From Dimorphilus gyrociliatus (taxonomy: Eukaryota > Animalia > Annelida), in assembly GCA_904063045.1 (NCBI GenBank), contig CAJFCJ010000006.1, forward strand, positions 2,408,946 to 2,472,945: a stretch of 64,000 nt of DNA, written 5' to 3'. A program made the position numbers and the translations under genes. Under the pieces are notes generated by a model. That model was not told the DNA's origin, made no database searches, and was given only the letters and a program-made list of their open reading frames with translations. Numbering within the stretch: the first letter of the stretch is position 1; the number at the start of each line of letters is the position of its first letter. This document shows, piece by piece, positions 1-64,000 of the stretch.

Positions 1-1271
1 TCCTTTTGTGAACAGTTATAATTTTCAAAGCAGAAAACACTTGACGGAGTATTTCACAAACTTTCTACTATTTCTTATAAAAGTTATATCTTGCAAATGT
101 CCTTCAGCGCCTTCAATACTTTAAAAAGAAACGTGCTAGTGATCGAATTAAAGCATGAACTTTCAACGACAGATAACTTTATAAATTGATTAGAACAAAG
201 TCTGCTTTTGCATAAATGTAAAGGTAAAGGTAGAGGAAAAAATGAATCAAAACATTGCAAAAGAAGAATATCCAAGTCTAATAATACAATACTTATATGT
301 CATATTACAATTATATATGCAATTGGGAATATATTAAAGTTATATCGTTATCATATAATTATAAAAAGTTAACAATGAAACTGATAAACTTTTACTGAAC
401 TTACCTCTATGAAACTGTCATAAGGAAAGATATAAAGATTTTTCAAAAATACCGATTCAGCTGTTTTTGACTCCCTTTAACAGAGCAAATTTCCGAAAGA
501 AATTTCCAAGGGGATTAGTTTAATCTCTTAGAATATATAAACTACCCTATATGTTGGATAATAGAAAAGGGCCAATCTTAGCTCGTTAAATTCTAATGGA
601 AAATCGTTAATACGCATCTTACCTCATTGGTTTTCTCAAGGCAGAAATATAAATATAGAAAATATGTATAGACTATATAAAGTACAGTATGTAGTATCTA
701 ACGATACATAATATCAGTATAAATCTGATATTACGCGAACTTTTTATACACCTATATCACACAAAATATATAACGACATATTAATAATTTCCAACATATT
801 AGGGAGAATCGAATGAGCACTTACCTCATTTAACCATATATCCCTGGTTGTATTGTCTAATATAGCTTCAATATAGAGATATTATGATAAATATAGGCAT
901 ACAGTATCATCTTTTAATAAACGAAAGTTATAAATGTTTAAATACACATAACCATTCAGCTATTTGATAAAATCTCAATAAAAACGTTTTTTTTATTATT
1001 GCTAAAACTGGTAATTCTTTTTTTTGTAGCGATAGAAAAACTGATTTCTTGATTATTGTTTTATACTATCATTGATAAATTGATATGTATTATAATTATA
1101 TTGAATAAATGTATTAAATAAAAAAGTTAATAATGTAAAAAATATGCTTTCTTCTTGAACTATTAATATGTCATACTATTAATATTTAAATTTAAAATTT
1201 TCCTTCACATGGTAAATAAAAGTAAATAGTACTCTTCACTAATCTACTATTGGTTTAAACGTTTTTGCATT

Positions 1272-2364
1272 ATGCAATCATATTCAATCGGAGAGAATAT
1301 TTTCTCTTTTCTAACTCTAATATCTTTAGGTATAAGTTTTGAATTGTGTACTCATTTCTTTTAAATGAAGACTATCTCATTGATCTGTCTAAATAGTTTA
1401 TTCTAAAACAATTTTCATTAACGATACAACAACTACGGTTGAATTGAGATGTAATCAGGGTAAAAATTGGACTCATTTTGGAAACTATTCTATTGATTAT
1501 AAAGAACATAAGCAAGAAATTTTACAGGGCGGTAAAATCCTTAAGTTATATTTTAAAGGTGATGTTTCTACATGTTTTAGCTTTACTTTAAATAATAATA
1601 TTCTATTATCAGACAATAATTACGATAATTTGGGATTATTCCAATGCAGATCAAGTCAAGGGCTTTTATTACAGGAATACGAAATATTGACTCTATATCC
1701 ATCCATAACTATTCTAGAGAAGAACAGTTTAAACAGTTTTAGAAATTTTACAGATTTGGTATATCAAGGTGAAAATATCTCTATAAATTGTAGGGTATTC
1801 AGTAATCCTGAACCAAAGATTAAATGGTCAATGATTTCTGATATCGATGGTCGCAAAAAAGTATGTCTCCCAAATATCAATTGTAAATTATATAAAATAG
1901 GAAAATATGAGTATATTCTTGAATGGAAAATTCCGAATGTCACCCAAGATTATAGAGGAAATTATACATGTTCAAGTTGGATTGAACAAGATCCTGAAAA
2001 TATAAATCACGATTTTGTTATTGTTAGAATAAGAAAGAACTTTTTATGGGTTACCCCACTTGTATTAAATTTTGGAGCTTTAGCGCTGCTAATTGTTATT
2101 ATAAACTTTACGAAAGCGCTGCCAGATAAATCAGAAAAAGGATTTGATACAGCTTTGCTAAAGCCGACTAGAAAGTGGGAAAACCTGAAAATGATGGAAA
2201 ATGATAATATATCATCTGATTCTCAATATTCTTTTCGGTAAATATCGACTAAGTTATGTAATTTTTAGAGTCTTTTTAAAATATTCTTTTTTAGAACAAT
2301 GGAAACTTTGACAATTCCATCAAAATCCAAAACCAGTATTCAGACGTCATCCCTAGTTAATTAG
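1272..2364 (+). CDS. Ig-superfamily type I membrane protein (basigin/neuroplastin/embigin-like architecture); exons 1272-1329, 1397-2237, 2295-2364
   Basis: ATG at 1272 opens a hydrophobic leader (MQSYSIGENIFSFLTLISL). GT-AG introns 1330-1396 and 2238-2294 keep frame with ORF 1444..2241. Two Cys-paired Ig-like domains (I-set CRVFSNPEPKIKW...DYRGNYTC) precede a TM segment WVTPLVLNFGALALLIVIINF and a short tail. Confidence 0.7.
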
Positions 2365-2570
2365 CCTGTTTTCGAATTATGATGTAAATATCTACAACTT
2401 TTCTGTAAACAATTTTAGAATATAGTCACTTATATCAAGATAGTAAAGGTTTATTTTTCAAATAATTCACTGCGGTCCTGTCTCTTGGTCAATCATTGTA
2501 TAAACGTTGAGTGTTTGTTACCAATCAACAGCCTCTGCACAATATATATATATATATCTATATATATATT

Positions 2571-3338
2571 ATGCGTTCAGTGTTCAGCAATTGCAAGCGA
2601 CTGCTGACAGTGAACGGAATGCCCAAGGCAAAAACTATGATGGGAAATTCATATTCTTCCTCCAGAAAACAAACAAGTAAGATATTGTTATGTGTCCTTC
2701 AATTTTGTAATAGTTCTAGAAAATTATTTATTTTTCCTTGCAATAATTTTTTTCGTTTTACACTTTTATTAGATAACCCAGACGGGGTACTTAAGCCGGG
2801 TGAGGATCCTAAAAAATTATCACCCAATGAATGGAAAATGAGATTAAATGATGATGAAATGTACAGAATTACTAGAGAAAAAGGAACAGAAAGTGTAATT
2901 ATAATTTACCTTTAAAGCTTTGTCATAGTGAAGCATTCAACTTACTATTAAACCGATATTCTAATTCTTCACCCCTTACTCTATTTTCAATTGCAGCCTT
3001 ATGTTGGATTTTACTCTGAGAGATTTGACGAAGGAGTTTATACTTGCGCATGCTGTGGAGCAGATTTATTTGATTCAGATACAAAATACAGCTCTGGTTG
3101 CGGTTGGCCTGCTTTTTATGCCGCTAAAAATGCAAAAATTGATAAGGGAAAAATTGATGAATCGCAAGCGAATGTTGCTAGAATTCAAGACAATAGTTAT
3201 GGGAGGAAACGAGTTGAAGTTATCTGTAAAAACTGCGATGCTCATCTTGGGCATGTTTTTAGCGATGGACCTGCGGACAAAACTGGTGAAAGGTTCTGCA
3301 TCAACAGTAAATCCATGGGATTTAAACCCAAAGAATAA
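2571..3338 (+). CDS. MSRB: Methionine-R-sulfoxide reductase B (Cys type, Zn-binding); exons 2571-2676, 2773-2894, 2997-3338
   Basis: Motifs KGTE(S)P, two CxxC pairs (CACC, CKNC), GCGWPAF, HLGHVF and catalytic RFCINS. In-frame GT-AG introns 2677-2772 and 2895-2996. Confidence 0.93.
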
Positions 3339-3585
3339 ATTGTTTACAATTTTTTCTTCCCACTTGCCACAGCTTCTCATTCACCTTAACTTTTATGATG
3401 TTTATTAATACAAAAAACTGTTAAATGTCACAAAAATGATCTTCTTTCTTTTTCAAAAACTATACTAAAGCATTACTACATATACGCCATCTGTAACCCA
3501 TATGATAACTTGGTTTTACCTTAAATATTGTAGAAGGCGCTAATATCGAATTTTTAGACATTTTGTAAAATTGCGCAGGAAACAG

Positions 3586-3595
3586 CCTCTTTTTC
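3586..3595 (+). promoter_or_regulatory. 5' terminal oligopyrimidine (TOP/TCT-like) tract of RPS19
   Basis: CCTCTTTTTC is followed by a donor at 3612 and an acceptor (tttcag) immediately before the ATG at 3807. This is the typical ribosomal-protein gene layout. Confidence 0.55.
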
Positions 3596-3806
3596 GTTAT
3601 CAGCCGTGAAAGTGTGTTGATTTTATAATTTTATCATTTTTTTTAGTACCATTTAGGAAATTTACAAAATAAGTTTAATATATTTAATGACTATGTATTT
3701 ATTTAGCTCATTCACCAAAAAAATGTAGAAAAAATTGTAATTTTTCCGAGAACTGTAGCTTAACGCCAGGCGTGTGAGTGATAATATAACGTTTTACCTA
3801 TTTCAG

Positions 3807-4448
3807 ATGTCTCGGACTGGTGGAGTTACAGTTAAGGACGTCGATCAACATGATTTTGTCAAGGCTTTGGCCGCCCATCTAAAAAAGTAAATAACGTTTA
3901 TGCTATTAACGTGTGAAAAATTTAACGTTCTTTGAAGGCGTTGCTGGACGCAAGTTAAACGTGCGTCCGGTGTCAATGAGAACGGAAATAAATGTCTTTT
4001 TTTGATAAAAAAAAATAATATTTATAGCTATTTTGTTCAAGTTATAATGTTTTTTTTACTAAAATACAGGAACCAACAAATTAAACCACCAGTATGGTCT
4101 GATTTGGTCAAACTTGGACGTTTCAAAGAACTCAGTCCGACTGATGACGACTGGTATTACACTAGGTTGGCGTCGACTGCCCGTCATTTGTACATCCGAT
4201 CCCCTGCTGGAGTCGGAGCCTTTATGAAAATCTATGGTGGAAGACTAAGACGTGGAACTAGACCAAGTCACTTCTGTAGAGCTTCAGGCTCCGTCGCAAG
4301 ACACGTCTTGAAGACATTGGAGACGATTAAATACGCTGAAAAGGTGACCAGTGGTGACGGTGCCAAGGGTGGACGTCAGTTGACTAAAACAGGAAGGAAG
4401 AACTTGGATACAATTGCCTGCCAGGTTGCAAATGTCAAGAAGGCATAA
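3807..4448 (+). CDS. RPS19: 40S ribosomal protein S19 (eS19); exons 3807-3886, 4070-4448
   Basis: MSRTGGVTVKDVDQHDFVKALAAHLKK joins NQQIKPPVWSDLVKLGRFKELSP..DWYYTR..ARHLYIR..GVGAF.KIYGG..RRGTRPSHF, which are eS19 signatures. Confidence 0.97.
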
Positions 4449-4771
4449 ATGTTTATAGCGAATAAAATTCAAGTTTTTGAAGGGTGACCTACATCTAGTG
4501 TTTATCAATTTCGCGAAATAACTATTTCGGTGATAGGTTCAAACCACAAACATTCTTTAAACCATAATGTATTCGTCTCGATCTAATGCAACGCCTTACA
4601 CCAAACATAAAATCATTGACTAAGTAACTGAAGGAAAGTAAAACGTTCGACTAGTGCATTGAGATATAATTATAAACAAATGACAATAGAAATATAAGTA
4701 TATGCAATATTTATACTTATACATTTTTATATAAATGCGTGAAAAGGGGCAAAAAGCTCGATTTGTATAAA

Positions 4772-6691
4772 TCAGACATGACTGACGTGAGTTTGCAGAG
4801 AGCCCAAATCATTTCTCTCCGCTTGCAAGCAAACTCCCCTTACTGATAAAACCGAAGCGGTTTCTGGAAGGGCCTTAACACCGGGAGGTAAGGCGTCAAA
4901 GAAAGGATGGGTCAAAGCTTTAAGTGACGACAATCTCTTTGACGGATTCTGCTGAAGGCACTGTTCGGCTAACGACAGCAAATGTCGTGCCTTCACCATA
5001 CCTCTAACATGGGCCGCTAAGCCTACGGTAGGAGGCAACTTTGGAGGTTTCTTTGGCCAAAGAGGGAGCGAGGTGACTCCTGGCCAACTTGTTTCATCTG
5101 GTACCCCTAAGGCTCCCCAGATACTATGCAATTGGTCGTTAGCGTCTCTTGCCCCAGGAAAAGTTGGTCTTCCGCTAGTCATTTCAGTCAATATACAGCC
5201 AGCCCCCCACACATCTAAGGCCGCAGTATATTTGGTATCGCCCAGGAGGACGTCGGGGGGCCTGTACCAAAGAGTTACTACTTCGTGAGAGAAGGTATGA
5301 CTAGGTACACTCGTCGCTCGAGCGAGGCCAAAATCGCAAAGTTTAACTTCACCGGCTTCAGATAGGAGGACATTATGAGGTTTTAGGTCCCGATGCAAAA
5401 TTCTCCTTTGATGACAATGAGACAGTGCTCTAAGTAGTTGAAAGAACATTAATCGAATGTTGTAAATGTTCATGCCCGTTGGAGCTCTATTTTCCAAATA
5501 CAGGGATAAATCAGTGTGCAGTCGTTCAAAAACGAAGGTCAGAGAATGTTTAGTTAGCACTATATCGTGTAGAGTAACGATATTTGCGTGCTTAAGGGCC
5601 TTTAAAAGAGAGGCTTCTCTTATAGCAGTAAACGGTGCTCCTTCTTCGGCTTGCAGCTTAACTTCTTTTAAAGCTACCTGCTGACCAGTAACTTTACTAA
5701 TACCAGAGTAAACAGTAGCGTAGGAGCCTTCACCAAGGCGCTCAAGTTTTTCGTAGGCATTTCCATTCCCATAACTAGACCAACCCTCTGATCTAGGTCT
5801 CGATCGACGACTTGACCTCGTTCGTCTTCTTAATAAAACCTCCTCCTTCTGAGCTTGGAGCATATCGCCGGCGGAGTGATGCCGTCTGACGGCTGTCATT
5901 TGTTGATCATCGGGAGATGGGGCATCAACACTGTTAGCATTACCCATCTTCAAAAGCCTGGAATTGTGCCTATTAGGAGAACCATTTAATTGAAGAACTA
6001 GCATGTCATCCTTCGTGCGATCTTCCAGGGAATCTTCCCTCGAGAGAGCTGTCAAATAACATCAATTTAGACGTAGATACTGTAAAAGGAAAAAAGAATA
6101 ACAGGCGTCTAATCTCTTAGTTACAAGTGAGGATTTACTGGTGGGTTTTTTCTCTACAGCTCTTAGAGAGCATCTGCTTCCATTATATTTATTATAAAGC
6201 TAGTAAATAGAGACAAGTATTGATTACAGTTCTACCAATAAGATTTTTCAAAAGCAATCAAAATCTTAAATGGGATATTATTAATTACGACGATATCTTT
6301 TTTCAAATGTAAACGCCACCACCGAGCTTCAAAAGAATGGTAATCAATTTTAGGCCTAAATATTTATTTTACATTTTTCTTCTGTCATTCTCAAAACAAA
6401 GAGTGACGTGCCTGATTACCCTTTCCTTACTTTTTTTATTAGACTGTGCTATTTTGAAATTTCATATTTTTTTTCTAATAAGCGTATTTCTTGGTAACAA
6501 ATTAAAGAGCCATAGGAAATAAATGAGATCGGCGCGTGGGAGAAAATGAATGTCATTGATCGAGGGATTTTCTGTCGTTTCTGTAAGACTTACAAATAAA
6601 TAGGCTTATGGTTTGAGCGTGTGGCATGTATTTATGTGTGTATGTGTGCGAGTGTGAGTGTATTTACGGCTATATATACGCAATATATAAA

Positions 6692-6734
<43 letters not shown>

Positions 6735-7788
6735 CGTATGAGAGAGAGAGACTGCCAGCGTGTGCGCGATCGTCTGTGTATGCGTATTTGGCGAAAAGCA
6801 AAAAGAGGAGTAGAGAGGAAATGATGGAAACAGGAGAAAGGCAAGATTTACTTGACATTACCAGCAACATATGATGAGCTTTGGAAAATTATACAGCCAG
6901 CATAAGATGCAAATAGCATTTGTGATTCATTGGTATTCGATATCGTTAGTACACGAACTATAAAGTGTACCTTTTTTGTGTGATTGTTTTAGAGTTAATT
7001 TAAATATGAGAACGTAATGAAGAGGGAAGAAAAGATATCTTTCTTGTTTTGCGATATCTATTCTACAATATACTTAAATATCTCACAAAGAAATAAAAAC
7101 AATAAGAAGAACATTTTTGTCAATAGCGTTAATAAATCGAATAAATAAGAGAGAAGAAAAAAAGATTGAAAAATAAATTAGAATGGAATCGTTAATTGAA
7201 TTATAAGTGCTAAGTATCGAAAGCATTGCTGTTCGATCGGTCATTCCCCAAGTCCTATCTTATTGTGTATTTAAACTGGTTAAAAATTTTAAAATTAATT
7301 AGACACCGTTCTTAAGAGGATTAAGTACTTACACAATCTTCCAAACGTAGCTGATATCCTTCTCTGTAGTTTTTTTAATTTACTTAATTTCTTTCCTATG
7401 TAAATAAAAATATAAAACAATAAATTAGTAAATATTTTTAGCAAATTATATAAAATGCTCTGCGGGCTAGTAAGGCTGGTAATTATGTTGACTAAATTCT
7501 TTTTCCTTCCTATATTTACTCATTTCATTTCGTCATCAAACTTCTTATCTTTAATTCTTATATTATCAATACTCTTTTATCCATTGTTCGATACACTAAT
7601 AAGCTAATTTTGTTGCATTTTTTATTTAATTTCAGTTTAATTCCACCCGTATTGAAACCGAAACTAGGCCTATATTAATCGTAAAAATCGAACAAAGAGG
7701 GTCCTAGTAAATAGTTCATATACAAACCGGAAGACGGACGATTTTCCCTCAATCGAACGCCGTTCGAGGGTGACTCTTCCTTTTGCAT
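4772..7788 (-). CDS. CDK14: PFTAIRE cyclin-dependent kinase (CDK14/Eip63E-like); exons 7788-7728, 7395-7333, 6048-4772; alternative first coding exon 6627-6594
   Basis: Kinase motifs GEGSYATV, VALKE, EGAPFTAIREASLLK, HRDLKP, DFG, VVTLWYRPPDVLLG. Upstream phase-1 exons give MQKEESPSNGVRLRE...KLKKLQRRISATFGRL-SLSRED, resembling the N-terminus recalled for invertebrate PFTAIRE kinases. Confidence 0.92.
6695..6730. repeat. (TA)n microsatellite
   Basis: About 18 uninterrupted TA units. It is the source of the spurious YIYIYI ORFs in the track. Confidence 0.95.
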
Positions 7789-7964
7789 CGTTTAAACCAA
7801 ATATTGCCGGACTACAACCGGATTTCTAAAAAATAAGTCTGATTTCAATCACACTCTGCCGCCATCTTGCTTAATTCTGCGATATTGTTGCCATCTGTCG
7901 GTCTGTTTAAGCCGGATAGAACCGCGCATGCGCAGTAGCGTTGACGACGGTAAACAATCTAGAG
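7789..7964. promoter_or_regulatory. Bidirectional promoter between CDK14 (-) and KIF9 (+)
   Basis: The two ATGs are 177 bp apart. The interval holds a YY1-type GCCGCCATCTTG (7858-7869), a CTCF-like GTTGCCATCTGTCGG (7887-7901) and an NRF1-type GCGCATGCGC (7924-7933). Confidence 0.65.
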
Positions 7965-10900
7965 ATGAGCGCTTCTAATAATAAAGTTAAGGTTTATTTG
8001 AGGTTAAAACCAATTAGAAGTGGAGGAAAGAAAAGTTATGAAATTGTGGATGATAAGGTAAGGCTTAGCTAGTAGAATGACTTGTTAAAATTTCTCGATT
8101 AAGACTGTTCCTCTAACTAGAAAAGTTTGAAGTAGATCAAGACTACCAACTTTATTATTTTAATTAGCCTTTTCTGAAGAAAAAGATTATGTAGTTTCTG
8201 ACATACTTTTATAATTTAACCAGAAAAGATGCAACAACCTCGCATCGACCTTTATCAAATAAATATATATATATATAGCTGTTTTGCAGCGGATACACGT
8301 TCATAGATGTGGTAACGATCTTCAAAAGTCATATGTTAACAATCAAATAAGGGATTGGGAGTTTACGCTTAATGGAATCAAAGAAAATGTAAGCCAAACA
8401 GAGATTTATGATGATGTTGCTCGTCCTGTTGTATTGCAGGCCATGAAAGGCTATAATGGTTTGTGTTATCAAACAAGAGAATAAATTATCATAGCTACTT
8501 ACATACATGTCATTTTATTAGCTACTATACTAGCCTATGGTCAAACTGGAGCTGGGAAGACCTATACAATGACCGGAGCAACAGAGAGCTATAGACAAAG
8601 AGGACTGATACCACGATCTCTGTCGGAAATCTTCAAAGCTATCGATCAAAGTATTGATCAAAACACTACCATTAGGTAATATCTTTGGTACGCGTCCCAT
8701 TCTCTTTTCAATTAAGTGTATTTTTCTTCAAACTAAAGGATATCTTATGTTGAGATTTACAATGAATCCTTTTTCGATTTGCTGTCAACGGTTTCCGATG
8801 TCTCAGAATACGAACGTCAAAACCTTCACGTAACTGAAGAAGTGGATGGAAGCTGCTATATTAAAGGATTAAGTGATCATATTGTTAATAACGAAGAAGA
8901 AGCCTTAAATTTGCTTTTTGAGGGAGAAACTAATAGAGCAATCTCCTCTCATGTCCTCAACAAAAATTCGTCAAGATCCCATTGCATATTTACAATTTAT
9001 CTGCAGACTCATTCTAGAACGCAATCCGATCCTAAATATACAGTCTCAAAAATCAATTTTGTAGATCTGGCTGGTTCTGAGAGGCTTAGGAAGACTAAGG
9101 TTTGTCATATAATTTAATACATTCTAAATTTCTTCACTAGAAATATTGCTTTTAAATCAATAATAGTCGGAAGGAAGAACTCAAACTGAAGCTGTCTATA
9201 TCAACAAATCGCTAACTTTCTTGGAGCAGACAGTTCTTTCATTGGCTGACAAAAAAACTCATATTCCGTATAGACAATCTAAATTAACGCACTGTCTAAA
9301 AGATTCTTTGGGAGGCAATTCGAATACAGTTATGATCGGGAATGTTTGGTCTGAAGAGGAGCACATAGAAGAAACAGTAAATAATTAAAATTTGATTTTC
9401 CATGAGCTTAAGTGAAAAATTCTTCCCATTTAGATTTCAACTATTAGATTCGCCACTAGAATGATGAAAGTCCACACCGTACCGGTCAGAAGGGAACACG
9501 AAGACCCAACGGTAAACATCAAATATCCCTAATTGTAGCGTTACATTTAAAATAGACTTTTAAATTGATTAATAGTCGAGTTAATCAGATTAATAAACTT
9601 GTCTTTTCATAGAAATTGGTTAAACAAATGAAAACTGAAATAGAACATTTGAAAAGGGAATTGGCTATGCACGATACTTTGGTTAGTATGAAATGTTATA
9701 TTAACAAAAACATAAACAGATTATCTTTATATTATAATCTCAATTAATCAAATAGAATATGCAAGAGGTAAAAAAATAATATATTTGGACTTTAATGTCG
9801 GAGCATGCATTTAATGTAAAATATATATTATATATACAGTATATATAAGAATATATACAATATATATAAGAATGTATTATTTGTAAGAGAATGTCATATT
9901 GTTTATCGTCTTTAACTTGTAAAAAAAATATCACTATTAAAGAACTGGATCACAAATCAGCATCTTTTTCAACTTTAGCCGTCACAATATCAACGTTAAC
10001 TAAGATCGCATGCGTGTTCAATTAAATCACTAGTACGCATGTAAAAAAAATAACCTAATTAGTTTCTCTCACAATTGAAATTAATTCAATATTGGAAAGA
10101 AAAAAACGGAGAAACAATCACAAATGCGTTCTCAATTTCTTTAAAATGCCAACTGTATCATCTTAAATAATTTAATATTTTCCTCAATAGGTTAACAGGA
10201 GTCATGTGACGTACGAAAATCTCTCTGAGCAACAAAGAGGAGAAATAAGGGAGCAAGTTAAAAACTTTTTATCAGATCCCCAGTGCGAAATTGACGTAAG
10301 AATTTACTTAAGTCTATATCTAATATGTAAAATAAAAACAACTTGTCCTTCGCAAGCGGAAAATACTGCAAAATTCCATATTTATTGATTAAATTTTTAC
10401 AGATCGTAAATATAAGGCAAATTAAGGGTGTGTTTGAAACGTTTCGAGACATATATGGGTTAGTTCCTTTTACGACTAATGAAGTCTTTTTACTTTGAAT
10501 ATCACACCTAATTTTTTTATAGAATCATGTCATCCGAAATTGAAAAGAACGTTGAAGATAAGTTTCGATCACGCTACACCCTACTTGACAAACAAGACGC
10601 CGCTGCTATCGCTCAAGCTCAGCAGGCTGGCGTACCGGTAATTTTCTTATTTCCTCAATATTGTTATTTCTCTCCTTATCCGACAATGTAAGATAAATGC
10701 AATTTAAACAGATTGATGACAACGGGGACTATCTGGTCGGTGAGACTGATGGATCTGGTTACGGCATACCAGGTGCAAGTGGTAAGCCTGTTCCTTCCAG
10801 TGCAGTCAATGCGAAGAAGAAGGAATCCAAAAAAAAAGAAAAACGTTCTAGGTAAATATCGGGATACATAGTTTAATTAAGAGAATAATAGAGATTGACA

Positions 10901-12185
10901 TTTTACACTAGATATTAAACATGCACTAAGAGTTATATAAACATTTATCAATACCATAATATTATTGGCAGTCTTTTGGACGGGGACACAGAATTAGAGA
11001 AATATTTTATTATACAACATAGAGTAGGTAAATGTCTGGAGTCCTCAAGAAAAGAGTATGTCTAAATAGGTTTAAGGCTTTAGCTATAAAATAGGTTATG
11101 TATAACTATTCAATCAAATAACCGAATATATATTTTTTCAGTCCGACTACTAAGGGCCAACAGAGTCCCGAAACAAAGGGTAGAACTACTGAACAAACAC
11201 CATCTCCGGATAAGCAACCGAAAACATCATCGATTGCTCCTCCTCCTGAACAAGAAAAAAAAGAACAGGAGCCTTCCCAAAATACCCCAGTTGAGAAACC
11301 TAGCACCCCTCCTCCCCGAAGCGAAGCTTTTGAAGAATTTAAAAAGGGATTGGGTAGTGAAATCAACAGAATTCTTAGTGAAAATAAAGATATATTGGGA
11401 GCAAAGAAGAGAGCTTACACAACATTAGCTCGCCAGATTAACCTTACAAAATCAGAAATTGATAGCACTAAGTGTAAGTTGAATGACATGAGAGATGAAA
11501 GAGAAAGTCTTGGAAATCAAGTAGATCAAAATGGAGCACCTATTATATCAGAAGAAGAGTATAATGAGCTAAATAGACTTAAAGGGCTGAAAAATTCGTA
11601 CAAGACTGATTTTGAAGAACTAAAGAACCTGAAAACTGAAGTAGCTTATTGCCAGAAACAAGTTGATTTATGCAGACAAAAACTTATCCAGGGTCAGTAG
11701 CAAAACGTTGATAATTAACTGTATAATTAATGTTCTATGTTATCAGAATTTGATAATTGGTATGCCGAAAGTTTCCTACAACCTCAGGAAGATGTTAGCA
11801 GCGCCAAGGCAGGATTTGGCGCCAAAGTTGGAATACAAGCAAAAAAAGACGCTGAGGACGAACAAGAAAAATTTGATAGGTTACAGAAAGAAGTGCTCAT
11901 GAATGATCCTAATTCTGCGGCCTTTTATAATGCCAAAATGAGAGTAAATAGAAGGGTAAGTTTACTATTTTTCTGATAAATACCATACCACTTTCTCTGT
12001 TTAGTATATCATAAAAGAGATATTTAAGTATCAGCTATTGATAACATTTCCATGTTTATCTGGAACTTATTTCTCGTCAGAAAATCTACACTAGCGCGTC
12101 CAGTCAAGTTCAACAGCAAAAACCTGGAACACCTGTCAAGTATATAAGAAACAAGCCTCCAAATTTACTTCAAGTCCAGTATTGA
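7965..12185 (+). CDS. KIF9: Kinesin-9 family motor KIF9 (multi-exon, roughly 15 exons)
   Basis: P-loop [51 protein letters not shown]. The KIF9-type N-terminus ([10 protein letters not shown]) and C-terminal AFYNAK are present. Last exon 12081-12185 ends in TGA. Confidence 0.92.
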
Positions 12186-12970
12186 ATAGAATATGTGCTC
12201 TCCTTGCGAACTTTTATGTGTAATGATCGAAGATTAAGCCTGTGAATACATAATAATCATTGTGTACTTTCTCGTTATAAATATGTAAAAAAAGCAATAC
12301 AACGAAAAATAGCATTATTTAGCATGAAATCTTCCCGATGTGAAGAAATTCACATCAGGGGTAAGTTCATGCACATATTAGATAGATTTTTAATCGATTA
12401 TACGTACCAAAAAGGCAACATTTTCCTTGAGAGACAATCTAACAAGTAGAGCCACGTGGTTCTAACATGTAAGGCACCATTATGATTCTAAAACAAAGAT
12501 GGAGGCTGATTGGCGGGAAATTTAAATCTGAAAACGAACAAGTCATGTATATATACTATTATTATATATGATTTTTTAAACCTGGACTAGACTTAATCTT
12601 CATAGTAAATCCAGTAAGAAGATTTAGAATTAATCTCATAATCAATTGGAAAGTAGGTAATATATAGACAAGCTAAGATTTAGTCCAAGGAAAATTTTTT
12701 ATTGTCAAAATAAGATCAAATTGTTTTGTCTTATAAGTATGTATCAACTATGGCATTCAGTTATTACTATATGACACAGAGAATGTGAAACCATATCCCT
12801 AAATTACATAGAAGGTGTTTATAGAATTACTAAATAGTATTCAAACTAAGAAATTATCACAGCAACAAAATCACATGTGTCAGTACAGAAACGACTAATT
12901 TTGTTTAAATTATGATATATTCGTTTAACCAGCAAAATTGATAGGACAAAACAAAAAAAGCCCAAAAAAC

Positions 12971-15674
12971 CTAAAGTTCGTCATGGGGTAGTTTGTCCTG
13001 TACAAACTTAACGAGCTCTTCTAAATCTCTGCCTCCGTTATGTTCAGAGATTCGCTGACCGTTTTCAAAATAATACAAAGTTGGGAAGCCAGTGACCTAA
13101 TTAGCAAGTGATATTAAACATAAATCAAATTTACATTAAATGTATTACTTACTTCATGTTTATCGCATATTTCTCTATTTTTGGTACAATCGACTTCAGC
13201 AATTGAAATAATCTCATGCCCTGCAAATTTCTTGCCTAACTCTTCCCAAGCTGGGGCCATTCTTTTACAATGTCCACACCATGGAGCATAAAATTTAATG
13301 AAATAATGACCCTCACTGATAGAATCTTCAAAAGTATCTACAGTAAGAGTTTGGACGTACTCAACTTTCTTGTCTTCAACGGTTCCGTGTTTAGCGTCGT
13401 CTTTCTTTCCTCTCATTGAATTAACAAATTCTTTTAAATCTTCAAAATCTCTAGGACCTGAATATTTTTCTACATATTTTCCATCAGTCATCCACCAAAG
13501 AGTTGGATAACCGGAAACTTCTGGTTTTTTACATGCTTCGCTGTCGGTAGTGCAATCAACTTTACCAATAGTAACTGTATCATCGTCGTTGAAAGCTTCG
13601 CCTAATTTTTCCCAAGCTGGAGCAATGTTTTGGCAGTGAGGACACCAAGGAGCATAGAATTTGACGAAATGATGACCTGTGTTTGTTTCGGCAAAATTCT
13701 TTGTGGTATATACTTTAACGTTTGTTACTTCAGCCTAAAAGCGAAAATTTACTATAAAATTTATATAGATTCAGTAGTTCTAAACTTACGGGAACTGTTT
13801 CTTCTTGAGATTCGCTGGCTTTTATTTCTGAATTTGTAGTTTTTGCCACGAATTCCTTAAATGCATCAATATTTCTAGCTCCAGAATATTTTTCAACCTA
13901 TATAAAACATGTTTTAAACTGTCTGTGAGTATTTTAAAATGAGTTACCATTCTTCCATTGGAGAAAAACAAAAGGGTTGGATAACCTTTAATTTCATTAC
14001 TTCCGCAAATGGCTTGATGTTGAGTGCAATCAACCTATGAAAAATAGATTTAAATTACGTTTAAAAAAAACTTTATAAAAACTATTTTATATACCTCGGC
14101 AACTGATACAGATCTATCTTCGTATAAACCAGCCAATTGCTCCCAATCTTTGACCATATTTTTGCAGTGAGGACACCAAGGAGCAAAAAATTTCACAAAG
14201 TGGTGACCAGTTTGAATTGCCGCATCAAAGTTATCATTTGTGTATAACTTAACACCATTTGATGTTTCAATATTTTGATTCTCGGCAGGTTTTTCAGTTG
14301 CGCCGGTATCTCCCTAAGAAATAAATTGTTTATGTTATCAATCCTTAACAAGTTTGTAAAGAAAACAATACCAATTTTGCTTGAATATATTGGTCAAAAT
14401 CGGAAAATCCTCGTCCACCGAAATATTCATCACCTTCAGAGCTTGATGGTTCGAAATATTTGATCCTGAAAAAAAAAGATTAATCAGAAATAGCTACAAT
14501 AGTAAAAAATGAGACAAACGTTGGATAGCCGTTAACTCCTTGCTCAGAGCAAATATCTGTGTGCTGTGTGCAATCAATCATGGCAATTGTTGCTTGTTTG
14601 GAACCTTCATTTTCGTTGTATTTTTCGCTCAGTTCCTCATATGCTGGCATGGTTCTCTTGCAATGACCACACCTAAATAGAATTTACAAGAAAAATTATA
14701 CTAAGTAATTCAAGAATACATAAATTTAACATGAAAACTACATGACCATAGTTATAGTTAAACGAGTCAATAAATTAAATTTTAATAAGACAAGATAAAT
14801 TTATATAAAGAGAGAATACTTTTTTCTTTGTCTAATTAGTTCTATTTATCTTTTTATCTGAGAATTTATCGCTAATAAAGATATTTCAGTTTCTAGTTGA
14901 CGTTGAGGAATTCTAGGAAATACATTTTCAAAGTTAAGCTATACAGGAGAATATCTATTACAAAGGGTATTCAGTGCTTTTCACTGGAGTATACTATTCA
15001 TCATTTTCCACTAAATGATTGAATGTTCATTTGTGTATAGACAAAAAAAATTAGGGACAATCGTTATTCAAATATTGAATATCAGCAAGTTGGAAGAGTA
15101 ACGAAGCAGCATTGAACGTTTACAATCAAGTTGCAACAAGATTTCAGCCCTTGGAAACGGTTCAATAAGAGTATAACTAATCGATAAACAAGTCTTTTGT
15201 GTGCGACTGGAAGCGTACCTCAGTTTGTACACGTACCAACTGGATATAGAATAAGTTTATTATTGAGAAAAAATGAAGTGTAGAAGGAACTTCGAACTTA
15301 AATCACTAAATTTGTTTTTTGTACTTGATATTTTCAAACTATACACTCATAATGTTCAACATCACATGTTTTGCAAGCAAGAATGCTGAAACATTTCATC
15401 TCTTGTTTCTTAAAACTTTAAAAATATATAAAGTACAACTATTTCCCACTCCAATTAAGCAACTTGCTAAAGCTGTTACTCTACAAAGAAAATTTGGAAG
15501 ACACATTAGTACACGTGTAAAGTTTACTTACCAAGGGGCATAAAACAAAACGAAATGTGGATTTTTTGTAACTGCATCCTTAAATTCTGTAGTGCTGTAT
15601 TTCTTTACATATTTAATATCGTGATCAGCAAATGTCAAAGCTAATAAACCAGCCAAAAAGAGTAGACAATTCAT
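12971..15674 (-). CDS. TXNDC5: Thioredoxin domain-containing protein 5 (ERp46/pretaporter-like PDI) with four Trx domains and C-terminal HDEL
   Basis: Signal peptide MNCLLFLAGLLALTFA (ATG 15674). Active sites WCGHC (split by intron 1), WCPHC (~14165), WCPHC (~13635) and WCGHC (~13270). Ends PHDEL-TAG at 12971. Confidence 0.9.
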
Positions 15675-15865
15675 TTTGCAACCGGCAAGTTAGGAATTCT
15701 GTTGAAAATGTTGTCTGCAAACGACTTATTTTTCGTATTAAACGACAAAAATTCTTAAATTAATATTATTTTTATAAAATAAGAATATTATTAAAACAGT
15801 AAAAGAAAATTTTTCAAAATATATTAAATACGAAAATGCGACGACCGCCGGAAACGCGTTGACAG

Positions 15866-15876
15866 CTTCCTTTTCC
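15866..15876 (+). promoter_or_regulatory. 5' TOP/TCT-like tract of RPLP1
   Basis: CTTCCTTTTCC upstream of a short 5'UTR intron and the RPLP1 ATG. Confidence 0.55.
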
Positions 15877-15993
15877 GATATCCATTTTGGAAGTGTATTG
15901 TTCTCGTAAGAGCTAAGGCCAAAATCGGCGACTTACACAGATTTACTTATTAATCGTTAAGTTACAGCAACAAAAAACGAAAGATTAACAGTT

Positions 15994-16630
15994 ATGGCTT
16001 CTAATAACGAACTTGCGTGTGTATATGCCTCTTTAATCTTGGCTGATGATGGTGTTACTATCACGGTATATTCACGTGTTAAGCTACCTGACAAAATTGT
16101 TTAATTATTTCATTTTTCTTCAGGCTGATAAGATCCAGGCTGTTTTGAAAGCCGCTGGTGTCTCTGTCGAACCCATTTGGATCAACTTGTTTGCTAAAGC
16201 TCTAGGAGATTTGGACATCAAAGAATTAGTAGCTAAAGTTGGAAGTTCAGCCGGTTCTGCCCCTGCTGCTGCTGCCCCAGCTGCTGCTAGTGGTGCTGAC
16301 GCTGGAGCTGCCGGTAAGAAAACACTTTAAAAACCTTGCTTTATTCACATTTTATGTTTTCTATAGAATCCAAAAAGGAAGAGAAAAAGGAAGAGTCCGA
16401 AAGTGAAGATGATGATATGGGATTCGGTAAGCATTGGTTTTAGTAATAATCTGAAGTATATTCTAAACCTTATTTAAATCATGATGATCGCATAGTTCAG
16501 CTGATACACCATGCAGAATCATTGCATATGTCTTTCGCTCCTAGCTGATATCGTCTTAGATTTATTTAAGAATGTTTGCTCTTTACCCATAACTAACTCA
16601 CTTTTTCTCTGTACAGGTTTATTCGAATAG
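15994..16630 (+). CDS. RPLP1: 60S acidic ribosomal protein P1 (4 coding exons)
   Basis: [39 protein letters not shown], an Ala-rich hinge, and [18 protein letters not shown]-stop. Confidence 0.96.
16481..16548 (+). ncRNA. Intronic box C/D snoRNA candidate with two 28S rRNA guides
   Basis: Lies in the unusually long last RPLP1 intron. Box C ATGATGA 16481-87, D' CTGA 16501-04, C'-like ATGCAGA 16511-17, D CTGA 16545-48. Guide GCATAGTTCA is complementary to conserved LSU UGAACUAUGC, and guide GTCTTTCGCTCCTA to UAGGGGCGAAAGAC (14 bp, one G-U). rRNA sequences were recalled from memory. Confidence 0.85.
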
Positions 16631-16899
16631 AGCTCAAAGCCCCAGGGGATAATTCAAATTCAATACATGTGTTTTTGAAGAATAAAATTGCGTTGTTTTT
16701 TAATAAAATTTAGGTACACTATTCACACACTGTAGGTTACACTTGTTTATCGAGAGATCGCTAGACGGCAGCATAATAGAATACTGCACCATCACGTGGT
16801 AAATCAAAAAGCCTCAGACTTCTCGAACTAAGATATTACTGCCCTAGTAACAAAGTTTTATAGGCTAATTTAAATGAACTTGAGGCAAAAGCATAATTA

Positions 16900-17752
16900 A
16901 TGTCTAAGTACAAAAAGAAGCACGAGGATAGGCCCAGAAGGGCTACAAGTAACATCTTTGCGATGCTATCGGAGCGTCAGAGAAATGATCTTATGGTTCG
17001 TATAAAAATACTGCAGTTTGATCTTTGTTCACTTACTCACTGGAAATGCTAGCTCGTATCTCGAACCAACCATAGCCTTGCGTAGGAAGCAGACTAGTCC
17101 AGATATCATTTCATAATTCGATGATTAGCATATTTATACAAAACTCGACTACTGAAATGTTGGAATAGATTTCTAATTAATAAATATGAAAGCAAAAATG
17201 AAGACAGCGAATATCAGATAGAAATAGTAATTCCAATTAGTGAAGGTAGAGTACCATTTCTTTAACTTTACCAACAGGATGCTTTTAAACTGATTGATCA
17301 CCATAAAGATGATGTCATAGATGAATTGGATCTAGAATTTATGTTGAAGTCTATAGGAAAGTCTGATGCCAAGGAAGTAGCTGCAGAAATGATGAAAGAA
17401 GTTCCAGGAGGAGGACCTATAAATAGGATTGTTTTTTTAACATTGTTTGGTGAAAGGCTGAAAGATGTTGATCCCGAAGAGGTCATTTTAAATGCCTTTC
17501 AATGCTTAGATGAAGACAATACAGGTAAACTCAGTGCGTCTGTAATATCTTACTATTCTGATAATGTTTATCATAGGCGAAATTTCTACTGAAAGGCTTC
17601 ATCAATTAATGACGACTCAAGGGGATAGATGGAAAAATGAAAATGTGGAAGAATTATTTAGTAAAGCTCCTATACAGTCTCAGCAATTTCAGTATAAAAA
17701 ATTTGTTCAAGAGTTGAAGTATGGAAAAAAAGAGTCTGACGATGAAACATAA
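16900..17752 (+). CDS. Divergent myosin regulatory light chain (EF-hand); 3 exons
   Basis: RPRRATSNIFAM is an MLCK-site motif. Also DAFKLID..D..ID..DL, GPIN..VFLTLFGERL..VDPEEVILNAF and GDRW. Intron 1 is 16996-17277. Confidence 0.85.
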
Positions 17753-18051
17753 AAGTTTCTTTCTTGAATTAATACAATTTTCCGCAAAATATTTCAGTTT
17801 GAAAAATTAAATAAATAAACAAATCAGATACTTTAAATTGAAAATATTTTCAACCATTTTTCATATATACAAGCAGTTATGCAAGCGTCTTAAATCCTTA
17901 CTCATCGATATAAGCTTCAGCATTCAAATATTCGCGCATTTTCCGGACATCGTTTTTCTAAGAAAAAGTCTATGGAATTGAATTGCTTGACGCATTTGTT
18001 TGATATTTCGTAATATTAATTTTGGTATCAAGCTTAAAACCTGTTCATAAA

Positions 18052-19653
18052 ATGACTGGCGGAAAAGTTTGTCAGTTTTTTTTACAAGGAAAGTGCAAGT
18101 ATGGCGATAACTGTTGGAATGTCCACTCAAACCAAGGTAAGTCGCCTTGAGCGATGATAGATGTAGATTATTGCTTTTCTCATAACATTCTAGGCGGACC
18201 CTTCGGAGGAAAATCAAATAATCAAGGTCCATTTGGAGGTAAACAGAATAATGTATTTGGTGGTGGTGGCTTTGGAAATAAAAATAATAATCCTTTTAAT
18301 CGGAATCAATCGAAGCAAGTTCAGACAATTAAAGATATGTCAACCCCTGAAATCATGTTTGTTTCTGTAATTAAATCTTAACAGAATAATAAATAATTTA
18401 TCAACTGCAGTGATCACGTAAAATCTGAAATGAATACTTGGGAACAGAGTAAAATGTGGCCTTTTTCTTGTTTTTCAATTAGCAAGGATCTCCCTACTTT
18501 TCCAGGTTAAGAACATTTTCAATATACCTATCTTTTGTTGTATTATAATTAATATTTATTTATTTTCCTAATAATTTGCAAATGTGTTTGTTTGATATCA
18601 GAACTGAATGATATGTCTCCCGAAGAGTTACGGGCTGAGGCGTACGAAGCTCAAGCTACTAATAGCTTTCCTGCTTATGTAAGTGAATGTAAATGTAAAA
18701 AGAAGAAATATTTATATTCTAATTATATACCTTTTTAAATCTAGCAACAAAAATTCAGCACATTGGCTGCAGAATTTACAAAGAAAAGGAACCAGCTAAA
18801 AAATCCAGATCACATGGTCAAACAAAATTTGGTAAGAGTAAAATAAACCAGTGTTAATTGCTTTTGATTTAATTGTCTTAATTCAGACCAAAGTCATAGA
18901 AAGTCAATTACAAAGTTAGTAGCAATTGATTAGTAGTTGTCATAATATAGAATTTATTTTGATACTTTTGTAGCTTTAAATAACTCAAGCCAGTCATCAG
19001 GAGGAAGCAATATTTTTGGACAAACAGTTTTTGGTCAAACGTCGATGCAAAATCAGCAAAATGCTAGTTCTACTTTATTTGGGAAGCCAGCTCCTAGTAC
19101 AGGGGGTTTTGGTCAACCAGCTCCAAGTACAGGAGGGTTTGGTCAGCCAGCTCCTAATACAGGAGGTTTTGGTCAACCAGCTAATTCATTCCTGAAGCCT
19201 GCAGCAGCTTCAGGAGGATTCGGTCAACCTTCTTCTTTCGGATCTCTAAATCCTACACCTGCTCAGTCTACCATTGGATTTCAAACACCTGGCAAAACTT
19301 TTGGCTCAAGTCCTCAGCAACCAGTCCAACCGCTTCAACCAGCAGCTCCACTTCAACAAACTCCTCCAACAAATCTATCTTTTGGTGGTATGAATCAAGC
19401 TGCACAAAATCCGATTGCTCAAAATCCAATTGCGCAAAGTCAGCCTGCACAAAATACAGCTCTGCCCAATTCTTCCTCCACAGAAAACGAAGATCCATTA
19501 TATTCGAAATTATCTGCTCTGAATCCAGACGAACTCCGACAATTTCAAGCTTCAGAATTTAGTTTAGATAGCTTACCACTAAAGCCACCTCCTAAAGAAT
19601 TATGTACACAGGTTCAAATATCCAGTAAACCAGCTTTTAGTTTATTTTCATAA
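18052..19653 (+). CDS. NUP42: Nucleoporin NUP42/NUPL2 (hCG1)-like: CCCH finger, FG repeats, GLE1-binding tail
   Basis: N-terminal [42 protein letters not shown] repeats (GGFGQPAP x3) and C-terminal [24 protein letters not shown]. Confidence 0.87.
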
Positions 19654-19990
19654 AATCTTATAAATTTTAAATTGCTAAGTGTTTTGTTTTTGTTCTTCAA
19701 CATGTAAAGTTAGTTTATCTGAACTTACTTGAATATTGTGTTTTTAAGATTAAAAGTACATTTTTAACAGTTGATATTATGCTTTCGAGTAAAATGTTAA
19801 TTAATTAATATACTTATTTGTTATTTCAAAAAATATTGCAGGAATAATGAGTTATTCAAAAATAGAAATAGAATGTCGGAATAAACTGGTTGATAAATAT
19901 GAATGTTTTATCACGCAAAGATAATTACTATGAACTTGTGAGCTCGATTTAATTTTTTCAGTATACGCCCCTATCCTCTAATTTGAGGAT

Positions 19991-22076
19991 ATGGCTGGAG
20001 AAATATTTAGGGTGGGTTGCTACCCATGGTATTGTCTAATACTATTATTTCTTGCGTTTTTATTAAATCAGATGAATAGGTAAATTTCATTAATGAGAAA
20101 GTTTTGTTTTTATTGACAATTTTTACTACTAAAGATTCTTACTTCCTGTTGTTTCAAAACCTCTTGCTCAGGAAATTAAGTATGGAAGTAAGGGATGTAT
20201 GAGTAATTCAACGTTAAAGTTACCAAGCGATGACTTTTGTTCAAAAATAGAAAACAAAACTGAGTGTATCTACAAACAAATTAACGGAAGCGAAAGCTAT
20301 GTTTGTGAATGGGGATACACGGGACAAGGTGTGCAGTATGAAATTGTTGCTGGAACTGCTTTTATAGTGATTTACACTTTTGCGGGAATACCTCTGGGCA
20401 GCTTAGCAGATAGATACAATCGGAAAATTATCTTGTCTATAGCCATTTTTGTTTGGTCAGTTGCTACGGTATTGACTGGTGTGATTCGAAAATATTGGCA
20501 ATTGGTTCTACTCCGATTTCTTTTGGGTATAGGGGAAGCAGGCTGCACACCATTTGCAATATCAATAATTTCGGATTACTTTCATACTAATGTTAGAGGT
20601 ACAGCTATAGGAGTATACAATTGGGGTTTGTACATGGGCTACTCTCTGGCATTTACTCTGGGAGACTTTATTGTTGATTTGAATATAAATGGTCAGGGAT
20701 GGCGTTGGGTCTTCATATTAGGAGGTCTACCGGGTGTTGTTTTGTCTGGTATCATTTTATTAAGTTTAAAAGAACCAAAGAGAGGCGATTCAAATTCTAA
20801 TTCTTCCCAAACAAGTGATGAACAAAGTTATGATGAATTGGATAATGAAGATGAGCCTTTGCTTGCCGCTGCAGTATGCAAAGAGGATGGACATATTGTT
20901 ACTATTAATGAAAATAAAAGATTTTCACAATTTCTGTCAGCAGTCAAAGTATTCTTAAGACCTTCGCTTTTACTCCTTCTTCTTGCCGGCTCAATTAGAA
21001 ATTCTGGCGGTTACGTTTGGGCTTTCAATACTCAACCATTCTTTGAAAGTCTGGGACAAACAAGAAAACAGATTGGTACTTTTATGTCTTGGATACCACT
21101 TGTTGGTGGTAGTTTAGGTGTACTTTTCGGTGGTTTATTATCTGATTTGGTTGTTAAACGATATGGAACATATATGAGACTTGCAGTGTTAATTGTATCC
21201 CAAATACTCGCAGCGCCATTTGCTGCAGGAGCTCTCTGGCTCCATACTCCTTTAGCATACTTTAGCTTGATTCCAAGTAATGTTATTGGTGAAATATTTG
21301 TAAGTGTAGCTCTGGTGGTCGTCGTTGAATTGGTACCAAGCAATTTAAGGTCATTATCGGTTGCCATATACCTCTTCGTAATAACGAATATTGGTGGGAA
21401 TGCACCCCTTCTCGTTCCTGTCGTTCAGAAGGCCCTTGAGAAAAGTTTTGATAAGATTTTAGCACTAAGAAGTAAGATTTGTTTTTTTTTATACAGTTTT
21501 TAACGTTTTCATTTTATGTTATTTATAAGAAAATTAATTAAATTAAGACAATTTTTTTCTTCTGTCTTGTTCTAATTTTTAGTCACGCTGACAATACTAG
21601 TTTCGGGTTGTGGATTTGTAGCTGGCTTAGGTGTAATCGTCTCGTTTATCTTTTTAAGAAAAGAGTTGATTGCGCGAGGAGAACTCTCGGTCCAATATAT
21701 AGTACGTATATAAGATATACCAAGTATTGTTATTTTGTTATAAGATTAAGGATATCTTTTGTTTTTTTTTTATAAATTATAACAAATCGATTATATATTT
21801 ATAATTTCTATTTATAACTATTTTATCTATTATCTAATTTAATTGTTTCTCTTTGACAAAATTCGTCTTTTTTAAATAAGGGTTAAGAGCATATATAGTT
21901 TTTTTTACATTCTATTACAAATACCTTTTTTATTTGTCTTTACAGTAACCTTAACGCTACTCTTCCCTGGCGTTTACGTGCTAGGAAGTATATTTTTTCT
22001 ATTAACGTGTCTTGTTATGAGGAGAGAGGTCATTAAAAGAAGAGGAAACGACGAAAGCGAGGTTAATTCCACTTGA
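19991..22076 (+). CDS. Major facilitator superfamily transporter (spinster-related invertebrate group) with two alternative last exons
   Basis: MAGEIFRVGCYPWYCLILLFLAFLLNQMNR joins FLLPVVSKPLAQE. Motif A GSLADRYNRK, and RFLLGIGEAGCTP. Intron after 20079. Terminal exons 21583-21713 or 21946-22076. Confidence 0.88.
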
Positions 22077-22282
22077 ATCGTTTGATTTGAAAAAAAAAGA
22101 ATACTTGAAATACTTCAGGAATTACATATCTTTGGACATTTATTCTTTATTAACGGCTTATAAATTGTTTTTTAAGGCAAAAATTGAAAAGAAAACGTTA
22201 CGATTTGTAAGCCTATTGATTTAATATTTTAATTATAATCAAGGCGCAGCGCCATTTTAAAGACATATTTTTCAATAAAAAA

Positions 22283-25200
22283 ATGAATAAAACTGAAGCT
22301 GAAATTTCTCAAACCAAAAATTCTGGTAAACCAAAGACACCGAAGAAAACTGGTTAATATTTTTTCAAAATACAAAGAGAAAAGTCTATGATTGATATGT
22401 TAAACTTGTTTTCTCTTTTTTTTTTATAGCTTTCAGCTGTTTAAGAATATGTTACAAATTATTTATTTTAGTACTAAAGAACTTTAAACTTCACTTTCGA
22501 AGAAGAAAGATAGCCCTTGGAATGCTTGTCATTCCTGTTATAGCATCTTTTACTTTCGTTCTTCTGGTAAGATAAAGTTAGACTTGAGAATTATTACTAT
22601 AAACAATTTGTAGGCGCTGAAAGAAATTGGCGGTATTAATAATAGAGAAGATAGTATTAGGGATGCGCTGACTAAAACCACCCTTAATGTCTCTTGCATC
22701 CCATACGTAACGAATGTAACAATAGGCTATAGGTATTTATACTTCAGTCGTTCTTTATCGAAATACTAAGAATAGACTGTTTTTCTTTTTTTAAAAAAAA
22801 TTAGGGCACAAATAATTAAACAAGCCGAGATAATTCATGTTTTGGGATATTTGATCAATCAGGGAAGGGATGCTGAAATGAAAGGTAAATGAATTTTTCT
22901 AACTCTAATCTTCCATATACTGAATAGATATGATTAAGGATTATTCTCTTTTATTATTATACTTTTTAGTAAAAATGCAACAAATAAGTAAAAAAGAACT
23001 GTCTGAAAAAGAAATGAGAAAATATTTGTTTGTAATTCTTTGGTCTAAATCAATCTATGAGTATACTTTAACGTAAGGCAAATTACTCTAAATATTTAAC
23101 CTTCTAGTAAAATTATTAATATAAAATAAAACATTAGTTTACCGTTACTCTCGGCCGATGGAAAACTATTTGAATTGAAAGGGAAAACAATAGATTTTAC
23201 TGATCAGGAGTACAGTCTTCCTTATGAATTGTCTTGTTATCAATATCTTGTTGATCAAACTATAATCCAACTTCATAATGGAACTAATACTCTGGAGAGA
23301 AAAGTTACTATAAGTCGTATTCTCAATAGTGGAAATACACTAATTAATTCTCACTATTTATTAAAATACTCTGTCTTCTGGATGCACCTTTCTCTCAGTT
23401 TTCTTATATTTATTACACTCTCAGACCTACTATCTGAGAGGAAATCAGGTCGAAGGGATTTTTTGATAACCTTAGGTGCCAATGGTTCACTACAAACTCT
23501 ATCTTGGATAGTTAAGTCATTTTTGATAGCTGTTCTAATACCTGTCATATTTTTAATTGGCCTTAAAATACCTATAAAAGGAATCAGCATCGTGAATTAT
23601 ACGAGTGTTGGAGTCTATCTTTTCTTCTCTATTATCTATTGTTTTGGGATTGTATCTTTTATGTTCCTTGGTAGTTTATTATATAGTAATTTAAAACTAG
23701 CTCACTACTTTTGGGCAATTATTCATATGATTTTGCAGCTGCCAATATCGTTATATATAATTGATGATTATGAGAAATTAGATCGAAATTTGAAATTAGC
23801 CCTAAGCTTTAATCCTTGTATGTTTTTGCATTTTAGTTTTCATCTTATAGCAAAGTATGAAATTCTTGATACCGCTTTTTCTTTTGATAATTTATTGCAT
23901 CGTCTACCGGAAGACAATGTCTCAGGAATTGAGTTGGTGATGAGCTCGTTAATTTCTATTTGTATTGTGAGTTTTATGTATTTGATTATTAATAATTATG
24001 AAAGGATAAAACTAAGTAAGACTCTGAGGTTTTTAAACTGTGCTAGAAACTCTAACTCACAACTGCCACCTGCAAATAGTGATAATTTATTTGAATCTAT
24101 GAATAGTAGTTCTGCAAATATCACTTTACAAAACATTAGCAGATACTATGGACGGAAGGCTGCACTGAGGAATATTAGTATCAAAATAAAAGAAAACTGT
24201 ATAACGGCTTTCTATGGATATTCTGGTTGTGGTAAATCAACATTAATGAATATCCTTTCCGGTTTAGATAGATCATATATTGGTGAAATGTTCTTTAGAG
24301 ACTATTTGGGTAAAAAGAGATCTGTTTCTAAAAATGGAGAAATTGGGTTTTGTCCTCCAAAACTCTCTTTGTATAGTAGCCTATCTATAAGAGAGCATAT
24401 AAAATTAGCAATGAATCTGAAAGGAGTTAAGTGTAGTGAAGAAAGTATGGAGAATTTATTGGTAAAGTATAATATAGACAAAGATTTGAGCGAACTTTAC
24501 AAAGATCTTTCTAAGATTAATCAAAAGAAGCTGTGTTTGTTACTAGCTCTAACAGGACCTACCGAAATTCTTATAATAGATGAACCTACTGTAGGTCTAA
24601 AAATTAATCAAATTCGAGATATCTGGAAAATCTTGAACAGGGAACGTAAAGATGGCAAAACAATTATAATTGCTACTCATTTCTTAGAAGAAGCTGAAAT
24701 TTTATCTGATACAATTGCTTTTATGTCGGAAGGCGTTATAAAATGTTATAGTAGTTTGGCAGATCTAGAAAAGAAATTAGATGAAAATTATCGTCTGAAG
24801 ATAACTAAAGATCCTTTTAAAATCTTTAATTATGCAAAGATAAATGAATTTATGAATGAGAATATGAGAGATTGCAGTATCTTAGAAGAAAATAGTTTAG
24901 AGCAGATCTGGACAATTCCGAAGGAGAATTTTGATTCTTTACCAAAATTAATCGGCTTTTTCGAAGAAGATTCAATAAAAGATAATATTGGTTTTTCTCA
25001 CTATGTTTTGAAAACACCTTCAATAGAAGATTTCTTTCACAAAATTTCAAATATGGAATCATCAATGAGTCTTTCATCAGGTTCTCTCTATTTTGGAAGC
25101 TTTAAGAAATACAGTTCTGCTTTTATATTTTTCAATCATCTTAACGCAATGATGATGAAGAGAAGAGCGTTTTTTAAAAGAAAACCATGGACTCTCTTCT

Positions 25201-27686
25201 CATCTTTAATAATTGCTAACCTATTTTTGATTCTTATTGCAATATCATCGGCTGATATTTTTAGGAAGAATAGCTTACTCACCTTTCGCAGATTGAAAAG
25301 AACTACGGATATTGACATTCAACCTAGCCGTTTTCATAATGCACAGCATTTAATAGCTTATCAGAGGGCAGAGAATGAGGATTTTACTTCGTTCTTATAT
25401 CAATCGTATAGAGATTTTGGTATTATCAGTCGAGTTGAAAAGGTTAAGAGTAAAGCGAAATTAACGTCTATCATTCTTCAAAGTAATGATTCCAATTCTG
25501 ACAAGAAAAATAACTGGAAATACGAAACTGTCTTTTGGATTGATGAACAGGATAATATTGAAATATATTACGGTTCTAGATATACTTTGTCCAGGTTCTT
25601 TGCTTTGAATGTTCTGAGTAACGCTTTTATTAAAAAGAATGGACAGGAGATGCCAATTCGGATGCACTTTAAAACATTCGAAATAGATCTAAATGATAAT
25701 TTCAAGGAATCTAACAAGGAAGAACCAAAATTCTTGGAAATAATGTGCCATTTTAATGATTGGTATTATGCAGTAACATGTTCAATTTGTATTGGAATTT
25801 GCATTGTAATTTCTTTGATTCCATCATTCATATTGATAATTAAAGAGGAAATTTATGGATTTAAAGATACTCAAATCTTGTGCGGTCTCTCTATAAGGTG
25901 TTATTGGTTGTCTAATTTATTAGTAGATACTATTATAGCAAGTTCACCTCTACTATTAATTGTGCCTTATACAATATATAATGGTTCTCTAATATTATCT
26001 AATGCATCATCTGCACTAATAATACTGGTATTCTTTTATGAAATAGCATTTATTTCATTCATTCACCTAACTATAGCTGTCTTACCAAATTCCTTTATAT
26101 CATCAGCAATTGTAACAGTTTTAAATATTGTAGTATTGATATTCTTTCAAAATTTTTCACTATTATTCTGGAGTGAGATAATAAAATGGAGAATTGTACC
26201 TGTTCCATCTATACAGTATATTTATTCTCTGCTTCATCCTAGCAACTCTTTGACAAATGGACTAATAAAGCTCTTCAATAGGAAATATTGTAATACGTTA
26301 AATCTTCCGTATTTCCATTCTAATCTATTTGGTATTTATTCTGATGTAATTACTCTTATCATTCAAATTCTTGTTTATCAAATACTCATATTAAGAATTG
26401 ATTATGGATCTTTTAAGAGTTTTTTTAAATATACTAAATCAAATAGAAAAAATCGAAAGATTTCTAAAAGAACTATCTCAAGAGAAGGAGAGTTTCAAGT
26501 TCAAAGTGAAGCTGTTATTAAATCTGCTTCTGAACTTCAACAAAAGTTTGTTTTTATTTGATTTTTATTTAACTTTTAAATAGTTTTTGTTGTTTTTTTT
26601 TTAATAATTAATGGATACAGCCCAAAAGAAACTGTACACAATCATGAGAAGAAGGTAAAAAATAATCTAAGGGCGTCTATTAAAAAAAAAGCTATTGTTT
26701 TTAATGAAATTGGACAAAAACTCTCTACCACCGAAATTGGTCCTTTAACTCTTGCTGTTGACCTAAATGATTCGCTAGGAATTTTAGGAAAGTATAGACA
26801 TAGGAGAACAGAATTATTGAACATGATCGTAGGAAAAAGACGTTTTTCCAAAGGTTCCTTATATGTTAATGGAAAGAATGTTAATGAAGATTTAGCTAAT
26901 ATTTATAAGGAAATTGACTATATACCTGCTTGCTTTCCTCTTCTCAACGAGTTAACTTTAAGAGAAACTTTAACAACCATTGCTCAGCTATGCGGTTATA
27001 GAAATAGTAGTATATATGAATTGGTTGAAAACATCTTAAACAGTATATCATCAAGTGATTTTGGAGATTTTCTTATAAGAAATATTTCAAAAGGACGTAA
27101 AAAGTTGTTAAGGCACGGTATAAGCCTTTTAAAAGAACCTATATTACTACTAGTAGACGAACCATCGGTGGCTTTGGATAATTGTAAAAAGAAGATTGTT
27201 TGGAATTTGTTAAGTAACTTTATAAGGGATGGTAAAACATTGATAATAAATACACAGAATATGGAGGAATACGAAATACTCTGTAACAAATGCGCTATTA
27301 TTTCCAATGGACATTTAATTTGTTATGGAGATAAGGATTTTTTAATTGAACATTTTACTTCCGGTTATAAAATAAACTTGAAATTAGGTAAAAATCATAA
27401 AACGCCTTTTGATATTCGTCTAAAAAGTTTTGACAAACAATGGGCGTCTATTGAGAATAAAAAAGTTTGTTTAAAGGATAACGGAAATATTGAAATTCTT
27501 TTACAATCGCCAAGTATAAATTGGTTTGAAATTTTCCAAACTTTGAAATATTGTATGACAAACTACGGGATAGAACATCTATCTATTCAAAAACGTTCAA
27601 TAAAGGATGTACGTAATTTTATACTATATAAAGAAAAAGAGGATGCTGAAGAAAAGAGCGATCCAGTCTATGACGACAAAATGTGA
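22283..27686 (+). CDS. Full-length ABCA-family transporter with degenerate nucleotide-binding domains
   Basis: TMD-NBD-TMD-NBD layout, and an intact frame could be traced through the short 5' exons. NBD1 has GYSGCGKST, ILIIDEPT, IATHFLEEA. NBD2 has LLLVDEPS. ABCA-type motifs LVLKNFKLHFR and KTPSIEDFF are present. Confidence 0.88.
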
Positions 27687-27931
27687 AGAAGAACTATTGA
27701 AAGAAGATAATCATTGTATTATTAGTTTAAGTTTATTTCTTTTTATGTTAAAATAAAAAACTATAAAAATTTGAAAAGACTTCATTTTAATGGAATGAGA
27801 CAAATTAGACTAATAAGAAGTATATTTGCAAACAACATAGTTTTCGTCTAAGGGTAAAAAAAAAATGTTTGTCATTTTTTTTAAACCATAAATAGCATTG
27901 AAATAATCTAATTTAATAATTTTAGAACAGT

Positions 27932-30900
27932 TTATTTCTTTTGAGTATTTGTTTTCTTTTTAGAATTTGACTTATTTCCAGATTTTGCTGGACCGAATGG
28001 ATCTACCTGCAAAAATTGAATATTTTTTTTAAATATCTTATATGTTTGTTATTTTCATACGTACATCTACTTTTTCTGATTTTTTAGCCGTTACGACAAG
28101 ATCGGTTATTTGAGAACCGTACTTTTTCCAATCTCTTCCCCATCTTGCTCTCATTTCTATATATTCGTCGTATTCTTTAGGCTTCATGAACTGTTTTGTA
28201 TTACTGGCGCAAACCAATTGGTCTTTTTCAAGTTCATTTTCGTCTTCAATTAATTTTCCTTCAACTGTAAATATATACTTTGAGGCTTTGTTTAAGTTTA
28301 ATCTGGTTGTTGCATGATCCAATAATTGGCTCAGACTATCACCCCATATATAAACTGCTCTATGAATACTCTCTCCGTTAGGATAGACTAATATTCTCTT
28401 GAGACTTGGCTCTACATATAGACGCGTGGATCTTCTTCTTCGTTGCTTCTTCCTACTCTGTTGCATATCTTTCATCTCCGACAAATGAGTAGTTAACTGA
28501 TGAACTTTATCGTGGGCCTCTTTTTCTTCGTGAGAAGGGTGCATCCAATTACCATCGATTAGTACTGGTCTATCTGGATCGTTGGTGGATCTAAACACAC
28601 CGGAACTTAAACTTTCAATTCTCCTTCCTTGAATTTGACGAAGTATATGTTTTTGTTTCTCTAATTCGTATGAGACATTAGAACGCTCGTCTCGTTCCTT
28701 AATCTGTACCGAATGCTTAGTTTCAACCTCTGTAGAAATCAAAAAAAGTCAGTATTAATAATATAAAACAATTCTTAGGTGAAAACTTTACTTTCTGGTT
28801 CAATGAATTGTTCACCACAAGAAAACCATGCTTCAATAGGATAAGGCAATATCATATCAATGGGAGGTTTCTCTATTTCAATATTAGCTGGTTTAGCAAC
28901 TTCTTTCTTCGGGGCTGGAGGAGGCTCATCTGAATATAATTATTATTATTAATATTACGCTGAGGTAATTTGTTTGTAACATACCTAAAAACACTTTTAT
29001 ACTCATTGAGTAGTTTCTCTCTTTTGATTGAGGTAGACGAGTGAAAAGGATACTTCCATCCAGGTGATCCGCAGAAATTTGACAACAAAGTGGTGACTCG
29101 TTTCGCGATTCAACAATGTCGTAAGCTAAAACACTCTGATCGGGACAATAGAAACCAAACACATAGCCAGGTTCTAAGTGAATTCCACCTGAACTTTGCC
29201 ATTCCTCTATTGTGGTGGCATCCAATTCATATTCACCCTCTGTCTTAATATCTTGTTGAACCTGAACTACTAAACTGTAAGCTGGCTTATCTTTGACATC
29301 ATTCTTAGGATCAGGTCGCCAAATTTGAAGATAAAGTAAACCAGGCGCCTGGGCGTGATAATGCCATGCTCCAAGCGTACAAGGAGCAGTTACAGCTTGA
29401 GACTCGGGGTTTGGAATTATGACTATAGACGACCATTTATCTTTTAGAGGTCTCTCATCAAGAACTTGATGTCCATATATCTTTTCCACATTCTGTGATC
29501 CACTACTCTTTTGTTCTTCCTTTTCCTCTTCGACGGCTCTTTCAGATTGCAATTGTTGTTTTGCCTCTTCAACATATTGGTCGCGAACTCCCTCTATTAA
29601 ACTATCAATGTCTAAGTACAGATTACCATTTGCAGTATAAAGTCTATTGGCTCTCCAGCCTAAGTTTAGGCGATGAGTAGCTTGATCCAGTATCTAAATA
29701 GATTGAATAAATATCAAAATAGTTCGTTAAACGTCAACAAATTTAACTTGAAACTTACTCCTCTAATACTTGATCCTATAATTGTTACTGGAGGTCTAAG
29801 TCTTCCGTCTCCATTTTTGTAGGCCAAAATTTTTACTGTGTATGGAGATCTTGCAGCATTAAGACTTTGAGCTAAACTTCGAACGGAAAGCTCCTGTTTC
29901 ATTTTCTCAAAGTTCTTCGTCCATTCAAGAAGTGTATGTTCAGCCTCATGAGTAGATAAGTCAACTTTTCCCATTAAGCATTTAAGACTTCCTACTTGCT
30001 TTATTCCTAATTGTTTGGCTGAAGCCATATCGCATGTAAAGTCAACGTTCCCAATAATTTTCTCCATTTTATATCTTCCTCTTAAGGATCTTGCGCAAGA
30101 AGTACAAACCTTAAGAGGCGCCTCTCCTTTCTTGGCTAGATTAACTTCGTAACCCTATAAATAAAATAATAAACGTTTATTTAAACATCATTTTACATCA
30201 ACTAAAGACAAACTTGTTGATCTATTTCGGTTTGTCCCATCACAGTTGCTGTACAGACATTAGCGCAGTTAGCTGCAGTAATTTCTGAAAGATAATTCAA
30301 TATTATTAAAATATTAATGAAAAAGGCAACCGTCTTTAATTTAAAATTACCTAAGTCCTCTTTTGTAGTGGCAAAGGCGAGCAGTAAATTATTATCCGAG
30401 TCGAATTGCCATTTTTGATTTGCTCGGCCAAATTGAACAGTTTTCTTTGGAGCAACAACTATAGGATTTCCAATGTAAGAACACTGTACATCATCTTCTC
30501 CGTTCACTGTTGCTGATGGCATTGATACCGTCAAAACTACAGATGAATTAAATTTTGCGGCAATGACGCTGTTTTAATAGGAATATGCATATTAGAATTT
30601 CTCTTTAAATTACATAATTTATCGTGCCATATTTACCCGTTATCCCTAACTGACCATCTTTGGAAGATATCGTCAATTTTTCTCTTTACTAGAATTACTG
30701 ATCTTGTTCGTCCTTCTGATTCTTCAATGCCCAATACCAGATCGCTATTGGCTCTTGCTACGATATACTCATCGTCTAAATAGAATTTTTGTAGTACTAT
30801 TGAATTGCCAGTTGGATCTTTCCTTCTCTTTCTTCTACAATATATATGATTTGTATATATTTTTAAATCGTTTCGAATAGTTCTACAAACCGAAATTTTT

Positions 30901-33900
30901 TAACCAGCGACTGATTAGTAAAGGCCTTTTCTTGTTGATTTGCCGCCTTAACTTCATCTATTCCACCATTAGAAGTTCTTTCCCAAGGCCACTTTCTTTT
31001 ATTTAACCAATCTTCAGATTGAATATGAGATCTATCATGGGAGCTTAATGATCCTTGATTAAAGCTTGCATTGTCCCCCTCACCAATTTCATCTTTCAAA
31101 AGTTCACCGTCGTCATCGCTCTCGGGACCAGTGTGAATTTTACTATTAACTATAACTTTTGCTCCGGGTCTAAGATTTTCAGCTTCCAATACTAACCCTG
31201 TATCAATTAGTTTAAAATTATAAAATACAGTTTTCCCTTAGAGAATAAAGTAGGCTTAATTAAGTGTAAACCTAGATCCTAATTAGTATTATTTCATTAT
31301 TTAATACAAAAACCACAAGTAATCGTTAGCATTCTGAGAGAGGATTGGTTGTATTAATGGAAATATAAATAAAATATCAATTCGTTTACATAGTTATACT
31401 ATTTAACTAGTCTTAGGTAAATATATAATTAGTGAATTTTTAATCCTAAATTAACAAACCTAACCTAGATTTTAATAATACTTGACTATAATATTATAAT
31501 AATTACAAATATTGTTATATTTAATTAATATAAAGACTAATTAATGATAAATAATCATAATTTAATTGTATTTTGAATATGTATTTAGTATAAATATACT
31601 GTGTATAGCAAAATTTCTCATTTTTAGAGTTTCTTCTCTTTTCCTTTTGAATTATTTTATTATCTTATCTTTTTTCCTGTTTTCGTGCAAAAAAATAATT
31701 TTAATCAATTTTTTATTCTAATGAATAGCTTTTCATATTTTTTGCAGAAGCTTTGGCATTGAAAAACAAATTGAAGCTTGAAATATATTTTGTTTGTTTT
31801 TTTTTTTTAAAAAAACAACCTCATTGTTATCTTTAATAGTTTTTCCTTTTTTATCATTTTTTGAGAAGCCAGTAAAAAATAACACAAAAACGCACACATT
31901 TACATATAGAGAGTAAAATGTGAGCCCTTATTAGAGTTTGTAGTTTTGTTTCGCTTGATTAGTAATTCAGTAAAAACACATAATTGTCTAATTAAAGCTA
32001 AGAGAAGTGATACATTGATAATATTTGAAAATATTTTGTGTAAAAGTAGAGCACTAGCTATGTTTCACCTACCTTCACCGTCCCTTAAACGAACAAACTG
32101 CCTTATATGAGTGATATCCGATCCCAAATTCGATAATAGGTAGCGGCGCTGCTGTTCAGATTTAGTCATAAAAGGATTGCTCCAAGGTTCACCACAACTT
32201 ATGTAGACCAATTGATCTCTATTTAATTTCTCCAAGTTTGTATGTTCTCTTCCCTTTTCGTCAAAAAGTCGACGGCCAGCAAAAGGTAGATTTAAAAGCG
32301 AAGTTGCACTTTCCAAGAACTAAAAAGAGAGATTTGAGGAATAAGTTACTTTCATTTCATCAGTTAAATGGTTATTTGTGCATTTAATGAACTATAAGAC
32401 TTGTCTTTTGTCTCTCTACATTCAAAAGCTCTAAGTATTAATAGAGTTTGCCTTTCAATTTCTTCCCTCGAAAAGATTGATTACGCAATCATTTAAGCAA
32501 TTAAAGGAAAAGAGATATTTTCTTTCTTTTTCTCTATATATTTACAGTATATACAGGAAACAAGTAAATCTTTAATAGATAGATATTTTTAAAGTGATAT
32601 TTGTTTGTTATTTTGTTTGTTTTTACTTTGTATAACGTAAAATTTTGTTGGCGCCCTAATTTCGAAAAAAGTAGTGAAAATATTAAATATCAAAATAAAC
32701 ATAAAAAGGTAAAAGTAATACAAACAAGAATAAATTCCAATTTTAATATTGAAAGATTGTCATCGTTCTGATTCATGTCTTCATCTTCAGGATTAAATTT
32801 TTTTGAATTTCTAGATTTTCCTTTATTCAAATCTTTCTTCATCTAATTTATTTGTTTAATAGTAAAATATAATAGGTTATTGAAGAGAGAATATGCTCTT
32901 ACATTTGTTAAATCCGGTCCAACAACACTAACTGCTTGACGTATATCTCTTACTCCATTCTTTAATGTTAATAATCTCAATGGTGGATTTGATGCAGGAG
33001 TAGATGATATCTTTTTTTGCATAGGAGGAGCATAAGGTAATAAGTAACCTTCCATCGGCCATTGATAATCCTAAAAGAATAAATATATAATGTTAATTTA
33101 ATCAAATAAATAAACAAAACGTATTAAACCTCATTTAAGCTTCCTTGTTCGTCTACTGGCCAGGAGAGAGCTCTTTTACTCCATTCAGTGTTTTGTACTT
33201 TTGTATGTTTCCACTGTCCTAAGTTTTCTAATTTTTCTTGCTTGAACGCAAATCTATAAGAATAAATATGTTAGAGATTTACAATTTTCGTATAAAGCCA
33301 ATAAAAGTTACTTTTGAGCTTTACTCCATTTATTATCTTCAATCAGTTCGCAAACAGCCAAGTAAATTTTTACGCCCGAAGGAAGGCCCACTTCTTCATT
33401 GTTTAGTTTTCCTTCTTCGTCATTCACTTTCGAACCAACATAAGTTAAAAATAGGGCTGGCTGACTTTCAGCGTAAATATGACCTTCCTTTGTAAACGTC
33501 CAAGTTTGACTTCTATTTCCATTTTGTTTCTCTTGTAAAGTTACAACGTATCCTTGTAGACCGATGTTAGTTTCACCTTCGGTTGGATGTCGTAGCTTAG
33601 CCGTTACTTTATGATCACTTGCTCCGAGAACCAATTGGGGTAAATGTTTACAGTGGATATATCTATCTTTAGAAAGGACCCATATTTGAGCTTCTTGGGG
33701 AAAGATACTTTCTTTACTACTTTTAACATCAACACCAACTTCCGGATAAACAATTAAGTTTGAATCGGTCTAAATGAATCTTGGTTTTATTATCTATACT
33801 TAATTCAAAAGAGTACAGTTCATCTTACCTTATCCACTAAATACGTTATATCAGGTGGTAATTTTGCAGTTTCCGCTTGAGACATAATTACATCAATGGT

Positions 33901-36900
33901 ATAAGAATCTGCATGAGAAATATCATCTATATCGAAATTTTCACCAAAGCCGGAGTGAGTAATCCAATGGTTTCTATGAAAATTTAATTGTTTAATGTTT
34001 ATAGGCGAAAAATTAAACTTTGTTTCTAATTACTTAGTCTTCCCATCAACTTCATTCTTCATTAGTTGTTCTCTAATACCGAAAAGTTTTCCATCGGTAC
34101 CTTTATAGCATCGTACTTTGTCAACCACAGCCGAGACAGCGTAGGCTAAAATGTAAAAATGAAATAAAGAGATTTTTAATTTAGTGAATACTTTGATTTG
34201 ATAACAACTTACTATGAAAACTCTTGAAATGATCGTCGAAACCTAACCAAACTTCTTGGTCATCTTGTAAATCGTACACGTTACATAATTCTTTTCCCGA
34301 TATATCGAAAAGTTTCTTTGCTAATTTACGACTTCCACTTGTTCTAAAGGCTTCGGCGCAAGTGTCCAAAAGCTAAAATGGTATTTAATCTAATTATAAA
34401 TCTAAACTTGAATACTTCATTACATGCGATAAATTACCTTTTCGAATAATTTCTTTTCCTTATCTTTATCATTCCTTAGTCCTCTTTCCATTAGTTGTAT
34501 ATTAAAGAAGACAATTGTTGGCTCGTTATAGGTTCCATTTTTAAACACTCTTAGCTTAACGTTAGCAGATCTTATTAAACGGTTATCTTTATTTATCTTA
34601 GGGATATGCTGATGACTATAGTCAGCAGCTAGTTCTTTCTCGTGGAATAAAGGTTCTTTTAGCTTTTCCATTTGCTCTTTTAGATGATTAAGAGCGTTTG
34701 TAAAGTCATCTAAATCTCTTGCAACCTGTTATAAATATAAAGAAATAAATCGAATCATCATACAATATTCACTTTTAAACGTTTTTTCTACTTACAATAA
34801 CTGATGTTGACGAAATTTGTTTTAATTCCATTGAAAGAATAGTTGTAATATTGATACCAGAACGGAGTTGTTCCCGTCTAACATCGTCTGTTTCTATTGC
34901 AGCCTCTTGAGCCATTTGAAGCTGTTTAATAGTTGAAACGATTATGTTTTTGTTTAAAGATTGTAAAGAAATGGGAAATTAACCTGGTTTTTATAGATTT
35001 TAGCCTCTTTTAATTTAGCTTTGGTATAAGCTATTAGACCTTCAAGGAATTCGACGACACCTTTGGGTGAAAAAGGTTCTCCTGTTCCAACCCATACTGG
35101 TCCTAGAACAGGAGTTGTGCTAGTTTGCAAGCAAGTATCCAAAATAGGAACTAAAATATAAGGAGATATACAATAAATTTCATAATAAGTACAACCAAAA
35201 TTTTTACCGTTCCAAAATCCAAGTAGCTCAGTTCCTTCCCAATCAAATAACGTCTTAGCAAAACCTCTCAAATCCAGTTTTGCAGTGCAGGCTACTAAAA
35301 ACTATAAGAAAAGAAAAGAATTATGAATATATTAAGTATAGAAAATTTATTTAAGCAATTACCTCTTCGAACCTATCTGCATCAGCAACAATTTCAACAC
35401 CTTCAGTTCCTTTTCCATTCTTGAATACTAAAATTCGTCTTTTGTTAGATTCCAACATTTTCCTAGAAAATTAGTTTAATTAATTAATTAATTAACATAT
35501 TTATTATTTCAATTATTTTTAAATATGAATTACTTCATTCTCTTTGATATTCTTGGTTTTGTAAATTGTTTTTTAGTCTCCCCAGTCTGAACTACTCCTC
35601 CAACTGTCCAATTAACCTTTTTCGATAGTTTTATAGATCCTAAGATTATAAGAAAATATTATTAAATTGAAGTATATATAGTATATTTATAGGTCTTATA
35701 TATAGAAAAATATTCACTCTTTGCTCCAGTAAACGGATCTTTAAAGTTTTCACCGCATGATATATATACTTCAGCATCTCTTTCAATTGAATCGTGTTTC
35801 GTAATTTCCATTCCATCGTCGTAGAATGCTCTTCTTGCAGCTGATGTCAATCCCAATTTATCAGTGCATAGATCAAGTAACTGTAATAAAAAATCAATTC
35901 TTAATCTGCCTAACGTTCATTAAAGGCAGTTTAATCTACCGTTCTAAAATCTGGTGCAGTAACCCTACAAAAAATGCTTCTATCTCCATTTTTGAAAGCA
36001 GTACATACAATGGGACGCGAAAGCTTTCGATAGAGAGATTTTACTTTTGAAGCTGCAAACAAAGAGTAAAAAATAACGATTTACGATAATCTGACTGAAT
36101 AATAATTGTATTGAATTCGTATTTACCGGTCGATTTAGCACTGGCTGGTCTTGATCCATAAGTTGAGGAGAGGGGTCTATATTAAATAGGATAAAATATT
36201 AATGATATAAATGATTCTTTCTTCAACAGTCGTCTTTTTAAATATAAAATAAATTAAAATAAATATGCTTTAGTTTACTTTTAATGCATGAGCATTTTAC
36301 TTATTTGGTGACTAATTGTTTGTAAATAATTGATGATTAAAGCATGAACAGAGGAAAAAGGGGATGGGTAAATTTTGAAACATTAACATGAAATTAACAA
36401 CATATATACTGTATATATTTAAATATATATCGTGCAGCTAACAGGCCTCAACCAAATTATAAGGTTTTAGCACCAATCCCTTGTTCCCACCTTTGCCTAT
36501 TCATAAAATATATAAAAAAAAGAATTATATAAATAAATACTGATTGCTTAAAAGCTTGAACAAACATGCTTTACAGATTTTCATCAAATATACCCTTTTT
36601 CCTAAGCGATATAAACGACAAAGAAACAACTTTTCAACAAAAGGAATACACTAATGACGAACCGTCTCAAAGTCCTGCATTTTCAATTTTTAAGAGAAAA
36701 ATATTGTTGGAATAAGAATATTTAAATATAGATAAATGACTTATTCATACCTTCTGAAGGCGGGGGCGCTTACAGGCCTACCCCTCCTATATGAACTTTC
36801 GCTTGTGGCACTAGAATAGGCTGAAACTGGACGATGTCTAGGGAAAGCGTGAGTCTCCACAAACTTCTGCTTGAAAGGAGACGGTCCTGCGACAGTGCTA

Positions 36901-37877
36901 GATAAAAACAATATAAACATTAATTTCATAGATAATAAACTATTGTCAATATTAATATGGTAGTTTAAAAATATAGTACAATTATACATCAAACAGAAAG
37001 AGAGAGAGAGAGAGAGAGAGACCTTAATTCAATAATGCATAAAAAAAACAAAGAAACATAGACTAATTGAGATAAAATGATATAAATAATTAACAATTAA
37101 GCAAAATACTATTGATTTTTATCAGATGTGTAAAGAAGAGGGAAGTTTAATTTATATATAATCAAATCAAAAAGAGTCTTTTTTTTTAATAAACATAAGA
37201 TAAGAATAAATGAATGTTTTAAACAAATATTTATATTTTAAGTTTTCCTTAACACCCAATTCTAGTTGGCTATTGATTATTGCTTTTAACAATAAGGCAC
37301 AACTTTATATTGACCTTTTTTTTTAAAAATATGGCAAAATTCATAAAGAATTATATATATGTATAGGCTTAATATACTATAATATAGTTAAAAACATTAA
37401 AATTCCTAGAAATGATGAATGTTTTTAAATTATTGATATATTAAACGGAAAGAATTAAAATATAAAATAATATTTTTGTAATAGTTTAAGTTAGTTTAAT
37501 AGATTTTATCCTTTTTAATTACATTTTTCTTTATATAGAGAAATAATATCTTGTTTTATTATTGTTTTTATTATTATTAATAATAATGAAAAGAAAATCT
37601 AACCATATTTTACCAATTGTCTTCGGTTTATTCATTTTCAAAAATACGTTTGAAATGATTTGATTAGGCCACGACTATTTTAATTAAGGTGAAAAAAATG
37701 TAATAAGAGAACTTACCTATATTTTGTAGGTGTGCTCTGCAATGCTTCTAAATAGCGAGAGACTAGAACATCCTCATAAGTAACATCTCCGGAACCGGCG
37801 TTAACGTGAACTGTTCTAGAGGTACTGCCGAACTCATCTCTTGATCTTGTTGTGGATTTACCACTGGTCGGTCTCAT
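27932..37877 (-). CDS. DCDC1: Doublecortin domain-containing protein 1/5-like (multiple DCX domains plus ricin-type beta-trefoil segments); more than 20 exons
   Basis: Repeated DCX-like units (xKNG...; LLDxxTxxLxLxxAARRxFxxxG; VYISCGE) in minus ORFs at 28038, 29714, 32065, 34181, 34420 and 35662. QxW motifs (SQTWTF, NQKWQF). First exon MRPTSGKS..EDVLVSRYLE (ATG 37877), last exon VDPFGPAK..KK-TAA. Confidence 0.8.
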
Positions 37878-38070
37878 TCTTTTTCTTTCTTTGGCTTAAT
37901 TTAATTTGATTTAAACGCTTTTAAGAATATAACATCCAATCGAGAATTTATTTCTGTATTCAAAAAGTATTTGGTAATATGAATTCTTTTTTTGGTGATG
38001 GAAATAAATTTCTTGTATCTCTAAAATTGTCATAGAAAACATGCGACTGCCATGTTTATTTTGACCGTAT

Positions 38071-38085
38071 CCAGGAAGTCACGTG
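38071..38085. promoter_or_regulatory. ETS-like (CCAGGAAGT) plus E-box (GTCACGTG) composite upstream of DCDC1
   Basis: Overlapping motifs in a GC-richer island about 200 bp upstream of the DCDC1 ATG. Confidence 0.4.
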
Positions 38086-38867
38086 TTCACCGATATAGGA
38101 GTAACACTTGCTACTCTATAGTAATCGAAAATGGCCGTGAACATTACAATTAATATCTTCCTTCGCCATTTTGATTTGTTTTAAGAAAAATTGCGGGAAA
38201 GTTCAATTTAATTATTTCAAAATATATTTAATACAAAAAATATAAAATCAATAAGAGCTTAACCTAATAAAGTAATTTAATTAATTTAAATAATATTCAA
38301 GAATTTATATTTTTATGACACATAGAAACATTTAAAAAAAAGAATCTATATTTATTTTAAAATAGCTAAAAAAAAAATGGAGACAATTCAAAAATTACAA
38401 ACATACTTATTTTCCACGTACGGTCTTAAGAAATTGTTCATGTTAACATTCTTAGGGCTGATACTTTTTATAACCATTGATCTTTTTTATCCTGCTAATA
38501 TTGAAACTACAAAGAGATTGAGAAGAAAGTATAAAAACCAGGGTTCTATTTTGTGTTACTTGGGTTGTATTATGAATCAAGTTTGGTGTAATTACAACTG
38601 TATAAGAAAATAGCAAGAAGATAGAGATTATAGTGAATCGTGAAGAGACGGAAATAAATAATAACAACTTAAAACCTAATTAAATACCTTATTTATGAAG
38701 AGAGAAAATACTGCAATAAACTATTGATCTAGCTTAATAATAATTGAATACAAAAAAAATTAATTCTCCAGTAGTAAATGAATATTCATTTATGCAAATA
38801 ATTTGCTATTTATGCATTCATAAATAAATAAATTTGTATCGTGTATATGTATATATATGAGGAAATA

Positions 38868-38901
<34 letters not shown>

Positions 38902-39043
38902 ACATAAATACAAGACTGATATAATATTATTATTCTGAGTCAATCCTCTATTGATTTCTCATGGATACCGTTACTATTGGCGGCTAGTTCTTTTGTCAAC
39001 GCAACCACTCAAAGTGGAAACTTCAACGCTGATAATAACAAAA

Positions 39044-39547
39044 ATGAGCTGGTACCAACTCCTCGACGGCGTCAAAGAGAGAACAGATTTCGATTTCAAA
39101 GGATCAATAATAAATATTGAAAGCAATGACAATCTTACTCCAAGTGGAGATGTGGCAATAGAAATACCATCGGATGACCTTACTGCTGTTATTGAGGCCG
39201 TGAAAGGAGAAAACCAAGTATAATAGCCACTAATTTATAAAAAATAGTGTTAAATTAATGCACATGTATATATTCACATTTTTTAACTATAGGAGAATTT
39301 ACTTAAAGTTGATGGAGCAAATTTTAAATATCAACGATCTCTAATCAATGATTCGGAAACTGTAAGAAATTCAATCTGGACAATTCCAGAGGGGGAGAAT
39401 ACCCCTGGAGCTATTGTAACAGTAATTTTGAAAAGCAAGATAATCTTGCTCATTCGAACGTATGGAGAGAATAAAGATAACGTAGAAACTGCGAAAGCTC
39501 ACAACTTATTAGATAGAATTATTCGTAATTTAATAGATTTAATATAG
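39044..39547 (+). CDS. Divergent profilin-like protein (142 aa); exons 39044-39217, 39293-39547
   Basis: Starts MSWYQLLD (profilin MSW start). LKVDGANFKYQR resembles the profilin LxVGGxKYxxLR segment. IVTVILKSKIILLIRTY strands and a C-terminal helix follow. Length matches profilins, and the phase-0 GT-AG intron is clean. Confidence 0.68.
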
Positions 39548-40156
39548 ACTAACTGCAAAAAGTATATTTGGCATAAAAGATTGATTCAGATAGCATTCTT
39601 TTCTTCTCCGTCTCTCAAATCCTTTAAAAAATAATTGTAATATTTAACTTACGAGAACTTATACATTTTCTTAACAAACAATGAATTTATTGTAATAAAT
39701 AAATAGAACAAACGTCAATCATTTTTATATTCAATTACAAATTGTAATTTTATCGATGAAATTGGGAAAATACAAAAAGATAGTCATCACCCTGGAGTGG
39801 AAACGGAAAGTCCTAGTTACCATAAATTTAGGAAGGGTTAATCATCGGTAAAAAAAAAATAATAATAAAGAAAAGTAGAGAAAAGCAGTATCAGAAAAGA
39901 AAAGGACGAGAGAAGAGAGAAAACACAAAGTTTATTTCTCTCTCTTTCTTTCTTTTATTCTTTTTTTCTTCTTTTCTTTCGATCTTTTCTCTTTCCTTTT
40001 TATATTTATCTAACTGATTTTATCACTTTGAAATGTCTTAACTTGAAAGTAGTAGTCGCACATAATATATATATTTAATCTTCGGCAACTTTGTCAAATA
40101 TAAAGATAAATCTTTGGAATTAAGAGAAATTCCACCTCGTTTTATTTAAATTCTTT

Positions 40157-41436
40157 TTAAAAACATCTGGTGCTTTGTTGATTTTGAAGTTGAACTAACA
40201 AATTCAAATTGAACTTGTAGGCGTATTTCCTTCCGGTTACCTTGCTTAAGATAAGCTTGTCGTAATAATATCTAAGAGCTCTGGATAGTTTGTCATAAGT
40301 CATATTTGGCCTTCGCTTTTGTACTCCCCATAACTCAGCTAATTTTGAAGGTTTTTTAATTCTGAACTGACCCTGTTAAAAATAGTATTTTTGTTAATAA
40401 TTCTTAATTATCCTAATTAATCATGAGAATATTCTAGTCGCGTTTTGTAATTAATTATGAATAATACGCTTTTAATTAATTAGTTTGTTATTGTTGGCTT
40501 TTTAAAATAAATATTTCTAAAGGATTGTTTAACGAGTTTGTTTTAAATAAAACATAATAAAACATATTACGCTGTTCCCTTCCCATTCAATTAAATCGGA
40601 ATAATCGGATGGATTATTCAATAAATCAATTAAATATTGCCAAAGTTGAATTGGTCCAGTCCTAGGAATACCTTTTTGAAGAAAAAGTATTTATTAAATA
40701 ACCTTGACACTTCTTTAAAAGTTTCCTAATTCATATGAAAATAAATTGAATAAAAAAACGAAAATGCCGTGTATAGAAGGTATAGAATTTCTTGATAAAT
40801 TAAAAACCAAATAGTAGTTCAAGTTTCTTAAAAACTATAAACGAATTGTAAACAAATAATACGATTAGCTGGAGATAACTTTTTTAATAACGGAATATTA
40901 TTAATCCATCATTCAATGTGTTAATTACAAATTACACATTAATTAACATGGATACATGTTTATTACACTCACAAAAGAATTAGGATAAAATTTAGGATAA
41001 AAGCAAACGATGTTTTGTTTATCTCTCTTCTTTACCTTTACACTCTATACTATCCTTGTTTCTATGTTTTCTATTAAAACAAGTATTTATATAAATCTTT
41101 TCAATTTAAATATTCAACAAATACAAAAGAAAATATATATGTTAATAGTTAACATTTGTTGAAAATGTAGATGACCTTTTCTATCTGTTTTTATCATTTA
41201 GATAAATAAAAGACTTTTAAAAGAATAGGAAAGAATAAAATGGAAAAAACAATTGGATAGAATAAAATGAAAGATTTTAGAGGCTAACCTATTGTTTTTG
41301 AAATGTTGCCAGTGTTAAAATCCCCTTCTAATTCGTCGATTAATCCAACAATTTCTTCAATATCATATTTTTCCAAGTCATTTTTACAAGTTTGAAATAA
41401 ATGATCAACGTAGCTTGGAGGTTGCCTAGTCTCCAT
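40157..41436 (-). CDS. Small ETS-domain transcription factor (154 aa); exons 41436-41289, 40671-40571, 40372-40157
   Basis: [13 protein letters not shown]...IEWEG joins [56 protein letters not shown], a complete ETS domain. Splice phases are consistent and total 465 nt. Not in the ORF track. Confidence 0.93.
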
Positions 41437-42903
41437 GCTTAGTTCAATAATTTTCATTTAGAATGAAAAGAGCTGTCTGGAAGGATAGGGGAGGAAGGTA
41501 GACAGGGGTTAAAAGACGAGGGCAAGACGATAGAGAGGGCCAGTGAGTCGCTTTATATATTCAGCTCGTTTTTTTTTGATTAAGGCCGGGGTTTCTTATA
41601 TAAAAACAAATTTCGGTATGCCAAGCACGTGCGGTATGCAGGACGTAGAAAGATTATTTGTGTGCTATTGCGAACACCGAATAAGTACGAAAATGAACTT
41701 ATGTAAACTATTTTTTATTTGTTAGTAGTTCTAAACTAAAAATATAAAAAAGAGAATTCCCTCGAAAGGAAATTTCCTACTAATTCCAATAAATAAACAA
41801 ATTAAACAGACAAACAACAAACTAAAGAGAATTAAAGGAGTTAAGCTATCTTTTCATTTTATTATCATTTATACAATTTCTTTGTTACGTTTCCTTTTTT
41901 ATCTTAAAAAAATGTGTAAATCATTTAACAAAAACTTGGCGGTAGGTAGAATGCATAGATACTTTTTTATTTTACTACTCTTTAATATCCCCATATATTC
42001 TTGCCTTTTCTTTCATAGACAATTTCATGTTACACATTTAAAAGAGATGTACTTTTAACTAATAATATATATCTCCATATTAATATATATATATATTGTA
42101 CGCGTATTTATTTAAACTAAGAAAAGTAAGAGTAAAAGCGGTTAGCTTGTTAAACATTTTAAGTTTATTGAAATTGAAGTTAAGATATTAAACAGGAAAT
42201 TTACTTTTAGTATTCAGTTTATATCCATATCTCTATACCGGTCGACCCTTTGAACCGGGCAAAAATATTTGAACAATACCCTCGGAATACTTTGTTATAC
42301 TATCCGATATTAGCACCCATAGATCTCTTTGTTTTGGAGCTTCCTTTTTTTTTCTCTTTACACCTAAGATTCCCTAGATAACCTTAAAGCTTTAAGGCAT
42401 TTTAGTATATTAACCAAATAGAACGTATGATTGATAAAACACTTGAATTTTTTATTAAATTATGTATTTTTATTGTTTTTGATTTCTAAATTTTTATTAC
42501 AGATAGGGTTTCCATTTAAAATTTAACAATTTCTTTCGCACTTTAATATGAAATTGCTATCTACTTAATGACTAGATATTAGTATATTAATTATTAATAT
42601 TTAGATAAATGCATTTATGTAAACAATGTAAGTATATATAAAATTTATATAAAAATACGATAAAAATCAAGAAAATTTGAAAATGAAAACGAATACAGGC
42701 TACTACTAAGATTATAGTTAAACAATAATTAAAATTTATAATAAATGAAAAAAAAAAAACAATTAAAAATTCAACACCATAAATCAGTTATTTTAAAATT
42801 CTTAGACCATGGCAAAAACAGACAAAATACTAATAAAACAGACAAAATATTTCTTTTTAAAACATATATTTAAGTAATGTAAAATGTATACTCTTATTGC
42901 TTT

Positions 42904-45201
42904 CTAATCACCTAAACTTAATTGTATTTTATCCTCGAAGAGAGCTATCAAAAGCATAATTCCAGCACCTGTTGTGATCCCCCCAATATGAAGTATCAAA
43001 GCAAACATAGTTGGATGACTGGTTTTACCACTATTTAAGTGAGGCATCATATCTGCTAAGGCAATATATATAAACATGCCGGCCGCTAAACTAAAAATCC
43101 ATGAAGATGCGGTATCGACATTTCCCAGACCGACTCCTATAACCATTCCCATTAGGCACAAAATGGAAGACAAGATATTATATAACAATGCTCTCTTTAC
43201 AGTCATACCGGCTTTTAATAAAACAGCAAAATCACCAAGTTCATGAGGTAATTCATGACAAAGTACAGCTACTGCTGTACTAACTCCACCCCCTATACCA
43301 GCAGCAAAGGCTGCTCCTATGGCAAGCCCATCCGAAAAGTTATGTAAGCCATCTCCGAATATTACCATCCAGGCAACGGCTCCCATACTATCAGGGACAT
43401 CATGACTATGACCATGACCTTTGCTTGAAGTATCTTTTTCATAACTATATGGAGTGGCAGCTGATGCTCCAGGGCTAAGATCATCCATTTCATTAACATC
43501 ATGGTCGCATTCTACGTCGACATCTGTACTTTCATCTCTTAATTTCTTTGACAGTTCTTCATCAGTCAAAATATAAGAATATCTTGAGTGATGTGTGCAC
43601 AATCTCCTAGCGACACGTGGTGAGTCGATAGTCAACATTTTTGCCTTTCTTGACCGCCTTTTCCTTTGATATCTATTCAGTATGGACAAAAGACGTTCAG
43701 CAATGAAAAACGTGTATAAACCGGCTAAGGCTACAAGTCCCTTGAAAACTCCCGACTTGTCGGCATGGGAATGATCGTCACCCTCTGCGTGACCTCCTGA
43801 AAGTGCATGAGGTATCAAGTGCAACAGAGCATCACCCGTTAAAGAACCAATTGCCAAAGCGACTAGAAAAGATAATAGATGATCATAGATTCTACTTTTC
43901 ATGAGAGGCACAGCTGCAACCCCTAACAAACCCACCATACTGATAACAAATACGCTAAGAAGAGCACAACCCCATACTTTTAAAGGTATTCTTGAAAAGT
44001 CGAATGCCTTCTTGCTAATGATAACTACATTTTGAGCTTCCTGATAACGTCGTTGCTGTTCAATACAGGCATGATCGTCAATTTGAGCAACAAGAACTGG
44101 GCAAACTTTTAAAAATTCGCTTTTGTTTATCGTCTTTTTCCTATTTTTCACCAAAAGTAATAACTCATCTGGTCGAAGGCACTGTTAGAAAAAATTAAAT
44201 AATTAGTATAACATATTTGAATATATAATAATTTATATTAACAGCTGTTTTATTAAAAATGCTGCAATATAAAAAAATCGATCCAACTTATCTACATTTT
44301 GTAAAAATAGAATTAAATATTCCCACAGCTGATTATTACTGATTCTATTGAAGAACGTATAAAAAGAATAAGTTTAGGACCCTTAATCTTATTGAGGACA
44401 AATACTAAAATAATCCCTCCAACTCATTTTTGTTATAATCATTTAAATTATACTCTATTTGTTTTTTTATGAAAATACAATATCTTTTTGGTTCAGTAAA
44501 GTTTGCAGTTGAAAACTAAAATATTATCTCATCCATCTTATTTAAATATTCCATAATATTTACTAAAACTCTTTCCATAATACAGTATATCACGTTACTA
44601 AAGTACACAATTTTTTATGTTAAAAACCACCCTTCATCTCATCGCCTAAATAAAAAAATCATTTTTTATTTACTTTGTTCGATTGTATTGTCCTTTTTTG
44701 CCTGTTGGACAGTATTTCTTCATCTTTTATATCATTTTCTTCTTGTGGACTTGTTCCTTCTTTGCTCTTATTGTTTTGACTATCAGTTTTAGAATTTTCA
44801 AGTTTCTTTTTACCATGAACATGAGAATGGCTTGAACTCGTCTTTCTCTTATTACCTTCAAGTTCGTTCGTCGCTATGTTGTCATGTTCATTATCAAGAT
44901 GGTGATCGTGATCATGCTCATGATCGTGCCCATTCTTGTCTTTAAGTGTTGGATTACCACTATAGGAATGCTCGTGAGAAGGATGAAATTCGTGAAAGCC
45001 TCCAGCTTTTTTATGATCAACTAAATCATGCTCAAGAGTAACGTTACCCAAACCCAATGCTTGTAATAAGTGTTCGAAACCTTCGAAAGGCATATTGGTT
45101 CCATTGCCGTACTTTTCAAAAATATGACGAAGGAAATACTCTTGATTGAATGCAGCAGAACATGCGACGATTAGTAAGGAGAAGATAATTAACCTACTCA
45201 T
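42904..45201 (-). CDS. SLC39A10: LIV-1 subfamily ZIP zinc importer (ZIP10/ZIP6/foi-like), paralog A; exons 45201-44674, 44181-42904
   Basis: Signal peptide, His-rich ectodomain, CPVLVAQID, LAIGSLTGDALLHLIPH, GDGLHNFSDG and HELPHELGD (HEXPHEXGD). ZIP10 versus ZIP6 orthology is not resolvable here. Confidence 0.88.
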
Positions 45202-45320
45202 TGTAAACTGAAAAGGGAAAAATAAATATATTTATTAGATTATTATGTATGGTAAAATACATATATTTAATAAATTATCTCTTTTTACACAGAGCCTAAA
45301 CATATTTTATCAAATAGATA

Positions 45321-45381
45321 GTTGGTTGCACACCATCTTTAATACTTAAGTAGATAAGATATTGTGGAGGTGTGCATCAAC
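45321..45381. promoter_or_regulatory. Inverted pair of metal-response elements in the 5'UTR intron of ZIP paralog A
   Basis: TGCACAC at 45327-45333 and GTGTGCA at 45370-45376 sit inside the imperfect inverted repeat gttggttgcacacc / ggtgtgcatcaac. Confidence 0.5.
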
Positions 45382-48207
45382 AGTCATAGTTCATACTATA
45401 CGCGGATCTTGTCTACAAAGTTCGTAAAGAAATGAAATATAAACCCAGTCAGGGGCCGATCAGTAAGCTACAAAATATATTGAACCTTTGACCCTATTCT
45501 ATTGACTCATTCCAGATCGATAGTGGTTTGGAAATCGAATGTTTATGTTGTGACAAGAACACCACACAAAGTTGCAATGAAATTTTATATTTAAACAACC
45601 CTAACAGACGTAGTTGTTATGCTTTAACAAGGATTTTTCATTTAAATTGTATTTCATTCCATATAACATCTTTTCATGCTTTATTAGACAAATAAGGGTA
45701 ATTTAATATCATCGCATTTTATCGCCCATTAAATAACTTAACGATGACGATGAAACCTGCTCTGATTGAAGGACTTTCTATCAATCGCACAATTCGTTTA
45801 GATATAATCTCGTACTTAGTATAAAGTAAAAAAAAAGGAAATACAACATGAAAATCTTTAGAAACATTCACCCATCTTTCGTATCAATAAATTGATTTTT
45901 AATCAAATTAATTAGCTAAGCAATTGATACAAACAACTTATTTCCTCAATTTGATTAATATCTCTTTATTTGAAAGTAACTTTTTTTTTCTGTCATTTAA
46001 CTTATCATTAAATATATAAAAAGGAAATTTATAAGTAAACAATTGAAAAAAAAAGTGTTTTTGACAATAGCTACTTGTTGAATATTATCAACTGTACACA
46101 GTACACGTTAACATGCTTATTTTGGGGTAAACATAACCTATAAATAAAATTGTACAATCAACCAATGATTTTAATACCGGTTTACGATTAAATCATAAGT
46201 ATCAATAGTAAAAGGCATTCTGAGACAAAATAGTTTTCTCTATGAATAATATAATGACATAAAAGTTAAAGCTTTGTAATTAACTGTTTCAAAGTGACCT
46301 AATTTATTTGGATATAAGTCAAAATTAAACCTATAGTTATTACATTTACATAAATACATGCATCATCAAAAGATTAACTCTAGAATAAAGTCGATTTTAT
46401 CATACTAAGAACTATTCCAAGAGAAATGTAAATTAGATATTAATTTCTACTTACAATTTTTTTAATTTACTGTTGGTGACTGGAACTTTTTTTGTCTGAG
46501 GTTAGAAAGGTTATGATTTATACTACTAAACGCTGCATATCAACAATAAAACATATTGAACAGAAGTAGTATTGCTATCATTTTAAATGCTAAAAGAAAG
46601 TTCCTGAGTATAACCACTCAAAGTTCTCAATGCCGTCTTCAATCTCGAATAATTTTATTATATTAGTATTAATGATTACTTTTAAATATATTAATAAATT
46701 ATAATACATATTCTCCTCTCAAAGGCTTTAAATAATAACAATGTATAAATATTCGGTTTATTTCAAATGATAACATTGATAAAAATTGCTTTTTTATCCA
46801 AAGTATTCTCTTCCTATCTATAATTAGCCTATATATTTCAGAAAATTATATTATAATTGTTAATTGTAATACCTATTATAAATGAAAAATTAGACAACCC
46901 TTGTTATCTGATCAACTGATTTAGGCTTGAAATGAAAAGTTAGAGGGAAAAATAGAAAACACACCTTGTTAGAGGAAAGTGATCATTTAACAATTGTGTA
47001 AGATCCTATAACAAGCAATATCTAATTGCAATAAATGGAATTTAAAAATTGATAATTTCACATACCTTTAATACTTGAATAAAGTTAAAGACTGTTGGAC
47101 TTAAACTTCTCTAAAGGTATTCTTTCCAAATTGTAGCGAGATAGTCTGGTAAAATGGAAGGAAAAAGGAAAAGTGTTACATTTAAAGAGTTCAACTTTTA
47201 ACTGTTCAGCGCCACCTGCATACTTCCTAACTGTCAATTATCCAATACAAAATAGTTTTTAGATAAATACTTTCCTTAATTATCAATAGAATCTAAGTAG
47301 AAATTTTCTTAAAACTATTCAATTATATTAAACGTAATATCCAAAAAGAACAAAAAGAACAGAACATTCTAAAGAATACTTCATTCGATTAATTTTTTTT
47401 TGGACATTATTAATGTAATTGTCTAATCGTCTGTTTGTTATAAAAGCAACTTTTTTTGATTAACTAATACTAAAAACGTAAATATTGAAAATATTTATAT
47501 TTTCTTGTTGCCTGTCGTATATTGATGCCTATGTTATTACTAAATACAAAATTTACGCAGTTATGCACAAAATAACAAACAAATAGGAGAGATTGACGTA
47601 ATTTCAGGAGGTTTTTACTCTTTCAAAGACAATAGTATTTGAAAAATAAATATGGGAATGTCATTTAATTTTAATACGAACAACAAAGTTGTACTCTCTA
47701 ACACGCCCCTCCCACATATTCTAACCAAGTGCGAAACCACAAATTATAAAGTAAGACATTGTTCTAAGTCCATAGTTGTTTAAATTGTTGCTAGTTATAA
47801 GAGTAACATATTTATAGACATATGCTATTATATATATTTAAAAAAAAGATGATTAAAAGAGAATAGTGTGATAAATAATTAGAAAGTGTTGTTCTAAGTT
47901 TCTGGTATTCGCATAACGGATTTTTAAGATTAAATTCGAGGTTTAATACTATTCTTACAACATTATTTTAACAGTTTAATTCATAGAAATAAACTATAGA
48001 ATTATTAATATTTTTTAGGACTTAAAATAAATAAGAGGTATATACTTTGAAAACTTTTTAACTATTACATTAAATAAGGCAGTTTTACTAAGATAACAAT
48101 ATAATATAGGCCTATAACATATAGCCAACATTATATTCACTGCACTGCTAATTATAGATTATGCGAAAAATAAGATATTAATTTTTGATCAAGTTATGAT
48201 CTCTTAC

Positions 48208-48355
48208 CTTTTAGTTTGTCTCCAATTAAAAAGTTTTTTGGTTCCAGTAGTAATGCTAGGCCTATACTATTGTAAAAATATGAGAAACTGTAGAGCTGTG
48301 TGCAGTGGAAGAGACGTGCGCAGTATGACTCGAAAATGACCTACTTGCATAAATA
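48208..48355 (-). promoter_or_regulatory. Predicted core promoter and first non-coding exon of ZIP paralog A with two MREs downstream of the start site
   Basis: On the minus strand: TATTTAT (48355-48349), Inr-like TCATAC with A at 48326 (29 nt downstream), MRE TGCGCAC 48322-48316, MRE TGCACAC 48304-48298, donor AAG/GTAAGA at 48208/48207. An acceptor ttcag lies just before the ATG at 45201. Confidence 0.65.
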
Positions 48356-49218
48356 CTGGACTCTCAAGAGACCTCAGTCATTTTTTTTCATTTTTATACT
48401 TCTTTTACTTTTTTGATATTTGCTCAATAAAAAAGAATTGATAAATTTTTTTTATATTCTTGTTAATTGCCGATAAGAAAATTGGAATTTTTCTCGATAT
48501 AAATAGCGATTAGTTTAAACCGGATATAGAATTCGTAATCTTTGTGCGTCATCTTAGACAATCGTATTTTTGCAAAAATACCATTAAACTTTCTTTTCGG
48601 TCGAAAAATATCAACGGAAAAATGTTTCAATAATTATTTTTGAATATCTAATTTTTAATCTTCAAAAATGAGATTTATTGAAAAAATATTGTGAAAATCA
48701 TAAGAAAAAACAGGGTGCAAAAAAAAAAACGGGTCACGTGACCTTTCCCAACACCATAAAATCAACTTTAGACTGCTTTCGGTGGTCAAAGAATACATCT
48801 GCGAAAGTTATATTTTCTTATTTATTTTAATATATAAATAATACATTTTTTGCAATATGGCACTCTCAACGTGTCAAAAATATTACTCTAAATGAAACTG
48901 AAGCCAAAAATACAAATTTACCTATAATAGCAAAATTATAAATGAGAATGTTTCACACTCCAACAAATAGAACATAAATAACAATTGATTGGAGAGTATC
49001 AATTTCAACCATCAAAAAACATAAAGATAACTACTGATAGAACAATTTAACTTATCAAAAGAGGTATAAATGTTTTCAAATTGTTCTTATCGAAGAATGA
49101 TTTTTTTTCGCATTGTAGATTAATACATTTCACTACAACGTTAAAAAAGGATTTTGCATTTTTTTTCTTTAACCTTGCACCATGTAAGATTATACTGCGT
49201 TTATAATAAAAACACAGA

Positions 49219-52200
49219 TCAATGATAATAGGCAATAACGAACATCCCTATCCATCCTATAAGGAGTCCTGCATTTTGGAGAAAGGCGTGTATGAAAAGT
49301 TTTTCACCTTTTCTTGAATAAATACTTGTCATTTCAGGTAGCTAAAAATAAAAATTAATCAATATAAGATTAATTTCTAATTTAAATAATAACCATGTGA
49401 GCTAAAGAAATGTAGAGAAAAGTTCCAGCAATGAAAGTGAGCATATAAGACGTCCAAAAAGTTTCTCCTATCTGGAATATAAAAAAGAAATTGCTGTTGT
49501 TAAATATTTTTTACAAAAATCTACTGTAAAATTTATAGCAAAATTATTTTTTTTATTATTATTATCTTTAACAAAAGCAGAATCTTTTAAAGGTATAATG
49601 ATCTTTAGAAATCATAAGGAATTAGTATCTATAAAGACTGTCGTGTCGTTATTTTTTAATTACCCAAAGCAAAAGAGGTTGAGCTTTTCCATTTTTCTAT
49701 ATTTTTCTATTCAACTAACTACAATGTACTCTAGTACAAGTATAGGTTTAGTAGAAATACTTTTTTAATAGTAACTTTATAGCTAAAAGACCTTACCATT
49801 ATTCCAATTACCATTCCAATAAAGCTTGTCACTGATGACAGAAAGTTATACCCAAGAGCCTGTTTTACCGACATACCAGCTCTCAGTAAAACAGCAAAAT
49901 CGCCAAATTCATGAGGAAGTTCGTGGCAAAATACTGCAATAGCTGTACTCATTCCCCCGGAAATTGATATGGAAAATGCTGTTCCAATTGCAATACCGTC
50001 GCAAAAATTATGTAGACCATCACCGAAGAGAACCATCCAAGCGACAGGTTTGATTTGCTTTTGTAATTTATCAGCTTTTCCTTTTTCAACTGAACAATTA
50101 GCTGGCGTCCCATTCTTGTGTTGATGATAGTGAACAACCCGAGAGTGCTACAAAATTGATATAGTTGTTTCAGTTGCATATTAATACTTATATATACAAA
50201 GATACTAATATATATCATACAGTACATGATACTGTATATATTAATTAGAAAGATTAAGATTAAAGAAATTACCGATGCGGAACAGTCAGTATCGGCTGGA
50301 CTTAATTCGCAGTCGTGGAAGACTTGTTGATGCATCTCATCAGCATACCTCTTCACCTCTTGATATTGAAAAAGTTGGATAAGATATTACGATTAATATT
50401 ATCAATTTAAATACTGTTTTAAAAGCAGTAAGTATGTGGTCATTACCCTTAGAATGGACAGTCATAACAATATTGTCACAATGACAATCAGTTTCTTGTG
50501 GTTGATTATTGCTGTTCAAACGTGGTCTATCTGCCTCCGAATCATGAGCGTCATTAAATGAAACTTTATTTTTAAATCCCATTGGCTAATGAACAAAAAA
50601 ATACTTTAAAAATAGTGCATAAGCCTGTGTTTTCACAAAATTACCTCCCCCTCTGTCAGAGGACAAGTTTTAGCGTTAGAGGTTAGTCCAACTCGTTCGG
50701 AAATTGTAGTTTGATTATTTTTTGTATCATTTTTGGGCTTTGTTGTCTTACTATCTGCTTTGGCTTCTTTCTTACGTCTCCGAACTTCTCCCAGCCAACT
50801 AATAATTCTTTCAAAAACAAAAAACGAATAAATTCCCACTACAGCCATTAATCCGTAAAATAAAGCCTTTCCATGTTTATCATCATCTTGGTGATTATGG
50901 CCATTATCATCTCCATGTTGATCTAAAATAGCCTGAAATTTTAAATGTCATTTTTAAAGATAAATATAACGATAGAATCTATAAATATCTTTCCTTAAAT
51001 AGTCATTTTTATTTATTTGCCACAAAAAATTAATATTCGTTTTTTAATTAAAAATAAAAATATCTCTTCTCTCAATAGAACAGGTGTTTTTTGTATTAAA
51101 AAAGAGGATACAGTGATTCACAGAAGTCTTTATAGTATTGTCTTACACAAGTGTGTTTGATATGTGAAATACCATTTTTTTGTGTGCAAAGGATACATTA
51201 GGATGTTTGTCTCTTTTATCGATATTATATACATATATGTATATACATATATATATATAGAATATGGAATATAGAATATAGGTAGTTACATTGTCTTTTT
51301 TTTTTCAATTTCAAGGTCTGACCTATTTGAAAACTTACGTGAGGTATTAAATGCATTAAGGCGTCCCCTGTTAAACAGGATACGGCTAATGCTACCAAAA
51401 AATTTAACAGATGATTGTAAAAAACCCTCTTCAATAAGGGTACCAATACAGCACAAACCAGACTAGCCAAGCTTGAAACGGTTACTGCGCATATCGAATA
51501 CACCCATATCCCTAAAATAATATGAAAAAATTGAAAATTTAAATTTAGAATGGAAAAATGCAGGGTTACATGACTTACATATTTTCTTATTCTTTTGTAC
51601 TTTCTCTTTTTCAGTGCAGAGATTGCAAGATTGGTCATCTAATTGACTAATTATTACTGGACATAATTTCATAAAGTCGTCCCTGGAAATAGCATCTCTA
51701 TTTTGTAAGCCTGGATACTGTGAATGATGGAGGCACAGATTCTGTATAAATAAATGTGAGTAAAAATGAAATTAGGACGGAATGGTTTTGCGAAACCTTT
51801 TGATTTTTTGTAAGTTGTTTATCTTTTTGAATAGAATTTGTCTGAAAATAAAACAGAATTTTTGAAGTACTGGTTGATATAAAAACAATAAGTAACACTA
51901 TTATATGTCAAAGCATTCTTTAATTTAAAAAAAAAATAGACTTACATGCATTTCATCATTGTGGCCATCATGGTCGTCATCATGACTGCTATGATTACTG
52001 TTATGATCATGATCTTTATTTAAATGTAAACTGTGTTCGTCTTTATGTTCACAGTGAACTCTCTGATATTCAGTACCAAGTTTCAACCGTTTTAAAAGTT
52101 GACCAAAATCATCAATAGTGATAGTTGTATTGAAGCCTAAATTATCAAGAACATAATCGGGGGAGAAATTTCCATTCACTCCAGAAAATAGAATAAAGAC

Positions 52201-52224
52201 TAGGGAGAAAACTGACAAAATCAT
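49219..52224 (-). CDS. LIV-1 subfamily ZIP zinc transporter, paralog B (about 9 exons)
   Basis: Signal peptide MILSVFSLVFILFSGVNG, His-rich segment, CPVIISQLD, LAVSCLTGDALMHLIPH, GDGLHNFCDG and HELPHEFGD. Terminal exons IGETFW..LYISLAHM and LPEM..IAYYH-TGA. Confidence 0.88.
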
Positions 52225-52795
52225 GGCTGTTGGATTTCTGAAATAGTGGATAATTTCAAATAAGTGATACAGATCTTAACATTTCAGTATAAATTTAAAT
52301 ACGATAGAACAGGCCGAATTTCAAATTTACATGAAAGCCTGTTATATAATCTTCTTATTTTAATTTTATAAATTCTAAAATGAATGATAGTTACGGTTGA
52401 CTGTAAGGTTAATCGATAAAATGTGCTTTAAAGCGGCGAAATATTCTTATTTGGCAAATAAAACTACTCTAGGATAATAAAAAATTATATCTGTTGCCAC
52501 AACATTTAACTATAGAGGTTATTATTCGCTTACCGGCAATTCATTAAATTTGTACGGCCTATGCTTCACATTTTTTCACATACATATTTATACATATATA
52601 TAAAATATATTTGCACCACAAGCGCTTTCGGAAAAATGATGAAATATCTAGAAATTTTGTTTCTAGCGATATAATTATTTAAATAAAATAATATGCTATA
52701 TTTTAAACTTTAATTGATTGCTTTATCACAAAATACGAAAATACGAAATTACGACACTTCCTTGTGTTAGTTTCCGGTTTACTCGTTGCAGCACC

Positions 52796-54787
52796 ATGTC
52801 GGTAGATATATTGGACTCATTAGAAGATTTAGGGTAAGCTGAGCGAAAATTGCTTTAAATGTTGGCTCTATGATGCAATTTGGCCTAAACCCATGTTTTA
52901 AAATAGATACAACGGTCCACTCTTGGAAGAACAAATTTTACTGGAATCCGTTAAAAATGGTGCAAAAAGTCAGCAATTCACTGGTTTGATTGAATTTTTG
53001 ACAAAAGAAATATCGCAACTTGCCGGTATTGACGAGTATGTACGAGGCATAGATAGCGAGACGGATTGCGATAATTTTCTATTGGAATTGAGTGGCTTTT
53101 TGAGAGAATTTGGTAAATTTCTGTTGTACTTTAAAATATTGGAAAAATGATTCGAATTTTGATTTTATAGGTTGTCCTTACTCTAGTTTAATTGAAGGAG
53201 ATCTCAGCGAAAGATTGAATAATGAAAAAGATTGTTTGGCCCTATTAGGTTGGTTTTTTCATATAGTAGCATCAATCTTGAACTATGTGTTCAAGTCTTG
53301 TCGACTAAAATTTTTGTAATCAAAATGATGATAATGAACGGCCATTCTTAAGTTTTATGCTGAACGTTCACCCAACTGAACCTTTGCAATACAATATTCT
53401 AATCATAAATCATTTGATAATCTTGACTTATGCATACTTTTTTTTTGCCTTAGATTATCTCTGTACCGAACTTCAAGCACTCAAAATGACGGCCGTTGAT
53501 AATCCGAATCTCCTAACAGCAGCTTTGAACAAGCAATCATCTGTTAGTAAGATATATATGTTATACATTCCACTTTTATTATACTTATAACTTGTAATTA
53601 ACTGCATATGAAAAATTAAAAAACTCACCAATTTCCCTTTTCAACCTGTTCACGGGAAATATCCGAAACAGATTGAAAGAAATAATTTACAACTGTAAAT
53701 ATTATTATTTCTATTATATTTTTCACGCTATATTTATCTTTTCACAGATGTGTTTAATGAAAGTAATTTTTTTTAAATATAGAATGAAAATGAACTAGCT
53801 GGAATTTTAAAAAAAATGCTGATAAATCTACAATTTAACAAACCGCCCCCGAATGTAACAATTTCTCAAATATTTATGAAGATTGAGTCGAAAATTAAAG
53901 AACTGACTGAAAAATATGGATCTAAAAATTTTACAAAGGGCGTTTTAAAAAGTCGTTTGTCGTCTAAACAACTCGAAACTGCTGCATTAATCAATTCCGC
54001 ATTGAAGCAGGATTATAGTACAAGACGAGAAATGCTAATTAAGAGATTCGACGTAACTGTACAATCTTTCCGATGGTCTGAAAGAGCTAAAGTTAGTCAA
54101 ACACATAACTATTTAGAAACACTAAATCATTTTTTTACAAATTTTTTATGATAATTATTCATTAGGCAAAAGAAAATGAAATTCAACAAGTGTATCAACC
54201 AGTCCGAGCTAAATTAAGGGCTCAATCATCAATAGATATTGAACATATTTTAGCTGCGAGGGAAGATCTTCTAACAGTTGGTAAAACGAGTAGTGGTATT
54301 GATCGAGAAAAGACGAAAACTTCTCTCAATAGAGTACTTATAGGAAATGTACCTGATCGGGGTGGAAGAGCGCATGAACATGATATTCCTCCACCAGAGA
54401 TGCCAGCTTTTCAAAAACGACAAGCTGCTCCCCAACCTCAACGGCAATACAGCGGGAGAGGTGGTGGTGAACGCGGCCGAGGGAGAGGTAAGAAATTCTA
54501 TAAATAGCTCTAATATCAGAATGATCAATTTTAAAAACTTTTTGATAGGCCAAGGAAACAACTATAATCAATACGGTGCCTCTTATTCTCAACAAGGCTA
54601 TCAAGGAACAGGTACTGATGGATTCTTTGGAGGACAGCAACAAAGTTTTCAAGGCCAATTTCAACCACAGTATGGAAGTCAACAGAGTATGGAATTTGAT
54701 GGGAGAAAGAACTACGGAGGAGAAGCTGGAGGACGAGGGGGAAGAGGTCGAGGAAGAGGTGGTCGAGGACGAGGTGGTCGATGGTAG
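52796..54787 (+). CDS. FAM98: FAM98 family protein with C-terminal RGG region
   Basis: MSVDILDSLEDLG-YNGPLL, FLLELSGFLREFGCPY, RREMLIKRFDVTVQSFRWSERAK, VLIGNVPDRGGR and an RGG-rich tail. Confidence 0.92.
53325..53379 (+). ncRNA. Intronic box C/D snoRNA candidate, guide for the 18S G equivalent to human Gm1328 / yeast Gm1271
   Basis: In a ~205-nt FAM98 intron. C ATGATGA 53325-31, guide GAACGGCCAT 53336-45 complementary to conserved 18S AUGGCCGUUC, D'-like CTTA 53347-50, C'-like ATGCTGA 53357-63, D CTGA 53376-79. The +5 rule lands on the second G of AUGGCC. Confidence 0.72.
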
Positions 54788-55275
54788 AAGGACTAATTAT
54801 TTATGCTCAATTCGCAATTCATGTTTTGAATATGCATATTTTCTTGGTGATATGTGATACAAACCAAATACAATTTAGGCAATTTTCAATTAGCAGTTCT
54901 TTATTCTGCTATAACTTAATAAAAAAACAGGAAGCGTTCCTATTTGCGTAGGCGAACTATAATTATAATGAAGCAGCATGAAACATCTTGTTTTTACAAA
55001 TTTTCTATATTTGAAAAAAGCGTCATTCGATATGGTGCATCAATACTCCGCCTAATCAGCCAAAGGATGTTGAAGAGAAGCGCAATTGTTTCCTACAGAA
55101 AGAACTTCAAAAACTACATCCATCAAATTAATATTTCGAACCATCCAAGCAGTGTTTACCTCAAAATTTAGAACAAAATCTTAAACAACTTTATAGTTAC
55201 AAAGAGACTTCTCCGATAGGGGCTTCTCTGCATCTTCGCATTAGTCTTTAATATTTCGCTTCCCGACTGAGTGAA

Positions 55276-57799
55276 ATGGAAAAGATAATTTTCCTCTTTT
55301 GCTTATTTCAAGTAATTTTCGGTTCTGGTATTGGCTTTTATTCTTTAAAGAATTCAAAGTTTGAGCACAAAAAGGGAGATTTAAATATTGGCTTTCTCTT
55401 ACCATTACATAGACGAGAGACAACATCTACAAAATATTGCAGTAACAATTTTCGCATTGTTAGTTACTATGATGCTGTTGCCGCAAAAATGGCCATTAGA
55501 CAAGTGAATGAGGATACGAACCTTCTTTCTGGTATTAAACTTGGTTATAGCATTTTAGATGATTGCGATAACTTTCTGAGTGTTATTGGTGAATCTCTAT
55601 TGTTTCTTCCTGAGCAGAGATTTGAAGTAAATGCTGTTGTTGGCCCCTACTCAAGTACCCAGGCTAGAGTGGTAATGTGTAATTTATATTTTTTATCATT
55701 CGATAATGTTTCATTGTGAAATATCATTCAAGGTTGCACCGTTATTTGGATTATATGAAATACCTCAAATATCAACTTCAGCGTCTAGTGACGATTTATC
55801 GGACAAATCAAGATATCCTTACTTTTCCAGAGTGGTAAGTCCTGATAAGTTCCAGGCTGTTGCTCTTGTTTCCTTCATGTATGAAAATGGCTGGAACGTT
55901 TTTACCATTGTCTACTCTGAAGGCCCCTATGGTGAAAACGCAGCGAGGTGGATAAAAAATGTTGCGGCACAGAGAAACATATGCGTTTCATCGTATATAA
56001 AGGTTCCTGGCCAGAGTACGAAGAATGACTGGAATCGTATATGTAAGAAGCTTAAGAGGGATACAAGGACAGATATCGTCGTTTTGGCACTTGGTAATAG
56101 TAATTCAAACTTTTTTTTTCGTAAAATAAGTGGAGATGATGTACTACTGTCGAAATTATACTTGGGAACAGATTCCCTATCATTTTTGGAAGAAAAGAGT
56201 AGATCTGTTGTTAAATATAATACTTTCTTTACGAATTTTCCATTCATAGAAGTACCCGGTTTAAGAGAAGAAGTGTATGGCGAGATTCCAAAAAATTCTA
56301 CTGAAAATCCATGGCTTTACGAATATTGGTCAAAAATTTTTGATTGTAGTTGGAGTAAAACAAAACTTCATACGAAAATTTGTCAAACTCATTCAAAAAT
56401 TTCCTCATTAAAAGAAAAACAACTTAAATTCTCTGAAGCTTGGTCGTCAGGTATTTATGATTCTGTATTGATATTCTCTCGAGTTATGGACGCGATTATC
56501 AAAGAAGATTGTCCTAATGCTACTAAACACGAATTGAACAGTTGCGTTACTGGACAGAAAATACTTGAGAAAACACGTAAGGGAACTTTTCCGTCATTAA
56601 CAGGAAATGTCTTGTTTGATAGTGTTGGTGACGTAATTGGAGATTACGATATTGTTCAATTTACAGTGGCGGGCGATAGGAGAACTGTTGGTAAATGGTT
56701 TAGATCAAATAACACAATCACTTGGAAAAAATCTCCTATCGCCTGGTTTAGGAACAAAAAACCAAAAGGAATTTGCAGTTTCCCCTGCCCTCCAAAACAT
56801 TATCGTATAACTTTCCAAACGACTTGCTGTTGGGAGTGTAGAAGATGTCGAGAAAATGAAATTATTATTGATAATTCTTCATGTGCATGCTGTCCAGAAT
56901 TTACTTGGCCAGATGCTGAAACTGCAACAATGTGCCTGAATATAGAACCTTGGTCCTCAAAATTATCTGATACCCATAGTATATGCCTGGAATTATTCGC
57001 AGTCTTTGGCTTGGCCGCCGAATTGTTTATAGTCATCGTTTATATTCTAAATCGAAAAGTACAGCTCATTAAAGCTTCTTCATTGATTTTGTCTCTCTTT
57101 AGCCTATTGGGGGTTGCAATAATACTATTAACAGTGTTCTTCATTTTAGCACAGCCAACAAAGCAAATTTGCTATGTACAGAGAATTCTATTTAATCTAT
57201 CCTACACTATATTATACGCACCTCTTCTTTGCAAAGTAGCTAGACTATTGAGAATATTCAGAGCTGGGACAGAAGGAAGAACTAATCTAAAGTTTGTTAA
57301 AGATAAATACCAAATAGTATTCACAGGAGTTTTAATTTTAATTCAAGTAGGCCTCACAAACATAACATTTATTATTAGTCCAGTACTGATAGTGCTGAAA
57401 CAACCGTTTATCCACGAAAATTACGTTGAAACAACTTGTCAATATAGTATGTCGGCTCTAATTATTACCTTAACGTACAACATATTTTTATGTATAATAT
57501 GCTGCATTCTGGGCTTCTTCTCGAGAAGATTTCCAGAGAATTTTAACGAAGCCTCTCATATTTTCTGTCTTGTTAGTGCGACTCTTTTTGTATGGATTGT
57601 TTTATTGTCAGCCTACTTTTCTTCACTTAAAGTTCAACACCAAATCCTACTGTTAGCCTCTTGTTGTCTATTAAACGGTTATATGACCCTTATTCTTTTA
57701 TTCCTACCAAGAATCTACGCACTAAAATACGTACCACAGAGTAATCTCAAGTTTATCTTCTCGAAAACCGAAACAAGCGTCAACCCTATAACACAATAA
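55276..57799 (+). CDS. Class C GPCR (mGluR/CaSR-like): Venus flytrap, cysteine-rich domain, 7TM; single intron 55672-55732
   Basis: Signal peptide, GDLNIGFLLPLH, LGYSILDDC, PQISTSASS..LSDKSRYPYFSRVV, CRD CSFPC...CCWECRRC...CPEFTWP, and FPENFNEA in the 7TM. Confidence 0.92.
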
Positions 57800-58180
57800 A
57801 CTATGTACTACAATAGTTTTGATTGTATCGTTGTAATTATTTAATACATTTATTTTGATTGTTCGAATATCGAGAGTAAAGTTTTCTTTTAAAAAAAAAA
57901 ATGATAAAAAAGCAGTTCATGAATTCATAATTAGCAGAGAGAGAGAGAGAGAGAAAATTTGCCAGAAAAGTTTGTTTTGAATCATTTTATAAATAAAAAA
58001 AAAATAGGATAGAGCAGTAGAGAGGGAGGCAGAGATGAATAAAGGCAAAGAGACAAAAAAACGAAAAAGTGCAAAGCCAGGGAAGATGCTGTTCTTTGAA
58101 GTTTTCTTCCATTTACTTGTAAACGAAACGGAGATAGTATTGAACATTTTGAAAAATCGTTTTTTATTATTATTTTTTCT

Positions 58181-61025
58181 TCAATAGTTTTGTTGGATTT
58201 TTTGGTTCCACTCAGCTTCTAATCTATGTTTTCTTCTTGCTCTCTCGGCGGAACCGCTCTCATTCTGATTTTGAGAGGATGCCACTGAAGAACTACTCGA
58301 GCGACGAAAATTCGCTTCGTCTCTGTATACCTCGGCTGTTTCTATATGTTCTTCTATGTCGTCGTCATCATCGTCGTCGTTGTATATATCCTGTACATTA
58401 TTCTTATGATAGAGACCGAGAGCAGTTCTTTGCTTTCTCAATTCTTCTTCTCTCTCATGCATTTCTCTCAACTCTCTTTCAATTAGGTCATTACTCCTTG
58501 GTGAGGGCTTTAGAATGTTTTCGCTGCTTAATCTTCGCGTTGTGCTTGTAGGAGTGTTTTCAAAATTCATTGAAGAGCTTGACGTTATCTGTCTTGCTGT
58601 ACTATCTATTGAACCTCTTGGTGAATTGTTCATATTTTGTGGAGATTTATAAGAATTTGGTCTGTTTGAATCTGATAATTTACGTGTTTGATTTTCGTGC
58701 TTTAAAATTGACTTTCCTGCAGATCCAAATGATTTTCTATCGCTATTTGGCTGTGTTGGTGTAACTTCTGTATATTTTCGAACGTCAGATTCTGAATCTT
58801 TTGATGTAGTTATTATTCTGCCTTGATGTTTCAAGTTTTCCTCTCTTTCCTGCTCCAATTGAATTTCATTCTGAATCCTTGAGTGCACCCATGTTTTATA
58901 GTTCTGATTAGAATTCGTTTTTGCAATATTAGGCGGCGTTCCAGTAGAGAATCTTTGATGAGGAGAGTTTGACCCCTGTTCTTTTGCTACTTTTGGAGAT
59001 ATACCTTTCTCTCTCCTAAAGCTCTCTTCTCGCTCCCTTGCCAGTCTAATTTCTGTCTCAATTGGAGTTTCGTTTGTGTTCACTTCAAATCGACTGAGGT
59101 CAGTTTCGTCTTCTTCTAACAAAGGAGCTACTTTTACTTTTGCAGGTGGGTAAGATGATTCGGAAAAATGATGAGGAGATTGAGTCTTCTCTGTATGTTG
59201 AGAAGATGGCGATTCATTTATGGATGGACTCTGGATTTTCTGCATATTGGGAAGTATAGGCGTTGTTTCAATTCCATCAACTTTTGTTTGTAACCCCATT
59301 TTCTTTCGAATAATTCGAAGTTCCTCTTCTTTTTCCTCCTGCTCCCTCAATTCTCTCGCAAGTCTGTTTTCAGTTGATTGATTGCATGGACTTTCGTGGA
59401 TTACTATTGGAGCAGGAGAGCTTCGTTTAAGAGAAGAAGTAGATGATGGAGTAGACAATCGTTGATTTACGTTTGTTTTTGGCGTAGAATTAGGTGTAGG
59501 TGTAGATGAAGGTGAAGTAAAATGAGTAGGCGTTTTAGCAACGACACTTTTAATAGGGGTAGGCGTATTTGGATTAGTGGTAGATGGTCGTGGTGACTGT
59601 ATTTGACTTGTGGACGAGCGTTGTTGTCTAAGCTCTTCTTCCCTTTCTTTAGCTAATCTTATCTCTTTTTCTATTAAAGTCTCTTCCTTAGCCTATAATA
59701 ATAATAAAAATAAAAGCATAAATTATAAAGCTAGCTAAAGGCTTTAATTTTTTTTTTAGATAAAAACCATCAACTATAAAAAAGGGATATAGGTTGGTCA
59801 CGTTCCGAATAATAAATATTCAAAGTACGTGATATCCCTTACATTATCCGATTATCCTGGCTATTAGCTACAATTTTCGTTATTGGTCGCTAATCTTCAT
59901 AGTTTGATTTCAGTTACATACTAAAGAATTCCTCTTAAATATACAGTCAAATATATTTAATTTACTTTAAAACTCTACTTACTGAATGAAAATTGGTTTC
60001 ATAATTTCCATTAAATTCTTCATCTTCATCTTCGTCATGTTCATCTTCTTCATTCAATTCGTCATTAATTTCATCTTTATGAACGTGGGTATGTCTATCA
60101 ACTTCAGTCATTTCTTGGAAATCTTGAGAATTTACAATAATTCCTCTCTCCTTTTTTAATTGTAATTCTCTTTCCTCATCTAAAAGTATTTCCTTTTCTA
60201 TTACACTATCATATCGTTTGTCTTCCATCTTTAAAGTATTCTTATTGTTTTCTGATTGAATAGTAAACTTTTGCAGTTGTTTTTTCGCCACATTCAAATT
60301 GGCTATTGAAACACGTTCGTCATTGTTTACAAATCTTCGACCAGGTGTCGTTGTCGTTGTTGTTGTTGTTGATATTGTACTAGCATAAGTTGTCTTTGTT
60401 GGTTGTATTGTTTTAATAGATGACGAATTTGAATACGTTTTTGATGATGTTGCAGACAATGGTACGGTTGAAGAAATAGAAGAATTGCGATGTTTTACAT
60501 CATTTTCACCTAGTTTAATAGAATTAATACAATTACAAATTATCAAAATTAAATAGGGTTAGGTATAAAACAAAGTACAGGGAAAGGATTTTTATTTGTT
60601 AACAAAACTAGGCCAAAGTAATCCACTTAAAAAAACATCTATCGTTGATAATATTTCATCACAATAAAATTGGTTAGAAGTCATTGTAAGAACGATATAA
60701 AAAAAGAAGTTAAATAATAATTTATAGGCGAAAAATCACTTGATTTATATATAATTGTTAAAGCATTAATATATGTCCTCCCCCCCCCCTCTCTCTCTCT
60801 TAACATGTCTTTTCACTATAGCCTACAATAAACAAAAGAAAAGGATTTTCTCTTTGAATATATATCATATTAACGTCTGTTAATGTTATGTATTTATAGA
60901 TATATCAAACTTTATATATATCCTGAAGTTTTTATATTCTTTTCATAACTTATAAAACCTATTATATCGAAATACTATTACTATGAATTAACCTAATTTA
61001 AGGAATTTTTTATCCTCTACTATTT

Positions 61026-61068
<43 letters not shown>

Positions 61069-62275
61069 AAATAAATATTAATAACATACTATATAAATAG
61101 GACTAATTATTAAATCGTGTAGTAACGATAACGTTAGCTAATGTTTTGTCAAGTTATGATGGTATCCGACGTATTAATAATAGTGGTGGTCGTGGTGATT
61201 ATGTTAAATAAATATATATGTTTATATTTTTTTTTTTAAAGAAAAAAGAGTAGGACCAATGCTAAGAATTAATCTTTTGATAAATAAAAGTATTTTTTTT
61301 GCGGATATTATAGAAAAAAAATTGATATTGATATATTAATAACAATAGAATAAAGAAAAAGAAGGAATATCTAGATACTTTATTAAAGTATTAAGAAATT
61401 GTGAACAAACATTTAATAATTCTAGTTAATTAACATATTAGTAATATATAGAAAGAGAATAAAATTATACGCTAAATAAACTACGTATTATTCATATTAT
61501 TATATATATATATATATATACTGTATATAGACAGTATATAGTTAAGACACCTCTTTCTCTTTCTCTCTTTATTTCCCTTTTACAATAAAAACCATGAAAT
61601 TTAATACTTTATAAACGTATCGTTTCATCCAATAAATTGTTACTAATATTATAGAAATATACTTAAATATATATATATCTAATAAAAGCGCGGTAAAGTA
61701 TTTACTAGCTATATATCTAATTTATTTACATAATTGATAAGGAGATAAAGAGGTATTTGGGAGAGAAAATCTAGTATATTCATGTTCAATATGTACTTAT
61801 TAATTAAATTTGTTAAGGATATTAAGGTAAAAATGAAAGGGGTCAATGTAATTTAGTAGACCTATAAGGGTATCAATAGCCTCTTGAATTCGTTTTCTAT
61901 TTGCAAAAATCGTTAACAATCATTCACAAATTCAACTCAGGATTTACACGGTGGCTAGTCATTATATTCTGGATTTTTACCATTAATCTTAATCTATACC
62001 TATTATTAATAATAACAGAACACACCTGGATTTTCTATAAAGTCAGCATGCTCATCATCATAGTCACCCTTGGAATATTCATCTAAAATTTTCATAGCTA
62101 AATTCGTGTAAAGCACATCTTCATAATCCTCACCCTGATTTAATCCATTATCTTCCTCGTATTCATCAGCAAATCTGACCCTCTTTTTCGTTTCGATAAC
62201 ATTATTAACTTCGTAATCAACACCAAAATCTCCTTCTCTCGGCTCTTCGTCATCTGTATCAACTGGATAATCCAT
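58181..62275 (-). CDS. MISP/AKAP2-like protein with repeated IExEIRxxxEREEEL motifs; exons ~62275-62023, ~60511-59981, ~59692-58181
   Basis: About six copies of the helical motif (e.g. TPIETEIRLAREREESFRREKG), recalled from the MISP/AKAP2 C-terminal family. Ser/Pro/Thr-rich linkers, a terminal EAEW and an N-terminal KKRVRF. Upstream exons cannot be excluded. Confidence 0.62.
61030..61065. repeat. (TA)n microsatellite
   Basis: About 17 TA units in an intron. Confidence 0.95.
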
Positions 62276-63236
62276 TATATTTCTTTTAGTTTATCACTTT
62301 CCACTGTGTTATTATTTTTTTTCCAATATTTTCTTGATTCTTTTATTGATATTCTATAAATATTTTTTCTAATGTTTTCAGTTGCTTTTTCAGTTACAAT
62401 TTTAAACTGTTTAAAAAATAAAAAAAAAGAATTTATCAACCACCTCTGCTCTCCTGTCTTTCTCCTTTCATATATAAATTTTAGTTGACAGGTGAAGTGT
62501 ACCACAAAGAAATACCAGTATTGAAATTCCCTCAACACAGACGCCTTTATTTATTACTGAGTCACACAAACTATCTAAGATCGGCTCTCCATTCAAGCCA
62601 CGCCCCCATTATGATATCAGTATCTTATTAAAAAATGACGTACCCTCTTTAAATGAGAAATAACAACTGGTAGAGTAGAAATATGTAAAGATAAATTATT
62701 TTCTACTTACCTGGCTAAAAACGAAATGTATAAATAAAAACTATACGGACTCTATGCCTGATTAGTATTATAGAACCCACAGGGGAATTTCAATGCTAGT
62801 TTAAGCCTATAACAACGAAAAATTGACGAAAGATACAGCTTTTTACCCAAAAATTGTATATCAATGCATATATACTGCACATGGAAAAAATTCTATTCTA
62901 TGCGAAGGTTAATGTATGTACAATAGAAAAACAAATAGTACAACCTTTAGAAGCTACCGAATGTAAAACGTTCAAAAAGTTAGAGATAAGACTATGTGCT
63001 TTAGTCTCTAGGCCTAAAAAGCCTTGAACACACCTCTCGCAAAAAGAATAGATTTCGTGTTGGAATGTGAAAAAGATGCAGCTAAGAACAACCCTATTTC
63101 TTTACAATCCTTTGACTGGTTGTTGAAAAGTTAATAAAAAATCATAAAAAAAACCCGTCCCGTGTCTTAACATTAGCATTAAAAGAATTTCCTGCAATTT
63201 CATATAGGCTTACAATATCGTAAAATATCCCGTAAA

Positions 63237-63277
<41 letters not shown>
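63237..63277. repeat. (AG)n microsatellite
   Basis: Near-perfect AG run with one interruption. Confidence 0.9.
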
Positions 63278-63823
63278 AGTATTCAAAAACTCAAGATAAG
63301 ACATTAAAAATAGCAAATATTCGCAAAAATGCGTAATATTTAAAAACTATTTATATATAGTTACCTTGTTAGAAAAGAATTTATTATCAGTATAATTTAA
63401 AAGAAAAAAAACAATGAAAAAACTGTTTTCTCATCTTTAATTGTTTAAAAAAATTTCACAAATATATTTCATTCAAGTGAATTGAATAGAAGAATATTTT
63501 TCCTTTTGTTTTTTTTTTGTTATAGCGTCTTTTCTCTATCTTTATAGTTTCTCTTTCCATATTTCTGGTTGACTTTCTTTCTCTCTTAGATGCAATATAA
63601 AACATATTATATATACAGTATATCTGCGACATATGATAATCTGAATAATTCTATTGTTTAAAACTATAAAAGATATTTGCATAAACACATATAAGAATAT
63701 GTGTATAAATATCTACATACAGATTTTAATTGCGCAAATAGTCGTTATTTTTTTTTTGCAATGACGAAAGAACGAACAAAACAAAGAAAACAAAAACAAA
63801 ACAAAATGTTTTCATTAACTGTT

Positions 63824-64000
63824 TTAAACTGTTAGGGCGAGGTCGACAACCCCACTCTCTAATACTGGTACAAAGTACTCTCCATCCCTTACGGATAATA
63901 ATAGAATAGTCTTATCTATATGAGATCTTCTTTTGAGTTCCCTGTGGCATGGTATCCATCTGTGTACGACTAAACCTTCTGTTCCCCTTTCTGGTACCCA
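63824..64000 (-). CDS. PCNX: C-terminal end of a pecanex-family protein (gene continues beyond the window)
   Basis: Open minus frame WVPERGTEGLVVHRWIPCHRELKRRSHIDKTILLLSVRDGEYFVPVLESGVVDLALTV-TAA resembles the recalled PCNX1 C-terminus (EGMEGHVIHRWVPC...RSHIDKAVLL...ETGVLEL). Below the ORF-track threshold. Confidence 0.72.
   Translation of the reverse strand, partial: WVPERGTEGLVVHRWIPCHRELKRRSHIDKTILLLSVRDGEYFVPVLESGVVDLALTV

Follow-up and report, generated by a model that had tools for sequence, protein, structure and literature searches.

Results

The ZIP locus of Dimorphilus gyrociliatus

The window, by which we mean the whole 64,000-nucleotide stretch of DNA analyzed here, is part of contig CAJFCJ010000006.1 of the annelid Dimorphilus gyrociliatus (record coordinate = window coordinate + 2,408,945). 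It contains two Zip genes that share a strand, ZIP-A (paralog A) and paralog B, and no gene is annotated between them on the contig. The coding parts that matter for what follows are these.

42904 to 44181, minus strand: ZIP-A coding exon 2, with the Zip domain and HELPHELGD; 100% identical to P0001
44674 to 45207, minus strand: ZIP-A coding exon 1, with the ATG at 45201, the signal peptide and the His-rich N-terminus; fits the 601-aa model
52544 to 49219, minus strand: CDS of paralog B, the second Zip gene

ZIP-A is DgyrCDS4776 (P0001, 601 aa; exon 2 match 100%), and a model running from the ATG at 45201 to 44674 and then from 44181 to 42904 gives all 601 residues. The original prediction described its product as a ZIP10-like zinc importer, and this is borne out by a Pfam Zip match (1.7e-68, beside a weak EF-hand_Zip match) and by the nearest named proteins in blastp, which are ZIP6-like, ZIP10-like, and foi. 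The translation also contains HELPHELGD, a His-rich N-terminus, and a hydrophobic N-terminal leader (signal peptide), as expected of the LIV-1 group. ZIP-A is a ZIP6/10/foi-type LIV-1 transporter. A look-up with the full-length protein matched the genome contig only and no transcript.

Just beyond paralog B, a conserved block on the minus strand (48835-48863) adjoins, on its upstream side, an AATAAA at ~48826. The two together probably mark the 3′ end of paralog B, in which case a distal ZIP-A promoter region would start within ~100 nt of its neighbor's end. Separately, the coding intron of ZIP-A holds a block of ~180 nt (44230-44418, minus strand) that is 80-90% identical in the related-species contigs L002 and L003 described below, against a background of ~50%; it is overlapped by a contig of the X2 run (44283-44657) and has no Rfam match. 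Far from the ZIP genes, at 16473-16556 on the plus strand, Rfam identifies a C/D-box snoRNA of the snR60/Z15 family (RF00309, 49.7 bits, above the gathering score).

Motifs between the paralogs

Between paralog B and ZIP-A, the minus strand carries a series of promoter-like motifs, listed here in the direction of transcription, with positions relative to a putative start site (+1) at 48326.

48732 to 48743, minus strand: perfect 12-nt E-box palindrome GGTCACGTGACC of the USF/CLEAR type, at ~-410; GAAAGGTCACGTGA is the same in L002
48713 to 48719, minus strand: third MRE core, TGCACCC, at ~-390; TTTTTGCACCCTG is kept in L002, with the core at 4471
48512 to 48555, minus strand: conserved upstream block, ~-190 to -230; 77% identity against 51% background
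48361 to 48380, minus strand: conserved promoter element TGACTGA..TCTCTTGAGAG, -54 to -35; all but 2-3 bases are the same in L002
48349 to 48355, minus strand: TATA-like box TATTTAT, -29 to -23; TATTTATGCAA is the same in L002
48323 to 48328, minus strand: initiator-like TCATAC, with the putative +1 at A 48326 in a pyrimidine-purine CA; AGTCATAC is the same in L002
48316 to 48322, minus strand: MRE core 1, TGCGCAC, +5 to +11; the same in L002 at 4872
48298 to 48304, minus strand: MRE core 2, TGCACAC, +23 to +29; the same in L002 at 4890

The first T of TATTTAT lies 29 nt from the initiator A. Further downstream, a splice donor, AAG/GTAAGA, would end an exon at 48208 on the minus strand (AAAAGGTAAGA at the donor is kept in L002), and an acceptor, cag/TTTACAATG, stands at 45208/45207, six nucleotides ahead of the ZIP ATG. 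The positions and spacings that had been given for TATTTAT, TCATAC, both MRE cores, the donor, and the acceptor were all correct. MRE cores 1 and 2 each sit within an 18-nt unit, the two units being direct and having 13 of 18 bases in common, and the flanks of each core agree with the extended consensus TGCRCNCGGCCC at only 10 of 12 positions. The third core lies 13 nt from the E-box palindrome, and the T-run that lies beside the core within this interval differs in length in L002. All three cores in 48298-48719 are kept in L002.

We also considered an MRE pair at 45327/45370, 120-170 bp 5′ of the ATG, as an analogue of the zebrafish intronic cluster, and dropped it because it is not kept in L002. 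No MRE was found near the 5′ end of paralog B in either species; the proposal that paralog A would be the zinc-regulated copy rests only on this difference.

How much of this could arise by chance? The window contains 17 TGCRCNC cores where 12.8-12.95 are expected, and so has no overall excess, and a same-strand pair no more than 25 bp apart occurs in 1.4% of dinucleotide-preserving shuffles of the window. Combinations of a TATA-like box with an initiator occur once per 1.27 kb of strand, nine of them in the region between paralogs B and A, and are so common that they are no evidence by themselves. AGGTRAG donors are rare, with 12 in the window on both strands together. The block has no second copy elsewhere in the window and is thus single-copy, not a repeat. 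Exact-pattern metagenome scans for the 47133-47110 exon and for the MRE pair gave no matches. Before comparison with another species, then, the case from sequence was weak to moderate.

Conservation in a related species

Using the fast-evolving first coding exon of ZIP-A as query, we found a related protein, P0121, with 44% identity, which is encoded on Logan genomic contigs of other samples, L002 (9.9 kb) and L003 (7.1 kb). Over the interval that runs from paralog B through ZIP-A, both contigs are collinear with the window. Exon 2 of ZIP-A is 79.5% identical to that of the related species in amino acids and 75.6% in nucleotides, and a global alignment of 8.7 kb to L002 has 51% identity per column, a level at which neutral DNA is scrambled. 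Against this background, identity to L002 varies along the locus as follows.

Within 48358-48199: the top 60-nt window of the 8.7-kb locus, 97%
Paralog B: the top coding-exon window, 88%
ZIP-A ATG exon: 59%
-55 to -1 of the putative start site: 73%
+1 to +68 of the putative start site: 97% (66/68)
80 nt directly past the donor at 48208: 53%

Identity from +1 to +68 exceeds that of every coding exon in the alignment. The block contains no conserved open reading frame on either strand, and both of the substitutions between +1 and +68 would alter the encoded residue in the sole open frame. L002 retains the entire set, from the element at -54 and the TATA-like box through the initiator and the two MREs, at unchanged 18-nt spacing, to the donor; the flanks are scrambled. 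No other part of the locus is as well conserved as the sequence running from the TATA-like box up to the donor, which has exon-like edges. This strongly supports the original prediction of a promoter and first exon at 48326, and we regard the start site and the leader exon, as predicted from sequence, as probably real. Because the whole block is conserved, its conservation gives the MREs no special weight.

Predicted leader exons, splicing, and RNA evidence

Conservation resumes 96 nt beyond the donor, over a second short segment. This segment, the other predicted leader features, and those with RNA support are listed below.

48208 to 48326, minus strand: predicted leader exon E1, 119 nt, no ATG, 90% identical to L002
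48112 to 48207, minus strand: predicted intron, 96 nt, poorly conserved between conserved blocks; GTAAGA donor, TTATAG acceptor (TTTTAG in L002)
48069 to 48111, minus strand: predicted mini-exon E1b, 43 nt, no ATG, 82-85% identity; donor AAT/GTAATAGT (AAG/GTAATAGT in L002)
47208 to 47219, minus strand: CTCF-core-like motif GCAGGTGGCGCT, ~60 nt 5′ of the RNA-supported exon; AGGTGGCGCT is the same in L002, in poorly conserved surroundings
47066 to 47145, minus strand: RNA-supported 5′UTR exon, seen at least from 47141; 51% identical to L002
45208 to 47065, minus strand: 5′UTR intron, 1858 nt, GT..AG; junction present in an X1 RNA contig

In E1b, conservation begins exactly at the acceptor (TTATAG/G; TTTTAG/G in L002) and ends 8 nt past the donor. 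Conservation edges that fall on splice sites are a signature of exons, and a conserved E1b suggests that the 48208 donor pairs with the acceptor 96 nt away.

RNA contigs over 42900-48800 came from two sources: X1, a coral metatranscriptome that contains a strain 95-99% identical to ours, and X2, a run of unstated type. An X1 contig splices 45207 to 47066 on the minus strand, skipping 1858 bases with GT..AG ends, and stops at 47141. The earlier proposal of a 3-kb splice from 48208 to the ATG exon is therefore supported for its acceptor (45208/45207), which is used in RNA, but not for its donor, as the partner seen is 47066. Neither X1 nor X2 has contigs over 48208-48326; X1 spans only ~55% of the known mRNA, so that its missing cover of E1 is weak evidence. 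An X2 contig lacks 45463-45515, a gap of 53 nt with GTAAGC...TTCCAG ends on the plus strand, and X2 is thus very probably RNA as well.

Two further observations come from these contigs. The X1 strain has an in-frame 6-nt insertion at 43411 in ZIP-A exon 2 (CCATGG on the plus strand) and scattered substitutions, which points to a separate D. gyrociliatus lineage in the coral samples. The gap in the X2 contig also indicates an unannotated spliced plus-strand transcript at 45354-45945 (intron 45463-45515), antisense within the 5′UTR intron of ZIP-A and with no notable open reading frame; L002 and L003 show 73-83% conservation over 45712-45471.

E1, E1b, and the 47145-47066 exon contain no ATG, at a background of 0.0177 per nucleotide on the surrounding strand (P ~0.12 for E1 by itself; P ~0.014 for the three exons together, 242 nt). 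Leader exons free of ATG are more in keeping with the 5′UTR of an mRNA that is translated than with a non-coding RNA.

Two possibilities exist for the upper end of the 47145-47066 exon: an acceptor (cag at 47146) and a proximal start near 47155. The candidate acceptor reads AAG in L002, and this, the contig end at 47141, and the conserved CTCF-like motif together suggest that the exon may be the first exon of a separate proximal promoter. Two models remain: a single promoter at 48326 followed by three leader exons, or two promoters, a distal one of the TATA/MRE kind and a proximal one near 47150, each of which would lead into the ATG exon. Trans-splicing at cag 47146 was dropped because the D. 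gyrociliatus genome paper (PMC7854359) makes a case against it. The same paper also argues against operons, gives a median intron of 66 bp, describes promoters mapped by CAGE as narrow and of TATA type with pyrimidine-purine initiators, and places CTCF motifs mostly in promoters (PMC7854359). It also used a public D. gyrociliatus RNA-seq set from 2016-17, and CAGE, ATAC-seq, and RNA-seq data for the species are public (PRJEB37657).

MRE cores in other invertebrate ZIP6/10 transcripts

In an exploratory survey, we examined eight independent invertebrate ZIP6/10-like transcript contigs, taking nearest named relatives from blastp. Their 5′UTRs contain 5 MRE cores in 2162 nt, versus 8 in the remaining 22296 nt (binomial P = 0.004, n = 8 transcripts), and base composition predicts 1.28 cores in the 5′UTRs where 5 are observed (Poisson P = 0.01). 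Three taxa bear cores, two of them with a core no more than 40 nt from the assembled 5′ end. In one of these two, L007, positions 1-23 are an Illumina adapter of 23 nt, and the core TGCGCACGGG follows after eight bases (+8 to +14). The gastropod-like transcript L016 has a perfect TGCACACGGCCC, and the second 18-nt unit of D. gyrociliatus, CTGCACACAGCTC, is closely like CTGCACACGGCTC at nucleotide 33 of the chelicerate-like ZIP transcript L012. The claim that the switch would be conserved or convergent, checked on these invertebrate 5′ ends, is favored by the enrichment and limited by the small number of transcripts and by contig ends that are assembly ends, not mapped starts; the enrichment is a lead, not proof.

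Discussion

The block around the MRE pair is almost certainly a functional element. A leader that is 97% conserved, unstructured, and free of ATG is under unusual constraint for non-coding sequence in a compact genome, regardless of what binds it. Our confidence falls with each further step of the interpretation. We lean toward the view that the block belongs to ZIP-A. That a metal-sensing factor would bind it is a tentative proposal that falls somewhat short of an even chance, and that roadblock repression would operate there, a proposal made by analogy with mouse Zip10, is rather unlikely.

Several other explanations of the block can be considered. First, E1 and E1b could open a different transcript that is spliced but non-coding, or an isoform that does not extend to ZIP-A, and the TGCRCAC units could be bound by another factor or be ordinary activating elements. 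This is unlikely but is the alternative that we take most seriously. The sole junction into the ATG exon seen in RNA comes from 47066, E1 is covered by neither X1 nor X2, and the intergenic region already yields a spliced transcript that is not annotated (45354-45945, plus strand). Further, because the MREs are part of longer 18-nt units, the recognized motif may exceed the MRE, and in the earthworm MREs have been reported without an MTF-1 orthologue (PMC4427108). Yet the lack of ATG in E1 and E1b is unexpected for a non-coding RNA, the orientation of the block and its place between the 3′ end of paralog B and ZIP-A suit a ZIP-A promoter, and MRE cores recur in ZIP6/10 5′UTRs of other phyla.

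Second, the block could be an untranscribed enhancer or insulator lying ~1.15 kb 5′ of the real ZIP-A start near 47150, with MREs that act from a 5′ position, like those of metallothionein genes; its resemblances to a TATA box, initiator, and donor would then be coincidence. In favor of this, the X1 contig ends at 47141, a conserved CTCF-like motif (47219-47208) stands near there along with a TATA-like/initiator-like pair at 47186/47155, and such pairs are common in this AT-rich DNA. But in an enhancer there would be no reason for conservation to halt only a few bases from the GTAAGA donor and to resume exactly over a mini-exon running from acceptor to donor, nor does an enhancer account for the transcribed side being more conserved (97%) than the upstream side (73%). 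We consider this explanation improbable.

Third, the block could be a gene for a small non-coding RNA, transcribed from a promoter of the snRNA type. The PSE-like element would then be at -55 and the TATA box at -30, a layout that the conserved elements at -54 to -35 and -29 resemble; a T-run at +47 to +51 could mark its end, and the transcribed part is indeed more conserved than the promoter. However, Rfam gives no credible match even at E = 10, folding of the predicted RNA is no more stable than that of shuffled sequence (z = +0.96), compensatory changes are absent, and conservation runs beyond the T-run to the splice donor, making such a gene very unlikely. More broadly, the notion of the block as any known or structured RNA was dropped when Rfam at two thresholds, the single-sequence fold, and the alignment fold all proved negative. 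Finally, a chance pair of MREs in intergenic DNA, which the lack of overall TGCRCNC enrichment in the window might suggest, is hardly credible given the rarity of such pairs in shuffled sequence (1.4%) and the persistence of both cores at the same spacing, along with 170 nt of surrounding sequence, in a species that has diverged to ~50% identity in neutral DNA.

Our preferred explanation places the MRE pair in a distal promoter of the TATA type and its untranslated leader exon, both conserved, which lie on the minus strand and point toward ZIP-A; the promoter region would begin directly past the 3′ end of paralog B. The likeliest transcript would start at ~48326, run through the 119-nt E1, lose the 96-nt intron, and continue into the 43-nt E1b, which would then be spliced into ZIP-A mRNA either via the 47145-47066 exon or straight to 45207. 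Sense-strand MRE-type sites at +5 and +23, together with the one at -390 beside the E-box, would be bound by a zinc-sensing zinc-finger factor of the MTF-1 type. At high zinc, the bound factor would impede promoter escape, in the manner of the +17 site of mouse Zip10, and this isoform would go down. The start site, the joining of E1 to ZIP-A, the identity of the factor, and the sign of its effect are inferred here. Taken as a whole, an MRE-bearing promoter and leader of ZIP-A under MTF-1-type repression is an explanation that we put forward provisionally, as one with slightly less than half the weight of belief behind it.

The closest precedent is mouse Zip10 (Slc39a10), where an MRE lies 17 bp 3′ of the only start site, within a first exon that is not translated, and MTF-1, bound to that MRE under zinc, stops Pol II elongation (PMC3124522); the original prediction had described this vertebrate case correctly. 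As in mouse Zip10, the gene here is of the ZIP6/10 class, and TGCRCNC stands downstream of the putative start in a predicted untranslated leader exon. Different from the mouse gene, there are two cores (at +5 and +23), arranged as 18-nt direct units, and a third at -390. Moreover, the start is mapped and the zinc response known in mouse Zip10, whereas the start and the connection of the leader to the mRNA are predicted here from the DNA. A vertebrate-style zinc-off switch at ZIP-A is, by this analogy, a plausible candidate. Zebrafish zip10 (Zheng et al. 2008), as summarized in PMC3944790 and PMC3124522, has two promoters with MRE clusters and opposite zinc responses. The resemblance to that summarized arrangement is that ZIP-A possibly has two promoters or leader exons (48326 and ~47150) for one ATG exon, with MREs 3′ of the distal one; the difference is that the second promoter here is only possible, as the 47145-47066 exon may be internal. 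To our knowledge, vertebrates (mouse and zebrafish) are the only organisms in which an activator bound just 3′ of the start has been shown to repress a zinc importer.

Other zinc-control systems share some of these features. Metallothionein and ZnT1 genes have upstream MREs through which MTF-1 activates them, often together with a USF-type E-box. Similarly, an MRE core stands beside the perfect GGTCACGTGACC palindrome at ~-400 of ZIP-A, and this arrangement is kept between species. Unlike those genes, ZIP-A encodes an importer, and two of its three cores are 3′ of the putative start; in an importer, activation by zinc would run counter to homeostasis. In the yeast gene ZRT2, as cited in PMC3124522, a Zap1 site 3′ of the TATA box represses a zinc importer. 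The parallel, within what that citation conveys, is a metal-sensing activator turned into a repressor by the position of its site, but the factor and motif are unrelated and the kingdom is different. The LZA enhancer of zipt genes in Caenorhabditis elegans, a 19-bp motif with a central ATGA, activates from upstream in low zinc (PMC5714235). It is likewise a conserved cis-element governing ZIP importers by zinc supply in a protostome, and it differs from the proposed switch in those respects.

Does an annelid possess the factor that this switch would need? Published reports are divided, the earthworm study having described no MTF-1 orthologue (PMC4427108). Sipunculans fall within the annelids by phylogenomics. 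From one of them, Phascolosoma esculenta, a six-finger MTF1 has been cloned whose finger domain is ~84% similar to those of vertebrates (PMC11242308). The supplements of the D. gyrociliatus genome paper contain no mention of MTF-1.

In general, MRE-type sites within the first few dozen nucleotides of the leader exon of ZIP6/10 importers could constitute an ancient bilaterian zinc-off switch that acts via an MTF-1-type factor, a broader idea that we regard as speculative and, on balance, improbable at present. If it is true, the switch has been kept in annelids (doubled here), in at least some molluscs and chelicerates, and in vertebrates, and would date back to early bilaterians. It would also imply, against the earthworm reports, that annelids have a functioning MTF-1/MRE system, and so would reopen that question.
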